Assembly (NCBI GenBank): GCA_031378345.1
Contig: JANNDY010000034.1
Location: 107,603-171,602, forward strand
Length of the DNA stretch: 64,000 nucleotides
Reading direction: 5' to 3'
From: Emticicia sp.
Lineage (GTDB): Bacteria > Bacteroidota > Bacteroidia > Cytophagales > Spirosomataceae
Positions 1 to 64,000 of the stretch are shown here, in pieces (positions within the stretch are counted from its first letter, which is position 1; the number at the start of each line of letters is the position of its first letter). The position numbers and the translations under genes are program-made. The notes under the pieces are model-generated. The model was given only the letters and a program-made list of their open reading frames with translations, had not been told where the DNA came from and made no database searches.

Positions 1-162
1 CTCAGGATTGCCGAAAATCCAATTGCGATGAAAACTTATTCACAATTATTATACAAAGTTGGTCGCCAAGAAGAAGCAAAGCGATATGCTGAAACAGCTA
101 TAAAAATCTCAAAAGGACAAGTTGTTGCGAAGGAATATAGAGAAGAAGAATCGAAGAATTAA
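1..162 (+). CDS. 3' end of a CDS cut by the window edge (helical/TPR-like C-terminus)
   Basis: Frame 1 is open from base 1 to TAA at 160-162 (..AENPIAMKTYSQLLYKVGRQEEAKRYAETAIKISKGQ..). A hairpin terminator follows. Confidence 0.35.
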   Translation, partial: LRIAENPIAMKTYSQLLYKVGRQEEAKRYAETAIKISKGQVVAKEYREEESKN

Positions 163-218
163 GAATTGAAATAGAGAATTATAAATAACTCGTTATCAAA
201 TATTTACATAAAGTAAAA

Positions 219-246
219 ACACTTTCCAAATAATTCGGAAAGTGCT
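219..246. terminator. Hairpin terminator between convergent genes
   Basis: cactttcc (220-227) pairs with ggaaagtg (237-244). A-run on the left and T-run on the right. Confidence 0.45.
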
Positions 247-283
247 TTTTGTTTTTAGTTATTGTGAATTCAATGAAAACGTA

Positions 284-1144
284 TCAAACATTTTTAGAAA
301 AAGCTGCCCTTAACATAACGACTGAGGTATAAATAATAACAATAATCACCAACCAGCGGAGGGTGTCTAAAGGCAAAGATTTTACTATCAAAGCGGCTAT
401 TAATACCGCAATAATGCTTGGTAATGCCATTCCAATTGCTGCTTTTCTATTGTAAGCTCCTTTACGAATAAATTGAATAGAAGCAGGAGGCATTAAAAAT
501 GCACAAGAGCCCATCATGATTGGAAATGCAACTTGGGGCGACAAACCCAAAGCAAAAACCAAAGCCATACAAGGTGCATAAAGACCAATTCCAGCGGTCA
601 TTAATGCCCCCAAAAAGAAATTTACAGTTACTGCTATACCTAATTTAACCCCACTTAAACCAATGTCTGTGCCGCCCCCTTGAATCCACTGCATTTTGTT
701 AGCAAACATAAAGAATGCAGTAACTGCCAATGCAATGCCCATAACAATTTGTATGCGTTTTTCTGACATTTTTGCTACTATTCCTGCTCCCAAAATAGCC
801 CCTCCAGCAGCTGAAACAAGCATTAAAATTAAGGTAATAGGCTCTACTTCAATTATAGTTATAAAAATCAACGCCTGAATCAATACCGGGATAGTGTTTG
901 CTACATTCAATGTGCCTGGTAAAAGTCGGTCTTCTGTTTGTTTTGTAAATTTTAACAGGGCGGTTTGGGGGGCAAAAGCACCAATACCCAAAACATCAAA
1001 AAAGTTTACAACAAAGCCTATCAATCCTGTTTTTATCCAACTTACATTTTCGAGATTATTTTTATGCTTTAAGAAATCTTTTAAAAGTGATATACTGAAC
1101 CATACAGTTAAAATAGCCAATGAAATCCAAATAATTTGTATCAT
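284..1144 (-). CDS. TSUP (TauE/SafE-like) family membrane transporter
   Basis: 286-aa multi-pass membrane ORF with a Gly-rich internal duplication typical of DUF81/TSUP. Confidence 0.55.
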   Translation of the reverse strand: MIQIIWISLAILTVWFSISLLKDFLKHKNNLENVSWIKTGLIGFVVNFFDVLGIGAFAPQTALLKFTKQTEDRLLPGTLNVANTIPVLIQALIFITIIEVEPITLILMLVSAAGGAILGAGIVAKMSEKRIQIVMGIALAVTAFFMFANKMQWIQGGGTDIGLSGVKLGIAVTVNFFLGALMTAGIGLYAPCMALVFALGLSPQVAFPIMMGSCAFLMPPASIQFIRKGAYNRKAAIGMALPSIIAVLIAALIVKSLPLDTLRWLVIIVIIYTSVVMLRAAFSKNV

Positions 1145-1280
1145 TTCTTTGATATTAAAAAATTAAACAAGAGAAAATATAAACACTTTTGAAAAAAATC
1201 TGTCAAATTTTACATAAATATAGATAAGTAAAACTAAATTTATTCTTTTTGCAAACCTAAGTATTTTTCTTTTCTACTTT

Positions 1281-3899
1281 ATGAAACCAGTTCTATCATT
1301 TTTAATCTCGCTGCTATCTTTTTGTTCCTTTGCCCAACAGATTGCTTCTCCTTTAGAGGCTTCATTTCGAAGCTATCAAGAAATGAAAAAAAAGACACCA
1401 TATAAATTAGATTGGGTGTCTTTGGGGCCTACATTAAATTCGGCACGTGCTGATGTGGTGCAAGTGGACACAAAACATCCGGGTACTATGTATGTTGGAT
1501 TTGGTTCTGGTGGCTTATGGAAAACTGTAAACAATGGCATCAATTGGCAATGTGTTTTTCAAGAACAATCTTCTCTTGGTATTGGCGACATGGAGTTGGC
1601 TCCTTCAAATCCCGATATTATTTACGTCGGAACTGGAGAAAATTTAAAGAAACCTCGAAATTTTACTTTACCAGGCACGGGCATGTATCGGTCAACCGAT
1701 GCTGGAAAAACATGGCAACACATAGGCTTAGAAGATTCATGGGCTATTGCCGAAATCGCCATTCATCCTACAAATCCAGATATTGTTATGGTTGCAGTAT
1801 TGGGTCATTTGTGGTCAAAAAACAATAATAGAGGTCTTTACCAAAGTATCAATGGCGGTAAAACTTGGCAACAGGTGCTTTTTAAAGATGATAAAACAGG
1901 TACAAATGATGTAGTAATTTCAGCTTCCGATCCTAATATTATGTACGCTTCTACTTGGGAGGTGTACCCAGGCATAAGTGGAAAAAATAGTGGAATCCAC
2001 AGAAGTATAGATGGTGGTAAAACGTGGATAGCTTGTACCAATGGCTTGCCTACGGGTGAAAAAGTAGGACGTATAGGACTGAGTGTTTCTTATTCTAATC
2101 CAAAGAAAGCGTATGCTCTGATAGATAATTTGAATAATCCAAAAGGGGAATCGGGCGAACTGTACAAAACTACCGATGGAGGTTTGACTTGGACTAAAAC
2201 ACACACTACCCCATTTTACAATTTTTCAGTAATAGGCTGGTATTTTACAGATGTGTACGTCAATCCTAAAGACGACGAAGAAGTATATTGTTTAGGTGTT
2301 CGTTTGGCTCATAGCACTGATGGGGGAAAAACTTTTTCTTTTTTAGGTGGAAATGTTACAAGAGCTACGCCAAGTTTGGCCAAGGGATTTCACTTAGACC
2401 AATGCGAAGTCTGGATAAATCCTGAAAATCCGAATCATATAGCAGCAGGAAACGATGGTGGCTTATATGTAAGTTACGACAAGGGTGATTCATGGTTTCA
2501 TTTCAATAATATACCCACTGGCGAATTTTATGATATAACCATAGACCAAAAAAATTATATAATTTATGGTGGAACACAGGATGATGCCACAGTTTATGGG
2601 CCTCCTAAGGAAATCAACCCCAATTATCCTGACACTTGGAAATACCTTTGGATAGACCCTTGGGATGGTGGTGACGGATGTGTTTCACAAGTTGATCCCG
2701 ACGACGAGAATATCGTTTATTATAGCATGCAGTTTGGCAATGCCATTCGGTACGATAAAAAAATGGATAGTACCTATGCTATTCAACCTGAGCTCCCAAA
2801 AAGCATAAAAGATACTTTAGTTTTCAATTATGTAACGCCCTATTTTATTTCACCTCACCAAAGTAAAACATTGTATCATGGCGGTAATTATATTTTCAAA
2901 AGCATTGATAGAGGAACAAAATGGCAAGTTATTAGTCCAAATTTGGCAATTTCAGCAAATGTTGAAAAGAAATTATCCTCTACTGGTGCCTTGGTGGAAT
3001 CAAAAATTGAAAAAGGATTACTTTATGTAGGTACAGATAAAGGGGCTTTTTGGGTTACAAAAAATGATGGGATTTCTTGGGAAGAAAATTCAGAGGGGCT
3101 TGCCAATAATTATATTAGGAGCATTTGTCCATCTCGTTTTGCAAAGGCCCGAGTTTATACAGCCATGACAGGCATTAATTATGACGACCTTCAAAGCTAT
3201 CTTTATGTATCCGAAGATTTTGGTAAAAACTGGAAGAGTATTGCCGCAGGGTTGCCCAATGAACCAGTAAATGTTATTGTAGAAGACCCAGTTCATGAAA
3301 ACGTTATATATGCTGGTGGATTTAGAGGAGTTTATATTTCAACCGATAAAGGCAATAGTTGGGCTTATTTTGGAAATAACATGCCTGGTACAGCCATTGC
3401 TGATATAGAAATTCACGAAGGAACGCAGGATTTAGTTGCCGCTACGCATGGAAGAGGCATATACAAAATTAATCTTAAGCCAATCCACACTTGGCTAAAC
3501 GAAAAAATGACATCTTCAAAAGATTATTTATTTGAAATTCCTATTGCCAAGAGACCTTGGTTTAATTCTCACGATGGAGAGCCTGATTACAGAACACTTG
3601 AAAAAGTAGAGATTTCGTTTTGGTTAAATGAAGAAAAAAACATAAATTTGATAGTAAAGAACGAAACTAATAATACTATTTGGACGATGCCCTTTCAAGG
3701 CAAAAAAGGGTTTAATCAATACCGTTGGGATTTAATTGTAAGTAAAGAATCTAATAATATGCCCTACTTTATACATTACGACACATTTTTAAAGGCAGGA
3801 AATTATAAAATGACTCTTTCAGATGGAAAAACGGATATAGAACAACCCTTTATCGTAAAAAATGTAGTTTCACCTTATAAAACTGAGGCTAAAAAATAA
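1281..3899 (+). CDS. Secreted BNR/Asp-box repeat protein (sortilin/VPS10-like beta-propeller)
   Basis: Signal peptide, then about 10 Asp-box motifs S/T-x-D-x-G-x-T/S-W (STDAGKTW, SINGGKTW, SIDGGKTW, TTDGGLTW, SEDFGKNW, STDKGNSW). Confidence 0.75.
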   Translation: MKPVLSFLISLLSFCSFAQQIASPLEASFRSYQEMKKKTPYKLDWVSLGPTLNSARADVVQVDTKHPGTMYVGFGSGGLWKTVNNGINWQCVFQEQSSLGIGDMELAPSNPDIIYVGTGENLKKPRNFTLPGTGMYRSTDAGKTWQHIGLEDSWAIAEIAIHPTNPDIVMVAVLGHLWSKNNNRGLYQSINGGKTWQQVLFKDDKTGTNDVVISASDPNIMYASTWEVYPGISGKNSGIHRSIDGGKTWIACTNGLPTGEKVGRIGLSVSYSNPKKAYALIDNLNNPKGESGELYKTTDGGLTWTKTHTTPFYNFSVIGWYFTDVYVNPKDDEEVYCLGVRLAHSTDGGKTFSFLGGNVTRATPSLAKGFHLDQCEVWINPENPNHIAAGNDGGLYVSYDKGDSWFHFNNIPTGEFYDITIDQKNYIIYGGTQDDATVYGPPKEINPNYPDTWKYLWIDPWDGGDGCVSQVDPDDENIVYYSMQFGNAIRYDKKMDSTYAIQPELPKSIKDTLVFNYVTPYFISPHQSKTLYHGGNYIFKSIDRGTKWQVISPNLAISANVEKKLSSTGALVESKIEKGLLYVGTDKGAFWVTKNDGISWEENSEGLANNYIRSICPSRFAKARVYTAMTGINYDDLQSYLYVSEDFGKNWKSIAAGLPNEPVNVIVEDPVHENVIYAGGFRGVYISTDKGNSWAYFGNNMPGTAIADIEIHEGTQDLVAATHGRGIYKINLKPIHTWLNEKMTSSKDYLFEIPIAKRPWFNSHDGEPDYRTLEKVEISFWLNEEKNINLIVKNETNNTIWTMPFQGKKGFNQYRWDLIVSKESNNMPYFIHYDTFLKAGNYKMTLSDGKTDIEQPFIVKNVVSPYKTEAKK

Positions 3900-3904
3900 A
3901 CACT

Positions 3905-5482
3905 ATGAGCACATTCCCGAGTATCTTTAATGATGTAATAGGCCCAGTAATGAGAGGCCCCTCAAGCTCACATTGTGCAGCTTCTTTGCGTATAGCACGC
4001 CTTTGCCGTGATCTGATGGATGAAAAAATCAAAGAAATTTTGATTGAATTTGACCCCAATGGCTCTCTGGCAACCACCCACAAAAGCCAAGGCTCAGATA
4101 TGGGCTTGTTTGGCGGTTTTTTAGGTTGGGAAGCCTACGATGAGCGTTTGCCAGAATCAGAGAAATACCTTGCTACTGCCGGAATAAACGTTGAAATAAA
4201 AATCTGTGATATCAAAGCTGAGCACCCCAACACGTATAAAATCAGACTCAAAAATGAGGAAGAAATTAGAGATTTGACGGCTATTTCTACCGGGGGCGGC
4301 ATGATAGAGGTCATCGAAATAGATGGCAATGTGGTCTCAATGGCTGGGGATTATTTTGAAACGCTTATCTATTGCACTCATCCAAGTGAAATTATTTCTT
4401 TTTTGGAAGGTTCAATAAAATATGACTCCATTGAGTTCCATGAAGGAAAGCAACGTTTTATTGAAATAAAATCTCAAACCCCGCTTGACAAGATTATTTG
4501 TGATGAGTTGCTTGCCATGGATGGTGTTCTATTTATTAAATCGCTAAAGCCTGTTTTGCCCGTAATGGCAAGAAAGAACCTGAAAGTACCTTTTATTACT
4601 TGCAATGAAATGTTGGCATATAATGAAGGAAAGAACAAAAGCCTTTGGGAATTAGCGGCAGCCTTTGAAGCTGCCCGAGGAAATATTTCGGAAGTTGAAG
4701 TATTCGAAAAAATGAGGAAAATCATCCATATCATGGGCAATGCCATTGATTTGGGGCTAAAGGGCACACACTACGAAGACAGAATTTTAGGAAGTCAGTC
4801 TTTACAATTCAAACAAAAATTAGCTGATAAACAATTAGTAGGAGGCGATGCCAACAATAGAATTATCATGTATGTTTCTGCAATGATGGAAGTCAAAAGT
4901 TCTATGGGTGTCATAGTTGCGGCTCCTACTGCGGGTTCATGTGGGGCATTGCCAGGAGCTTTATTTGGTACAGCCCATAGTTTAGATTTACATGAAGATG
5001 AACTCGTAAAAGCCATGCTTTCTGCTGGTTTGATTGGCGTATTTATAGCCGCTCACGCCACATTTGCTGCTGAAGTAGGTGGTTGTATGGCCGAAACTGG
5101 CTCAGGAGGAGGCATGGCTGCAGCAGCCATTGTTGGCATGAAAGGTGGTACTTTGAAACAATCTATAGCTGCCGCTTCGCTGGCACTGCAAAATTCTTTG
5201 GGCATCATCTGCGACCCAATCGGCAATAGAGTAGAAGCTCCTTGTTTAGGTAGAAATGTAATGGCAGCCACCAACGCTATTTCTTGTGCTAATATGGCAC
5301 TGTCGGATTATGAACAACTAATCCCTTTAGACGAAGTAATAGAAACCATGAAAGCCGTAGGCGACCAAATTCATCATACGCTACGTTGCACTAACTTAGG
5401 CGGATTATCTATCACCAATGCGGCAAAGAAAATCGAAGCCATGTTAGAAGAGTTACCAGGGCAGTATTTTAAAAGTTGTTAG
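3905..5482 (+). CDS. sdaA: L-serine ammonia-lyase (iron-sulfur type, fused beta+alpha)
   Basis: N-terminus IFNDVIGPVMRGPSSSHCAA and C-terminal Gly/Ala-rich alpha domain (AETGSGGGMAAAA, CDPIGNRVEAPC). Confidence 0.85.
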   Translation: MSTFPSIFNDVIGPVMRGPSSSHCAASLRIARLCRDLMDEKIKEILIEFDPNGSLATTHKSQGSDMGLFGGFLGWEAYDERLPESEKYLATAGINVEIKICDIKAEHPNTYKIRLKNEEEIRDLTAISTGGGMIEVIEIDGNVVSMAGDYFETLIYCTHPSEIISFLEGSIKYDSIEFHEGKQRFIEIKSQTPLDKIICDELLAMDGVLFIKSLKPVLPVMARKNLKVPFITCNEMLAYNEGKNKSLWELAAAFEAARGNISEVEVFEKMRKIIHIMGNAIDLGLKGTHYEDRILGSQSLQFKQKLADKQLVGGDANNRIIMYVSAMMEVKSSMGVIVAAPTAGSCGALPGALFGTAHSLDLHEDELVKAMLSAGLIGVFIAAHATFAAEVGGCMAETGSGGGMAAAAIVGMKGGTLKQSIAAASLALQNSLGIICDPIGNRVEAPCLGRNVMAATNAISCANMALSDYEQLIPLDEVIETMKAVGDQIHHTLRCTNLGGLSITNAAKKIEAMLEELPGQYFKSC

Positions 5483-5587
5483 TTTTATATTTTTGGTAAA
5501 AACACTTTACCGAAAACTCTTCAGCATAAACCCTAAAATACATGAAATGATTAAGAAATTGAGGGTAAAAAAATTGTAAAATACATT

Positions 5588-5747
5588 AGAGGTTGTTTAA
5601 GTTTTTTGATTTGGACTAAAATTGCACCTTTTTAACATTATCTTCGCTAAAAAACACTCATTTTGCTCGCAAAATTTCATCTTTTTAATCTTGATTATGT
5701 CAAAAATGTATCATTTTTCGTCATCAAAAAAAACTTAAACAACCTCT
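5588..5747. repeat. 160-bp element bounded by perfect 20-bp terminal inverted repeats (MITE-like or structured RNA)
   Basis: agaggttgtttaagtttttt at 5588-5607 is the exact reverse complement of 5728-5747. The interior has internal direct repeats (aaaattgcacctttttaaca / aaaatttcatctttttaatc). Confidence 0.5.
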
Positions 5748-5775
5748 TAGATAACTTTTCAGCAGTCTAATAACT

Positions 5776-5810
5776 AAAACTGCTTTCCAAGTAATTTGGA
5801 AAGCAGTTTT
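5776..5810. terminator. Bidirectional rho-independent terminator
   Basis: Perfect 15-bp stem aaaactgctttccaa / ttggaaagcagtttt with a 5-nt loop, A/T runs on both sides, between convergent genes. Confidence 0.65.
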
Positions 5811-5851
5811 TATTTGTAAGTATTGTAAATCCAACGAATACTTTTTGATGC

Positions 5852-6844
5852 TTAACTCGAAACTTTTGAGAGTTTAGAAAAAACTTTTACTTTCTTGAAA
5901 ACATGAGGAGCAAGCCCCAAACAGATAAAAATAAAAGCTGTAATAAACAAAGTACCTTTGTGAGCAAAAAACTGTCCTGATGCCAAAATTCCCATCACCA
6001 AAATAGTTGAAAGTGGCAATGAAAATGCTAAAACCAATACTGCCAAATTCATGTCAAAAGTTTTTCTTTCTTTGGCTAAGTTTTTATCATCTTCTTTCAT
6101 ATTGATTGTTGAAATGTGAGCAAAGGGCCAAAAACTGCACGAACTCAACGGCACTACAACTGCCAATAAAATAAGGTTTGGTGTAGTGATATTAAAGATT
6201 TTGATAACCAAAACACTAAAAAGCAAGGTAATTCCTGCCCTAAACAGCAAAATCGAGCTTACCAATTTGATTTTTCCTTCTTTGAATTGAACTGCCAAAC
6301 CAATATAAATTAGCACCAACGGAGTCATTAAGCTACTTGCACGATTGAATAATTCGGAAATAGCCGTTGGCAAAGATTTCATATTGATGCCAACCGAAAG
6401 GGAAATTATCGCCAAAAGCATAATGATATTAATTGGCTCTTTTACTAAACTTAGTAACAAACTTTTTACTTTTCCGTTGTCTTCGACTTCCTCAGCTTGA
6501 TTGTTTTGTAGGTACATTTTCATGGCTACGAAGTACAGAAGATTCAAAGCAAAAAACTTATTTCTTACATCTCCCATGGCAGCTAAAGCCAGTGATTCAT
6601 CTCCCAAAAACTCATTAATAAATGGGAAACTCGATAAACCTGGAGCTAATGAAGGCAAAAGCATCGTTAATGTCCTTCCCACCGAACTATCTTTATCAAT
6701 GCCGAAAATAGGCAAAAAATAAGGTGCTGATAAGAACATAAAAAAATTAAACGCAAGGATAAAAATAGGGTAGATGCGTAAGGAAAAACTAATTTTAATG
6801 CCCATCAAAGCAATAAATACCGTTGAAGGCAATGCTATTGACAA
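5852..6844 (-). CDS. Multi-pass membrane permease (possibly AEC/auxin-efflux-carrier-like)
   Basis: 330-aa ORF with about 10 hydrophobic segments. The family assignment is a guess. Confidence 0.35.
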   Translation of the reverse strand: MSIALPSTVFIALMGIKISFSLRIYPIFILAFNFFMFLSAPYFLPIFGIDKDSSVGRTLTMLLPSLAPGLSSFPFINEFLGDESLALAAMGDVRNKFFALNLLYFVAMKMYLQNNQAEEVEDNGKVKSLLLSLVKEPINIIMLLAIISLSVGINMKSLPTAISELFNRASSLMTPLVLIYIGLAVQFKEGKIKLVSSILLFRAGITLLFSVLVIKIFNITTPNLILLAVVVPLSSCSFWPFAHISTINMKEDDKNLAKERKTFDMNLAVLVLAFSLPLSTILVMGILASGQFFAHKGTLFITAFIFICLGLAPHVFKKVKVFSKLSKVSS

Positions 6845-7031
6845 GATAATTTCTTTGACACTATTTATTTCGGTTTTTTATTTTACTTCTGAGTGCCAAT
6901 CCTAATCCAATCTATAGTAGGAGGATAAGCGTTTTTTGGACAGCCTCAACCATAGTTTTGTTGTAAAGAAGTGGATGAATATTTGTAAAACAATGAGCAA
7001 AGAAAAATTCTATATATTATGTCAAAAAGAA

Positions 7032-7904
7032 TTATGGAACTGGAACTCCAGCACTTTCTGACCAAAGAGCAAACCAATCCTGTAATTCCATCTCTATGGT
7101 CGTTGCTTTCATTAAGTTGGTAATTCTGGTATGGTCTGCTGTACCGCAAACAGGCAAAATTCCTGATGGATGTTTTAAAATCCATGCAAGAAGTATGACG
7201 TCAACGGGAACGTTGTATTTTAACGAAAAATTTGAAGCGATTTTATTTACTCGTTGAGATTGTGCGTCATCTTTTTTGAAAACACTTCCCAATGGAGACC
7301 AACACATGGGCGTAATATTATGTGTTTGCATGTGGTCTAAACTTCCATCGAGCATTGCGTCAAAATGAGTGACAGAAAACCTAATTTGGTTATAATTGAT
7401 TTTGGTTTTCATCTCAATTAAATCTGTTTGTAGTGGTGTAAAGTTTGAAACGCCAAAATCTATAATTTTTCCGTCTTGTTTCAATTTTTCAATCGCTTCT
7501 GCAATTTCATCTACCCTCATCAACGGACTGGGACGATGCAACAAGAGTAAATCTAAATAATCAGTTTGTAAGTTTCTCAATGATTGTTCAACCGACCAAA
7601 TGATATAAGATGTGGAGTAATCGTAGTGTTTTATTGCGTTTCCTCTTTTTTCTGATTCCATTTGAATACCGCACTTAGAAATCAGTTGTATTTTGCTTCG
7701 CTCAATTTTACTTTCGTTAAAAGCCTTTCCAAAAGCCGTTTCAGTGGTATAATCTCCATAAATATCTGCATGGTCAAATGTGGTGATGTTATTTTCTAAA
7801 CAACAATTCATCAATTCAATCATCTGTTTAGTATTGCAATCTTTTCCCCAAACACCCCATGTCATAGTACCAGCAATAATCTTAGAAAATGGTGTTTTAT
7901 TCAT
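7032..7904 (-). CDS. Aldo/keto reductase family oxidoreductase
   Basis: TFDHADIYGDY, LLLHRP and a GTADHTRI-type C-terminus, typical of YdhF-like AKRs. Confidence 0.8.
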   Translation of the reverse strand: MNKTPFSKIIAGTMTWGVWGKDCNTKQMIELMNCCLENNITTFDHADIYGDYTTETAFGKAFNESKIERSKIQLISKCGIQMESEKRGNAIKHYDYSTSYIIWSVEQSLRNLQTDYLDLLLLHRPSPLMRVDEIAEAIEKLKQDGKIIDFGVSNFTPLQTDLIEMKTKINYNQIRFSVTHFDAMLDGSLDHMQTHNITPMCWSPLGSVFKKDDAQSQRVNKIASNFSLKYNVPVDVILLAWILKHPSGILPVCGTADHTRITNLMKATTIEMELQDWFALWSESAGVPVP

Positions 7905-8003
7905 GTTTTTTTATTAAAAATTATAGAAAATTTGATTTTAAGGCGGCTATTTGTTTACCACCACTGTCAAATTTATGCAAAAAATCTTTAAAATCTATTG
8001 ATT

Positions 8004-9659
8004 TCAAATCACCTTCGCATCAAAAACACCTGTCAGAATTTTACCTTCACGCTTTACTTGTAGCCAAATTCGATAATTGCCCGCCTTCGGAAAAACATAA
8101 GGAAAAGTAACTTCTCCGCCATGATGGCCGTTAGATTCGTGCTTCATATCGCCCATCAAAAACTTATCTCGCTCGGCTTCGGTCATCGTTTGAAGTTTTG
8201 CCAACACATTATCAACACTATCTCTAAATCGTTTTGGGTTATTCAGATTTGGGCGAGCGTTGGTAGTTTCGTCAATTCTTTTCTGCATTACCTGCACAGC
8301 CGTTGATGAAAATGTGCCATTTGGATGCAAATGAATATAAACTGAAGCATCGTCTTTGATGACGGCAGCGTGTCCCATCATGCCCAAATATGTCTGCAAT
8401 TCGGCAGTTTTTCCGTCGGGAGCAAGGACCGAAAACTTCAAGTCATAGACTTTTCCTGCCATCAATTTTTGGTTAGGTTTTTCTTCCCAAACAATGCTCG
8501 AACCATCTTGCAAAGGTGTTTTTACGCCAGGCGTTCCACAAATCGTAATGCCCGCATCTTGTAAATTTGCTTTTTTATTGAGAGCATTTGTAACAACATA
8601 AGTATCATCCGAATCGCCAGCTAATACAGGGGCAACATTTACCTTTGGCGTTTGTGGAATCTCGACCGTATCGGCAATGGTATTTTGTAAACCATGGTAA
8701 CGCAATACGTCGGCAAAAATCAAATATTTTCCTGCTGGTAAGGTGGGCAGTGGTGCTTCAAAAGTAACGGTATCTTTTCGCACAGGATGCAGGTGAGCAA
8801 AGACATCCATTGTGCCTTCTTTCACCAAAAATAGGTGCATCAATTTTCCGTGGTCAGGAATAATAAAGCTCGTCAAACGTCCTTTTACAGAAGCTGAATC
8901 TATCACCATACTCAAAACTCGTTGCCCATTTTCAAGTTTTATTTTTGATGTGGCAGTATATGGCTGATACATAAATTGCTGATAATCAGCCGATTCTGAG
9001 TTCCACCACATATTTCCACCAAATAATATTAGTCCACAAAACGAGGCTCCAATTGTAGAGCCAACCAAACGGCGTTTTTGCGTTTTTTTATCAAAAACCT
9101 GTCCTTCTTTGAGCAAACTATCACCGGTACTTGCACCAATAATTGTGGTCATAATTCCAACTAAAAGCAAAGCCAAACCTGCCAAAATCCAACCCAACGA
9201 GCTTGGAAGTTTGCGTTGAGCCGTAGAAAGTGCCGCAATCGGAATCAATACTTCGCCTTTGCCTCTTGCTCCTTCAATGATTACTTTTACGCTGGCCGCA
9301 CCGCTTTCCATGAGCCATATTTGTCCGTCATAACTACCCGATGCCGACAAAACTCCCTCATCAGAGCGAGGAGAACCTTCATCGCCTGTGAAAAAATAAA
9401 TCGGACTCATTCGTACACTTGTAATATCCTTTCCGTCAACCATTACCGAAACTTTGGCCGTTCCAGGAATCACGTCGGGTGGCTCAACATATACTTGTAC
9501 TTGGTAATTACCTGCTTTTCCTTCCTGCACAACTCCCGCACTGCCGATGTGACCCCTAACCCCTAAAGGGGAACAAAGGATAAGGAGCAGTAAAATACTG
9601 CCTGAAACCCATGAAAATAGGAAACTACTATTTTTATGGAAAATATTTATTTTTTTCAT
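8004..9659 (-). CDS. Secreted/membrane-anchored protein of unknown function with repeated His motifs (metal-binding suspected)
   Basis: Signal peptide, two central TM helices, duplicated HLHP motifs (FAHLHPVRKD, YIHLHPNGTF), and HESNGHHGGE plus an Ig-like C-terminal tail GNYRIWLQVKREGKILTGVF. Confidence 0.4.
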   Translation of the reverse strand: MKKINIFHKNSSFLFSWVSGSILLLLILCSPLGVRGHIGSAGVVQEGKAGNYQVQVYVEPPDVIPGTAKVSVMVDGKDITSVRMSPIYFFTGDEGSPRSDEGVLSASGSYDGQIWLMESGAASVKVIIEGARGKGEVLIPIAALSTAQRKLPSSLGWILAGLALLLVGIMTTIIGASTGDSLLKEGQVFDKKTQKRRLVGSTIGASFCGLILFGGNMWWNSESADYQQFMYQPYTATSKIKLENGQRVLSMVIDSASVKGRLTSFIIPDHGKLMHLFLVKEGTMDVFAHLHPVRKDTVTFEAPLPTLPAGKYLIFADVLRYHGLQNTIADTVEIPQTPKVNVAPVLAGDSDDTYVVTNALNKKANLQDAGITICGTPGVKTPLQDGSSIVWEEKPNQKLMAGKVYDLKFSVLAPDGKTAELQTYLGMMGHAAVIKDDASVYIHLHPNGTFSSTAVQVMQKRIDETTNARPNLNNPKRFRDSVDNVLAKLQTMTEAERDKFLMGDMKHESNGHHGGEVTFPYVFPKAGNYRIWLQVKREGKILTGVFDAKVI

Positions 9660-9723
9660 TGATTAAAATTTTGTTGTTAAAAACTCCCCTTTAAGGGACA
9701 GTCCGATGGGTCGGTTGGGGGTG

Positions 9724-10947
9724 TTACCTCTGAATTTGTTTCATCCAATTTCCCCAAGCAAGACCAATTCTTGATGAAATGACACTGAAAAGTAAAGCTA
9801 AACCAAGTCCTTTTGTCCAAGAAAGTATGCTAATATCATTACGAGAACTAAATTTATAACGATATTCCCAATCAGCATCATTTTGAAAAGACCAAGAATA
9901 ACTTCCCCAAAACCAGTTACGTGCCAAAGGAGATTCGTGAAGAAATGTTCCAAATGGATAATTAGTAATAAAAAAAATAGCCGTAAAAGTAAGCCCTAAA
10001 ATCAAAGCTAATAGCCAATCATTTTTTGCAGAAAACTTATCTCTTAACCAATCAATGGCAAAAGCAGGAATAAATAAAAGTAGCGGAAAACCCAATGTTT
10101 GATAAGTTGTAATTTTATTATGAATCGGTCCAAGCAAAGGCTCAGCAGGAAACAATCGAATAGTTGCATTGACTGCCCAATCAAAAATCAAAAAGGCAAT
10201 GCAGATATAGGTAATCCCCCATTTTTTTCCTGATGCTCGACCAGTTGCAAGTAAAATAAGAGGAAATGCAACACTTGCCACCTGATAAAACGACGGTCTG
10301 TGCATTGCCCAACGACCCAATTCTTCTGAAAGAAACGTAAAAATAGAAGTAACAAAAAAAGCCGCTGTCAGCATAAACATCCATTGAAGACGATTGGTGC
10401 GTTTGGCGTTTTCTTCGGTTGAAAGCGAAGCAATTTTATCATTTCTATTCAAAAATGCCAATGTGCCAACCATCGCACCCATCTGAACGCTTAGCAAACC
10501 CAAAAGCAAAATAGTGTGTGGCGGAGAAAGAATCTGCACATCAAGTCCATAAGTATTGTGCCACCAATCATCAAACGGTGCAGAAGTGAGCGAAGCAATG
10601 CCACCCCAAATACAGAAAAGTCCGCCCAAAGAACTATAAAAAATGCCCCAAAAATTGACCATTTTACCTTTTTCGAGCAACGTTCCCCAAAACGAAGTTT
10701 TTAAAACTTGATAACCTGAGAAAAATCCTGCGGCGGCAGCACCCACATAAGTAACCACGTGCGGAGCAGAAAAAAGTCCATCACGCCCGATGCTCATGTG
10801 CCAAGCGATGTCCCATAAAATACCCAAAATAACACACATCGAAGCAATGACACTTACATAGACATAGAGTGGAATATCCAGTAAGAATTTTGTTGAAGTA
10901 GAAAAATCTTTTTCTCTTGTAATTGGTTGATTAATAGTTGTTTGCAT
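9724..10947 (-). CDS. Integral membrane protein of unknown function (WDIAWH..GRD..SAPH motif)
   Basis: 407 aa, about 10 TM segments. Same strand and 64 bp upstream of the His-motif protein. Confidence 0.4.
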   Translation of the reverse strand: MQTTINQPITREKDFSTSTKFLLDIPLYVYVSVIASMCVILGILWDIAWHMSIGRDGLFSAPHVVTYVGAAAAGFFSGYQVLKTSFWGTLLEKGKMVNFWGIFYSSLGGLFCIWGGIASLTSAPFDDWWHNTYGLDVQILSPPHTILLLGLLSVQMGAMVGTLAFLNRNDKIASLSTEENAKRTNRLQWMFMLTAAFFVTSIFTFLSEELGRWAMHRPSFYQVASVAFPLILLATGRASGKKWGITYICIAFLIFDWAVNATIRLFPAEPLLGPIHNKITTYQTLGFPLLLFIPAFAIDWLRDKFSAKNDWLLALILGLTFTAIFFITNYPFGTFLHESPLARNWFWGSYSWSFQNDADWEYRYKFSSRNDISILSWTKGLGLALLFSVISSRIGLAWGNWMKQIQR

Positions 10948-11057
10948 AGAATATTGATGATTTTTTTTGCTTTGATAGATAGATGCTAATTTTATGTTTA
11001 AAGTTGCACAAAATATTTGATTTATTAAACTTTATTCCCCAAATGAGGGGCAGGGGG

Positions 11058-11561
11058 CTAAAATAACCCCAATTGACCTTGCCTTGGCAAGCCATCTTCA
11101 TGGCGAAGAAGCCATTCTTTTCGCCAAAGGTCGCCGCCGTAGCCAACCAAACTCCCGTCTGAGCCGATGACTCGGTGGCAAGGCAAAATAATTGTCAAAG
11201 GATTACAACCGTTAGCTGTTCCAACTGCCCGAATGGCTTTTTCATTGCCAATTCTTCGTGAGAATTCAAGATACGAAATCGTTTTTCCGTAAGGAATCGT
11301 TTTGAGATATTCCCACACATTTCGCTGAAAATCAGTACCTTGCGGAAGTAATGGCAAATCGAAATCTTTCAGTTTTCCTGCAAAATAAGCATCAAATTGT
11401 TCCGTACATTCTTCAATGATTGGCGAATTTTCGGACGTTTCGTCTAATTGTCGGCTTGGTTTTTTCTGAGCTTCTCGAAACAACACGTGCGTAAGATGCG
11501 TTTCGTTTGCCGATATTTCTAAAACTCCAATTGGTGAAGAATAATGTTTGGTATAAAGCAT
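11058..11561 (-). CDS. ogt: Methylated-DNA--protein-cysteine methyltransferase
   Basis: Active-site motif IILPCHRVIGSDGSLVGYGG. Confidence 0.85.
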   Translation of the reverse strand: MLYTKHYSSPIGVLEISANETHLTHVLFREAQKKPSRQLDETSENSPIIEECTEQFDAYFAGKLKDFDLPLLPQGTDFQRNVWEYLKTIPYGKTISYLEFSRRIGNEKAIRAVGTANGCNPLTIILPCHRVIGSDGSLVGYGGDLWRKEWLLRHEDGLPRQGQLGLF

Positions 11562-11654
11562 CTTTTTATAATATTTCCATTGATTTTCAAAGATACAGAA
11601 AACTACGCTTGAAAACTTTTCTGATAATCAATCAGTTATCAAATTGTAGTTTCG

Positions 11655-11662
11655 TAATTTTG
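11655..11662 (+). promoter_or_regulatory. Bacteroidota -7 promoter box (TAnnTTTG) upstream of ubiE
   Basis: taattttg, 68 nt upstream of the ATG at 11730. Confidence 0.3.
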
Positions 11663-11729
11663 CAAACTTATTTTTAAACTTATGAACGATTCTGGAGAGC
11701 AGAACGCTGCCCGATAGCTCAAAAAATAT

Positions 11730-12455
11730 ATGGTAGTACCTTACAAAGAAAAAGATAGCAGCAAACGTGAGCAAATTGCCGAAATGTTTGACAACGTTTC
11801 GCCCAAATACGATTTTTTGAATCACTTGCTCAGTGGTGGAATTGATTTTTGGTGGAGAAAAAAAGCGATTTCGATGCTCCGTGCCGAAAAACCACAATTG
11901 ATTTTGGACATTGCAACTGGCACAGGCGACTTGGCAGTGGAGGCTGTGAAGCAATTAAATCCAGAAAAAGTAATTGGCGTTGATATTTCGGAAGGGATGC
12001 TTTCGTTTGGTCGTGAGAAAATGAAAAAACTCGGTTTGGAGAAAAAAATTGAACTACAAATGGGCGATTCGGAGAAATTGTTGTTCGATAACAATACTTT
12101 CGATGCCGTTATCGTTTCTTTTGGAGTGCGTAACTTTGAAAATTTGGAAAAAGGACTGACCGATATGTGTCGAGTAACCAAATCAGGTGGTACTTGCATG
12201 GTCATGGAATTTTCAAAACCTAAAACGCCTATTATCAAGCAATTATATTGGTTTTATAATGCCACCATCGTTCCTTTGGTTGGTAAATTAGTTTCAAACG
12301 ATAGCTCGGCTTACAGTTATTTACCAGAGTCAGTAATGGCTTTTCCAGAAGGAAACGATTTCTTGGCAATCTTTGAAAAAGCTGGTTTTCGTCAAACAAA
12401 ATGTATTCCTTTAACTTTTGGCGTTTGTTCAATTTATATTGGCAAAAAACCATAA
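11730..12455 (+). CDS. ubiE: Demethylmenaquinone / ubiquinone C-methyltransferase
   Basis: MFDNVSPKYDFLNHLLSGGIDFWWRKKA plus the SAM motif ILDIATGTGDLA. Confidence 0.85.
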   Translation: MVVPYKEKDSSKREQIAEMFDNVSPKYDFLNHLLSGGIDFWWRKKAISMLRAEKPQLILDIATGTGDLAVEAVKQLNPEKVIGVDISEGMLSFGREKMKKLGLEKKIELQMGDSEKLLFDNNTFDAVIVSFGVRNFENLEKGLTDMCRVTKSGGTCMVMEFSKPKTPIIKQLYWFYNATIVPLVGKLVSNDSSAYSYLPESVMAFPEGNDFLAIFEKAGFRQTKCIPLTFGVCSIYIGKKP

Positions 12456-12458
12456 AGT

Positions 12459-12506
12459 GTCGCATCGGCGAACCGTCGCATCGGCGAACCGTCGCATCGG
12501 CAAACC
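12459..12506 (+). repeat. 16-bp tandem repeat x3 (gtcgcatcggcgaacc)
   Basis: Copies at 12459-12474, 12475-12490 and 12491-12506 (last copy has caaacc). Starts right after the ubiE stop. Confidence 0.8.
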
Positions 12507-12532
12507 GTTGATTATCAGTTATTTATGTATCT

Positions 12533-13267
12533 ATGAAAAACGTCCCCTTTGTTAATGTTTGCTTCAAAACATTTATTCTTTTGATGCTTACCCAAAGTGT
12601 TTTTGCTCAAAATACTCGTCGGCATTTTCAAGCTGATTATGATGCCAAAGCCATGAGGTTTGGTTATTTTTTGGGTCTTACAAACACGTATTTCAACGCA
12701 AAATTCAATAATTATTTTGTTAATAAAGATAATTATTACGCCATTACTTCTCCGCCAACCTATGGCTTGAAAATGGGTGGTTTAGTCAATTTTCGTTTGA
12801 ATGATTATTTCGATTTTCGGGTTTTGCCAACAGTCGCTATTTATGGGCGAAAATTAGAATATCGTTATATCAATACAGAGCTTCCAGCTGACGACAAAAA
12901 CAAGTTTGGACAAAAAGAAGAATTGCGAGAAACAGCATGGTTTGAAGTTCCTGTCATGTTTAAATATAAATCTGAACGACGTGGAAATGTACGAATGTAT
13001 ATTTTTGGGGGAATGAGATATGGCATAGAAACGAATGCAGTAAATAGAAAGAAAAAACAACAATTTGCAACCAAATCCAGCGATTTTAGTATCGAATATG
13101 GCACAGGAATTGAGGTTTTTAGAGAATATTTTAAATTTGCCCCTGAGTTGCATTTTTCTCATGGAATCAAAAACTTAGTTGACCCTGTTAATTCTCGTGG
13201 CACAGCCATTCAAGGTATTGATAGATTGACTACCCATACTGTTACGCTATTTTTATTGTTTGAATAA
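12533..13267 (+). CDS. Outer-membrane beta-barrel protein, PorT-like
   Basis: Signal peptide ending FAQ, alternating beta-strand pattern, aromatic C-terminus (LLFE). Sits directly after ubiE, as I recall for porT in other Bacteroidota (from memory). Confidence 0.5.
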
Positions 13268-13397
13268 ATTGGATTTGAGAAGTAAGATACTGGATACGAG
13301 ACGTGAGATACGAGATTTTTTTTATAAATCTCACTTGTCGTATCTCAAATCCTATTTCTCATATCTCAATCTTGTCTCTCAAATCTCGCTTCTCAAA

Positions 13398-13610
13398 ATG
13401 AAATACATCGCTATTTTTCTCATTCGATTGTACCAAGCTGGTATTTCGCCTTGGTTTCCTCCTTCGTGTCGTTATACGCCTACTTGTTCACAATATTCGG
13501 TTGAGGCTTTTCAGAAATATGGTTTTTTTAAAGGTTTTTGGCTAACAGCCAAACGCATTTCTCGTTGCCATCCTTGGAGTCATACACATGGCTACGACCC
13601 TGTGCCTTGA
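13398..13610 (+). CDS. yidD: Membrane protein insertion efficiency factor YidD
   Basis: Internal ATG of track ORF 13260-13610. [43 protein letters not shown] is the YidD signature. Confidence 0.85.
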
Positions 13611-13930
13611 ATTACCTTTAGCTATAAGAATCTTTGGTTTTTATAGCTCATTATTAGTTCTTCATACTCATCATACCAACTCCTTTTTCTCGGCGATATT
13701 GTTTTTTTCTGCAATTTTTATGTTTCCAAATAACATTTGTAGCTATTTACGAAATCAGATTTTACTTGATGAATTTGCCCTAATCTAAATAAAAGCATAA
13801 AAGTCCCAGAGAAGGGCGTTCATGGTATCCCCAAATATATTAATTCCGGAGGAAAGGCACAAATAAATGCACTATTCCTATGGAATTTCATTTGACAACA
13901 AGATAAATTTCAAATATTTCAAACAAATTC

Positions 13931-15361
13931 TTACTTCAAAAAATCACTAACAGCTTTGTTCCTTGCTACAACATGGGCTTTTAGCTGTGCTAAAGAAGAA
14001 GTAAAACTACCAACATTTGTTAGATTTGAATAAGGAGCAAGTTCTTTTTCAGTTCCATTCACAAAAGGCGTGATTAGGCTGGTTGCTTTCTCAAAAATCT
14101 CGTTCATTTTTGTTGTCGTAAACACATTATCATTAAAATCCTTTACATACGCCTTGTATTTGGCATAATAAATAGGGTCTTCGGCAACAAATTTTATGAG
14201 AGGCCAATTATTTGCCACACCCAATAAATTAAGATTCACCCTCGCATTATTATTCAGTGCTTCGTTATTATCCCACGGAATCCAAAGCATTTTTTTGGTT
14301 GAATGATTGTAGAGATAATGATTGTGAGCGATTCCTCCATAAGTGTCCCAATTAACAAGCGTAGAATTTACAGCAAGCCATTTGATAAAATGCTCCATGT
14401 TCATCGTTTTTTCGAGATTTGTTCGCCAAGTAGCGGCATCAGTAGTACGATTTGGGGCATTTAGCGAAGTAATAGTTGTCTGTACGTCGCTCCAATCGGG
14501 CGTAGTTTCATTGTTTTTCTTCTCAAAATTTGCTTGATTGAAAGTCGTAAAATTAGATTCTGGTTTGTAGGCATTGCCCTTATTTTCGCCAAATTGGTCT
14601 TTTAGCATTGTGTCGTCCACCACTTCGAGCATCGTATAAACGCCGCAATATTTCAAGCCTTCGCCAAAATCAATATAAACTTTCGTAAAAGTTGTGCGTG
14701 CTGCAGGAATTCCCGCCATTCGGAAAATATCGGCTGTTACTTTTTCACGAATCAATGAATTATCATTCACACCTGGAGAAAAAGAAAGCTCTTTGAAACC
14801 ATAAAAACGTTGGTCATTTATTTCGGGATATTTGTCTTCAAATTCGTCCATTTTCAAGCGAATCGGCAGTTTAAAAATCCCTGCTTTCCAAGTTCTGTTC
14901 AAAGTTGAGTTTCCTTTCAAACGAAAACCAATGTTTTTCCAAGTCTTATTATTAAACTTCAAAGTAGCTTCAACGTAGGCTGGTTCTGGACCAAAGTTTG
15001 GCACAACACCTCCAACAGCACCACCGCCTCCCACAGGGGGATTTACAACAACTCCACCACCAGCATTTCCACCACCTGCTTGTGTAGGAGTGCTTCCAAA
15101 AACGCCTTTATTTTTGGCAACCATGTCGGCTTTGACACTTTCCCAAGTTGTTTTTCCGAGTGTTATTTCAAGCGAATTGACATTTTCTTGTTGAAATGCA
15201 ATGGCATAATCTGGTTTTCCATCTTTGCTATGAGATTCCGTTGTCCAGTCAGGATTTGCTTTTAAAACTAAAGGGTCAATGGTTTCTTCCCCTAATTTTT
15301 TACAAGAAATAATTATAGAAACCAACGAAATGGCTGTTAGTAGAAAAATTCTTGATTTCAT
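13931..15361 (-). CDS. CotH kinase-family lipoprotein
   Basis: Lipobox (IISC), Gly-rich linker, and CotH core FYGFKELSFSPGVNDNSLIREKV..FRMAGIPAAR. Confidence 0.7.
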   Translation of the reverse strand: MKSRIFLLTAISLVSIIISCKKLGEETIDPLVLKANPDWTTESHSKDGKPDYAIAFQQENVNSLEITLGKTTWESVKADMVAKNKGVFGSTPTQAGGGNAGGGVVVNPPVGGGGAVGGVVPNFGPEPAYVEATLKFNNKTWKNIGFRLKGNSTLNRTWKAGIFKLPIRLKMDEFEDKYPEINDQRFYGFKELSFSPGVNDNSLIREKVTADIFRMAGIPAARTTFTKVYIDFGEGLKYCGVYTMLEVVDDTMLKDQFGENKGNAYKPESNFTTFNQANFEKKNNETTPDWSDVQTTITSLNAPNRTTDAATWRTNLEKTMNMEHFIKWLAVNSTLVNWDTYGGIAHNHYLYNHSTKKMLWIPWDNNEALNNNARVNLNLLGVANNWPLIKFVAEDPIYYAKYKAYVKDFNDNVFTTTKMNEIFEKATSLITPFVNGTEKELAPYSNLTNVGSFTSSLAQLKAHVVARNKAVSDFLK

Positions 15362-15481
15362 ATTGGTGTTTTTTTAAGAACATAAAGACTGATTTGATAG
15401 ACGAAACATTAAGCCTAATAGTTGTCTTTGATGCTTTTTTTTAGTGAAACTTGCGTAAACACTTTTATTATTTTAAGAAAA

Positions 15482-15524
15482 TAAAAAAAAAGCCCCATCT
15501 AAAAATATCAAATGGAGCTTTTTT
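15482..15524 (-). terminator. Rho-independent terminator of the S41 protease gene
   Basis: aagccccat / atggagctt stem with one mismatch. On the minus strand it is followed by a 9-nt T-run. Confidence 0.5.
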
Positions 15525-15547
15525 GCAAAAAAGGTTATATTGGCACT

Positions 15548-17620
15548 TTACTTATCAGCTATCAAATCGCACAAAATTCGCTCAGATTCGGTCAATATGA
15601 TGTCTTTTTCTTTGGCATCTTTCTCACCCGTACTTAACTTATTGACGGCTTTTCTGCGTTTTTCATTTTCATCACGCTCTTTTTTGCGTTTGGCTTCATT
15701 GAGCGAAATAATGGTAACATCTTTGGTTTTTCTATATTCCGTCAAATCTTCTGTCAATTGCTTCATTTCGGGGTCTGACTTTAAGCGTGCTTGGTATTTT
15801 TCTTGAATTTTGCTTAAAATTTTGTCCGAAATTGCCGTTGTTTTTTCGTAATCCGATGTTTTTATTTGGTCATAAGGCAAAGCTGTTGGCTGCGAACTTT
15901 CGCCCATTTCGTCAGCATCAAATGGCGTTGGTAAATTAATATCTGCCAAAACCCCCTTGCGTTGCGTGCTATTTCCTGTAATTCGATAAAACTTTTCGGT
16001 AGTTAGTTTTAGCTGTCCATATTTTTCTTTTTGGTCGAAACCTACTGCTGCCGATGCTTTTTTATCGTTGGAAGCTGTGCGTGGCGAAAGCAAAAACTGG
16101 TCTAAATCAACCAATTGCTGCACTGTTCCTTTGCCAAAAGATTGCTCGCCAACAATTACACCACGCTTATAATCTTGAATTGCTCCTGCAAAAATCTCAG
16201 ATGCCGACGCACTAAAACGGTTTTGTAAAATAACCAAAGCTCCATTATAAACCAACTCAGCATCGGTGTCGCTTTCTACATCAACGCTTCCATTATTATC
16301 TCGGCGTTGCACTACTGGCCCTTTTGTAATGAACAAACCTGTCAAATTGATAGCTTCGGTTAGTGAGCCTCCGCCATTATTTCTGAGGTCAATTACTACG
16401 CCATCAACACCTTTTGCTTTAAATTCAGTCAAAAAACGTTTCACGTCTTTGGTTGTACTCTGAAAATCTCCGCCTTTGCGAGCATCTTCAAAATCTCGGT
16501 AAAACATCGGAATATCAATTACACCTAATTTATACTCTTTTCCATCTTTTTTCATTGGCACTACCTCACCTTTGGCAACTGCTTCTTCGAGTTTTACTTT
16601 TTCACGAACCAAGCGTATTTCTTTGGTGGGCGAACCTGCAGGTGCATCCCCTGGAAGTAAGCGAATACGCACCACAGTGCCTTTTGTGCCTCTTATCAAC
16701 TTTACAGCATCGTCAGTTAGCCAACCAACAATGTCTTGCCAAGCACCGTTTTCGCCTTGTGCAACAGCTACAATTCTATCATTTTTGGTTGTTTTACCAT
16801 CTTTAAATAAAGGTCCTCCCGGAATAATTTCGGCAATCATTACATAATCACCTTCGTTTCTCAAAGAAGCACCAATTCCTTCAACCGATTGACTCATTTC
16901 GATATTAAATTGAGCCGCCGTACTCGGAATCATGTAGCTTGTGTGCGGGTCAATTGTTTCTGAAAATGAATTCATAAATGACTGAAACACATCATCTGCT
17001 CGCCATTTTGAAATTCTGCCTTCCCAACGTTTGTAGCGGTCTTTCAAAGTTGCTACAATGGCACTATCTTTACTTCCACTCAATTTGAGGTCAAGCACTT
17101 GACTTTTTACAATTTTACGCCAAACGTCGTCTAATTCTTCATTGGTTTTTGCCCAAGGAGCTTTCTCACGGTCGGTTTCGTAATTTTCATCAGTCGAAAA
17201 ATCAAAAGGTTTGTCGAGCAATGTCATGATAAACTCATGGCGGTCTTTATAACGCTTGCGATAAAGGTTGAAAACCTCGAAAGGTGCTGTCAAATCCCCT
17301 TCCAGAAGGTCTTCATCTATGCCATCACGGTATTTTTCAAAGGTATTTACATCAGATTCTGTAAAATAAGCATGGCTGCCATCAACATCTTTCATGAAGG
17401 TATCCCAAACTTTTGAAGAAAAATCATCGTCTAATTTGAATTTTTGGTAGTGATGATAACTCAAAAACTGCGTAGCAAATTGCTCCACTTGCTCTTGCGT
17501 GCGAGTTGGTTTTAGGTCGCTATAACCATACGATGGCGATGGCGAACTTTGATTTTGAGCTTTGTTTTCAAAGCAACCAAAAAGCCCAGTTAAGGTAAAT
17601 ATAACGATGATTCTTTTCAT
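15548..17620 (-). CDS. Carboxy-terminal processing (tail-specific) protease, S41 family
   Basis: PDZ plus S41 core (DLRNNGGGSL, SASASEIFAGAIQD). Start moved to MKRIIVIF (signal peptide) at 17620. Confidence 0.85.
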   Translation of the reverse strand: MKRIIVIFTLTGLFGCFENKAQNQSSPSPSYGYSDLKPTRTQEQVEQFATQFLSYHHYQKFKLDDDFSSKVWDTFMKDVDGSHAYFTESDVNTFEKYRDGIDEDLLEGDLTAPFEVFNLYRKRYKDRHEFIMTLLDKPFDFSTDENYETDREKAPWAKTNEELDDVWRKIVKSQVLDLKLSGSKDSAIVATLKDRYKRWEGRISKWRADDVFQSFMNSFSETIDPHTSYMIPSTAAQFNIEMSQSVEGIGASLRNEGDYVMIAEIIPGGPLFKDGKTTKNDRIVAVAQGENGAWQDIVGWLTDDAVKLIRGTKGTVVRIRLLPGDAPAGSPTKEIRLVREKVKLEEAVAKGEVVPMKKDGKEYKLGVIDIPMFYRDFEDARKGGDFQSTTKDVKRFLTEFKAKGVDGVVIDLRNNGGGSLTEAINLTGLFITKGPVVQRRDNNGSVDVESDTDAELVYNGALVILQNRFSASASEIFAGAIQDYKRGVIVGEQSFGKGTVQQLVDLDQFLLSPRTASNDKKASAAVGFDQKEKYGQLKLTTEKFYRITGNSTQRKGVLADINLPTPFDADEMGESSQPTALPYDQIKTSDYEKTTAISDKILSKIQEKYQARLKSDPEMKQLTEDLTEYRKTKDVTIISLNEAKRKKERDENEKRRKAVNKLSTGEKDAKEKDIILTESERILCDLIADK

Positions 17621-17736
17621 AATTTGTATCATATACAATGAGTGAATGAGTGCCGCAATGGATATTGAATGAATGAATGAGCGAATGATGCAAATTATCA
17701 AACATTATTTTTTGTATATCAATTCAAGTAGCTTGT

Positions 17737-18495
17737 TTATTTAACAATATCCAACAATTCTACTTCAAAAATCAATACTTGGTTTGGACCAATGCTTGGC
17801 GGACCTTGTGGACCATAAGCAAGATTTGCAGGAATAAACAATTTCCATTTTGAACCAACTGGCATTAATTGAAGTGCTTCAATCCAACCTGGAATTACTT
17901 GCGTTACACCAAATTCAGCAGGTTGTCCTCTATCAACCGAGCTATCAAAAATAGTTCCGTCTATCAACGTACCGTGATAATGTACTTTTACTTTGTCGGT
18001 CGAAACTGCCTTTGCACCTGCCGCTTCTTTCATTATTTGATATTGCAAGCCACTTGGTAATGTAACAACACCCGCTTTTGTTTTGTTTTCAGCCAAAAAC
18101 TTTTCGCCGACCTTTTGGTTTGCCGCACCTTTTTTCATTGATTCATTCTGAAAATAACCTTGAATATAAGCATTGGCAGCATTGGCTTCCATCCATGTTG
18201 GTTGTGCATTCAATATTTGGTCAATGGCTTTTGCCATCATTTCAGAGTTTACTTTTAGATTTTGTTGTTTCAAATTTCCCGCAATATTCATACCGATTGC
18301 ATAGCTAATCGAATCAATGCCATTTTTCATGCCACTATTGCTTGTCCCAGTCGGAGAAACAACAACAGTTTTGGTTGTTACAACAGGTTTTGTGGTTGCA
18401 GGAACTTTTGGTTTTGCTGAGGTTTTGGATACTTGTGCATAAGAAAATTGCACAAAAAGAAGGCTTGTAGCGAAAGCAATAATTGATTTTTTCAT
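17737..18495 (-). CDS. FKBP-type peptidyl-prolyl cis-trans isomerase (FkpA/Mip-like)
   Basis: [38 protein letters not shown]. Confidence 0.85.
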
Positions 18496-18673
18496 TTTCT
18501 GAGAAATACTTATTTTTTATTAATGTTTTTTATGAATAACAAATAAACGTACTTTTAGCCTAAAAATTAGTGTTTCTATAAAAAAACTATGTAAAATTTG
18601 CATTTTTGGTGAAATTTAGTTGTTTTGTTTACTGTACGACAGATTTTCCAATCCATTAAATAAGATTTTAAAA

Positions 18674-19792
18674 ATGCTCACCACCGAAGAATTCCAAAGA
18701 TATAACCGCCAAATGCTCATGCCAGAATTTGGCTTGGCAGGACAAGAAAAACTCAAATCCTCAAAGGTTTTGGTTATTGGTTGCGGTGGTCTTGGAAGTC
18801 CGATTTTGTTATATTTAACTGCCGCAGGAATTGGCACTTTGGGCATTGTCGAAAATGATATAGTTGATATCAGTAATTTGCAAAGACAAGTACTATATAG
18901 TTCATTATCAGTGAGTTATGCTAAAATTAATGAAACAGAAAAGCGTTTAAAAGAACTAAATCCTTTCGTAAAAATCAACAAATATGCTACAAGATTAAAC
19001 TCTGAAAATGCCTTAGAAATCATCAAGGATTATGACATTGTGATTGACGGAACGGATAATTTCCCAACCAGATATTTGGTCAATGATGCCTGCGTGATGC
19101 TCAATAAGCCTTTTGTTTATGGAGCGATTTATAGGTTTGAAGGGCAAGTGGCAGTTTTTAATTATAAAAATTCATCAACTTACAGAGATTTATTTCCCAC
19201 TCCTCCCCCACCCGAACAAGCCCCAAATTGTGCCGAAGCAGGAGTTTTGGGCGTGCTTCCTGGCATTATTGGCTCGATGCAAGCACTCGAAGCAATAAAA
19301 GTAATAACAGAAATCGGCGAACCTTTGGCAGGAAAACTCTTGGTTTTGGATACACTTTCGATGCAAAGTCGCATCATCAAAATTCCGAAAATGCCAGATA
19401 CGCCGAAGATTACTGAGTTGATAGATTATGAGGAGTTTTGTGGGAATTACGAGTTACGAACGGGCGGCGTTCCGCTGACGAATGACGAATCTATTAAAGG
19501 TAGCGAAGTAACTTATCGACAACTAAAGCTGATGACTGATTATCAATTAATTGATGTACGAGAGCCTCTTGAATATGCCATGAAAAATATTGGTGGAGAA
19601 TTAATGCCGCTTTCAGAATTGGAGAAACATTTACCAAAAATAAAAAGAGATAAAATGGTTATAGTTCATTGTCAAAGTGGTGTTCGGAGCATGAAAGCAA
19701 TTAAAATTTTACAAGAAAAGCATGGTTTCGATAATTTATTAAACTTAAAAGGTGGAGTGAATTCAATTTTGAATGATACAATGATAGAATGA
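18674..19792 (+). CDS. moeB: Molybdopterin-synthase adenylyltransferase (ThiF/MoeB) fused to a rhodanese domain
   Basis: RYNRQ, VIGCGGLGSP, and a C-terminal rhodanese (VHCQSGVRS). Start at the internal ATG MLTTEEF. Confidence 0.8.
   Translation: MLTTEEFQRYNRQMLMPEFGLAGQEKLKSSKVLVIGCGGLGSPILLYLTAAGIGTLGIVENDIVDISNLQRQVLYSSLSVSYAKINETEKRLKELNPFVKINKYATRLNSENALEIIKDYDIVIDGTDNFPTRYLVNDACVMLNKPFVYGAIYRFEGQVAVFNYKNSSTYRDLFPTPPPPEQAPNCAEAGVLGVLPGIIGSMQALEAIKVITEIGEPLAGKLLVLDTLSMQSRIIKIPKMPDTPKITELIDYEEFCGNYELRTGGVPLTNDESIKGSEVTYRQLKLMTDYQLIDVREPLEYAMKNIGGELMPLSELEKHLPKIKRDKMVIVHCQSGVRSMKAIKILQEKHGFDNLLNLKGGVNSILNDTMIE
19457..19476 (+). repeat. GC-rich 20-mer cgaacgggcggcgttccgct, copy 1 (inside moeB)
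   Basis: Identical to 19868-19887. Encodes ..RTGGVPL.. in the ThiF-rhodanese linker. Confidence 0.8.
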
Positions 19793-19830
19793 TAGAATGA
19801 TAGAATGATAGAATGATAGAATGATAGAAT
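19783..19830 (+). repeat. 8-bp tandem repeat gatagaat x6
   Basis: Six perfect units. Overlaps the moeB stop codon (19790-19792). Confidence 0.85.
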
Positions 19831-19867
19831 TACGTCATTTTATTATAATTTTTACATTCAAACATTC

Positions 19868-19887
19868 CGAACGGGCGGCGTTCCGCT
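19868..19887 (+). repeat. GC-rich 20-mer cgaacgggcggcgttccgct, copy 2 (intergenic)
   Basis: Exact copy of 19457-19476, 15 nt upstream of the next gene's ATG. Confidence 0.8.
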
Positions 19888-19901
19888 TCAAAATTATATT
19901 T

Positions 19902-20345
19902 ATGAAATCACAACTATTAGAAGTTATAAAATTGCTCATCGAAAAACGAATGGATACTTCGTGGCAAGCGATGGAGGCAGCCAAAAATTCAGCAAACGAA
20001 GAAGGCAAAAGTTCGGCAGGAGATAAGTACGAAACTGCCCGAGCAATGGGGCAACTCGACCGAGAAATGAATGGCAGAATGTTCGAACAAGCACAACATG
20101 AAAGAGCATTATTAGATAAAATTGACCTCGAAATTATGTTCTCAAAAGTAGCTTTTGGGGCATTAGTAGAAACCACAATGGGTCATTTTTTTGTTGGAAT
20201 TGGCGTAGGAATTGTCGAATTTGAAGGACAAAAAATCATGGCAATTTCGCCACAATCACCTATTGGTCAGGTAATTACAGGAAAATCCGTAGGAGATTCT
20301 TTCGATTTTCGAGGAAAAATGCAGAAGATTATTTCTATAAATTGA
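19902..20345 (+). CDS. GreA/GreB C-terminal-domain-like protein (family often mislabelled as 3-oxoacyl-ACP synthase)
   Basis: Internal ATG MKSQLLEV..; coiled-coil N-terminus with SSAGDKYETARAM; small C-terminal beta domain. Confidence 0.45.
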   Translation: MKSQLLEVIKLLIEKRMDTSWQAMEAAKNSANEEGKSSAGDKYETARAMGQLDREMNGRMFEQAQHERALLDKIDLEIMFSKVAFGALVETTMGHFFVGIGVGIVEFEGQKIMAISPQSPIGQVITGKSVGDSFDFRGKMQKIISIN

Positions 20346-20381
20346 GGTATGAAGTATGAGTTTTTTGCTACATCATACCTC
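20344..20381. terminator. Hairpin between convergent genes
   Basis: gaggtatgaagta / tacatcatacctc, a 13-bp stem with one mismatch. Confidence 0.45.
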
Positions 20382-20398
20382 ATATATTATACATCGTC

Positions 20399-21142
20399 TT
20401 ATCCCAACCACTGAAAAATCTTTGAAATTGGTTTTGCATAAAGCGTGTACCAGCGAGGTTTTATGCCATTCATTTCCCATGCTCGTCGGTCTTCTTTGTT
20501 GGCTCTAATGCGATTTTTTATTGAAGCATTACTATTTCCACCTGTACGCATTTTCATCAAAACAGCAGGAATATAAAATGAAGAAACATTGTGTTTATAC
20601 AACATTCTGAGCATCAATTCGTAGTCGCCTGCACTTTGGTAAGAAGTATCGTACAAACCATAGGTATCGTAGGCAGATTTTTTCAAGAAAAAAGCAGTGT
20701 GCGGAGGCATCCAGCCATTCAAAAAACGCTCACGATTATATTTTCCAGACTTCCAATTTCTAACAATTTTATTGGTATCAACGGCATCAACATAATATAA
20801 ATCACCATAGACCGAGTCGGCTTTTGAGTCTTCAAACGCCTTGGCAACTTTGCTAATCGCTTGATTATCAGGGTAAAAGTCGTCTGACCCCATAATACCG
20901 ACCACATCGCCTGTTGCCATTTTTACACCTTTGCTCATGGCTTCATAAATGCCACTATCTTTCTCCGAAACCCATTTTATTTTATCTCCATAAGATTTCA
21001 AAATCTCGACCGTTCCATCTTTAGAACCGCCATCGGCAACTACATATTCGATGTTTGGATAATCTTGTGAAAGCACACTTTCGATGGTGTCTTTGATGGT
21101 TGCTGCCGAATTATAGGCTGCCGTTACGATAGATATTTTCAT
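20399..21142 (-). CDS. Family 2 glycosyltransferase
   Basis: KISIVTAAYNSAATI..SVLSQDYPNIEYVVADGGSKDGT. Confidence 0.8.
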   Translation of the reverse strand: MKISIVTAAYNSAATIKDTIESVLSQDYPNIEYVVADGGSKDGTVEILKSYGDKIKWVSEKDSGIYEAMSKGVKMATGDVVGIMGSDDFYPDNQAISKVAKAFEDSKADSVYGDLYYVDAVDTNKIVRNWKSGKYNRERFLNGWMPPHTAFFLKKSAYDTYGLYDTSYQSAGDYELMLRMLYKHNVSSFYIPAVLMKMRTGGNSNASIKNRIRANKEDRRAWEMNGIKPRWYTLYAKPISKIFQWLG

Positions 21143-21317
21143 TCTTGAACACTTATACCGATTGAAATCGGCAGCTTAAATAATAATCGGATTATTAAAT
21201 TATGTATCCGAATAAATTCGGTGAGTATATTTACGAAAAGATGATGTTCGTTGATTTTTATGATGTGCAATATTTCATTTTCAAATCAACAAATTTTCAA
21301 ATCGCTACGGCGAACCG

Positions 21318-22586
21318 TCATTTAATTTTCAATGCCTCAAATTTACTAACATCAAGCATAGGAATTGCTGTTTTTAGAGAATTTTTATAATTTTCGTTAA
21401 TCACTTTAATAATTTCATTGGCAATTACTGCCGAGCCTCGTGGCGTTGGATTGATGCCATCTAAGCTAAAAAAACTGCCAGTTAATAGCGATTTACTTAG
21501 TTTTATACCATTTCCTGCATCATAATTGCCGTTTTGTATTTTTGAATAAATGCTATTCAAATCAAGTAAAATGATGCTTCTTTTGTCAGCTTCTAATTTC
21601 AAAACTCCATTAAAATCACTTAGACGAGAAGCAACCGAACTGATTTCATCTTTATCCAAAACCTCAACATTTGTAAGCGGAAATGCCATAGAAGCTCCTT
21701 TTTTCTGTCCAGCAGCATTATTTTTTCCAACATTTGGAATAGCATCTAATAACATTCGGTCATTGGCAGTTGCCAATCTTACAATGCCATTTCCTGTGGT
21801 GATATAAATGCCTGAAACGCCTGAGTTTTTTGCCAATTCATCAAAAGTATAAAAATTAAAGTATGGAAAATCAAGGACATTTGGAAGATTTGTAATAATC
21901 CCTTTAGCTTTATTTGCCACCAAAGCATCTAATAATTTTTGGCAATTGAGAGCAAAAACAGATGTTTCTGTCAAGGGTTTTATGCCGCCAGAAGTAGCAA
22001 AATCAAGCATGTCATTTTCGCCAATACTTGCCGTAAAAAACGATGGATTACTTTCTTTCACAAAATCTGCATAAGTTATTTCTTCTTTTCCAACAGGCAA
22101 AATTCGCTCGAAATAAGGGTTAAAACCTTGAGTTTTAGCATTTCCAAGTCCAGTCTTTCCCATATCTGACATTCGTAAACCTACCACACCAAAATTACTT
22201 GGATTGCCCGCATATTTAGTAAAAAGCAAAGGAGAAATGCTTAAAATGGCTGTTTTGTCAGAAGTTTTATCAAAAACAGCAGAAGTATTCATGGCAGAAG
22301 TTGTAAAAAAACCTGTACCATTTTCTTGACTTATGGGAAAAAGTGCTTGTTCAAATTTTGCTCCTGTCTGTTGAGCAATCAAATTTGGGTATGACGACAA
22401 TTGCCCCTCCCGGTACAAACCGCCATTAGTATAACCAGCTATCATCGAACCGCCAACGGCTACATATTTTGTAAAAATCGCATCGGTAGCAATGGCAGGA
22501 ATTGGTTCGTCAGTTTGTGATTCGCAGCTTGTGAGAAAAACTAAGGCTGACAGAATTATAAGAAAACTTTTTGATGAAAATTTCAT
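21318..22586 (-). CDS. SGNH/GDSL-like hydrolase lipoprotein
   Basis: Lipobox LTSC, VGGSMIAGY block I-like motif, IGENDMLDF block III-like motif. Confidence 0.5.
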   Translation of the reverse strand: MKFSSKSFLIILSALVFLTSCESQTDEPIPAIATDAIFTKYVAVGGSMIAGYTNGGLYREGQLSSYPNLIAQQTGAKFEQALFPISQENGTGFFTTSAMNTSAVFDKTSDKTAILSISPLLFTKYAGNPSNFGVVGLRMSDMGKTGLGNAKTQGFNPYFERILPVGKEEITYADFVKESNPSFFTASIGENDMLDFATSGGIKPLTETSVFALNCQKLLDALVANKAKGIITNLPNVLDFPYFNFYTFDELAKNSGVSGIYITTGNGIVRLATANDRMLLDAIPNVGKNNAAGQKKGASMAFPLTNVEVLDKDEISSVASRLSDFNGVLKLEADKRSIILLDLNSIYSKIQNGNYDAGNGIKLSKSLLTGSFFSLDGINPTPRGSAVIANEIIKVINENYKNSLKTAIPMLDVSKFEALKIK

Positions 22587-22644
22587 AAATAATGGTGTTT
22601 TTACTTACAATGATTCTATTTTATGAAAAAAGGTTGTAATAAGC

Positions 22645-23268
22645 TTAAAATATCAAACTTTGAATGCCGAAAAAGCAAATTTGTAAAATCAACAACCACA
22701 AAGCAATTGGATTATCTTTTCGGAATTTTAGGTTGTGAAACAAAGTCAATAAAAGTGCCGAAGTGATGAACCAACCAACATAATTTTGTAAAGGTGGAAT
22801 TACGTTTTTCCAAGACCACATATCCAAACGAATGGCGATTGGTTCTGCCAAAAAATCAAACATTGTCATTAATAATGCTCCATAAAGCACTTTGAAATAG
22901 AGTGGTTTTGAAACCCTACAAAACGAACTTCCGACGCAATAAACCAATAAAAGCCAATTTACACCAATCACTGGTGGCACGTCTAAAATCTTAAAACCAA
23001 GCGTGGTTTCATATTGATATTCTCCGAAAATCATGCCAGTTTTTACACCGATTACTTCTACAAAAAAACCAATTAAGAAAGTTAAAACACTGAATATCAA
23101 GATGTTAAAATTCCATTCTTTATGAAAATACAATAAAATGCCGCAAGAAACCAACAAATTAAAAGGTGTAAGAAACCTGAAAAACTGAGCTGTTTGAGGA
23201 ATATTTAAGCCAATAATTCCTGCCAAATACATGGCAGTCAGAAGATATAGATAGGGTTTTGGTTTCAC
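22645..23268 (-). CDS. Small polytopic membrane protein, carotenoid-biosynthesis-protein (DUF422)-like
   Basis: 207 aa, 6-7 TM segments, DFLAEPIAIRLDMWSW motif. Family assigned from memory. Confidence 0.4.
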   Translation of the reverse strand: MKPKPYLYLLTAMYLAGIIGLNIPQTAQFFRFLTPFNLLVSCGILLYFHKEWNFNILIFSVLTFLIGFFVEVIGVKTGMIFGEYQYETTLGFKILDVPPVIGVNWLLLVYCVGSSFCRVSKPLYFKVLYGALLMTMFDFLAEPIAIRLDMWSWKNVIPPLQNYVGWFITSALLLTLFHNLKFRKDNPIALWLLILQICFFGIQSLIF

Positions 23269-23390
23269 TTTAGCATTGCTTTTTTGTCAAAATTAGGCAT
23301 ACAGTTGGCTATAAGCAAAAAAGCTGTTTAAACTTTTTATTTCAAACGCAAATGTACTGTACTAAATTCAAGTAAATTAGGAAAAATATT

Positions 23391-23398
23391 TATCTTTG
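23391..23398 (+). promoter_or_regulatory. Bacteroidota -7 promoter box
   Basis: tatctttg, 30 nt upstream of the ATG at 23428. Confidence 0.35.
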
Positions 23399-23427
23399 TC
23401 ATTCAACCTTAATGCTTCTCTATTTCT

Positions 23428-24429
23428 ATGAAAAACTTAATTTTTTTAACAACATTATTGCTCATGAATATCGTTTCTATTGCACAACAAAAAACTATTG
23501 GTCAGATAATTAGACTTGACCCAGCTTTGGATAATTTGATTGAAAAAAATGCCAAAATTGAAGTATTGGGCGAAGGTTTTATTTGGTCGGAAGGTCCAGT
23601 CTGGGTAAAAAATGGAGGCTATCTATTGTTTTCTGATGTGCCTGCCAATACTATTTATAAATGGAAAGAGGGCGAGAAAATCATTGAGTTTTTGAAGCCT
23701 TCGGGCTACACAGGTATTATGCCTTACGGCGAAGAACCTGGTAGTAATGGCTTGATTATCAATAACTTAGGTCTATTGGTTTCGTGCGAGCATGGCGACC
23801 GCCGAGTGGCTGCAATGCCACTTGAACTTGGTGGAAAACGAACCCTTGCTGATAATTTTCAAGGAAAACGTTTCAATAGCCCGAATGATGTTGTACAAAA
23901 ATCTAACGGAGATTATTATTTCACCGACCCGCCTTATGGAATGCCAAAAAAAGAAAAAGACCCAAGCCGTGAAACTGAACTTTTTGGGGTTTATCGCATC
24001 AGTAAAAATGGCACAGTTTCGTTGATTATAAAAGATTTGACTCGTCCAAATGGTTTAGCTTTTTCGCCCGATGAAAAAATACTTTATGTAGCACAATCCG
24101 ACCCCGACCGTGCCTATTTAATGTCATATCCTGTGTTGGCAGATGGGAAGGTTGGCAAAGGAAAAATACTTTTTGATGCAACTCCTATGGTAAAACAAGG
24201 CATGAAAGGCTTGCCCGATGGTTTGAAAATAGACAAAAAAGGAAATATTTTCACAACTGGTCCGGGAGGTGTTTTGGTGATTTCTCCCGAAGGAAAACTT
24301 CTTGGCAGAATCGAAACTGGCGAATCTACAGCCAATTGTGCCTTTGGCAATGATGGCTCAACGCTCTATATCACGGCAGATATGTATTTGCTCCGACTTC
24401 AAACTAAAACAATTGGCTGTGGATTTTGA
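23428..24429 (+). CDS. SMP-30/gluconolactonase/LRE family protein
   Basis: SEGPVW, FSDVPANTIYKW, FNSPNDV, RPNGLAFSPDEKILYV. Confidence 0.8.
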   Translation: MKNLIFLTTLLLMNIVSIAQQKTIGQIIRLDPALDNLIEKNAKIEVLGEGFIWSEGPVWVKNGGYLLFSDVPANTIYKWKEGEKIIEFLKPSGYTGIMPYGEEPGSNGLIINNLGLLVSCEHGDRRVAAMPLELGGKRTLADNFQGKRFNSPNDVVQKSNGDYYFTDPPYGMPKKEKDPSRETELFGVYRISKNGTVSLIIKDLTRPNGLAFSPDEKILYVAQSDPDRAYLMSYPVLADGKVGKGKILFDATPMVKQGMKGLPDGLKIDKKGNIFTTGPGGVLVISPEGKLLGRIETGESTANCAFGNDGSTLYITADMYLLRLQTKTIGCGF

Positions 24430-24882
24430 TTAAATTTTCTCAAAATCAAAAGCCAAAATATCGGGTTCTACGAAGGTAAGTCTTGCTTCACGAGAAAGGA
24501 GTTTTTCACGAGAATAAAAGTGAAATGCCGCATTTTGGTCGCAATATTTGCTTTTCAAAAACTCATTACAAACTATTGTAAAGTCTTGATTATCAACCGA
24601 ATAGCTTTTCAAAAACTCATTCAAAAGCCAAATCCAGAAGACCGTAATAGTTTCGTGATAACCACTCGAATCTGAGTTTATTCCTCCGCTTGCTTCGTTG
24701 TAAATGCGAATACCTTCACGCATTTTTACCAAAGCCTCATCATAGCCAAAATTAGCTACGTGCCAAAGTCCAGTAATTAAATGAGCTTCGTGCGTCCATT
24801 CTTTAGAAGGTAATGTTTTAGCTCGAAAACCCTCAATAATATACTCAAATTCTTGTTGGGCAGAAGCAATGAAATAGCTCAT
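24430..24882 (-). CDS. Hypothetical protein
   Basis: ORF with no recognisable motif. Start placed at the internal ATG (MSYFIASAQ). Confidence 0.3.
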   Translation of the reverse strand: MSYFIASAQQEFEYIIEGFRAKTLPSKEWTHEAHLITGLWHVANFGYDEALVKMREGIRIYNEASGGINSDSSGYHETITVFWIWLLNEFLKSYSVDNQDFTIVCNEFLKSKYCDQNAAFHFYSREKLLSREARLTFVEPDILAFDFEKI

Positions 24883-25010
24883 CAGACAAATATTATTCTG
24901 TTTATTTGGCAAAAAAAGCAATAATATCGAAAAATTCAAAATAATATTCTGTTATTGTTTCAGGGTTTTAATTTTTGTTAATTGATAAAGATAATTGTTC
25001 ACTGATTTCA

Positions 25011-25018
25011 TATCTTTG
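25011..25018 (+). promoter_or_regulatory. Bacteroidota -7 promoter box
   Basis: tatctttg, 23 nt upstream of the ATG at 25041. Confidence 0.35.
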
Positions 25019-25040
25019 TCAAAACTAAACCTAAAAAACA

Positions 25041-25454
25041 ATGGATGTCTTCGACCATACCCTACTCCGACTTATTCAAGTAATCATTTCCCTTTTTGTT
25101 GGTGTGCTTTTCTTGCAATCTGGCTTCGATAAAGTCTTTAATTTTCAAGGAAATAAAGGCTATATCCAAAGTGTTTTTGCCAAAACATTTCTGAAATATT
25201 TCTCTACAATTTTATTCATAATTATTACAATTTTGGAAGTTTTGGCAGGAATTTGTTGCTTTTTTGGAGGAATTTTCTATTTTTTTGGTGGCTACCAAGA
25301 AATTGCAATCTTAGGTTTGATGCTCTCATTTATTTCAATTCTTTGCCTTTTTACAGGGCAACGTATCGCCAAAGATTACGGCGGGGCGGCTTCGTTGGTA
25401 GCTTACTTTTTATTGATAGCTTTCGGACTTTATTTGTTTGCCTTAAAGGGGTAA
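25041..25454 (+). CDS. DoxX-like small membrane protein
   Basis: 137 aa, 4 TM segments, FLQSGFDKV motif. Confidence 0.4.
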   Translation: MDVFDHTLLRLIQVIISLFVGVLFLQSGFDKVFNFQGNKGYIQSVFAKTFLKYFSTILFIIITILEVLAGICCFFGGIFYFFGGYQEIAILGLMLSFISILCLFTGQRIAKDYGGAASLVAYFLLIAFGLYLFALKG

Positions 25455-25529
25455 AATTCTGTCAATAGCCATAATTTCTATAATTGTTTCAAAAAGACTT
25501 ATATTTCGATTGAAATTAAAAATCTTACC

Positions 25530-27455
25530 ATGTCTCAAACACGCCAACTCGCTGCCATCATGTTTACTGATATTGTCAGTTATACTGCCTTGATGGGAAA
25601 AGATGAACAACTTGCCTTTGAATTTTTGGTAAAAAACCGAGCATTACACAAACCAATTATCGAGGAATTTAACGGGCGTTGGATAAAAGAATTGGGCGAT
25701 GGCGCAATGGCAAGTTTCAATACGGTTTCTGATGCGGTCAATGCTGCACTCAAAATTCAGGAAGGTTGCAATTTGACAAAGGATTATCAATTACGCATTG
25801 GTATTCATCAGGGCGAAGTGGTGTTTGAAAATGAAGATATTTTTGGCGATGCCGTCAATATTGCTGCCCGAATTCAAGCGGCGGCAAAGCCAGGTTGTAT
25901 CTATATTTCTGAATCCGTGCATCATAATGTTTCCAATAAAAAAGATATTCAGAGCAGTTTTGTAAAAGAAGAAACCCTCAAAAATGTAAAAGAACCTGTC
26001 AGAATTTATGAAGTAAACACACCTTCGACAATCGAAAATTTATCTTCTGTAATAAAAGAAAAAGCTATCATTCAAGAAGAAAATAGCATTGCTGTTTTGC
26101 CATTTGCCAATATGAGCAGCGACCCTGAGCAGGAGTTTTTCAGCGATGGAATTTCGGAGGAAATTATCAATATGTTGGCACAAGTGCCGAATTTGAAAGT
26201 GGCTGGGCGTACTTCTGCGTTTAGTTTTAAAGGAAAAAATCAAGACCTCCGCAACGTTGGCACGCAACTCAATGTCAATCATATTTTGGAAGGAAGTGTT
26301 AGGAAATCGGGTAATAAACTACGCATTACGGCACAGTTGATTAAGGTTTCTGACGGCTATCATCTGTGGTCGGAGAAATATGACCGAGAGCTGGAAGATA
26401 TTTTTGATATACAAGACGAAATCGCTTTGGCTATTTTGGAGGTTATCAAAATAAAACTATTGGGCGAAGAAAAGAAAGCCGTGCTGAAAAAATACACCGA
26501 CAACCTCGAAGCCTATCAATTATACCTACAAGGGCGGTTTCATTATAATAAATGGGCTTTTGACAAAGCCCTCAAATCTTATCAGGCAGCTATTGAAATA
26601 CAACCAACGTATGCAATTGCTTATTCAGGCATGGCTTCTTGTTATCTCGATATGTGGTATTTTAATTTTTTGCCTCCCAAACAGAGCAATTCTCAAATGA
26701 AGCTATCAGCTCAACATTCCTTAGATTTGGACAATGGAATTGCCGAAAGTCATATTGCTATGGGTCGTGTGAAACTATGGTATGAGTGGGATTTTGATGC
26801 GGCAAAAATTGAATTCAAAAAAGCTATTGAACTAAATGCCAAGATTGACGAGGCTTATGAACAGTATGCCTATTTGCTCAGTTTTATGAATAATTATGAC
26901 GAATCAATCAAGTTTGCCTCAATAGCTTATACACTCGACCCATTTTCAATAACCAATAATTTTTGTATGGGATTTATTAATTGGATGGCAGGAAATTATG
27001 AAAAAGCAGTAGAGCAAGGCAAAAGATTGATTGAATTTGAACCTCATTTTTTTGGTGGTTATGTACTACTTGGATACGTGTATTTGAAATTGAAAAGATA
27101 TAAAGAAGCTCTTGCAGCATACGATTTAGCTGTAAATCTAAATTATAGTGCTTATACTTTATATGGATTAGGGGCAGTGTATGGTTTTTTGGGAGAAAAA
27201 GATAAGGCTAAAGACGTGCTTGAAAAAATGGAAAATTTGAAAAACACGCAACAAGTAGGTAATTATAAAATAGCTTTCATCTATGCAAGTTTGGGGGAGT
27301 TTGATAAGGCATTTCATTTTTTTGAACAAGCAATAGAAAATCATGAGGGACAGGCGTTGTTGTTTAAATGGAATATTCTCGATTTTAATAATGGTTTAGC
27401 CGAAGACCCCCGCACCGAGCAAATATTGAAGCGGCTTGGCTTGGCGATGGGGTAG
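25530..27455 (+). CDS. Class III adenylate/guanylate cyclase domain fused to a TolB-N-like module and TPR repeats
   Basis: AAIMFTDIVSYTALM..KELGDGAMASF..IGIHQGEVV..GDAVNIAARI; IAVLPFANMSSDPEQEFFSDGISEEII; TPR-like C-terminal half. Confidence 0.8.
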   Translation: MSQTRQLAAIMFTDIVSYTALMGKDEQLAFEFLVKNRALHKPIIEEFNGRWIKELGDGAMASFNTVSDAVNAALKIQEGCNLTKDYQLRIGIHQGEVVFENEDIFGDAVNIAARIQAAAKPGCIYISESVHHNVSNKKDIQSSFVKEETLKNVKEPVRIYEVNTPSTIENLSSVIKEKAIIQEENSIAVLPFANMSSDPEQEFFSDGISEEIINMLAQVPNLKVAGRTSAFSFKGKNQDLRNVGTQLNVNHILEGSVRKSGNKLRITAQLIKVSDGYHLWSEKYDRELEDIFDIQDEIALAILEVIKIKLLGEEKKAVLKKYTDNLEAYQLYLQGRFHYNKWAFDKALKSYQAAIEIQPTYAIAYSGMASCYLDMWYFNFLPPKQSNSQMKLSAQHSLDLDNGIAESHIAMGRVKLWYEWDFDAAKIEFKKAIELNAKIDEAYEQYAYLLSFMNNYDESIKFASIAYTLDPFSITNNFCMGFINWMAGNYEKAVEQGKRLIEFEPHFFGGYVLLGYVYLKLKRYKEALAAYDLAVNLNYSAYTLYGLGAVYGFLGEKDKAKDVLEKMENLKNTQQVGNYKIAFIYASLGEFDKAFHFFEQAIENHEGQALLFKWNILDFNNGLAEDPRTEQILKRLGLAMG

Positions 27456-27456
27456 A

Positions 27457-27477
27457 GACGTTGCATCGCAACGTCTG
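27457..27477. repeat. REP hairpin agacgttgc-atc-gcaacgtct
   Basis: 9-bp perfect stem with a 3-nt loop, 2 nt after the cyclase stop. The right half plus spacer is duplicated (27469-27505 vs 27514-27550). Confidence 0.8.
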
Positions 27478-27577
27478 ATTGCGTAGAAACAGGTTATTTC
27501 AAAATTTTGCACCGCAACGTCTGATTGCATAGAAACAGGTTATTTTCAAACGATTGTTTTTTCATTTTTGCTATCAT

Positions 27578-27598
27578 AGACGTTGCAGTGCAACGTCT
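27578..27598. repeat. REP hairpin agacgttgc-agt-gcaacgtct
   Basis: Same 9-bp stem, 9 nt downstream of the RAYT stop. Confidence 0.8.
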
Positions 27599-27606
27599 CT
27601 ACACAA

Positions 27607-28191
27607 TCATAAATTTTCAGGAAATTCATCACCAAAAAATTTATCATCTTTCCAATTTTTAGGATTATTGAAAATGTAATTGCTAATACGTTCAAACGAT
27701 TCGTCGGTTTCGATGATATTGTCCCAAAACCTTGCTTGCCAATCGAATGATAATTCTGGAAATGCTGCGTGAATATGTTTGGAACAAACTGATTTATAGG
27801 AACGAATAATCGTAGAGACCGAACCAGATTTTGGTGATATTTTTTGGAAAAATTCGTTTTTGTTGGGTTCGTTTCCTTTTTCGCCTTCATAGACGTTGCG
27901 GTGCAACGTCTCTACCTGATTTGACGATAAAATTAATACCCCATGAATATGATTTGGCATTACAATAAATTCACCTAATTCTACATGAGGGGAATATTTC
28001 GGTATTTCATACCAAAAGCCTTGTATAATTGCCCCTACGGTAGATAATGTCATTTTTTCATCAACACATTCGCCAAAGAAATGTGTTCGATTTTTCGTGC
28101 AAATTGTAATAAAATATGCACCATCTTTGGCGTAATTCCAATTCGGATAACGAGCAGAAGGAATGCGATATTTATCTTTATATTTGTCCAT
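27607..28191 (-). CDS. REP-associated tyrosine transposase (RAYT, IS200/IS605 TnpA-like HUH enzyme)
   Basis: HUH motif MPNHIHGVL, catalytic-Tyr region TIIRSYKS, and adjacent cognate palindromic REPs. Confidence 0.75.
   Translation of the reverse strand: MDKYKDKYRIPSARYPNWNYAKDGAYFITICTKNRTHFFGECVDEKMTLSTVGAIIQGFWYEIPKYSPHVELGEFIVMPNHIHGVLILSSNQVETLHRNVYEGEKGNEPNKNEFFQKISPKSGSVSTIIRSYKSVCSKHIHAAFPELSFDWQARFWDNIIETDESFERISNYIFNNPKNWKDDKFFGDEFPENL
27891..27911. repeat. REP hairpin agacgttgc-ggt-gcaacgtct located inside the RAYT ORF
   Basis: Same stem. Read in frame on the minus strand as ..VETLHRNVY.. between the HUH motif and the Tyr motif. Confidence 0.8.
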
Positions 28192-28200
28192 TTCAAAACA

Positions 28201-29988
28201 TCAAAACCACTCACTCCGCATCTCAATCGTTACGCTATCTTCACTTTGCAGACGTTTTACCAAAGAATCAACTTTCACTAATTCGTATTCGTAAAAATAT
28301 CGCATTGTAGCGAGTTTTCCTTTATAAAAATTTTGGTCTGCTTCGTGTGCATTATCCAATTTTCCGTGAGCCACAATGCCTTGACTCAACCATTGCCAAG
28401 CAATCGTAATGATGCCAAACATCTCTAAATAAAGCGTTGCATCTGCCAAATATCTCTCTGTTTCACCCTTTCCTGCCAAACCTAATAAATAGCCTGTTGC
28501 CTTTTGTGCTTTACCTAAATACTTTTCTAATTTTTCGCTAAATCGCTGTAAATGCAGTATTTGCGAAGCATCGAACATTGTTTTTGAAACTTCTTCAAAG
28601 AAAATTTGTGTAGCTTTTCCATTATGAATCGTAATTTTTCTACCCAATAAATCTATGCCATGAATACCCGTTGTGCCTTCATGAATCGGGTGAATACGTG
28701 CCTCACGATAGAATTGTTCCACAGGAAAATCAGTTGTATAACCAGCCCCACCCAAAATCTGAACTGCCGAACTTGTCGAAAGGCAACACATTTCGGAGGG
28801 ATATGATTTTCCAATTGGCGTAAGCAAATCAAGCAATAAATTAGCTCGTTCTTTGGCTTCTCCTTCCTCTACATGAATCAAATCTGACAATTTACTGCAA
28901 TATAAAAGCAAAGCCAACGAACCCTCAACAACCGATTTCTGAAACAATAACATTCGCTTCACATCTGCATGATTAATGATAGGCGTTTGAGGTTTACTTG
29001 GGTCTTTTTCAGAGATTTTTCTGCCTTGTGGGCGTTCTTTTGCATAGGCCAATGAAGCATAATATGCTGCCGTTCCGATGGCTGTCGCATTTGTGCCAAC
29101 ACCAATTCGAGCCTCATTCATCAACTGAAACATATAGCTCAAGCCCTTGTGTGGTTCGCCTACTAAATAGCCTTCTGCACCATCGTTTGAACCTACGCTT
29201 AAATGTGCTATGGGAGCTCCTTTATAGCCCATTTTATGAAAAATTCCAGCCGTAACTACATCATTATCAACTAATTGTGAGTTTTCGATACGTTTTTGAG
29301 GAACGACAAAAAGTGAAATTCCTTTTGCTCCAATCGGTCCACCTTTTATCTTGGCAAGCATCAAATGAATAACGTTTTCGCAAGCATCATGGTCGCCCGC
29401 TGAGATATAAATTTTCTGACCTTTTATCTTGTAAACACCTTGTTTTTCGGTTGGCTCAGCAGACGTTGAAATATCAGAAAGTGAGCTACCTGCATCGGGT
29501 TCTGTAAGTGCCATTGTGCCTTGCCACTTACCCGAATACATATTGGGCGTGAAAGTATCAATCAATTCTTGCGAACCAAAAGTCCGAATCAGATTAGACG
29601 AACCACCACTCATAAAAGTAAAAATACTCGACGAATAATTGGCAGCCTGAAAAATAAATCCTGCTGCATTTAGCACTGTCATAGGCAATTGTTGACCGCC
29701 TTCTTCATATTTGAAAGCAGCATTTACCCAGCCATCTTCCGCCATTTTTTTTATGATTGGCTTCATTCCTGCATGGATTCTTATTTTTCCGTCAATCAAT
29801 TGTGGCTCATTTCTGTCCATTTCGGTCAGTAACGGCAGCAGCATTTTTTCGGCAATAGCATCGGCTGCACCAAGCACCATTTCAAACGACTCACGGTCAT
29901 GGTCTTGAAAATAAGTATATCGTGTAAGTGCCTCAGTATCAAGCACTTCGAATAGTTGAAATTGTAAATCTCGCTTTGAGTAGAACAT
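28201..29988 (-). CDS. Acyl-CoA dehydrogenase (long, FadE-like)
   Basis: 595 aa; MALTEPDAGSSLSDI, GGAGYTTDFPVEQFYREARIHPIHEGTTGI. Confidence 0.85.
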   Translation of the reverse strand: MFYSKRDLQFQLFEVLDTEALTRYTYFQDHDRESFEMVLGAADAIAEKMLLPLLTEMDRNEPQLIDGKIRIHAGMKPIIKKMAEDGWVNAAFKYEEGGQQLPMTVLNAAGFIFQAANYSSSIFTFMSGGSSNLIRTFGSQELIDTFTPNMYSGKWQGTMALTEPDAGSSLSDISTSAEPTEKQGVYKIKGQKIYISAGDHDACENVIHLMLAKIKGGPIGAKGISLFVVPQKRIENSQLVDNDVVTAGIFHKMGYKGAPIAHLSVGSNDGAEGYLVGEPHKGLSYMFQLMNEARIGVGTNATAIGTAAYYASLAYAKERPQGRKISEKDPSKPQTPIINHADVKRMLLFQKSVVEGSLALLLYCSKLSDLIHVEEGEAKERANLLLDLLTPIGKSYPSEMCCLSTSSAVQILGGAGYTTDFPVEQFYREARIHPIHEGTTGIHGIDLLGRKITIHNGKATQIFFEEVSKTMFDASQILHLQRFSEKLEKYLGKAQKATGYLLGLAGKGETERYLADATLYLEMFGIITIAWQWLSQGIVAHGKLDNAHEADQNFYKGKLATMRYFYEYELVKVDSLVKRLQSEDSVTIEMRSEWF

Positions 29989-30064
29989 AGGTTTATAGGT
30001 TGAACGTTTATTTTATTGAAGATTTTTTGATTACCACGAAGGCACTAAGCTCACCTGAGTTTCA

Positions 30065-30700
30065 CTAAGTGGTTCTCTGTGTTTTCTGTGAACTTAGTGT
30101 TAAAATTATACTCACAACACCCACCGCCAAAATACCTCCTGCAAAAACATCGCTTGGGAAATGCTGAAAAAGGTATATTCTTGAAAAACCGACCAAGATT
30201 GCTACAAAAAGACTAAAAACTCCCCATTTCGATTGTTTTAAAACAAGAGCAACGAAACACGCAAAGGCAAAAGCGGTCATAGTATGACCCGAAGGAAAAC
30301 TCTGCCAATGATATATTTCTAACCCTTTTACCAAGCGAATTGTTTGTCCAGAGTTTTGATAAACCTCCATTGGGCGAGGCAAATTAAATATATTTTTTAA
30401 TGAAACCGAAACAAAAACCTTTGCCAACCATGTAATAATGAGGAGTTTGATTTCTTTTAGCTTCGTGATTTTTTGAAAATAATTCACAAAAGCGAAGAAA
30501 ATCAGCAAACTCAACCAAACAAAGTCTTCTCCCAAGAATGTTACGTACCTAAAAAACACATCGAGGAAGTAATTATGGTGTCGATTGACCCAAAACATCA
30601 ACTCTGTTGGTGAATAAAAAATCTGTAATAATGCTCCCACAATGACCCAAAGCAAGAAAACAAGAAAAAACAAGCGGTTATTAATAAGTATTTTAAGCAT
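30065..30700 (-). CDS. PAP2-family phosphatase
   Basis: PAP2 motifs KNIFNLPRP, SFPSGHT, SRIYLFQHFPSDV. Confidence 0.8.
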   Translation of the reverse strand: MLKILINNRLFFLVFLLWVIVGALLQIFYSPTELMFWVNRHHNYFLDVFFRYVTFLGEDFVWLSLLIFFAFVNYFQKITKLKEIKLLIITWLAKVFVSVSLKNIFNLPRPMEVYQNSGQTIRLVKGLEIYHWQSFPSGHTMTAFAFACFVALVLKQSKWGVFSLFVAILVGFSRIYLFQHFPSDVFAGGILAVGVVSIILTLSSQKTQRTT

Positions 30701-30737
30701 TTTCTCTAAGAAACTTTCGTAATTCCAAAATTAGCCG

Positions 30738-30745
30738 TAAATTTG
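30738..30745 (+). promoter_or_regulatory. Bacteroidota -7 promoter box of the DUF177-rpmF-plsX-fabH cluster
   Basis: Perfect taaatttg. It overlaps the TTG start used by the ORF track, which argues for the downstream GTG start. Confidence 0.4.
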
Positions 30746-30763
30746 CAACCTTTCTGTGAAAAC

Positions 30764-31306
30764 GTGAGCAAGATACTATCAAAATATGACATTCACATTC
30801 AAGGACTCGAAGATAAGCGTTATACGCTTGATTTTGAGGGCGAGAATGCTTTTTTCGAGGCTTTTGAACAAGACCTTATCACAAAAGGTAGTTTCAAAGC
30901 GGTCGTAAAATTAAATAAAAATTCATCTTTTATTCAGTTGGATTTTGAGATTACGGGCATTGTTGAATTAATGTGCGACCGAAGTCTTGAATTATTTGAT
31001 GAGCCGATTCATACTTTTGACAAGTATATTTATAAATTTGGCGACCGTTACGAAGAAATCACCGACGAACTCGAAATGATTCCTCACGGTGCCGCAACTA
31101 TAAATATTGCCCAGCATATTTATGATTTCATAGCGATAACAATTCCTATGAAAAGGCTTCATCCAAGATTCAGAGATGAAGAAATTGACGAAGAAGGCTT
31201 GCTCCTTTATTCAACCGATAAAGAAACCGTTGAAGAAAAAGCACAAGAAATTGACCCTCGTTGGGCAGCCTTAGGTAAATTAAGAATTGAGAATAGAGAA
31301 TTATGA
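30764..31306 (+). CDS. YceD/DUF177 family protein (ribosome large-subunit accumulation)
   Basis: Conserved position upstream of rpmF; acidic C-terminus. GTG start at 30764 chosen because 30743 lies inside the promoter box. Confidence 0.7.
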   Translation: MSKILSKYDIHIQGLEDKRYTLDFEGENAFFEAFEQDLITKGSFKAVVKLNKNSSFIQLDFEITGIVELMCDRSLELFDEPIHTFDKYIYKFGDRYEEITDELEMIPHGAATINIAQHIYDFIAITIPMKRLHPRFRDEEIDEEGLLLYSTDKETVEEKAQEIDPRWAALGKLRIENREL

Positions 31307-31356
31307 ATTCAAGTACACGAGATTTTCTCCGAATTCTATTTTCTTCCTTATTATAT

Positions 31357-31364
31357 ATAAATTT
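31357..31364 (+). promoter_or_regulatory. Bacteroidota -7 promoter box upstream of rpmF
   Basis: taaatttg, 27 nt upstream of the ATG at 31391. Confidence 0.35.
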
Positions 31365-31390
31365 GTTACATAGTTATTTAAAATAGTAAA

Positions 31391-31582
31391 ATGGCACATC
31401 CTAAAAGAAGACATTCGACAAGTAGAAGAGATAAGCGTAGAACGCATGATTCTTTATCAACCAAAGCATTATCTGTAGATGCTACAACAGGCGAAATCCA
31501 CGTTCGTCACCGTGCTCACGTATTTGAAGGCAATTTGTTCTACAAAGGCAAATTGGTTGCAGAAGGCTACCAAAAGGTTTAA
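31391..31582 (+). CDS. rpmF: 50S ribosomal protein L32
   Basis: MAHPKRRHSTSRRDKRRTH. Confidence 0.9.
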   Translation: MAHPKRRHSTSRRDKRRTHDSLSTKALSVDATTGEIHVRHRAHVFEGNLFYKGKLVAEGYQKV

Positions 31583-31709
31583 AGTTTAATGCTTGCGATT
31601 GGTTGCTGGTTACTTTAATTTGTATGTATTTTGGTTCAAAAAATCCAATTTGCAGCTACCAGTAGCTAATGCCCAAAAACAAATATTTACTCACCAAAGA
31701 GATTGCTTT

Positions 31710-32651
31710 ATGAAAATTGCCGTTGATGTTATGGGGGGCGATTTTGCTCCCAAAGCCATCGTCGAAGGTGCTGTCATAGCCGCCAATCAGTTGCCCGAAG
31801 GAGTTAAGCTGGTACTGATTGGTAAACAAAGTATAATGCTCGATATTTTGCGTACGCTAAAATATCCTGCAAATGCTATTGAAATGGTCAATGCTGATGA
31901 TGTCATCGAAATGAGTGAGCATCCTACACGAGCATTTTCTCAAAAACCCAATTCCAGTATTGGAGTTGGGTTTAGACTTTTAAAAGAAAAACAAGTTGAT
32001 GCTTTTTGTAGTGCTGGAAATACCGGTGCTATGATGGTTGGTTCACTTTTTACAGTCAAAACCGTTGGAAATATTCAACGCCCACCCATTGCGGGTTTTC
32101 TTCCTTTGAAAAACGGTAATTATAGCCTAATGCTCGACATTGGAGCTAATGCCGACTGCAAACCAGAGGTTCTTGCCGAATTTGCCGAACTTGGCTCTCT
32201 ATATTCCAAATTTGCCTTTGGCATCGACCGCCCAAAAGTTGCTTTACTAAATATTGGTGAAGAAGAACAAAAAGGCTCTACTGTTGTGCAAGCTGCTTAC
32301 CAATTATTAAAAATCAATAAGAAAATAAACTTTATCGGAAATGTTGAAGGTCGTGATTTGTTTGATGGCAAAGCCGACGTAATCATCACCGAAGGATTTA
32401 CGGGGAATGTGATTTTTAAAATGGGCGAATCTTTTTATGACTATGCTGCTTCAAAAGGAATCAAAGACCCTTTGATTGACCGCATGAATTATGAAGTTGG
32501 CGGTGGAAGTCCTATCATCGGTATCAAAGGAAATGTAATTGTAGCCCATGGTATTTCTACGCCCGAAGCTATCAAAAACATGATTTTCTTGGCAAAACGT
32601 CAAATCGAATCAAGAGTAACTGAGCACATAATTGAGGCTTACGAAGATTAA
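31710..32651 (+). CDS. plsX: Phosphate acyltransferase PlsX
   Basis: Internal ATG MKIAVDVMGGDFAPKA; SAGNTGAMM; TEGFTGNV. Confidence 0.9.
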   Translation: MKIAVDVMGGDFAPKAIVEGAVIAANQLPEGVKLVLIGKQSIMLDILRTLKYPANAIEMVNADDVIEMSEHPTRAFSQKPNSSIGVGFRLLKEKQVDAFCSAGNTGAMMVGSLFTVKTVGNIQRPPIAGFLPLKNGNYSLMLDIGANADCKPEVLAEFAELGSLYSKFAFGIDRPKVALLNIGEEEQKGSTVVQAAYQLLKINKKINFIGNVEGRDLFDGKADVIITEGFTGNVIFKMGESFYDYAASKGIKDPLIDRMNYEVGGGSPIIGIKGNVIVAHGISTPEAIKNMIFLAKRQIESRVTEHIIEAYED

Positions 32652-32811
32652 TATTAGGCCTTCATTGTTACATAAACTATTGGATATCAACTGTTTAGTT
32701 AATTTCAAAGACATCAGTTCTTATTGCTGTATATTTAGAAATTTACCATTATCCTAAACCAAACGGTCAGACCATCGGTGCATTACCTTCGGTACAACCT
32801 TACTACAATAA

Positions 32812-33798
32812 ATGAAACTAAAAGCAGCCATCACAGGCGTTCATGGCTATGTGCCAGAAGATATTTTATCGAATGAAGATTTAGCAAAATTGGTAGAGAC
32901 CAACGACGAGTGGATTGTTACTCGAACAGGTATCAAAGAACGCCACATTCAGCGAGGCGATGGTTTGGCTACTTCTCACATGGCATCTGCGGCTGTGAAA
33001 GGATTGCTCGAAAAAACAGGCACTGACCCAAAAGACATCGAATTAGTCATTTGTGCAACAGTTACGCCTGACTATATGTTTCCTTCTACTGCTAATTTGG
33101 TTTGTACGCAATGTGGCATTCCAACCATTGGAAGTTTTGATATTTTGGCTGCTTGTTCAGGCTTTTTATATGCTTTATCTGTTGGCTCTCAATTCATTGA
33201 GTCGGGCAGATACAAAAAAGTAATCGTTATTGGAGCGGATAAAATGTCGGCAATTGTTGATTATACCGACCGCACCACTTGCGTACTTTTTGGTGATGGT
33301 GCAGGAGCAGTTTTGCTCGAACCAACTACCGAAAACTGTGGCTTAATGGACTTCATTCTTCGTTCGGACGGCACTGGCGAAAATCATTTGATTATGAAAG
33401 GTGGTGGAAGTCGTTTCCCTGCAAGCTACGAAACAGTTGATAATAAATGGCATAATATTCACCAAGAAGGTCCTTCTGTGTTCAAGTTTGCTGTTACGAA
33501 TATGGCAAACGTTTCTGCCGAAATAATGGAGAAAAATAATTTGACTGGTGATGATATTGCTTGGTTAGTGCCTCATCAAGCAAACAAACGTATCATTGAT
33601 GCAACGGCTCGCCGTATGGGAATTGAAGATGAAAAGGTGATGCTCAATATTCAAAATTATGGCAATACTACTGCCGCAACTATTCCACTTTGCTTGTTTG
33701 ACTACGAAAATCAATTAAAAAAAGGCGATAATTTGATATTGGCTGCCTTTGGCGGTGGATTTACTTGGGGAGCCGCTTATGTAAAATGGGCATACTAA
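32812..33798 (+). CDS. fabH: 3-oxoacyl-ACP synthase III
   Basis: [29 protein letters not shown]. Confidence 0.9.
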
Positions 33799-33905
33799 GT
33801 GCAAAAGCACAATTAAGAATGTAGAATTAAGGGTGGGTAATATCTACTTATTAAACACAACGACTTGATTATCAGATATTTAGAAATAAAAAATAAGAAT
33901 TAGTA

Positions 33906-34478
33906 ATGGCAAATACAGCAGATTTCAGAAATGGCCTTTGTTTAGAATATAACAACGACCTTTATACAATTACAGAGTTCCAACATGTAAAACCTGGCAA
34001 AGGTCCAGCTTTTGTTAGAACAAAATTAAGAAATCTTCGTACAGGAAGAGTAATTGATAATACTTTTAATGCAGGAGTAACAATTACTACCGCAAGAATT
34101 GAAAAAAGAGAATATCAGTTTCTTTATAAAGATGAAACAGGCTATAATTTCATGGAAAATGAAAATTATGAGCAGTTTAATTTGGACGAAAAATTAGTTC
34201 CACAAGCCGATTTGATGAAAGACGGTCAGTTGGTTTCAGTACTTGTTCATGCCGAAACAGAAACTATTTTGAGCGTAGAATTACCTCAGTATGTAGAATT
34301 ACGGGTAACTTATACCGAGCCAGGCTTACGAGGAGATACAAGTAATAGCCCCATGAAACCTGCAACAGTGGAAACTGGTGCAACCATAAAAGTACCTTTA
34401 TTTATTGAAAACGACGAATTGATAAGAGTAAATACGCTTACTTACGAATACGACGCAAGAGTAAAAGAAGGAAGATAA
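33906..34478 (+). CDS. efp: Elongation factor P
   Basis: FRNGLCLEYNNDLYTITEFQHVKPGKGPAFVRTKLRN. Confidence 0.9.
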   Translation: MANTADFRNGLCLEYNNDLYTITEFQHVKPGKGPAFVRTKLRNLRTGRVIDNTFNAGVTITTARIEKREYQFLYKDETGYNFMENENYEQFNLDEKLVPQADLMKDGQLVSVLVHAETETILSVELPQYVELRVTYTEPGLRGDTSNSPMKPATVETGATIKVPLFIENDELIRVNTLTYEYDARVKEGR

Positions 34479-34509
34479 TAAATTATTGGAAAAATATTAA
34501 AAACATATC

Positions 34510-34604
34510 AAAGACGATAGCTTTTTGAATTTGAAAAGTGGAATTTAGAAATAAAATTTTCAAAATATCTACCTTTTTCAAATTTCTTTGAAGGTATCGT
34601 CTTT
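34510..34604 (+). terminator. Long imperfect hairpin followed by a T-run (efp terminator/attenuator)
   Basis: aaagacgata (34510-34519) pairs with tatcgtcttt (34595-34604), with further internal pairing (aatttgaaaa / ttttcaaatt). Followed by ctttcttttt. Confidence 0.4.
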
Positions 34605-34609
34605 CTTTT

Positions 34610-34617
34610 TACATTTG
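34610..34617 (+). promoter_or_regulatory. Bacteroidota -7 promoter box upstream of accB
   Basis: tacatttg, 41 nt upstream of the ATG at 34658. Confidence 0.4.
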
Positions 34618-34657
34618 CAAAGCAAATACTTAAACCCACGAATAATCTCTACCCTTC

Positions 34658-35137
34658 ATGGAAAAAAAAGACATTCAAAAATTAATAGATTTCATATCTC
34701 AGTCAGGTTTAGACGAAGTAAACATCGAAACTTCAGAGTTGAAATTGGCTATCAAACGTTATTCTAATGCAGTTCCTGTGGCAGTTCAAGCACAGCCAAC
34801 TTATGCTGCACCAGTACCCGTTGCTGCTCCTGCACAAGTTCAGCAAGTTGCTGCTGCCGCTCCTGTTGCTGCTGCACCAGTTGCCGAAGCAAGCAATTTA
34901 GTAACAATCAAATCTCCAATGATTGGTACTTTCTATCGTTCGGCAGGACCCGACAAGCCAAACTTTGCTGAAATTGGTGATGATGTTGAAATAGGAAAAG
35001 TTGTTTGTATCATCGAAGCGATGAAACTTTTCAACGAAATCGAATCTGAAATTTCGGGTAAAATCGTAAAGATTTTAGTCGAAAATGCTACACCAGTTGA
35101 GTTTGACCAGCCTTTGTTCTTGGTTGAGCCAGTTTAA
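34658..35137 (+). CDS. accB: Acetyl-CoA carboxylase biotin carboxyl carrier protein
   Basis: Ala/Pro-rich linker and biotinyl-lysine motif CIIEAMKLFNEI. Confidence 0.9.
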   Translation: MEKKDIQKLIDFISQSGLDEVNIETSELKLAIKRYSNAVPVAVQAQPTYAAPVPVAAPAQVQQVAAAAPVAAAPVAEASNLVTIKSPMIGTFYRSAGPDKPNFAEIGDDVEIGKVVCIIEAMKLFNEIESEISGKIVKILVENATPVEFDQPLFLVEPV

Positions 35138-35152
35138 AAACTAATAAAAACG

Positions 35153-35398
35153 ATGCAATTACAAGTTTTAAAAGATAGTTTTGGAAAAAATACAGGAGTA
35201 TTTATCCCTATTGAAGACTGGAATATTATCAGTCAAAAACATGAAGATTTAAAGGCATTGGTTAATCTACCAAAAACTAAAAAGAAAATTACTGATTTGG
35301 TCGGAGCGTTATCTGACGAAACAGCAAATGCTATGCTTAAAGAGGTAAAAGAAGGTCGAGAAGATTGGGAAACAAGATTAAATAAACAGTTTAATTGA
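35153..35398 (+). CDS. Putative antitoxin partnered with the PIN toxin
   Basis: 81-aa ORF whose stop overlaps the PIN gene start (tgATG). No family recognised. Confidence 0.45.
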   Translation: MQLQVLKDSFGKNTGVFIPIEDWNIISQKHEDLKALVNLPKTKKKITDLVGALSDETANAMLKEVKEGREDWETRLNKQFN

Positions 35399-35778
35399 TG
35401 TATTTATTAGATACAAATGTAGTGATTCACTACTTAAACAAAGCTTTACCTACCCAATCAATTATATTTTTGAACGAGTTTATTGACGAACATTGCTATG
35501 TTTCGGCAATTACTCAGATGGAAATATTGGGTTTTAACTTCAAAAACAAAATTGACCAAAATATTATCGAAACTTTTATAGAAAATGCCACCGTTTTAGA
35601 TATATATTCAGATGTCATTCAAAAAACTATACGCATACGGAAAAGTAGAAAAATAGACCTTCCAGATGCTATTATTGCAGCAACAGCTTTAGTTTATGAC
35701 TTTACACTCATTACTCAAAACATGAAAGATTTTGAAAAAATTCAAGGTTTAAAAACGCTAAATTCATTTGAGTTGTAA
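35398..35778 (+). CDS. vapC: PIN-domain toxin (VapC-like)
   Basis: MYLLDTNVVIHYL..; acidic residues at the expected spacing (E..D..LITQN). Confidence 0.75.
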   Translation: MYLLDTNVVIHYLNKALPTQSIIFLNEFIDEHCYVSAITQMEILGFNFKNKIDQNIIETFIENATVLDIYSDVIQKTIRIRKSRKIDLPDAIIAATALVYDFTLITQNMKDFEKIQGLKTLNSFEL

Positions 35779-35788
35779 CAAATAATTT

Positions 35789-36676
35789 TTGATGAAAAAT
35801 ATACTACTTTTTGCTGTTATAACTTTATTTTATGCTTGTAAAACAAAAGAAGTAGTTACGCCAAACCGCCCACCAAGTGCTTTTACGGTTACACCGACTT
35901 TGAAAGGCGATGGGAAAACAATTACATTAAACTGGACAAAAGCCAAAGACCCAGATGGTGATGTCATAACTTACACAGTAGTTTTAAAAGATACTTTGGC
36001 AAAAAACATTAGCGATACAACTTATACGATTGCCAATTTAGATTTTAATTATAGCCAAACAGGAAAAGTAATAGCCAAAGATGCCAAAGGATTAAAGACA
36101 GAGACGAGTTTTACGGCTACGACTAAAGTTCAAGTTTTTGTAAATATTCCAGACCCAATTTTCGAGAAATATTTGATTGACAATAAGATTGATAAAGATG
36201 GAGTAGTGAATGGTAAGATGAATGTTGATGATGCGAAGGGGGTAACAGAAATTAGTGTAAATAGTAAGAGCATAAAAAGCCTTGCTGGAATTGAAGTGTT
36301 TACGGATTTGCAAGCGTTGCGTTGTTCTAATAATCAATTAACAACTTTAGATGTTAGTAAAAATGTAAATTTGTATCGTTTGTTTTGTCCCAATAATCAA
36401 TTAACAACCTTAGATGTTAATAAAAATTTACAAGCCTTAGAATGTTCTTCTAATCAACTAACAGTTTTAGATGTAACTAAAAATATAGATTTAGTGACTT
36501 TTGATTGCTCATATAATCAATTAACGACTTTAGATATAAGTAAAAATGCAGTTTTACAGAACTTTTCTTGTAGTTCTAATTTAATCAAAACTATTTGCGT
36601 AGCTGATAAAGTTAAAGCTGATGCAAATAAAAATTGGTATAAAGATAAGGCAGCCACATACGAAGTTTGTAAATAA
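35789..36676 (+). CDS. Lipoprotein with an Fn3-like N-domain and leucine-rich repeats
   Basis: Lipobox FYAC. 21-residue repeats C-S-x-NQLTTLDVSKN.. four times plus a terminal partial repeat, also near-repeated at the DNA level (aataatcaattaacaac-ttagatgtta). Confidence 0.7.
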   Translation: MMKNILLFAVITLFYACKTKEVVTPNRPPSAFTVTPTLKGDGKTITLNWTKAKDPDGDVITYTVVLKDTLAKNISDTTYTIANLDFNYSQTGKVIAKDAKGLKTETSFTATTKVQVFVNIPDPIFEKYLIDNKIDKDGVVNGKMNVDDAKGVTEISVNSKSIKSLAGIEVFTDLQALRCSNNQLTTLDVSKNVNLYRLFCPNNQLTTLDVNKNLQALECSSNQLTVLDVTKNIDLVTFDCSYNQLTTLDISKNAVLQNFSCSSNLIKTICVADKVKADANKNWYKDKAATYEVCK

Positions 36677-36714
36677 AAACATTAATGCATTGAAAAACCA
36701 AGCCAAATAAGCAC

Positions 36715-36939
36715 ATGACAACAATTCAAATAAATTTGCCAGATGATTTGGTAAATAAGTTATCAAAGTTAAATACTAATGCAGAAGCATTTATTATTTC
36801 TTTACTTCGCTCTCGCATAATGACCTCAGACAAGGAGTTAACCCTTGCTGATGAGTACCGTTTGGCAGGTGTTGAAAACAAACAACTCATGCAAGATTTT
36901 AAGAATGTGGACTTAGAAAATTGGGAAGATGCTTACTAA
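36715..36939 (+). CDS. Ribbon-helix-helix-type antitoxin (MazE position)
   Basis: 74 aa, MTTIQINLPDDLVNKLS (RHH beta-strand pattern). Overlaps the MazF gene by 11 nt. Confidence 0.5.
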   Translation: MTTIQINLPDDLVNKLSKLNTNAEAFIISLLRSRIMTSDKELTLADEYRLAGVENKQLMQDFKNVDLENWEDAY

Positions 36940-37270
36940 ACGAGGCGAAATTTGGCTTGCTAATCTTGACCCTACGGTGGGAAATGAAATTCAGAAAACC
37001 CGCCCAGTTGTGGTTGTGTCTAATGACGTAAACAACAAACATAATCAGGTTATTACGATTTTGCCTATTACGTCTAATGTTACAAATATATTTTTTTTTG
37101 AAGTTTTTTTGCCCAAAGGCGTTGCCAATTTACCCAAAGACTCAAAAGTTAAAGCCGACCAAATTCATGCTATTGATAAAAGTCGTTTAGCTAAACGCAT
37201 TGGCATTTTGCCCGAATCTTTTCTTTTGCTCATTGAAAATGCCATAAAACACCATTTGAATCTAAGTTAA
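36929..37270 (+). CDS. mazF: MazF/PemK-family endoribonuclease toxin
   Basis: RGEIWLANLDPTVGNEIQKTRPVVVVSND..ILPITSN. Confidence 0.8.
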   Translation: MLTKRGEIWLANLDPTVGNEIQKTRPVVVVSNDVNNKHNQVITILPITSNVTNIFFFEVFLPKGVANLPKDSKVKADQIHAIDKSRLAKRIGILPESFLLLIENAIKHHLNLS

Positions 37271-37329
37271 TTATAAAAATTCGATAGAAATGCTGTATTT
37301 TTTACAGCTAATTATTTACAGAAAATAGA

Positions 37330-38673
37330 ATGTTTAAAAAAATACTAATCGCTAACCGTGGCGAAATCGCCCTCCGAATTATTCGTACTTGCCGAGAAAT
37401 GGGCATCAAAACAGTAGCCGTTTATTCGACTGCCGACCGTGAAAGTCTGCATGTAAGATTTGCCGATGAAGCTGTTTGTATTGGACCCGCTGCAAGTCGC
37501 CAATCATATTTAAGTATTCCGAATATCATTTCGGCTGCCGAAATCACCAATGCCGATGCTATTCACCCTGGCTATGGATTTTTGTCCGAAAATGCTGAAT
37601 TTTCAAGAGTTTGTGCCGAATATGGCATAAAATTCATTGGAGCAACCGCCGAGCAAATCAATTACATGGGAGATAAAGCTACGGCAAAAGCAACCATGCG
37701 TGATTCGGGCGTCCCAGTAATTCCAGGTTCTGATGGCTTGCTCGGATCAGTCGAAGAAGGAATCAGATTATCGGCAGATATGGGCTACCCCGTTATTGTG
37801 AAAGCAACTGCAGGCGGTGGTGGTCGTGGCATGAGAATTATTCATAAGCCAGAAGAATTTCAAAAAGCGTGGGACGATGCCAAAATGGAATCGGGTGCAG
37901 CTTTTGGAAATGATGGTTTGTACTTAGAAAAGTTCATCGAAGAACCTCGCCACATCGAAATTCAGATTGTTGGCGACCAATTTGGCAAAGTTTGCCACCT
38001 TTCGGAGAGAGATTGTTCGATTCAAAGAAGGCACCAAAAATTAGTTGAAGAAACGCCTTCTCCTATCGTTTCGCAAGAATTACGTGAACAAATGGGCGAA
38101 GCTGCCATTAAAGGTGCAGCTGCCATTGGCTACGAAGGTGCAGGAACGATTGAGTTTTTGGTTGATAAACATGGAAAATTCTATTTCATGGAGATGAACA
38201 CCCGAATTCAAGTTGAGCATCCAATTACAGAGGAAGTAACAGATTTTGATTTAATAAAAGAACAAATAAAAGTAGCAGCTGGCGTTCCGATTTCGGGAAA
38301 AAATTATTTTCCGAAATTGTTTGCTATGGAATGTCGTATCAATGCCGAAGACCCAAAAAATAACTTCCGCCCATCGCCAGGCAAAATTACTAATTTGCAT
38401 TTTCCAGGCGGTCATGGTGTCAGAATAGATAGCCATGTATATGCTGGTTATACGATTCCGTCAAACTATGATTCGATGATTGCAAAGTTGATTATTACGG
38501 GACAGTCGAGAGCCGAAGTGCTTACTCGTATGAAGCGTGCTTTGCAGGAATTTGTGATTGAAGGAGTGAAAACAACGATTCCATTTCACATAAAATTGAT
38601 GGATGATGAAATTTTCAAATCAGGAATGTTTACGACCGCTTTTTTAGATACTTTTGATTTTAGCGATTTGTAA
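37330..38673 (+). CDS. accC: Acetyl-CoA carboxylase biotin carboxylase subunit
   Basis: [50 protein letters not shown]. Confidence 0.92.
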
Positions 38674-38741
38674 AAATCTGATAATCAATAAGTTACAATA
38701 AAAAGCCTCCAAAATGGGGGCTTTTTTGTTGTTGAGAAATA

Positions 38742-39341
38742 TCAATGATTTTTTCCAAAATTCTTTTCACCAGCTTCAATTGCAATTTTCAAATGGTTTT
38801 CTTTTGGCGGAATCGGGCAGCTGTATCCCGCACTAAAAGCACAATATGGATTGTAGGCTTTGTTAAAATCTAAAAATATTTTTTCGCCTTCAATTTCTTT
38901 CATGCGTAAATCAAGGTAACGTCCGCCTCCGTAAGACTCTTTTCCATTGCTCAAATCTTTGAATGGAACAAATAAATAATCTCGGTATTGTGGCATGGCT
39001 TTCAAGCTAAGTGATTGATAAACAGCGAGTTGTAGTTTCTTTCCATCAATTTCAAATCTTAATTCTCCAAACTTAACGTAAGTTTTTGTTACGCCTGCTG
39101 ACGTCGGTATTTCAAAAGGTTTGCCTTTGGGAGTAGCAACAAACGTACATTCAACTTTGAATTTTTCGTTGGGTTCGTAGAAATGTAATAATTCAAAATC
39201 TTCTTTTTTCAGTGGAGAGTTTGCCGATTTTAAGAATTCGGCTTTGTATTCTTCACGGTGTTTTTCTATTTCTGCCTTAAAATCTTGGGCGAAAAGAATT
39301 GTAGGGAACAAGCAGAAAATACTTAAAATCATGTTTTTCAT
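38742..39341 (-). CDS. DUF1684 domain protein
   Basis: GGGRYLDL..NKAYNPYCAFS..CPIPPKENHL. Confidence 0.7.
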   Translation of the reverse strand: MKNMILSIFCLFPTILFAQDFKAEIEKHREEYKAEFLKSANSPLKKEDFELLHFYEPNEKFKVECTFVATPKGKPFEIPTSAGVTKTYVKFGELRFEIDGKKLQLAVYQSLSLKAMPQYRDYLFVPFKDLSNGKESYGGGRYLDLRMKEIEGEKIFLDFNKAYNPYCAFSAGYSCPIPPKENHLKIAIEAGEKNFGKNH

Positions 39342-40531
39342 TGACCTATTGGTTTAACAGTTTTTGCAATAAAAATACTCAAAAATATCATAATCATAGC
39401 AAAATAGCCAACATATTGATAGTTTTCGAGAAATCCAGAGGGCGTTTTGTGAATAATGAAACCACCAATATTGGTTGCAATCGCCTGTGCAAAAAGCTGA
39501 ACGGACGAATTTATTGCCATAAAACTTCCTCTTTGTTGCGGCGAAACAACACTCGAAACTATTGCTTGTGTAGGAATCAAACGACCATTTGAAAAAACAA
39601 AAAAAATGGCTGCAATAACCAAAACTCCCCAAATAACGCCAGAAAACATATTGGTTATCAAGAAAATCGGAATCAAAGAAAGCAAGGCGAATATTACAAA
39701 AACAGGGTATTTACCTTTTTTATCGGCCAATTTTCCTACTAATGGTGCCGAAAAGATAGTACAAAGTCCTCCTACAAAATAAATCAAGAAAAGATTATCT
39801 TGGCTAAATCCAACATTTGCAACCAAAGTAGGCGAGATATAAGGAATAATGCTAAAATGTCCCAACATAATAATCGTTGAAAGAAACAAAGCCCGCATCT
39901 GATTTGGGCTTTCAAGAATAGCTGTAATAACCGCAAAAGGACTTTGCTTAACTTGGCGATTTTGAAGATGTTTATCCAAAGCAGGTACATATTTATAAAT
40001 CAAAAAAATGACAATTATCCCCAAACTTCCAAGCACTAAAAATGGCGAATGCCAACCAAATTTTGTGGCCAAATAAAGCCCTGAAGGAATGCCCACAACC
40101 GCCGCCAATGAAAAAGCTGTTGTGATAAAACCCATTGCTGTTGCTCGGCGTTCATATTCAAAAGCATCGGCAACGATAGACATTACTTGTGAGCCAATTA
40201 TTCCCCCAAAAATGCCAGCAATGATTCGGGCTAAAATCAAAAATTCGTACGTAGGAGCAAATGCACAAGCAAAAGTGCCTGCAACAAAGCCAATATAAGC
40301 AAATAAAACTACTTTTTTTCGGTCATAATTATCAACAAAAAAGGCAGACAAAAAGCCTGAAACTCCTGCACTCAGACCATAAGCCGACACCACAAAGCCA
40401 AATTGACGAGGAGAAATATCAAAAATCTGCATCAATTGTGGACCCAAAGGCATCATAATCATAAAATCTATGATGTGCGTAAAATTGATGCAGGAAAGTA
40501 TAAAAAGTAGTAGTTTTTCTTTTTGAGTCAT
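39338..40531 (-). CDS. MFS transporter
   Basis: 12 TM segments; DNYDRKKV loop motif between TM2 and TM3. Confidence 0.8.
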   Translation of the reverse strand: MTQKEKLLLFILSCINFTHIIDFMIMMPLGPQLMQIFDISPRQFGFVVSAYGLSAGVSGFLSAFFVDNYDRKKVVLFAYIGFVAGTFACAFAPTYEFLILARIIAGIFGGIIGSQVMSIVADAFEYERRATAMGFITTAFSLAAVVGIPSGLYLATKFGWHSPFLVLGSLGIIVIFLIYKYVPALDKHLQNRQVKQSPFAVITAILESPNQMRALFLSTIIMLGHFSIIPYISPTLVANVGFSQDNLFLIYFVGGLCTIFSAPLVGKLADKKGKYPVFVIFALLSLIPIFLITNMFSGVIWGVLVIAAIFFVFSNGRLIPTQAIVSSVVSPQQRGSFMAINSSVQLFAQAIATNIGGFIIHKTPSGFLENYQYVGYFAMIMIFLSIFIAKTVKPIGQ

Positions 40532-40614
40532 TTTGAAAAATCTTGGAATAGTCTAATTTTTCAACGAAAGCAAAGAAAAAATAATTCCAAAAGGCAATGT
40601 ATCAATAAAAACAA

Positions 40615-40645
40615 GAAGCCCCATTTCGATTTGAAATGAGGCTTC
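40615..40645 (-). terminator. Rho-independent terminator of the ThuA-like gene
   Basis: gaagccccatttc / gaaatgaggcttc, a 13-bp stem with one mismatch. T-run on the minus strand. Confidence 0.5.
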
Positions 40646-40663
40646 AAAATAAATAAAAACTTC

Positions 40664-41434
40664 TTACAAACCTTTGCCAGTTGCAGCCCAATAAATGCCA
40701 CCATAAAGATGGTCAAGGAAAGTTTGGTCGCTATAAACCGCTAGAATATGACCCAAACCAGTATAGAATGAACGACCACCGTCATAATTATGGTACCACG
40801 CAATCGGGTGAAAACCCATACCTTTTCCTTCATTATCGCCCCATTTCACCGTAGGGTTATAAGATTTTTCATCAATCGAAATCAAAACTTTCAAATCTGT
40901 AGCATTGGCAGGGGTTTTAAATTCATACCACTCGTCTGTCCAAAGTAATTTTTTCGGGAAACGCTCCATGCCCGGAAAATTGCTGTCTTCTACTTTCAAA
41001 TAAGCTGTTTGTTGTTGTGGATGAATTTTGAAATAATTTCCAACCAATTTTCCATACCAAGCCCAATCGTACTCAGTATCGGTTGCACTATGAATTCCGA
41101 CAAAGCCTTTGCCAGCCTTAATAAATTTTTCAAAAGCTGCTTGTTGCTCATCATTCAAGATATTTCCGGTAGTATTCAAAAAGATAACTGCCTGAAATCT
41201 TTCTAAATTTTTGTCATTAAAAACCGAAGCATTTTCCTGCCAATCTACTGTAAAAGTGTGTCTTTGTGCCAATTGTTTGATGGCGGTAACGCCTTCATTG
41301 ATGGATTCATGATGAAAACCGTCTGTTTTTGAAAATAATAATACCCTAAATTGCCCTTGAGCGAATGATGAAATAGAAAAAGTAATTGTCAATAGAAGTA
41401 ACAACAATGACTTTTTTACAAGAAAATGTTTCAT
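40664..41434 (-). CDS. ThuA-domain (trehalose-utilisation-like) secreted protein
   Basis: FRVLLFSKTDGFHHESI..GFVGIHSATDTEYDW..IAWYHNYDGGRSFYTGLGH. Confidence 0.75.
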   Translation of the reverse strand: MKHFLVKKSLLLLLLTITFSISSFAQGQFRVLLFSKTDGFHHESINEGVTAIKQLAQRHTFTVDWQENASVFNDKNLERFQAVIFLNTTGNILNDEQQAAFEKFIKAGKGFVGIHSATDTEYDWAWYGKLVGNYFKIHPQQQTAYLKVEDSNFPGMERFPKKLLWTDEWYEFKTPANATDLKVLISIDEKSYNPTVKWGDNEGKGMGFHPIAWYHNYDGGRSFYTGLGHILAVYSDQTFLDHLYGGIYWAATGKGL

Positions 41435-41549
41435 AGTTTTTTTGATTGAGGTTGAATAAAAAATATAAAATAAATTAGTGTCAAAGAAACACTTATTGAT
41501 GAAACAAATGTAGGATTTTGAAATTTATCAACCAACAAAGAGGGGATAT

Positions 41550-42236
41550 TTAAACTATGTTTTGAGAGTAATCAAGCATCAGATGATGGAGTTCAAAAAG
41601 TTTTTTGCCAATTATCGTTTGATGATTTGAAATGTAAGAAAAATCAAAGCTTTGCAAAATATTAGTTTTTGTAAGCGTAATTAATGTATTATTTCTTACC
41701 TCAATAATTTCAGTATTTGTGCCAGATTTGCTAATCAGGTTATTGATTTTATCTTTGTTCTGCTCAATATCACAAGGCTTTACTATGAATCCAATCATTC
41801 CATTTCTTCCGAGATTTGTAGGGTATTTTTCACTTATAAAGCGATGTATGCCTTCTTTTACATACTCGCTATTTAATGGACTTTCTCCATCTAATCGTTT
41901 ACATTCAAATGTAAAATAATTATTTTTTCCACCTGAAAACGACAAACCCTCTACAATTATCATAATATCTAAATATCCTACTTCTTTCCGCTTTTCAATT
42001 TTTGCAGGCTCGGCAATAAAATAAAAATTATTTATCTGCAAATCTTCTTTAATATCTGGATTTTGTAAATAATCATCAACAAGCATATTTCGGAGATAAT
42101 TTTCATCATTTTCAAATTTTGGATTTTCCGAAAGAAGGCTCTCTTGATAACAAATAATAACGGCTGATAATAGTTTTTTAAAGCTTTTTATGACATAAAA
42201 TTCACTATTACTTTTACTCAAAGGAGAAGTATTCAT
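41550..42236 (-). CDS. PD-(D/E)xK nuclease-like protein, partner of the large methyltransferase
   Basis: GYLDIMIIVEG ..(about 20 aa).. FTFECKRLDG gives D-x(n)-E-x-K spacing. Starts 16 nt after the stop of the upstream gene, same strand. Confidence 0.5.
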   Translation of the reverse strand: MNTSPLSKSNSEFYVIKSFKKLLSAVIICYQESLLSENPKFENDENYLRNMLVDDYLQNPDIKEDLQINNFYFIAEPAKIEKRKEVGYLDIMIIVEGLSFSGGKNNYFTFECKRLDGESPLNSEYVKEGIHRFISEKYPTNLGRNGMIGFIVKPCDIEQNKDKINNLISKSGTNTEIIEVRNNTLITLTKTNILQSFDFSYISNHQTIIGKKLFELHHLMLDYSQNIV

Positions 42237-42252
42237 TCTATAAAGTTGGTGT

Positions 42253-45200
42253 TTATGCTTCGATTAATTCAAGTTCTTCGGTTCTTTTAAATATGCTTTC
42301 TATGAATTCATTTAAGTCTAAGTAAGCAATTGCTTCATGCCAAACTTTATATTCATTTGGTTTAATTACATAAAATGATGAGTCATTAAATCCTTTTATA
42401 TCTTTTTGTATGTAAAGATTAGATGCTTGTTCCTCAAAACCCATACCTATAAAATGACGTAATATTTTCTCTTGGTTTGCGATTCTCTCCTTCCATTCAA
42501 TCATTTCATTAGGTTCTAATTGACTAATTACAAAATTCACAGCTATTACATCTTGTGAGTAATAAATTTCCGCATTGAAATAATTACCATCTTCTGGTTC
42601 ATAAATCGTAGAGAAATGCTTTATAAATACATTCACATACTTTTCAATGAATATTCTATCTTGTGATGATTGTAAGTTTCGATATGGCTCTTGCTCTCCC
42701 TTCCATAAAGGAATTGAAACCTTAAAGGCATAATCCAAAAGGCTTTTTTCAGTAGAATTAAGCCTGTAAAGTTGATATAATAATATATCTAATTCTTTCT
42801 CTAACGGACAAACTTCATGTTCATTAAATGTTTGATTTTTGTAATAATCTTGAATTCTATCTACATAATTTGCGATTCTGTCATCAATTATTGATGGGAA
42901 ATTAACCATTTCTTTTTGATGAATTTGTTCTCGTTCAATTCCACTTGATGAAATTGTCATCAAACTATAATAAATGAACATATTAGAATTTAAAGTCCCA
43001 ACAATACTTTTTAGGGCATTCTTATGCTCTTCAAACCCTTTTATTACCATAACTGTATCTGTAAACATCCATTCGTCTTCTGAATAAGCACTAACTGCTT
43101 GCAAAGTATCAGGTATAAAACCTTTTTTTATAAAAAGATAGGGTGGATAAAATATACGTTTATCCTTTCTATCTCTGTGAACAGTAGAAATTTGCCATGG
43201 TTCTGTATCCTCAGTATTTATATAATATCTTTTTAAAAGTTTTTTTGTATCCGTATCAAGGTATTTCCTTCCAACAAACTCAGAAATGTCATTTTCGTCA
43301 CTTCCATTAACCTGCACCCCTCTATTAGGAGGAAGCATTTCATTTTCTTCTGTAATATTTTTTATTGATTTAAAACGAGAACTTTTGAGTCTTTTTATTA
43401 AATAGAAATCTAATAAATTGCCATAAACTAATACTTTCCACAGCCAATCATAATCGGAAAAATAGCCTTGTAATACTTCTTTATAATCATATTTTTCTAT
43501 TACAAATGCTCTAAATAAATCAAAATATTTGTTAGGCTTTAGTGAAATATGTTTGACTATATTTTCAGGATTTACAGGTTTTCCAGTAAACTTGTAGAAA
43601 ATAATGCTTGCAGGACCAGTTGTATTTTTTTTGAGTCCTTTTATTTTGGGACCATTTTTTTTGAAGACTTTATCCCTTATGGCTGAAAGTTCTACTATTT
43701 GAATAATTTCGAATTTATCCAAAAAATATGTTCTAAATTTTTTGGAATCTACGTTGTATAAAATTTTACTCGTAATAATTAAAGCACAAGTAATTTCTTT
43801 ATTTGTTTCTCTAAATAAGTTACTTAAACGTAATAAAAAGGCTTGTGCTATTTCCTTGTTACCAATTATCGTATCTTTTATTTTTTCTTTTCTTGCCCTT
43901 GTTTTACAATAGTTTAAGTATTGTTTTTGATATTTTGAAACATTTCCCCAAGGTGGATTTCCCAATACAAAATCGAAATGGGTTTCAGATACTTTGGTTC
44001 TAAATAGATATTCTTGTGTGAATTTATCATCAAAAAAATCACCTTCAAAGAAATTATCTCTCAAATTAGGGAACTTAAAATCAGCAATATCTTTGGGGTC
44101 TTGGAAGTCAAGAAGCGTTATATAAATTGAAAAAATCGCTACATTGACCGCTGCGGGGTCTTTATCTACTCCAAAAATATTATCAATTACTAAATCATTG
44201 AGGTGTTTTTTTAACTCCACTCCGTTAAGTTTATTAATTGATTGAAACCTTGTAATAATTTGCCTTAGAGTTTCTACCAAAAAAATCCCAGAGCCACATG
44301 AAGGGTCTATTACTCGGCAATTATACTCGTTTTCATCTTCCTCAAAATATTTAGTAACGGTTTGTTTAACAATATATTCAGCTAAAAACAATGGTGTATA
44401 AAAAGCCTTATTTTCAGCCTGACTTTCACCCATAAAGAACTCATAAATATTACTAATGAATTCTACTGGAATTATCTGAAAATCGTAGTATTTGAATTCC
44501 TTGAAGTCCAAACGTGATTGTCCACTTCCTACCTCATTTCCTTTGAATAAGTCAAATAAAACCCCTACACATTCGGAATTAATATGCTCATCAGAAAGGT
44601 CTAAATTCTGAACAGGAAAAAGCCTTTCTTCTGCATCATCGAAGAATTTATTGTCTATAAATCTAAACCAATCATATAGATTTTCAACACTTTTACTTTC
44701 GAGCATATTCTCAAAAACATCAATATCAAATTTAGCATTTTTGAAAACAATTTCTACCTCTCTATCAATCAAATAGCGTGTAAAAATTAATCGCCCAATT
44801 AAACTATTGGCTAATTCACTTTTAATATCTATTTTTTTGAGCAACTCACGAGCATCATAAATGTTTTTTAAAAGTGTATTATCAACTTTACTTTTTGTAT
44901 TATTTATATTTTCATTGTAATTATTCCACGTTTTTCCAGAAATCAATTCCCAAAAATTGAAATCATCTTTTTTGTTCTCATTAGCTAACACATTGAGATA
45001 TCCGTCTTTACTATCAAATGAGAATCCGTTTAAAATTTGGAGTTCATCAGGCAGAATAATAAATACGACAGGTGTCTTACCAAAATTCCAACAATCCTTA
45101 TGAATTTTTCTGATAGTTTGATTATCTCTACTTTCTACTTCAAAAAAAAGCACAAAGCTATTTTCTGAAAAATAGTATTTGGAAGAGTTTATGAAAAAGG

Positions 45201-45357
45201 CTGAGGGTTTAATTTTTTTTAAAACTTCTTCAACCTTGACAGAAAATTTATTTTTCCAAGTTTTGGGTTGTTTATAAAAATATAGCCCGTTTTTCTCTAA
45301 GCCTTCATCAGAGATAAAGTCCAGTTTTCTAAGCAACTGATTAAGAGAGCCTTGCAT
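42253..45357 (-). CDS. Large (1034 aa) gamma-class N6-adenine DNA methyltransferase-domain protein (Eco57I/MmeI-like architecture)
   Basis: FYTPLFLAEYIV, motif I RVIDPSCGSGIFLVE, motif IV FDFVLGNPPWG. About 300 aa N-terminal and 500 aa C-terminal extensions. Confidence 0.8.
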   Translation of the reverse strand: MQGSLNQLLRKLDFISDEGLEKNGLYFYKQPKTWKNKFSVKVEEVLKKIKPSAFFINSSKYYFSENSFVLFFEVESRDNQTIRKIHKDCWNFGKTPVVFIILPDELQILNGFSFDSKDGYLNVLANENKKDDFNFWELISGKTWNNYNENINNTKSKVDNTLLKNIYDARELLKKIDIKSELANSLIGRLIFTRYLIDREVEIVFKNAKFDIDVFENMLESKSVENLYDWFRFIDNKFFDDAEERLFPVQNLDLSDEHINSECVGVLFDLFKGNEVGSGQSRLDFKEFKYYDFQIIPVEFISNIYEFFMGESQAENKAFYTPLFLAEYIVKQTVTKYFEEDENEYNCRVIDPSCGSGIFLVETLRQIITRFQSINKLNGVELKKHLNDLVIDNIFGVDKDPAAVNVAIFSIYITLLDFQDPKDIADFKFPNLRDNFFEGDFFDDKFTQEYLFRTKVSETHFDFVLGNPPWGNVSKYQKQYLNYCKTRARKEKIKDTIIGNKEIAQAFLLRLSNLFRETNKEITCALIITSKILYNVDSKKFRTYFLDKFEIIQIVELSAIRDKVFKKNGPKIKGLKKNTTGPASIIFYKFTGKPVNPENIVKHISLKPNKYFDLFRAFVIEKYDYKEVLQGYFSDYDWLWKVLVYGNLLDFYLIKRLKSSRFKSIKNITEENEMLPPNRGVQVNGSDENDISEFVGRKYLDTDTKKLLKRYYINTEDTEPWQISTVHRDRKDKRIFYPPYLFIKKGFIPDTLQAVSAYSEDEWMFTDTVMVIKGFEEHKNALKSIVGTLNSNMFIYYSLMTISSSGIEREQIHQKEMVNFPSIIDDRIANYVDRIQDYYKNQTFNEHEVCPLEKELDILLYQLYRLNSTEKSLLDYAFKVSIPLWKGEQEPYRNLQSSQDRIFIEKYVNVFIKHFSTIYEPEDGNYFNAEIYYSQDVIAVNFVISQLEPNEMIEWKERIANQEKILRHFIGMGFEEQASNLYIQKDIKGFNDSSFYVIKPNEYKVWHEAIAYLDLNEFIESIFKRTEELELIEA

Positions 45358-45386
45358 AATAAGGAAGATAGGGATGTTGAGTTTTG

Positions 45387-45394
45387 CAAATATA
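45387..45394 (-). promoter_or_regulatory. Bacteroidota -7 promoter box for the methyltransferase operon
   Basis: caaatata on the plus strand = tatatttg on the minus strand, 30 nt upstream of the ATG at 45357. Confidence 0.35.
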
Positions 45395-45437
45395 TATCAT
45401 AATAAGCAAAATATACGCCAATTGTAGGTGATTTTGT

Positions 45438-46106
45438 TCAGCTTTTCCACTTGATGGCACAGCCAACAGCTTTCGTAGTAGTTGTAACGACAGGTTTTCC
45501 TGCCAATAAATTATTCACGGCATCTTCTACATAGCGTTTTGTAACGCCCGCAGGGTCTTGGGCATTGTCGTCTATTGCACCCAAATATTGAACAATTATT
45601 TTGCCTCCTTCTTTTTTCAAAACATAAACTTGTGGCGTACGCATCGCTCCAAACATTTTCGAAACCGCTTGCGTATCGTCAGTCAAATATGGGTATGTAT
45701 AACCTTTTTCCTTTGCTCGTGCTTGCATATTGGCAAAAGAATCTTCTTCGTAAGCATCTGGGTCATTAGGATTTATAGCAATCACGGGGAAGCCCTGAGA
45801 GGCAAATTTATTATCAAGAGCCACAACTCGGTCTTCGTAAGACTTTGAAAAAGGGCAATGATTGGAAGTAAAAACCACAATAAAACCTTTGGCAGAAGTA
45901 AAATTTGATAACGAAAGCACTTTTCCATCAATGTTTTTGAGCTTGAAATCTGCCACAACATCGCCCAAATTATAGCCAGCAACTGCAATGGTTTTGGCAT
46001 TGGGTACTTCCAACGGTTCGGCAGCATCAACTTTCTTGAACAAATAAGTTGAAAATAAACCTCCAACCATCAACATTGTTACAACTGTCAAAATTTGCTT
46101 TTTCAT
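45438..46106 (-). CDS. Thioredoxin-fold (redoxin/AhpC-TSA-like) protein
   Basis: N-terminal anchor; FIVVFTSNHCPFSKSYEDR.. Confidence 0.7.
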   Translation of the reverse strand: MKKQILTVVTMLMVGGLFSTYLFKKVDAAEPLEVPNAKTIAVAGYNLGDVVADFKLKNIDGKVLSLSNFTSAKGFIVVFTSNHCPFSKSYEDRVVALDNKFASQGFPVIAINPNDPDAYEEDSFANMQARAKEKGYTYPYLTDDTQAVSKMFGAMRTPQVYVLKKEGGKIIVQYLGAIDDNAQDPAGVTKRYVEDAVNNLLAGKPVVTTTTKAVGCAIKWKS

Positions 46107-46183
46107 TTTTTGTTTATTTTTAAATTTACTTTAGGAATACGTAAATTAGTTTTGCCTACTAACGTTTTGAAAACAATATTATT

Positions 46184-46657
46184 TTAAAAAAAGTGCTTGA
46201 TTTTTTCAGTAAGTGTTTGATAGTCAAATGATTGTTCGTAAAATTCTTTTCGATTTCCTTGACTAATCAACGTTGCAGGAATCGCTCCCGACCATTTTGT
46301 GCTTACTTTATCAATCCAACTATCATAATCTGGTTCGTCTAATAAATAAACTTTTGAAAGGATTTTCTTCTCTTCCACAAATTTTTTTACGCTTTCCAAA
46401 TCTCGCAAAAAATCAAGACTTATAAAAACAACTTTTACATTATTTAGACGAAAATCATTTGCTAAAGTCTCAAAAACAGGCATTTCGGCAACGCACGGAC
46501 CACACCACGAAGCCCAAAAATTAATGACATAAATGCTGTCATCTTTTTGCATTATTTTGTCTAAGTCAGTAAATTTTATAATTTCAACACTTTGTGCCGA
46601 AGTTATATAACTACTTGATAGGCAGATGATTACAATAAATAATTTGAATATTTTCAT
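46184..46657 (-). CDS. TlpA-like thiol:disulfide oxidoreductase
   Basis: Signal peptide and the WASWCGPC active site. Confidence 0.75.
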   Translation of the reverse strand: MKIFKLFIVIICLSSSYITSAQSVEIIKFTDLDKIMQKDDSIYVINFWASWCGPCVAEMPVFETLANDFRLNNVKVVFISLDFLRDLESVKKFVEEKKILSKVYLLDEPDYDSWIDKVSTKWSGAIPATLISQGNRKEFYEQSFDYQTLTEKIKHFF

Positions 46658-46757
46658 AATTCTTTTTAGAAGTATTATGTAAATTTATTTTTAAAATCCG
46701 TAATTAGCAATAAATATAATGAGTGAATGTTTTTGCATGAAATTTTTCTTTTAAATA

Positions 46758-47039
46758 TTGATGACACTTCACTTAAAAGTAAAACCTGGAAGTAAAATTG
46801 ATGCATTGTTTTTTGACGATGCAGGACAACTTAACGCCAAAATAAAAGCTCCACCGCAAGACGGCAAGGCAAATGCCTATTTGCTTGAGTTTTTGGGAAA
46901 ACAATTAGGTATTGCCAAATCCAAAATCACAATTTTGGCAGGTTTTTCAAGTCAGTTTAAAAAATTAGATATTGAGGTTGAAGAAAAAGTTGTTGAGGTG
47001 TTCTTGAAAAAAATAAAGTTGTCAGCTGTTGAAAAATAA
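46758..47039 (+). CDS. DUF167 (YggU) family protein
   Basis: KVKPGSK..AKIKAPPQDGKANAYLLEFL.. Confidence 0.7.
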   Translation: MMTLHLKVKPGSKIDALFFDDAGQLNAKIKAPPQDGKANAYLLEFLGKQLGIAKSKITILAGFSSQFKKLDIEVEEKVVEVFLKKIKLSAVEK

Positions 47040-47069
47040 ATATATTTGCAATTACATATGCATTTTTTT

Positions 47070-47167
47070 AAATCCGTGAAAATCTGTATAAATCCGTGTT
47101 ATCCGTGTTCCAAATTCGCTGAAAAATGGAACACGGATAACACGAATTCCGGTGGAAACACGGATTT
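47070..47167. repeat. Nested palindromic ~98-bp intergenic element, copy 1
   Basis: Core arms cgtgttatccgtgttcc (47095-47111) / ggaacacggataacacg (47128-47144). Outer arms aaatccgtg / cacggattt. Second copy at 61248-61346. Confidence 0.8.
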
Positions 47168-47245
47168 TTTATTAGTATTCAAAAATTTGTCATATAGTAT
47201 TTAAAATCAACCAAAAAATCGTGGCGACGAACCGCTATTTAAAAC

Positions 47246-47590
47246 ATGAAAAGAATTATTATTGTTCTCTTTATTTCTTGCTTTTATGCAAGTATATCTT
47301 TTGCCCAAACTTCTTCGACAGATTCGTTAAAACAGTATGTTGGCACGTACAAAATGAAAGGTGATGCCCCTTTTCAGTCTTACAAAATAACTTTTGCCGA
47401 TGGCTCAATTTCGGGCGAAGCTGATAGTTATGGAGCTAATAAATTGGTAAAATTGGCAGGAATTGACAAATTTCAATCCACCAGTTCTTATGCTTCAATC
47501 TTTACTTTTACTCGTAATGTTGATAAGAAAGTAACAGGTTTTAAGATGGAAATTCAAGGTACTGAAATCCTTGCTGACAAAGAAAATTAG
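47246..47590 (+). CDS. Small secreted hypothetical protein
   Basis: Signal peptide ..SFAQ; no recognised motif. Confidence 0.35.
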   Translation: MKRIIIVLFISCFYASISFAQTSSTDSLKQYVGTYKMKGDAPFQSYKITFADGSISGEADSYGANKLVKLAGIDKFQSTSSYASIFTFTRNVDKKVTGFKMEIQGTEILADKEN

Positions 47591-47630
47591 ATTTTTTTTT
47601 TAGAGAAAGGAATTTTATAAATTCTTTTAT

Positions 47631-49103
47631 CTAATTTATAACTTTTCCGTGTTCGAGTTTTAATCTTTTATCAACACACTTTGGGATTTCATCTTCATAA
47701 TGTGTAACATAAATGAGTGTTTTGTCTAATTTTTGGACTAATTCATTGACCAAATCTCGGAAATAAACCAAGTGATTATAATCTAATCCTTGGCAAGGTT
47801 CGTCTAATAAAAGTAGCGGCGGATTTTTGATTAACGCTCTTGCCAAAAACACTTGCCGCTGCTCTCCTGTTGAAAGTTGATAGATTTTTCGTTCAGCTAA
47901 ATGATTGATATTCAATAGTTTAAGATATTTTTCCGTCAATTCTCTTTCTTCATCACTTAGTTTTTTAAAAAGCCCAGCCGAGTCAAATAACCCTGATGCC
48001 GTGGCTTTCCAAACTTCTGTATTTCGATTAAAATACAAGTGCAACTCAGGCGAAACATAGCCGATGCGTTGCTTAATATCCCAAATACTTTCGCCCGAAC
48101 CACGCTTGCGATCGAAAAGGTCATAATCGTTTTGATAACCTTGCGGATTGTCGGCAGTGATTAGACTTAAAATTGTACTTTTCCCTGAGCCGTTGGGTCC
48201 CATCAATGCCCACTTTTCACCTCGTTTTACTTGCCAATTTACTTTATCAACTACATTTATTCCTTTGTAACTCACGCTTACGTTTCGCATATTTAAGGCA
48301 AAAACGAAGTCGTTTCGAGAAGGATATTTTTCTATTAATTCTAAAATTTCGGGTTGAAGATTTGAGCTCGATTTGTGGATAACTTGTTGAAAGTCAGACA
48401 TCTGTGTGGACAACCTGACTATTTTTCCTTCTTTCAATTCTAAAATATGATTTATACAAGACGGAATTTCATTTGGCGAAGTTACAATGATAATTTGCAC
48501 GCCAGATTTGGTAACTTTATTCAAAACTTCGTGAAGTGTTGCCCTACTTTCTATGTCCAAACCAATGAAAGGATTATCAAGTAAAAGAAGTTTTGGTTTT
48601 CGTAATAAAGACAAAGTTATGAGCGTTCGGCGAGTTTCTCCATTGGAAAGCGTAACGATGTTTCGGTCTAATAAATGACTGATTTTAAGCAGTTTAGCAA
48701 CTTTTTCGAGTACTTCATTAGAAAACTCAGGCGGTGGAAGTTGGACCGATTTTTCATTGACCGTTCCAATTGGCTTGATTTGATTTTGCAAGATTTCTCG
48801 TACCGTTGGAGCAATTTCGGCATCCATTGAGTTGAATCTTTGTTGGTAATATTGCGTAGCCGATTGCACGATTCTATTAAAACTATAATCTTTTGCTACA
48901 AAAGCGATTTCATCATAATTTGGCTTTGTGATAGTTCCATTTAGTGGGAATATTTTTCCAGCAATTGCATCTAAAAATGTACTTTTTCCAGCCCCATTTT
49001 CGCCAACAATTGCCCAATTTTCGCCCTCTATTGCTTGCCAATTAATGTTTTCTAAAACTATTCGGTCTCCTTTTTGAATACTTACTTGGTGGAATTTTAT
49101 CAT
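47631..49103 (-). CDS. ABC ATPase with two nucleotide-binding domains (ModF-like), no membrane partner
   Basis: Two Walker A motifs (GENGAGKST, GPNGSGKST), two signature motifs (LSNGE, LSTGE) and two Walker B motifs. Start at the internal MIKFHQV. Confidence 0.8.
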   Translation of the reverse strand: MIKFHQVSIQKGDRIVLENINWQAIEGENWAIVGENGAGKSTFLDAIAGKIFPLNGTITKPNYDEIAFVAKDYSFNRIVQSATQYYQQRFNSMDAEIAPTVREILQNQIKPIGTVNEKSVQLPPPEFSNEVLEKVAKLLKISHLLDRNIVTLSNGETRRTLITLSLLRKPKLLLLDNPFIGLDIESRATLHEVLNKVTKSGVQIIIVTSPNEIPSCINHILELKEGKIVRLSTQMSDFQQVIHKSSSNLQPEILELIEKYPSRNDFVFALNMRNVSVSYKGINVVDKVNWQVKRGEKWALMGPNGSGKSTILSLITADNPQGYQNDYDLFDRKRGSGESIWDIKQRIGYVSPELHLYFNRNTEVWKATASGLFDSAGLFKKLSDEERELTEKYLKLLNINHLAERKIYQLSTGEQRQVFLARALIKNPPLLLLDEPCQGLDYNHLVYFRDLVNELVQKLDKTLIYVTHYEDEIPKCVDKRLKLEHGKVIN

Positions 49104-49266
49104 TAATGTAATTGGGATTTTTTTAGTGGTTTTACTCGTAAATAAAGATAATAAAACAGCAATCAATAAACATTTTTCGTCTTCAATTTAGAGAATAAAA
49201 AACATTTACAAAAATAGTAAAAATAAACAACCCTAAAACGGCAATTTTTGCCTAAACTCTTTTCCG

Positions 49267-49274
49267 TAAATTTG
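49267..49274 (+). promoter_or_regulatory. Bacteroidota -7 promoter box
   Basis: taaatttg, 72 nt upstream of the ATG at 49346. Confidence 0.3.
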
Positions 49275-49345
49275 TGTTATTACAAAAAAACACTATATTT
49301 CCTTAGAATTATAGTATAAAAACTCGTGTTACGCTAACCACATTT

Positions 49346-50614
49346 ATGAAAAAGCTCGCCAAGTTAGGCATATTAGCTATCTTTGTGGTAATCAGCCAAT
49401 TGGTTTATGCCCAAAAAAGCAAAAAAAAAGACGATCGTTATGGGTTTCACTTCATTGGCAAACACCAAAAGTCTGCCAGATTTTCTTTTGACCTTCACGC
49501 CAACCTTATAGTAGTAAAAGCAACCCTCGACGACTCTGATACTCTTCGATTTATACTTGATACTGGTGTAAGCTCGACTATTATTACTGACCCAAAAAGA
49601 GCCTTAACACTTGGTGTAAACTATGTTCGACGAGTGAAAATTTCAGGGGCTGGTGAAGGTGAGGCACTCATGGCAAATGTGTCGGTTGGGCATACTATCA
49701 AAATCGGTGATATTATAGCTACCAAACAAAATTTGGTGGTTTTGGACGAAGATGTACTCAAACTTTCAGAGTTTTTGGGTGTACCGATTCATGGGATTTT
49801 TGGTCATGATATTTTCAGTAATTTTGTTGTTACAATTGATTTTGAAAATAAGAAGCTTAACCTGACCGACCCTTCGAGATTTAAGTATAAGAAAGCAATG
49901 GGGGCACAATATCCTATAGTTTTGACGCAATCGAAGCCTTACACAGAAGCCATTGCGATGGTCAGAAATGATACGGTGATACCGATGAGGCTCGTCATAG
50001 ATACAGGTGCAGGACACGCTCTGTTGCTCAATGCAGGCATAAATGAACCTATTCGCTTGCCCGACAAAGTAATGAGAGCAAATCTTGGGCGTGGACTAAA
50101 TGGTGAAATAAATGGACATATCGGGCGAGTTGATATGATACGAATGGGTAGTATCGAAATGAAAAATATTTTGGCTTCATTTCCTGATAGCCTGTCATTT
50201 AGCATGAAATTTACGCCCGAAGCCGAAAAACGACAAGGAAGCATTGGCTGCGAATTGTTGCGAAGGTTTGTCGTTACGCTCAATTATCGTGAGGGCTACA
50301 TGATATTAAGACCTTTACGGAATCGTATGAAAGAAGCATTTGAGCATGACATGAGTGGCTTGGATGTGCGGGCAAAAGGCGATAAATTTAATCAATATAT
50401 TGTCAATAAAGTGATTGAAGACTCCCCTGCCGACAAAGCTGGGCTACAAGAAGAAGACGAGCTGATTTTTGTTAATGACCAAAATGTGAAAGAATTGACA
50501 ATAAGCGATATATATAAAATTTTATCTCGAAAAGAAGGCAAAGAAGTAGCGTTTTTTTATAGAAGAAAAGGTGAGTTGAAATTTGCAAGTTTTAAATTGA
50601 AACGAATGATTTGA
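49346..50614 (+). CDS. Secreted retropepsin-like aspartyl protease (two DTG lobes) with a C-terminal PDZ domain
   Basis: FILDTGVSSTII and LVIDTGAGHALL. PDZ-like region VIEDSPADKAGLQEEDELIFVND. Confidence 0.6.
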   Translation: MKKLAKLGILAIFVVISQLVYAQKSKKKDDRYGFHFIGKHQKSARFSFDLHANLIVVKATLDDSDTLRFILDTGVSSTIITDPKRALTLGVNYVRRVKISGAGEGEALMANVSVGHTIKIGDIIATKQNLVVLDEDVLKLSEFLGVPIHGIFGHDIFSNFVVTIDFENKKLNLTDPSRFKYKKAMGAQYPIVLTQSKPYTEAIAMVRNDTVIPMRLVIDTGAGHALLLNAGINEPIRLPDKVMRANLGRGLNGEINGHIGRVDMIRMGSIEMKNILASFPDSLSFSMKFTPEAEKRQGSIGCELLRRFVVTLNYREGYMILRPLRNRMKEAFEHDMSGLDVRAKGDKFNQYIVNKVIEDSPADKAGLQEEDELIFVNDQNVKELTISDIYKILSRKEGKEVAFFYRRKGELKFASFKLKRMI

Positions 50615-50675
50615 GTTCAATGATAGAATGATAGAGTGAATGATAGAATTTATTTTTTCACTCACTCTGAACTCT

Positions 50676-51734
50676 TCACTGAATTTTCGTCCAGGCACTC
50701 CAGTCGCTTTTGGCTTCTAATTTTGCTTCGATTTCGTTGGGCAACTTTGCAAAAAAATCCAAACCTGTTACCTTTTCTACTTCGTCGATTGGTACGACAT
50801 AATTATTCATTCTTTTGCCAAAAAGTGCTTCATTTGGCAGCAAAAAGGCAATTGCACGAGAAGTTTTGCCAGAATTTGGTTGATAAAACAAAACAATTTT
50901 ATAAAAAAACTCAGGTACAGCTACATTATTATATCGACCAATTGTGGGCAAACCTTTTCGCAAAACAGGACCAGTTACCACAAATAATTCTTCATCTCGC
51001 ACCGACCAGCCACGAATCCTGCTTTCGATATTTTCCCAAATCCCACGGTTAAAATCTGGTACTTGCGGGGCAATATTACTCATAAAAAAAGTTTCGTTCA
51101 TCAATTCTTGGCAACATTTAAAATCCCCTGCGGGCAACATATGTCCACGGTCATAGCCCGAGTTGCTATAATCGCCAGTCAATGCCGAATTATTCTTCAC
51201 TTTTCGGTCAGGAATAAACTGATTTCCAGCTCTATTGGCAATTCCTTTTGTATATTCTCCACGCAATTTATGCACCACCCACGCAGGCACTTCATACTCT
51301 TCTTCGTAGCGAAGTGTATAGTTTTTATGCTTGATTATTTCATCACCTTTTTTGATAGCTGGCAAAGCAAAATCTGGAATTTCGCTCTCTGTTGGGGTTT
51401 CATCTTGACCAAAAACTTTGTCTTTTATTTTGGTAATTTTATCAAAAATCGAAGGTTCATCTTGTGTAGTTGCTTCATTATCAGTGGTTTTTGAGTTTTT
51501 GTTATTAGTGGCGGTTGCTACATTATCACCGTTATTGGCAGTTGCTTCGTTGTCTGGCTCAGGTGCTTTATAAGGATTTTTTTTATCAGAAATACTTTCT
51601 TTTGATTGAAAAACGCCTGAAACTGTCTGCCAAAATTTCCCGAAAGGCCCTGCCTTATCTTTGAAATAAAGCACATAGCCAATGCCAAAAAATATTAAAA
51701 TTAAAATAATGCGGTTAGATTTCATCAATATCAT
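50676..51734 (-). CDS. DNA/RNA non-specific endonuclease (NucA/EndoG beta-beta-alpha-Me family), membrane-anchored
   Basis: SGYDRGHMLPAGDF active site and NIAPQ; N/T/A-rich linker after the TM anchor. Confidence 0.8.
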   Translation of the reverse strand: MILMKSNRIILILIFFGIGYVLYFKDKAGPFGKFWQTVSGVFQSKESISDKKNPYKAPEPDNEATANNGDNVATATNNKNSKTTDNEATTQDEPSIFDKITKIKDKVFGQDETPTESEIPDFALPAIKKGDEIIKHKNYTLRYEEEYEVPAWVVHKLRGEYTKGIANRAGNQFIPDRKVKNNSALTGDYSNSGYDRGHMLPAGDFKCCQELMNETFFMSNIAPQVPDFNRGIWENIESRIRGWSVRDEELFVVTGPVLRKGLPTIGRYNNVAVPEFFYKIVLFYQPNSGKTSRAIAFLLPNEALFGKRMNNYVVPIDEVEKVTGLDFFAKLPNEIEAKLEAKSDWSAWTKIQ

Positions 51735-51932
51735 TTTTGTAGCACAATTCTCTGAATTGTGATTAATTAACAATACAATTCGGAGAATTGTACTACTTGT
51801 TTGCAAGTTTACAACAAAACGTACAAGTTTAATAATTATGCAGCCTTTTCTCGAAATATTATTTTTGTTGAACTCTATTCCGACTTCTCGCTTTTGCTCT
51901 TATCTTTGTTTCTCAAAACTAACACAATAAAC

Positions 51933-53756
51933 ATGAAAAGAAACATCTTCAAAAATTTTGTTTTTTGTAGCTTTTGGGCATCTACAGCTTTCGCCCAACA
52001 AACAATTCCGCTAAATGATATGTCGGCTTTTAGACCTATCAAAGAAAACTGGAGCATCGTTGGCAGTGCCGCTTCCAATATTGACCAAACAAATATAATG
52101 ACCACAGAAGCTGGCACGGGCATTTTGGTTTGTAAGCACGAAATCGGCAAATATGGCATCGAAAAAGACCTTTTGAGCAATATGGAGCATGGCAATTTGG
52201 ACATTGACCTTGATTTTATGATGGCAAAAGGTTCAAATTCGGGCATTTATTTGCAAGGTCGATATGAGATTCAGTTGTTTGATAGTTGGGGCAAAAAAAC
52301 ACCAAAATATGGTGATTGTGGCGGAATTTATGAGCGTTGGGACGACTCAAAACCCGAAGGCTCAAAAGGCTACCAAGGCATTGCACCACGCATAAACGTA
52401 GCAAAAGCCCCTGGTTTATGGCAAAACATAAAGATTTCGTTTCAAGCCCCACGCTTCGATGCCACAGGGAAAAAGATTAGTAATGCCAAAATTCTTTCGA
52501 TTATTATGAACGATATTTTGATTCATGAAAACGTTGAAATGACTGGACAAACACGTGGAGCTTTAATTGATAATGAAGTGGCACAAGGTCCATTGCGTTT
52601 TCAAGGCGACCACGGAAATGTGGCTTTCAGAAATATAAAATACAAGAGTTATAATGAAAAAAAACTCATATTCAGCGATTTGAAATTTGGTGTTTATAAA
52701 GGCAATTTCCGAACAATTGATGATGTTGAAAAAATAAAACCAACCTTAAATGGCAACGCAATGCTATTAAATTGGGCAGTAAGTAATGCTGAAAATGAAT
52801 TTGCCGTAAAATATGTGGGCAAAATAAAAGTGCCCGAGGCAGGAAAATATACTTTCACGACTGTTCATGGGGGCAATACCCAAATGAAAATTAATGGAAA
52901 AGAGGCATTCAAAAATGGTTGGTTGAATTCGGGCGAAGGTCGTCAAATGACCATCGAACTTCCTGCGGGCGATGTTGATTTTGAAATGTATTATTGGAAA
53001 AGTGATGGTTGGCTTCAACCATCGTTGGGGCTTTATGCCGAGTCGGAAACCATTCGTCGACACCCGCTTCATTACCCAAATTCGGCTTTGGTAACAAACC
53101 CCGTTTCACCGATTTTGCTTAATACTGCTACCGAACCTGTGCTTTTACGCTCATTTATGGACATCAAAGAAGGCGAAAAAAACAAGCGTGTGGTTCATGC
53201 GATTTCGGTCGGGAATAAAGAAAACATTCATTACACTTACGATTTAGATAACGGAGCTTTGTTTCAGATTTGGAAAGGTGGTTTTTTGAATACAACACCT
53301 ATGTGGAACGACCGTGGCGATGGAAGTTCAAAACCTATGGGAAGTTTGACTTCTTTGAGCGATTCGCCAACTTTGATGGTGCTTGATTCGCCCGAAAAAC
53401 CTTGGGGCGTTTTGGACGCTTCGTTTCGTCCGAGAGGGTATGATTTAGATGAAAACGGTCAACCAACAATCAAATATGACTTGAAAGGCGTACAGGTTTC
53501 TGACAAAATAACACCAAGCGAAGACGGCAAAATGTTCAAGCGTGAAATAGCTGTAAAAGGTTCATTATCAAATATTTATGGGAGATTGGCGACTGCAAAA
53601 AATATTACAAAAACACCCGAAGGCTTATTCATAGTTGGTGATAATGCCTATTTCATAAAAGTGATTGAAGGCTCGCCAAGTATTAGAGAATCCAACGGCA
53701 TGAAAGAGCTGATTGTGCCAATTGGTGAAAAACTTTCTTATTCAATTATTTGGTAA
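51933..53756 (+). CDS. DUF1080 (3-keto-disaccharide hydrolase-like) plus PA14-like domain protein
   Basis: Signal peptide; SNSGIYLQGRYEIQLFDSWG..GDCGGIYERWD; PA14-like region KYVGKIKVPEAGKYTFTT. Confidence 0.65.
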   Translation: MKRNIFKNFVFCSFWASTAFAQQTIPLNDMSAFRPIKENWSIVGSAASNIDQTNIMTTEAGTGILVCKHEIGKYGIEKDLLSNMEHGNLDIDLDFMMAKGSNSGIYLQGRYEIQLFDSWGKKTPKYGDCGGIYERWDDSKPEGSKGYQGIAPRINVAKAPGLWQNIKISFQAPRFDATGKKISNAKILSIIMNDILIHENVEMTGQTRGALIDNEVAQGPLRFQGDHGNVAFRNIKYKSYNEKKLIFSDLKFGVYKGNFRTIDDVEKIKPTLNGNAMLLNWAVSNAENEFAVKYVGKIKVPEAGKYTFTTVHGGNTQMKINGKEAFKNGWLNSGEGRQMTIELPAGDVDFEMYYWKSDGWLQPSLGLYAESETIRRHPLHYPNSALVTNPVSPILLNTATEPVLLRSFMDIKEGEKNKRVVHAISVGNKENIHYTYDLDNGALFQIWKGGFLNTTPMWNDRGDGSSKPMGSLTSLSDSPTLMVLDSPEKPWGVLDASFRPRGYDLDENGQPTIKYDLKGVQVSDKITPSEDGKMFKREIAVKGSLSNIYGRLATAKNITKTPEGLFIVGDNAYFIKVIEGSPSIRESNGMKELIVPIGEKLSYSIIW

Positions 53757-53835
53757 AGGCAAAGCTGTTCAAAGTTTGCAACTTTGAACCTAAGAATCAA
53801 ATCAAGTCTTTGACTTTAATTAATCCTACTTCAAA

Positions 53836-55756
53836 ATGAAAAACATCATAAAAATATTCGTCTTTTTACTAACATTTTCGAGTGTGTTTGCCCAAAATAC
53901 TGCCGAAAATGACTATTATCGTATCCTTACTTTGCCAGTTGCCGAAGGTACACTTTTGGAAGTTGGCGGCATTACGACTATACCCAATGGCGACATAGCT
54001 TTGGCAACTCGCCGTGGCGATATTTGGATTATCAATAATGCCTACATGAATAATGGCACTGCTCCATTTTATAGAAAATTTGCTTCTGGTTTGCACGAAA
54101 TCTTAGGACTTGTCTATAAAAATGGCTCTTTTTACTGCACTCAAAGAGGAGAATTGACAAAATTGACTGATAAAAACGGCGATGGAAAAGCAGATTCTTA
54201 CGAAACAATTGCAAATTTACCAATCTCAGGTCATTACCACGAATATACTTTTGGACCAAAACTCATGCCCGACGGCTCAATGATTATTACGGGAAATGTT
54301 GCCTTTGGTGACGAAGAATGGTGGAGAGGCGAAAGCCGTGTGCCGTGGAGAGGTTGGGCATTGAAAATTACCGAAGATGGCAAAATCGAACCTTTCGCAA
54401 CAGGCATGCGTTCGCCTTGCGGTATCGGTGCAATTGATGGTGAGTTTTGGTACGGCGACAACCAAGGCGATTGGATGGGTTCGGGCTTTATTTCCCAAGT
54501 AAACAAAGGTGATTTTATGGGACATCCCGCAGGTTTGCGTTGGACTGGCGAGCCTAATTCCCCTGTCAAACTAACAACTGAGCAACTTTATGCAAAACTT
54601 GACCCACGCAAAACCAAAGATGCCAACGGACGATATATCAAACCCGAAGACATTGCAAGTGATAGAGGAAAGTACCTTTTTGAGGTAAAAAAAGATATTC
54701 CAGAAATCAAATTACCAGCTGTTTGGTTGCCGCATGGAGTGCTTGGAATATCAACTTCTGAGATAATTAAGGACGAAACCAATGGTGCTTTCGGACCATT
54801 TGCAGGACAACTCTTTGTGGGCGACCAAGGCAAAAGTAACCTCACAAGGGTATTTATCGAAAAAATTAATGGTGAATATCAGGGTGCGGCTTTTGCTTTC
54901 AAAGATGGTTTTCAGTCTGGCACGCTTCGCATGGTTTTTGGCAATGACGGCTCCATGTTTGTTGGCGAAACCAACCGTGGCTGGGGTTCGGCAGGAACAA
55001 CAACTTCTGGCATCGAGCGTTTGGTTTGGACAGGAAAAATGCCTTTTGAAATGAAAACCGTCAAAGCCATGCCTGATGGTTTTGAGGTAGAATTTACAAA
55101 ACCTGTCAATAAAGCTACTGCCAATGACTTCAAAAATTACCAAATTCGTAGCTTTATTTATAAATACCAGCCAGTTTATGGCAGGCCCTATGGTTGATGA
55201 GAAATTTTTGAATGTAAAAGGCTTGAAACTTTCGTACGATGGTATGAAAGTCAGGCTTTTGGTTGATGGTTTGAGAGAACATTTTATTCATGAATTAAAA
55301 ATTGATGGCGTAAAAGATTTGGACGACAAAACGCTTTTGCACAACATGGCTTTTTATACTTTGAATAATATTCCGTCTGGCGAAAAAATGAGTAGTTTCG
55401 TACCTCGTCCTTCAAATATGGCTGTTACCAGTACTACAACCGCCGAAGTAAAACTCACTACGCCCGACGATAAAACTGCCAAAACAAAAACCAAAAAAGC
55501 CCCAACCTACGAAGAAATAAAGCCTTTATTGCAAAAACACACTTGCTTGGCTTGCCACCAAACCGAAAAACGCCAAGTTGGACCAGCCTATAAAGATGTA
55601 GCAAAAAGAGGCTATTCTGATGAAAAAATTGTGGAACTCATCTATAATCCAAACCCAAAAAACTGGGCAGGATATACCGAAATGTTAGCCATGCCGCAAG
55701 TGCCAAAAGCTGACGCCTTGAAAATCGCCGCTTGGATAAATTCTTTGAAGAAGTAG
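53836..55756 (+). pseudogene. Beta-propeller dehydrogenase-like / c-type cytochrome (CxxCH) protein interrupted by a +1 frameshift
   Basis: Track ORFs 53836-55197 and 55124-55756 overlap in different frames. Removing one g from aggccc (55183-55188) reads ..YKYQPVYGSPMVDEKF.. continuously. CLACH heme motif in the C-terminal part. Confidence 0.6.
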
Positions 55757-55809
55757 GGAAATAGTTATACAAACAAGCTCTTTCAGATTTTAGGGGGGCT
55801 TGTTAGGAT

Positions 55810-55862
55810 TCCCTTTGAATATATAAATGACTGATAATCAGCTATTTATATATTCAAAGGGA
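55810..55862. repeat. 53-bp near-perfect palindrome
   Basis: tccctttgaatatataaat (55810-55828) is the reverse complement of 55844-55862. The centre gactgataatcagct is itself nearly palindromic. Confidence 0.8.
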
Positions 55863-55990
55863 AGCCTAAAAAACTAAAAGGTAGAGATGCATATCGCATT
55901 CGCACAGGCGACTATCGCATCATTTATTGCATTTTTGATAACGAAAAAGTATTGCCGATGTGGTGGGATTTGAAAAACGTCAGCCGAAAT
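55853..55990 (+). pseudogene. RelE/ParE-family toxin gene remnant (lacks N-terminus and native C-terminus)
   Basis: Translates FKGKPKKLKGRDAYRIRTGDYRIIYCIFDNEKVL (core RelE/ParE signature), then diverges. In-frame stops lie immediately upstream (55835-55837). Confidence 0.55.
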
Positions 55991-56062
55991 TTAGCACCAA
56001 AGTTCATTAGAAGTACAATGTTTAAATTTAGTACAAATGCCCCACTTTTGCAAAACCCCCTG

Positions 56063-56962
56063 TTAGCCGATCGCCCTTTTTTTCGTCAAGTTTAATTCTG
56101 TTTTATATTCTGTCTCTGGTTCTTCAACTACAAATAATTCTTGTTCTTTTTTGAAGTCAAAACAGCCTAATTTTTGTTTGTAACTTGCAAATACTTTATT
56201 GTTTTCAATTTCAAGTTTTCTGTTTTTACTAATGTTCAAAAATTCTTCTTCTTGGTCAATTCCTAAAAATCTTCTGTTAGCCAAGTTTGATGCAATTCCT
56301 GTCGTACTACTTCCTGTAAATGGGTCAAGTATCCAAGCATTTGGCTTTGTAGAAGCCAAAATTAAACGTGTCAAAACAGATAAAGGTTTTTGTGTTGGGT
56401 GTTTCCCACAAGATTTTTCCCAGGGAGCAATGGCTGGCAACTTCCAAACGTCTTTCATTTGTTTGTCGTCATTTAGTTGCTTCATTAGTTCATAGTTGTA
56501 ATAATGAGGAACTTTATCACTTTTCCTTGCCCAAATTATTTGTTCTGTTGAATAGGTGAAGTAACGGCAAGAAAAATTTGGTGGTGGATTTGACTTTTCC
56601 CAAGTGATTACGTTTAGAATTTTAAAACCTAACTCGTTTAGGATTTGTCCAACTGAAAAAATGTTGTGCATTGTACCACTTATCCAAATTGTAGCATCGT
56701 CTTTCATTTTTTCTCTCGCCAATGTTAGCCACTTTCGATTAAAGTCGTTTATAAATTCAAAACCTTCCGATTTATCCCATTTTCCTTTGTTTACGCTTAC
56801 GATTTTGCCACTTTGAATTGAAAGTCCATTGTTTGAAAGGAAATAAGGTGGGTCTGCAAAAATCATATCAAACTTATGGTCGAATTGTGGCAAAAGTTCC
56901 ATTGTATCTCCGTGAAGAAGATAAAAATCTTTGTTGATTGATTTGAAATAAGGGTTTATCAT
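56063..56962 (-). CDS. Beta-class N6-adenine DNA methyltransferase, DpnA/M2.DpnII-like (GATC)
   Basis: MIFADPPYFLSNNG, KILNVITWEKSNPPPNFSCRYFTYSTEQIIWARK, KHPTQKP, ILDPFTGSSTTG. Near-colinear with DpnA as I remember it. Confidence 0.85.
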   Translation of the reverse strand: MINPYFKSINKDFYLLHGDTMELLPQFDHKFDMIFADPPYFLSNNGLSIQSGKIVSVNKGKWDKSEGFEFINDFNRKWLTLAREKMKDDATIWISGTMHNIFSVGQILNELGFKILNVITWEKSNPPPNFSCRYFTYSTEQIIWARKSDKVPHYYNYELMKQLNDDKQMKDVWKLPAIAPWEKSCGKHPTQKPLSVLTRLILASTKPNAWILDPFTGSSTTGIASNLANRRFLGIDQEEEFLNISKNRKLEIENNKVFASYKQKLGCFDFKKEQELFVVEEPETEYKTELNLTKKRAIG

Positions 56963-57201
56963 TCTTCTAACATATCAGCTAAAAAGTGTAACAATGTACC
57001 TAATTCATGACTTCCTTCTGTGAATCCATATTTTTCGCAGTTATCGGGAATAACCAAATCCCTAAATTTTATATCTGAATCAGAAGACACAAGTCTAAGA
57101 GCATTAACTAAAATACTAATTTTTTCACTTGGAAAGGTCGTAAAAATAGAATTATTATGATGGGATTGTAGCTGTGAATTGGTAATAGTTAATGATTTCA
57201 T
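56959..57201 (-). CDS. 80-aa hypothetical protein translationally coupled to the DpnA-like methylase
   Basis: Its stop overlaps the methylase ATG (ATGA). Divergent from the C-protein gene. No recognisable motif. Confidence 0.4.
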   Translation of the reverse strand: MKSLTITNSQLQSHHNNSIFTTFPSEKISILVNALRLVSSDSDIKFRDLVIPDNCEKYGFTEGSHELGTLLHFLADMLEE

Positions 57202-57236
57202 ATATTTTTTTACAAATATAGTAAAAAAAACAACAT

Positions 57237-57251
57237 CACACTTATTGTGTG
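57237..57251. promoter_or_regulatory. Candidate C-box operator in the divergent promoter region
   Basis: Inverted repeat cacac-ttatt-gtgtg followed by tagatt, 36-50 nt upstream of the C-protein ATG. Confidence 0.25.
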
Positions 57252-57286
57252 TAGATTTTTATTTTTAAAAGAATGACTTTTGACAA

Positions 57287-57499
57287 ATGAAAAATGAAGT
57301 AATTATAAAATTTGGAAATAAAGTTCGTCAACTTAGGCTTTCTAAAAATCTTTCACAAGAAGTTCTTGCAGAGAAAAGTGGTCTTCACCGAAATTATATT
57401 GGTATGGTTGAACGGGGTGAAAGAAATCCTTCTTTAATAAATATTGAAAAATTAGCTAATTCTCTTGAAATATCTTTGACAGATTTATTTAAACTTTAA
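57287..57499 (+). CDS. Restriction-modification controller (C) protein, XRE-type HTH
   Basis: 70 aa; [39 protein letters not shown]. Sits 4 nt upstream of the endonuclease gene. Confidence 0.7.
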
Positions 57500-57503
57500 A
57501 AAA

Positions 57504-58022
57504 ATGAGTAAAAAACCTAATATAGTTGGTGGTGGAGCAAATACAAATTTGAATGGATTAGATTTTGAGGGGAGAACTGACTTATTATCCGCTCTTAATA
57601 AACATCCTGAATTTGAAGTCAACGGTAATAGTGTGATGAAAAATGGCAAATTAGTTGCTTTATATTTTGAAAAGCACAATCTCTACAAAAGCTTCCTTAA
57701 ACCAAAAGGAATTGATTATAAAACCATATTATCGAAAAAAATACTTCCTGATGGAGCAATATTAGTTGATAATACAATCTACATTATTGAAAAGAAGTTT
57801 CAAGGAGGTAGTGGTTCAGTAGACGAAAAACTTCAAACTTGCGATTTCAAAAAGCAACAATACATCAAATTATTTTCGCCATTGAATATTAGGGTGGAAT
57901 ATTACTATATTTTGAATGAATGGTTTGATAAACCCCAGTATATTGATGTGTTTGAATATATTGAAAGTGTTGGATGTAGGTATTTCATTGTAGATTTACC
58001 ATTAGAAGCAATTGGTTTATAA
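57504..58022 (+). CDS. Type II restriction endonuclease, minimal DpnII/MboI-like PD-(D/E)xK core
   Basis: PDGAIL..IYIIEKKFQGGSGSVDEKLQ resembles the DpnII core LYLIEVNFYSGSGSKLNET (from memory). Flanked by DpnM-like and DpnA-like methylases. Confidence 0.6.
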   Translation: MSKKPNIVGGGANTNLNGLDFEGRTDLLSALNKHPEFEVNGNSVMKNGKLVALYFEKHNLYKSFLKPKGIDYKTILSKKILPDGAILVDNTIYIIEKKFQGGSGSVDEKLQTCDFKKQQYIKLFSPLNIRVEYYYILNEWFDKPQYIDVFEYIESVGCRYFIVDLPLEAIGL

Positions 58023-58937
58023 GTAAATCAATTGCCTATTTGTAATACAATTTGTGATTAATAACTCCTTTATACATCCTCTTTTCTCAGCATTTGCATT
58101 TATGCTTCTTCTTGCATCAACTCTTGAAATTGTAAAATCGCTATACAAATCATCAAAGAAATTATCATTTTCGTTTTTTCCTTTTAAGTCAGAATTACTT
58201 AAAATCCAATTATAATTTAATATGTCAAGTTTTGTACAAAAGTCTTTTAATCTAACCTGTTCAGCATCATCAAAACTATCTTTTGAGTAAGTGTTAAAAC
58301 TTGAAGTTTCGCTCAAAGGCTTATAAGGTGGGTCAAAGTAAAAAAGTGAATTTTCATTTGCTGAATTTAAAGTAATTTCAAAATCTCCACAAAGAATTTC
58401 TACTTTTTGCAAAGCATTACTAACTGCTAAAATATTTTCTTTGTCGCAAATAGTAGGTTTTTTGTAGCCACCCATTGGCACATTATACAAATTCTTACTA
58501 TTCACTCTGTACAGACCATTAAAACAAGTACGATTGATGAAGATAAACAAAGCGGCTTGTCCGCTTTGTTCTAATTTTCTTGTATTGTACAAGTCTCTTT
58601 TTTGGTAATAATAGAGTTTTTTATTGTCTTCGTTTCCATCTAAATCGTGAAATTCATTTTGCAAAACTTGAAGATTTGAAATCAATTCTTTTGGATTACT
58701 TGCAATAGATTTATATGTGTTTATCAGGTCTTCGTTGATGTCATTAATTACAGCCTTTTTAATTTTTGGAAAGTTGTTTAGCATCCAGAATAAAATCGCA
58801 CCACTTCCAACAAAAGGTTCAATATAAGTAAATTTGGAGTTGAACAACTCCTTTGGCATTGATTTTTCTATGTCCGAAATCAGTTGAGTTTTTCCACCTG
58901 CCCACTTTAAAAATGGTTTTGCATTTTTTTCTGTCAT
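58017..58937 (-). CDS. Alpha-class Dam-family N6-adenine methyltransferase, DpnM/M1.DpnII-like (GATC)
   Basis: PFLKWAGGKTQL, EPFVGSGAILF, FNGLYRVNSKNLYNVP, FYFDPPYKPLSETSSF. Confidence 0.85.
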   Translation of the reverse strand: MTEKNAKPFLKWAGGKTQLISDIEKSMPKELFNSKFTYIEPFVGSGAILFWMLNNFPKIKKAVINDINEDLINTYKSIASNPKELISNLQVLQNEFHDLDGNEDNKKLYYYQKRDLYNTRKLEQSGQAALFIFINRTCFNGLYRVNSKNLYNVPMGGYKKPTICDKENILAVSNALQKVEILCGDFEITLNSANENSLFYFDPPYKPLSETSSFNTYSKDSFDDAEQVRLKDFCTKLDILNYNWILSNSDLKGKNENDNFFDDLYSDFTISRVDARRSINANAEKRGCIKELLITNCITNRQLIYL

Positions 58938-59010
58938 TGCACTTTTCTTAATGAATTTGTTGTCGGCAAAGTTACAATTTTATTCTCCTTTGTCGCTATT
59001 TTGGTGTTGA

Positions 59011-59115
59011 ATTTTGAAGTCTGTCGATGGTTTGCAGTGTGTTCGTACGGTGTCGGCTAACAAACTCATCGTTGAAGTAATTGCTCTTGGTCATAGAAAA
59101 GATATTTATGAGTAA
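59011..59115 (+). pseudogene. RelE/ParE-family toxin C-terminal remnant
   Basis: Short open frame ending ..ANKLIVEVIALGHRKDIYE*, the canonical RelE/ParE C-terminus. No start or N-terminal part. Confidence 0.5.
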
Positions 59116-59213
59116 ACCATTACTCCTCCCTTAAAATTTCTTTCACTCTTCTTCCTTTTGAACTAAACACCTCATTCAACCGTTAGTTTTTCAGAATAAA
59201 ACTTTCCCCAAAA

Positions 59214-59903
59214 ATGCAATCAATTCAAATAGATATAGTTTCGGATGTGGCTTGTCCGTGGTGTTATATTGGTAAAAAACATTTAGAAAAAGCTCTCGAA
59301 AGTATTGATAATCAAGCTATTAACGTTACTTGGCATCCTTTTCAGCTTGACCCAACGATTCCGAAAGAGGGGATTTCTCGTGATGAATATTTTACTAATA
59401 AATTTGGCAGTAGCGACCGAATCGAACAAATTTTTCAACGAATTGTAAGCGTTGGTGAAAATGCAGGAATTGACTTCAATTTCTATAAAATGCCGAAAGC
59501 TGTCAATACAATTCCGCTTCATAAATTGCTTCACATTGCCCGTGAAGAAGGCACGCAAATCGCATTGGAAGAGCGTTTTTTCAAAGGTTATTTTACTGAC
59601 GGAATTGATTTTTCGGACAACGAACAACTCCTTTCTTTCATGCAAGATTTTGGCTGGAATCGTGAGAAAACTGCCGATATTTTAGCAAATGATGAGATTT
59701 CCTACCAAGTTTCGCAGGAAATAAAGCATTTTCAAGGTTTGGGTGTTACGGGTGTCCCGTTTTTTATCTTGAATAATAAATATGCCATCAGTGGAGCTCA
59801 ACCAAGCTCTGTTTTTCTTGAAACTTTACAAAAAGTTGCCCAAGAAATGCAGCCTACCGAACTTGCAGGAGAGTCTTGCGAAATTGACGGTGAGAATTGT
59901 TGA
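59214..59903 (+). CDS. DsbA-family (FrnE-like) thiol oxidoreductase
   Basis: IDIVSDVACPWCYIGKKHLEKAL; GVTGVPFFILNNKYAISGAQ. Confidence 0.8.
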   Translation: MQSIQIDIVSDVACPWCYIGKKHLEKALESIDNQAINVTWHPFQLDPTIPKEGISRDEYFTNKFGSSDRIEQIFQRIVSVGENAGIDFNFYKMPKAVNTIPLHKLLHIAREEGTQIALEERFFKGYFTDGIDFSDNEQLLSFMQDFGWNREKTADILANDEISYQVSQEIKHFQGLGVTGVPFFILNNKYAISGAQPSSVFLETLQKVAQEMQPTELAGESCEIDGENC

Positions 59904-59928
59904 GGATTTTTAAAATTGCTTCCCAAAA

Positions 59929-60175
59929 ATGAATCGAATAGATAGGCTAATGGCAATTGTAACGACGCTTCAAGCAAAGAAATACGTTACGACATAACAG
60001 TTTTCTGAAAAATTAAGCATTTCTGTACGCACCGTCTATCAAGATATAAAAGCTTTAGGCGAGCATGGAATTTCTAACAGTTTTGAAAATCAAAGAGGAT
60101 ATTTGTGTGGTGCAAGGATATTTTTTGCATCCTTTTACCTTTAGTATGGAAGAAGCAAATGCTCTTTTGCTTTGA
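59929..60175 (+). pseudogene. YafY-type HTH (WYL regulator) N-terminal fragment with a premature stop and a frameshift
   Basis: MNRIDRLMAIVTTLQAKKYVTT*QFSEKLSISVRTVYQDIKALGEHGI.., with TAA at 59995-59997. PFTFSMEEANALLL lies in a shifted frame. The WYL domain is absent. Confidence 0.55.
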
Positions 60176-60361
60176 AAATTACCGCTTGAATAAATTTTGA
60201 AGAAGTAAAAATACAAACCGCAAAAATCAGATTGTGCACTAACATAAGCCATCGTAATTTTGATGAAAGATTCAAGATAGGAGATAAAAGATTTAAGAAT
60301 TTTATATCTCTACAAAAATTATTCTCATATCCAGAATCTCGTATCTCAAATCTAAAATAAG

Positions 60362-61210
60362 ATGGAAACCATTTATAATCAAGACATTATAGATTACCGT
60401 CGCATCGAAAAGGCTATTCAATTTATTGAAGAAAATTTTCAGTCTCAGCCAAATCTCAAAGAAATTGCTGACCATGTAGCACTTTCGGAATTTCATTTCA
60501 ATCGCCTTTTTAGCAAATGGGCAGGCACAAGTCCGCAGCGATTTATGCGATTTTTGACCAAAGAGTTTGCCAAAGAAAAACTTGCTGAAAGTAGCAATCT
60601 TTTGGAAGCTACTTTTGAGTCGGGTTTATCAAGTTCGAGTCGTTTGCATGATTTATTTGTAACTTACGAAGCCATGACTCCCGCCGAATTTAAGTCGAAA
60701 GGTGCAGGTTTGACTATTCATTATGGTATTCATGAAACACCTTTTGGCGAATGTCTGATTGCCATTACCGAACGAGGAATTACAGATTTTAGGTTTCTTG
60801 AAAATGAAGACAAAGCCCTGATAATCAATGAGTTAAATATGGATTTCACTAACGCCAAACTCATTTTTGACAATAATTTCACGAAGCCTTTTATTGAAAA
60901 TATTTTTTATACTTCGCAAAATTCCACCGAACCAGTTACGCTTTTGATGCGTGGAACAAATTTCCAAATTAAAGTTTGGGAAGCACTTTTAAGAATTCCT
61001 TTTGGGCAAATGGTCAGCTATGAAACCATTGCAAATGCCATCGGAAAACCAACGGCACAACGGGCAGTAGGCACAGCCATTGGAAGCAATCGTTTGGGTT
61101 ATATTATTCCATGCCACCGAGTTTTGCAGAAAGTTGGCGGCATTGGCGGCTATCGCTGGGGAATTACTCGCAAAAAGGCAATTTTGGGTTGGGAAATGGC
61201 TAAGGTTTGA
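60362..61210 (+). CDS. AraC-type HTH fused to methylated-DNA--protein-cysteine methyltransferase (Ada-like)
   Basis: LKEIADHVALSEFHFNRLFSKWAGTSPQRF plus IIPCHRVLQKVGGIGGYRWG. Confidence 0.8.
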   Translation: METIYNQDIIDYRRIEKAIQFIEENFQSQPNLKEIADHVALSEFHFNRLFSKWAGTSPQRFMRFLTKEFAKEKLAESSNLLEATFESGLSSSSRLHDLFVTYEAMTPAEFKSKGAGLTIHYGIHETPFGECLIAITERGITDFRFLENEDKALIINELNMDFTNAKLIFDNNFTKPFIENIFYTSQNSTEPVTLLMRGTNFQIKVWEALLRIPFGQMVSYETIANAIGKPTAQRAVGTAIGSNRLGYIIPCHRVLQKVGGIGGYRWGITRKKAILGWEMAKV

Positions 61211-61247
61211 GTTTCTTTAATACTACACGACAATTTTTTTATTTATA

Positions 61248-61346
61248 AAAATCCGTGTTTCCAGAAGAATCCGTGTTATCCGTGTTCTAATTTCGCCGAG
61301 AAATGGAACACGGATAACACGGATTTATACAGATTTTCACGAATTT
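61248..61346. repeat. Nested palindromic ~98-bp intergenic element, copy 2 (flanks inverted relative to copy 1)
   Basis: Core arms 61271-61287 / 61305-61322. The right flank atttatacagattttcacgaattt is the reverse complement of copy 1's left flank (1 mismatch). Confidence 0.8.
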
Positions 61347-61399
61347 TAAAAAATAGTATTGATATTTCTGTAAATCCGTAAATATCCACTCATTAATTT

Positions 61400-64000
61400 T
61401 TACTCCAGCAAACTCAAAATATCATCCTTAGAGAGTGATTTTACAAAATTTTCTTCTGTCGTAATTAAGTTATCAAATAGCTTGCGTTTGTTTCGTTGCA
61501 AAGCTAAAATCTTTTCTTCGACCGAATTTCTGGTAATAAACTTATAGGTAAAAACCGTATTTTGCTGTCCAATTCGGTGGGCTCGATCAATGGCTTGTGC
61601 TTCAATAGCAGGATTCCACCAAGGGTCGAGCAAAAACACATATTCGGCGGCGGTGAGGTTTAGTCCCAAGCCACCAGCTTTCAACGAAATCAAAAATATT
61701 TTTACAGAATCATCATTTTGAAACCTATCCACTTGCTCTTGGCGGTTGCTCGTTGAGCCATCCAAATAACAATAATCAAAACTATTTTCGTCCAAATGTT
61801 TTCTAAAAATGTTCAAATGTTTCACGAATTGACTGAATATCAGCACTTTATGCCCTTCTTCTACAATCGTTTCGAGTTTTTGTAAAACCTCTTCATTCTT
61901 GCCAGAATCGCCTTCATAAGTTTCATCAATCATCAAAGGGTGGTTTGCCAATTGCCGAAGTTTTGTTAATCCTTGCAAAACCGCCATTTGAGATTTACCA
62001 AAACCTTTTGCTTCAATTTGCTCCAAAATGATATTTCTATAATAAGATTTTGCCTCTTCGTAGCATTTTTCTTGTTCCTCGGTCATGTCGCAATAATGAA
62101 TACTTTCGACTTTTGGAGGCAATTCGGTTGCAACTTGCGACTTGTGCCGACGCATCATAAAAGGCTTTATCATGCTATACAAACGCTTGATTTTCTGCTC
62201 ATCTTGCTGCTTTTCGATAGGAATTTGGTACTCATTTTTGAAAAAACTTTGTGTGCCAAGCAAGCCAGGATTAATAAATGTGAGCTGTGTCCACAAATCC
62301 ATTGTACTATTTTCGAGGGGTGTACCTGTCAAAATCAAGCGATTGGCAGAATTGAGCTGCATTACCGCCTTTGAAATATGCGAACTTGGATTTTTGATAG
62401 ATTGCGATTCGTCCAAAATCACATAATTGAAACGATAATCTTTTATAAAATCAATATCCATTCGCAAAATGCCGTAGGAAGTCAAAATCAAGTCGTAATC
62501 ATCAAATTGTTCAGTGTTTTTCTCTCTATTTGAACCTGTATAAATAAAGGTTTTGAGGTCGGGGGTAAATTTTTCAATTTCTTTCAGCCAATTATAAATC
62601 AAGGAAGTTGGCATTACTAAAAGGCTTGGATTTTCTGCTAATTTTTGCTCTTTTTGTGATTGCAAAAATGCAAGTGTTTGAATGGTTTTTCCTAAACCCA
62701 TATCATCTGCGAGGCAGCCGCCCAATTTGTATTCTGCCAAGAATCGTAGCCAATCATAACCTGCTTTTTGATATGGTCGAAGATTTGCCAAAAGTCCTAT
62801 TGGAGTATCATATTGCTTGATTTTTTCAAAATTTCGTAGCCTTTCGAGTTTTCTGGACATCACTGAAAAAGCTAAACCTTCATCGGTCAAATCTTGTACT
62901 AAAACAAGGTGATGCTTTTTCAAAATCAGTATATCATCATCCAATTTATCAACATAACTAAACAGTTCGGAATAACGAGTAAACCATTCTTCGGGAATAA
63001 CCGCTATTTGTCCATTTGGCAAAATAAACTCTCGTTTGTTTGCCATAATTAAGCTGCGAATTGTCAAAAAAGGAATTTCAAATTCGCCAAAAAGCACTTT
63101 TGCTTGAATATCAAACCAATCATTTTTTTCTTCAATTCTGACTTCAATTTCGGAATAACCCAGAAAATATTGCTTCTGATTTTGACTATTTCCGAGCTGT
63201 TTTACTTCAAAATTATTTTGTTCTAAAATTTGTGCATTGCGTTGCAGCCACGAAAAAGCCTGCCTTTTTATGACCGCACTTCGCCCATGACGAACATCTA
63301 AACCTAAGTTTTTTAATAAATCTACTTGTTTTTTTTCATAGCCTAAATCTCGTTTTACTTTGTGAAAAACCCATGAATCTCCTTGCTTTTCAACACTTAC
63401 GTAAGCCTCAGCCGAAAAACTATCAAACTTGAAATTATAGCTTCCATATTGAAAAGATAAATCAAAAACTATCTTGTTTTCGTCGTCGTTTTCTTTTTCC
63501 ACTTCTTCATTTTGGTCGAAAACTAAAGCGTTCTTTTTACTTGAAGCTTCCGAAATTATCAGGATCGGTTTTGAGTCGTGTCGCTCAAATTTTATTTCAA
63601 AACCTTGTGCAAAAACATCGAATTGAGCAACTAATGGAGCAATAAATTTTTGATAATAAGTATCTTCAATATTTCGTGGAATAATGATGTGGTTTTTACT
63701 TAAAAAAGGCTTTAGTTTCTTTCCATCCACTTGCTTCTCAAAATGATATAGTCTATCTTCAATGAGCAACCACGCAGGTTCTTCGCATAAAATGCGAGCA
63801 TTTTTAAACTGAAACTGCACCCGTTCACCTCCACATTTTATAGTCGGAAAATAGTGCGTATTTTCGTCATTTCTGATAAAATTAAAGTAGGCTTTTGCAC
63901 CTTCTTGAATGTTATTGATGGCTTTCCAAGTTGGGTCGCCGTCGTTGCTCATAATATAAGATTTTTTAGAAAGCAGCTTTTCTAAAATCTCCGAACGGCG
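61400..64000 (-). CDS. SNF2-family (Swi2/Snf2, RapA-like) helicase, 5' end beyond the window
   Basis: LADDMGLGKT (motif I), DESQSIKN (motif II), FSQF, LKAGGLGLNLTAAEYVFLLDPWWNPAIEAQAIDRAHRIGQ. The frame stays open upstream of the track ATG (63952) to base 64000. Confidence 0.85.
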   Translation of the reverse strand, partial: RRSEILEKLLSKKSYIMSNDGDPTWKAINNIQEGAKAYFNFIRNDENTHYFPTIKCGGERVQFQFKNARILCEEPAWLLIEDRLYHFEKQVDGKKLKPFLSKNHIIIPRNIEDTYYQKFIAPLVAQFDVFAQGFEIKFERHDSKPILIISEASSKKNALVFDQNEEVEKENDDENKIVFDLSFQYGSYNFKFDSFSAEAYVSVEKQGDSWVFHKVKRDLGYEKKQVDLLKNLGLDVRHGRSAVIKRQAFSWLQRNAQILEQNNFEVKQLGNSQNQKQYFLGYSEIEVRIEEKNDWFDIQAKVLFGEFEIPFLTIRSLIMANKREFILPNGQIAVIPEEWFTRYSELFSYVDKLDDDILILKKHHLVLVQDLTDEGLAFSVMSRKLERLRNFEKIKQYDTPIGLLANLRPYQKAGYDWLRFLAEYKLGGCLADDMGLGKTIQTLAFLQSQKEQKLAENPSLLVMPTSLIYNWLKEIEKFTPDLKTFIYTGSNREKNTEQFDDYDLILTSYGILRMDIDFIKDYRFNYVILDESQSIKNPSSHISKAVMQLNSANRLILTGTPLENSTMDLWTQLTFINPGLLGTQSFFKNEYQIPIEKQQDEQKIKRLYSMIKPFMMRRHKSQVATELPPKVESIHYCDMTEEQEKCYEEAKSYYRNIILEQIEAKGFGKSQMAVLQGLTKLRQLANHPLMIDETYEGDSGKNEEVLQKLETIVEEGHKVLIFSQFVKHLNIFRKHLDENSFDYCYLDGSTSNRQEQVDRFQNDDSVKIFLISLKAGGLGLNLTAAEYVFLLDPWWNPAIEAQAIDRAHRIGQQNTVFTYKFITRNSVEEKILALQRNKRKLFDNLITTEENFVKSLSKDDILSLLE

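Follow-up and report, generated by a model that had tools for sequence, protein, structure and literature searches.

A gene pair of Emticicia sp. that probably encodes a split Type IIG/IIL-like restriction-modification enzyme with a separate putative PD-(D/E)xK nuclease subunit

The two co-directional genes at positions 41,550 to 45,357 of the window (the whole analysed stretch of 64,000 nucleotides) probably encode a split, motor-less Type IIG/IIL-like restriction-modification enzyme, in which a large M.S protein would provide the specificity and a docked PD-(D/E)xK subunit would cut. The domain content, the invariant catalytic residues, a head without a conserved triad, the obligate linkage of the genes and the mosaicism of the target recognition domain (TRD) were computed directly. 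The initial annotation had proposed that cleavage is outsourced to the small protein. This was found to be the best-supported reading in view of the linkage, the invariant triad set against a head lacking one, and the TRD exchange, whereas its details of an orphan status, of an E-x-E as an altered motif and of a likeness to the MmeI head were not borne out.

The large gene of the ORF list (1034 aa, 42253..45357, minus strand), coding for the putative M.S subunit, was found to be followed by an intergenic spacer of 16 nt (42237..42252, minus strand) and by the small gene (228 aa, 41550..42236, minus strand) for the putative R subunit, a PD-(D/E)xK-type nuclease. Both ORFs, the strand and the spacing were exactly as first annotated. 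In most of 73 other pairs the genes were found to overlap by 1-11 nt, most commonly by 4 and 8 nt, which points to coupled expression of the pair. The GC content of the pair was 0.290 vs 0.360 +/- 0.023 for the window, with a lower value in just 3 of 301 sliding windows, and the AT-richness described earlier was found again, the pair being the most AT-rich 3.8-kb stretch in the window. The flanking genes, described as unrelated, were confirmed to be ThuA (1.8e-71) and AhpC/redoxin genes, and the reported absence of an S subunit, a helicase and BREX/DISARM genes held between 37.3 and 49.2 kb of the window. The Bacteroidota-type -7 promoter-like motif TATATTTG (45387..45394, minus strand) was present 29 nt upstream of the large-gene ATG and is suggestive of the promoter that had been claimed for the pair, but TANNTTTG was counted 117 times in the window vs 97 +/- 11 expected by chance, and at this near-chance frequency the motif carries no weight alone.

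The large protein was found to contain a head, a helical spacer, a gamma-class N6-adenine methyltransferase (MTase), a TRD, C-terminal helices and a conserved tail. It is not an orphan, as the PADLOC profile PDLC03603 (REase_MTase_IIG) matched it end to end (E = 9.7e-170, residues 19-1024) and more than 2,900 database proteins matched it at E <= 1e-10. The MTase catalytic domain (residues 301-570, 43648..44457, minus strand) was placed by Pfam domains and by motifs I and IV, the Pfam matches being Eco57I (3e-17), N6_Mtase (1.6e-13) and MmeI_Mtase (1.3e-8). It contained FYTPLFLAEYIV (residues 319-330, 44368-44403) followed by motif I D351-P-S-C-G-S-G357 (DPSCGSG, 44287-44307) and motif IV N467-P-P-W470 (43948-43959), all on the minus strand and with checked coordinates; the gamma-class motifs quoted earlier were all found. 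D351-P-x-C-G-S-G and G466-N-P-P-W were invariant (71/71), with A or S at position 353. The AF2 model (pLDDT 82, pTM 0.82) was matched by Foldseek to CamA (2.8e-18), BrxX (1.1e-17), BpuSI (2.3e-13), MmeI (8.9e-13) and DrdV (9.3e-12), the alignments of the overall architecture covering about 1,000 columns for BrxX, BpuSI and DrdV and 875 for MmeI. The protein was about 450 residues longer than stand-alone MTase+TRD enzymes (CamA, M.BseCI, TaqI type), and no nuclease Pfam family matched in 40 members.

The N-terminal head (residues 1-125, 44983..45357, minus strand) was found to be family-specific, with invariant F71, W90, N91, N110 and G111 (71/71) and P51 in 70/71. Position 52 was occupied by D in 44/71 and by S in the window protein, and position 73 by E (31) or D (25), together 56/71. 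No catalytic triad and no K was conserved in the head among the 71 sequences, and the head matched nothing in Pfam or among PDB sequences. The E-x-E pointed out in the initial annotation (E73-V-E75 in FVLFFEVESRD, 45133..45141, minus strand) was present, but it belongs to a clade-specific insertion confined to the sub-clade of the window protein, residues 74-77 being gapped in 32/40 and 69/71 homologs in two alignments, and is not an altered catalytic motif. The head had also been likened to the MmeI nuclease head, and this likeness found no support in Pfam, with no MmeI_N match in 40 members, or in profile searches. The head may be the remnant of a nuclease domain, a docking site for the small subunit, or both.

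The C-terminal tail (residues 921-1034, 42256..42597, minus strand), marked by its conservation, is another candidate dock for the nuclease. Its last ~70 residues contained conserved Q984-K985-D986, K999-P1000-N1001, W1006-H1007, D1014 and E1017 (42307-42408, minus strand), of which D986 and D1014 were found in 71/71, K999 in 70/71 and E1017 in 64/71, on a beta-hairpin plus helix in the AF2 model. The tail had no match in Pfam and PDB, and its conserved charges D986, K999, D1014 and E1017 might mark another active site of the large protein.

The small protein was found to contain E45 (42102-42104), E76 (42009-42011), D90 (41967-41969) and E111-C-K113 (41898-41906), all on the minus strand. E76, D90, E111, C112 and K113 were invariant (71/71), which upholds the D...E-x-K pattern of the initial annotation, and E45 was present in 70/71, followed by the further invariant polar residues R132, S203, H205 and H218. 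The AF2 model (pLDDT 93) showed the order helix (E45), strand, strand (D90), strand (E111-x-K113), helix, strand. Pfam PDDEXK_9 was matched at E <= 1 by 27/51 relatives (best 1.7e-5) and not by the window protein. The earlier claim of a small nuclease therefore stands as regards the motif and the PDDEXK_9 matches, but the fold was not confirmed by Foldseek, which returned no significant neighbour of the model in PDB (best E = 0.057) or BFVD (0.012). The motif, the secondary-structure order and the relatives' PDDEXK_9 matches make it a putative PD-(D/E)xK nuclease. It had no annotation in Pfam, PADLOC, NCBIfam or PHROGs, the databases in which annotation was checked, and the 51 relatives had no PADLOC or NCBIfam match; a characterised member of the pair may exist. 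The small-protein family comprises 2,131 clusters or more. With automated tools, only the large protein receives a label, that of a single-chain "Type IIG" enzyme, and the nuclease is missed.

The two genes were found to be co-conserved in both directions, as expected of the pair first annotated. With the small-protein profile in genomes, the large gene was directly upstream on the same strand in 78/80 loci (78/78 testable, the other 2 being at contig ends), and with the large-protein profile in metagenomes, the small gene was directly downstream in 64/65 informative loci, giving 142/143 testable loci. Large homologs checked singly were followed directly by a gene of 208-235 aa in 4/4, these genes being small-protein homologs by tblastn. 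Of four divergent small homologs (30-38% identity), three immediately followed an MTase of 967-999 aa from the large-protein family, and the fourth was cut off by a contig end. No natural fusion of the small and large proteins was found among the best 150 representatives, all of 124-285 aa. The pair is widespread in bacteria, the carrier loci spanning at least 8 phyla and including Bacteroidota, Spirochaetota, Acidobacteriota, Desulfobacterota, Planctomycetota, Cloacimonadota, Patescibacteria, Gammaproteobacteria and Aliarcobacter. Its horizontal mobility was shown by computation, with a mobile defence-island context at the inspected loci and low GC. An intact small gene was found beside a destroyed large gene at L032 (MTase core lost) and L067 (frameshifted), and at L058 beside a large gene split by an inserted transposase-like ORF; such decay seems to be tolerated, although these loci come from MAGs, in which frameshifts can be assembly errors.

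The TRD (residues 571-830, 42868..43647, minus strand) was recognised by a weak TaqI_C match, its variability and its swaps, with a variable core at about residues 661-830 (42868-43377, minus strand) as the swappable cassette. Pfam TaqI_C matched residues 709-821 of the window protein at E = 0.0087, below Pfam's cut-off, and 12/40 homologs had a TaqI_C match at E <= 1, the best at 7.9e-8. The TRD and the C-terminal helices were the least conserved regions of the large protein. Between the window protein and its closest relative, L091, residues 681-800 were 30-45% identical and the head 92-98%. Among 39 backbone-similar pairs (N-terminal 400 residues at least 80% identical), the TRD core was replaced in 19, with 29-50% identity against a family background of 33%, and in these 19 pairs the nucleases were still 59-95% and the tails 72-98% identical. 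L059 and L080 had small proteins of 96% identity, and their large proteins were 92-100% identical per 40-residue window over residues 1-440, 18-72% over residues 441-960 and 70-92% over the last ~70 residues. The swap breakpoints repeatedly bracketed the TRD. As TRD cassettes are swapped while the nuclease stays, the nuclease would be decoupled from specificity. The mosaicism would be a signature of specificity-module exchange on the assumption that members differ in the recognised sequence; swapped TRDs show the divergence of the family background, and the argument fails if all members read one sequence.

Mirror-tree partial correlations with small-protein divergence, the MTase domain being controlled, were computed for the genome and metagenome sets. 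They were 0.39 and 0.43 for the head, 0.35 and 0.40 for the helical spacer and 0.46 and 0.26 for the tail, whereas the TRD gave 0.01 in the genome set and 0.32 in the metagenome set, so that the decoupling of the TRD from the nuclease was replicated only partly.

In the proposed mechanism, the gamma-class MTase and fused TaqI_C-like TRD of the M.S subunit would recognise a short motif in the DNA and mark self DNA by methylating it. The head, sitting where MmeI, BpuSI and DrdV hold their nuclease, would have lost the conserved active site, and an active site would be supplied in trans by the 228-aa protein, translated off the shared transcript, usually with an overlap at its start codon. Lacking sequence specificity of its own, the R subunit would dock on conserved regions of its large partner, namely the head, the helical spacer and/or the last ~70 residues, and cut DNA close to unmethylated recognition sites. 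Because specificity would reside only in the TRD cassette, its exchange by recombination could create new specificities with the nuclease unchanged. We infer that the two proteins form a complex, that DNA is cleaved close to the recognition site, that SAM is needed and that the system acts against phages or plasmids.

It is unlikely that this is an ordinary Type II pair, with the small protein cutting autonomously and sequence-specifically as a Type IIP/IIS endonuclease (perhaps a homodimer), the large protein serving only as its cognate MTase, and the whole family being isoschizomers. A length of 228 aa is normal for Type IIP REases, M-then-R order and tight linkage are also typical there, R132, S203, H205 and H218 could read DNA and be kept by a shared specificity, and the TRD correlation of the metagenome set points the same way. 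Such a pair does not, however, explain near-identical nucleases beside TRD cores of background identity in 19/39 close pairs with breakpoints bracketing the TRD, and with a fixed specificity the TRD and the helices after it should be well conserved, whereas they are the least conserved parts of the large protein. The ~450 extra conserved residues that co-vary with the nuclease would be superfluous in a plain MTase, an autonomous REase left intact beside a destroyed M (L032) should kill the host, and PADLOC REase models recognised 0/51 members.

Cleavage by the large protein itself, which would then be a true single-chain Type IIG enzyme using a non-canonical active site of its head or tail, with the small protein as an unrelated passenger or an accessory (e.g. 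a nickase for the second strand, as in the heterodimeric BtsI or BbvCI-type enzymes), is quite improbable. The full-length PDLC03603 match, the global structural alignment with BpuSI, MmeI and DrdV, the partial 'PD...E' of the head (P51, D52, E/D73) and the tail charges on their beta-hairpin and helix speak for it. Yet required catalytic residues should be near-invariant, like those of the small protein, and those of the head vary, with S52 in the window protein; head and tail match no nuclease family or solved nuclease, and the conserved tail residues lie off the strands of a PD-(D/E)xK site, as judged from AF2 secondary structure. Similarity-based 'Type IIG' labels also include non-nucleases such as PglX homologs (PMC12707154), and a passenger gene would not be kept in 142/143 testable loci. 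It is very improbable that the pair is an addiction module or a non-cleaving BREX-like or epigenetic module, with the small protein acting in repair, regulation or as a toxin. The BrxX/PglX alignment over ~1,000 columns, weak PglX profile matches and the lack of a structural match of the small protein to known nucleases are consistent with it, but PglZ, BrxC, BrxL and other BREX/DISARM genes were absent near the window pair and the individually inspected loci, the NCBIfam PglX score was 53.5 vs a cut-off of 400 bits, the invariant D...ExK triad and the PDDEXK_9 matches favour a working phosphodiesterase, and the defence-island context also speaks against it.

The pair resembles Type IIG/IIL enzymes (MmeI, DrdV, BpuSI, Eco57I family) in its gamma-class N6-adenine MTase with a C-terminal, modular TRD and a preceding head and helical spacer, in the full-length PADLOC profile and the Pfam Eco57I and MmeI_Mtase matches, and in Foldseek alignments to BpuSI, MmeI and DrdV over 875-1005 columns. 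In those enzymes the catalytic PD-(D/E)xK is at the N-terminus of the same chain, as PD-x15-ExK in BpuSI (PMC3185434), whereas here the head has no conserved triad and no MmeI_N or nuclease-family match, and the invariant PD-(D/E)xK protein is encoded by a separate, obligately linked gene. Over residues ~276-720, the best matches in both sequence (hmmsearch 7.8e-11) and structure (Foldseek 2.8e-18) are CamA, M.BseCI and M.TaqI, but these are proteins of 420-580 aa without head, helical spacer, C-terminal helices or tail, and CamA, an orphan MTase, has no partner nuclease. With BREX PglX/BrxX the large protein shares a similar four-part architecture (Foldseek E = 1.1e-17, 1,001 columns), and PglX/BrxX too is a large protein of MTase and TRD that has no nuclease within its chain and works only with partners. 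REBASE formerly carried PglX homologs under Type IIG (PMC12707154), and the BrxX NTD and CTD have been reported as unique to BREX (PMC11842806). Unlike in BREX, the BREX partner genes are absent here and the partner is a small putative nuclease, and the NCBIfam PglX score falls far short of its threshold.

As in Type III systems (Mod + Res, e.g. EcoP15I), an MTase+TRD subunit would give specificity to a separately encoded nuclease, a mod-like gene precedes a res-like gene, and TRD alleles are exchanged. Type III Mod is a beta-class MTase, whereas the large protein is gamma-class and of about 1,000 aa, as in Type IIG. Type III Res has a superfamily-2 helicase/ATPase motor before the nuclease and cleavage needs long-range communication (PMC4490356), whereas the 228-aa protein has no ATPase. 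The Type IIB enzymes BcgI and BsaXI are likewise motor-less and related to Type IIG, but split into more than one chain. In these, R and M are fused and S, with the TRDs, is a separate subunit (PMC3592470, PMC11997821), whereas the split is reversed in the present pair, M and S being fused and R separate.

The locus was found to contain two genes on the minus strand of the window, a large gene at 42253..45357 encoding a protein of 1034 aa and, after a spacer of 16 nt, a small gene at 41550..42236 encoding a protein of 228 aa, and both open reading frames were recovered together with all the motifs quoted in the initial annotation, the coordinates of which were checked. The pair was confirmed to be more AT-rich than its surroundings: its GC content was 0.290, compared with 0.360 in the window, and of 301 sliding 3.8-kb windows just 3 had a lower value. 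The flanking genes were unrelated to it, as had been described, with a ThuA gene on one side and two AhpC/redoxin genes on the other, and the reported lack of partners also held, as no S subunit, helicase or BREX/DISARM gene was detected by Pfam at 37.3-49.2 kb of the window. The claim of a promoter belonging to the pair stood only in part. The motif TATATTTG was present 29 nt upstream of the large gene, but TANNTTTG occurred in the window near its chance frequency (117 observed vs 97 +/- 11), and TAnnTTTG was therefore rejected as a sign of a dedicated promoter. A second TAnnTTTG motif (TACATTTG) was observed on the minus strand at 41505-41512, some 70 nt ahead of the start of the ThuA gene (41434), which may therefore be transcribed from a promoter of its own and not by read-through from the pair. 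Downstream of the small gene, the search for a terminator-like site was negative.

The two genes were found to be linked across genomes. A genome scan with a profile of the small protein returned 211 loci (species-level genome matches), 80 of which were fetched, and the large gene was present directly upstream on the same strand in 78 of these, the other two ending at a contig edge. In a metagenome scan with a profile of the large protein, the small gene was found directly downstream in 64 of 65 informative loci. All four of the individually checked large homologs were followed directly downstream by a gene of 208-235 aa, and of four highly divergent small homologs, three came after a large gene belonging to this family. 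The two genes mostly overlapped by 1-11 nt. Carriers were distributed over at least eight phyla, the closest relatives of the window pair (79-82% identity) were found in a different genomic context, and among the carriers the neighbours of the two genes were often integrases, resolvases and other restriction-modification (RM) or toxin genes. BREX genes were absent from the window flanks and from the individually inspected loci. An apparent natural fusion of the two genes in Prevotella (ORFs of 1,232-1,239 aa at L043 and L047; coordinates are local to each locus) was discarded, because a stop at 7986-7988 was followed by an in-frame restart at 7992, and the 150 top-ranking representatives of the small family, all 124-285 aa long, included no fusion.

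Several of the neighbouring genes were recorded individually. The pair had a tyrosine-integrase gene as its immediate upstream neighbour in Aureispira and Fibrella (L085:3943-4848 and L081:2856-4118), and a serine-resolvase gene as its immediate downstream neighbour on two metagenome contigs (L088:5462-6061 and L089:5866-6462). In Pedobacter suwonensis (L082:8719-13015), the pair was followed by a PLDc_2 gene and by a convergent second Type IIG-like gene of more than 1,168 aa containing DUF7149, DUF7814 and Eco57I, forming a defence island with two different large methyltransferase (MTase)-type systems. A divergent small-protein homolog had, downstream of it at L087:1355-6018, a Type I hsdM-hsdS-hsdR cluster in which two PDDEXK_3 genes and one Bro-N gene were interspersed.

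The large protein was found to contain the motifs of a gamma-class N6-adenine MTase in the order X, I and IV, namely FYTPLFLAEYIV at residues 319-330, DPSCGSG at residues 351-357 and NPPW at residues 467-470 (all encoded on the minus strand, coordinates checked), with the target recognition domain (TRD) in the same chain. Motifs I and IV were invariant in 71 non-redundant systems. The Pfam families Eco57I, N6_Mtase and MmeI_Mtase were matched, with TaqI_C below threshold in the window protein and present at E <= 1 in 12 of 40 large homologs. MmeI_Mtase was matched by all 40 family members, none of which, nor the window protein, matched MmeI_N, MmeI_hel, MmeI_TRD or MmeI_C at E <= 1, and the PDB profile match to MmeI was confined to the motif I-IV region. 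The PADLOC profile REase_MTase_IIG (PDLC03603), built from Type IIG entries of REBASE, matched residues 19-1024 with E = 9.7e-170 over positions 12-1011 of 1016. More than 2,900 database proteins matched at E <= 1e-10, and the best 120 matches listed included over 100 full-length relatives of about 40% identity. The module is thus no orphan, contrary to the initial annotation. In the AlphaFold2 (AF2) model (pLDDT 82, pTM 0.82), the best Foldseek neighbour was CamA, an MTase plus TRD; TaqI and M.BseCI were also matched, and BrxX/PglX, BpuSI, MmeI and DrdV were aligned over 875-1,005 columns.

The head of the large protein (residues 1-125) occupied the position of the nuclease in the structurally matched Type IIG enzymes, and no conserved D/E/K catalytic triad was found in it across the 71 non-redundant systems. 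Position 52 was D in 44 of the 71 and S in the window protein, position 73 was E in 31 and D in 25 (E or D in 56), and no lysine was conserved. The E73-V-E75 of the window head was indeed present, and its earlier reading as an altered catalytic motif failed, since it falls within a four-residue insertion absent from almost all relatives. The proposed likeness of the head to the MmeI nuclease received no support either, as MmeI_N was lacking in the 40 members and the head profile had no credible match in PDB or Pfam. No nuclease Pfam family was matched by any of the 40 members, and head-only and tail-only profiles gave only chance-level matches against PDB and Pfam, such as CbpE (E = 0.008). 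Homology of the head or tail to the small protein was considered and dismissed (hhalign probabilities below 3%). The tail (residues 921-1034) contained the conserved motif QKDxxGF...FYxxKPN...WH...D..E at residues 984-1017 (window 42307-42408, minus strand), with D986, F995, P1000, N1001 and D1014 in 71/71 sequences, G989, K999 and W1006 in 70/71, Q984, K985, Y996 and H1007 in 69/71 and E1017 in 64/71. This motif had no match in Pfam or PDB. PglX homologs were once listed as Type IIG in REBASE (review, PMC12707154), and a Type IIG label based on similarity is therefore no proof of a built-in nuclease.

The window small protein was matched by no profile in Pfam, NCBIfam, PADLOC or PHROGs, none of 51 relatives was recognised by PADLOC or NCBIfam, and the checked family members were named "hypothetical protein" in public sources. 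The family is large, with at least 2,131 representative clusters at 50% identity (E <= 1e-3). No relatives on viral contigs were found in IMG/VR. The D-x(about 20)-E-x-K pattern noted at the outset was upheld, as E76, D90, E111, C112 and K113 were invariant in 51 and in 71 sequences, with E45 in 70/71; the ExK motif E111-C112-K113 is encoded at 41898-41906 on the minus strand. An invariant cysteine (71/71) stands in the centre of this motif, and S203, H205 and H218 in the C-terminal sheet were also invariant. In the AF2 model (pLDDT 93), D90 preceded strand 91-95, and E111 and K113 were located within strand 107-115, followed by helix 119-134 and strand 144-151, which corresponds to the canonical PD-(D/E)xK order with D and ExK on consecutive strands of an alpha-beta-beta-beta-alpha-beta core. 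PDDEXK_9 was matched by 27 of the 51 relatives at E <= 1 (best 1.7e-5) and was unmatched by the window protein. Foldseek against PDB and BFVD returned nothing below E = 0.01, the top matches PTP1B and DOT1 being judged noise, so that the fold was assigned from the motif and the profiles. No ATPase or helicase domain was found in the 228 aa.

Conservation in the large protein was lowest in the TRD (residues 571-830) and the helices after it. Between L059 (Winogradskyella algicola IMCC33238) and L080 (an Algibacter sp.) the small proteins were 96% identical and the TRD cores 40% identical, with large residues 1-440 at 92-100% per 40-residue window, residues 441-960 at 18-72% and the last ~70 residues at 70-92%. 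Similar mosaics were found in L027 vs L029, L034 vs L076 and L016 vs L038, and the window protein against L091 showed 92-98% in the head, 30-45% at residues 681-800 and 82-98% from ~841 to ~1000. Among 116 systems surveyed, 39 pairs had N-terminal 400 residues at least 80% identical, and the TRD core was replaced in 19 of these (29-50% identity; family background 33%), with tails 72-98% and nucleases 59-95% identical. The tail motif kept its link to the small gene across the swaps, and one reciprocal case with a similar TRD on a divergent backbone was present. Such exchange of specificity cassettes occurs in Type I hsdS, Type III mod and the MmeI family, and judged by sequence the mosaics are of this pattern, with a presumed change in specificity. 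The small nuclease itself is unlikely to read DNA sequence, because its sequence stays while the TRD of its partner is replaced.

In a mirror-tree analysis, the partial correlation with small-protein divergence, controlled for the MTase domain, was 0.39 and 0.43 for the head (genome set, then metagenome set), 0.35 and 0.40 for the helical spacer, and 0.46 and 0.26 for the tail. The TRD gave a partial r of 0.01 in the genome set and 0.32 in the metagenome set; its decoupling was thus only partly reproduced, and the analysis was counted as supportive only. None of the named carrier strains was present in the methylome data of Blow et al. 2016, and therefore no recognition motif was tied to any member.

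The small gene was intact beside a destroyed large gene at three loci, all of them MAG assemblies in which errors are possible. At L032:6042-8600 (Pyrinomonadaceae, 880-kb contig) the large gene consisted of three fragments in three frames without the MTase core, and the small gene was full-length with D...ECK intact. At L067 (Ca. Brocadia) the large gene was frameshifted. At L058:5792-7573 a 469-aa ORF on the opposite strand (6035-7444) parted large residues ~1-900 from a 93-aa tail ORF, with the intact small gene downstream; a TRD shufflon was rejected here, the inserted ORF resembling a transposase. Such loci would be more readily tolerated with a nuclease that needs the large protein for its activity.

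The pair is probably a split system in which the large protein acts as a fused M.S subunit and the small protein as a separate R nuclease, this being the best-supported explanation; the central idea of the initial annotation, cleavage by a separate small nuclease, thereby survives the loss of its orphan, E-x-E and MmeI-head claims. The large protein would read and methylate a short motif, and the small protein, without specificity of its own, would dock on the conserved head, spacer or tail and cut near unmethylated sites, so that new specificities could arise by TRD exchange with the nuclease untouched. A double-strand break from one active site might be made by a small-subunit dimer, by two sites in trans (as in MmeI), or the enzyme might only nick. 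We infer the formation of a complex, the cleavage and its position, and the defence phenotype.

An ordinary Type II pair of isoschizomers was considered unlikely, since in classical Type II systems the R protein and the TRD have to change together, whereas the nucleases of the 19 swapped pairs remained similar and that of L059/L080 nearly identical, the change in specificity being inferred rather than measured. A true single-chain Type IIG enzyme with an accessory nuclease is favoured by the full-length match to PDLC03603 and appears quite improbable, given a head without a conserved triad, family members without a nuclease Pfam match, and head and tail profiles without a counterpart. A non-cleaving module was regarded as very improbable.

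The split of a fused M.S protein from a motor-less R protein that borrows its specificity, one nuclease serving many TRD cassettes, could well represent an unrecognised and widespread RM architecture, which censuses would then miscount as single-chain Type IIG while overlooking its actual nuclease. Only the large gene is matched by the PADLOC Type IIG profile, whose label thus suggests a nuclease within the same chain, for which the sequence gives no support. Should many TRD alleles share a single nuclease, new specificities could be built in modular fashion, as in the MmeI family; a separate nuclease would have the advantage that it can be titrated or mutated alone, for example in making nickases, and should it bind to the conserved head and tail, the family would amount to a natural modular scaffold on which restriction enzymes could be reprogrammed. 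In Bacteroidota and other carriers the pair is a likely barrier to transformation.

No description of a fused M.S protein with a separate motor-less R protein was found in the literature (REBASE lay outside the search). The large protein resembles Type IIG enzymes in its profile match and in carrying a gamma-class N6-adenine MTase and a TRD in one chain, but not in their defining same-chain endonuclease domain; of the domain set of the MmeI family (Type IIL) it contains MmeI_Mtase only. The proposed working is like that of Type IIG/IIL, with the difference that the nuclease is in a separate chain. BREX PglX is alike in architecture, yet the pair lacks the partner genes PglZ, BrxC and BrxL, and NCBIfam BREX_2_MTaseX scored 53.5 bits against a cut-off of 400. 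The subunit logic is that of Type III without the Res helicase/ATPase motor, no helicase gene being nearby, and the pair mirrors Type IIB, whose R and M functions share one chain and whose S subunit is a protein of its own. A motor-less M.S + R arrangement would fill a gap among Type IIG (R-M-S fused), Type IIB (RM + S) and Type III (M.S + motor-R), and it bears on models of the evolution of RM types by fusion and fission.
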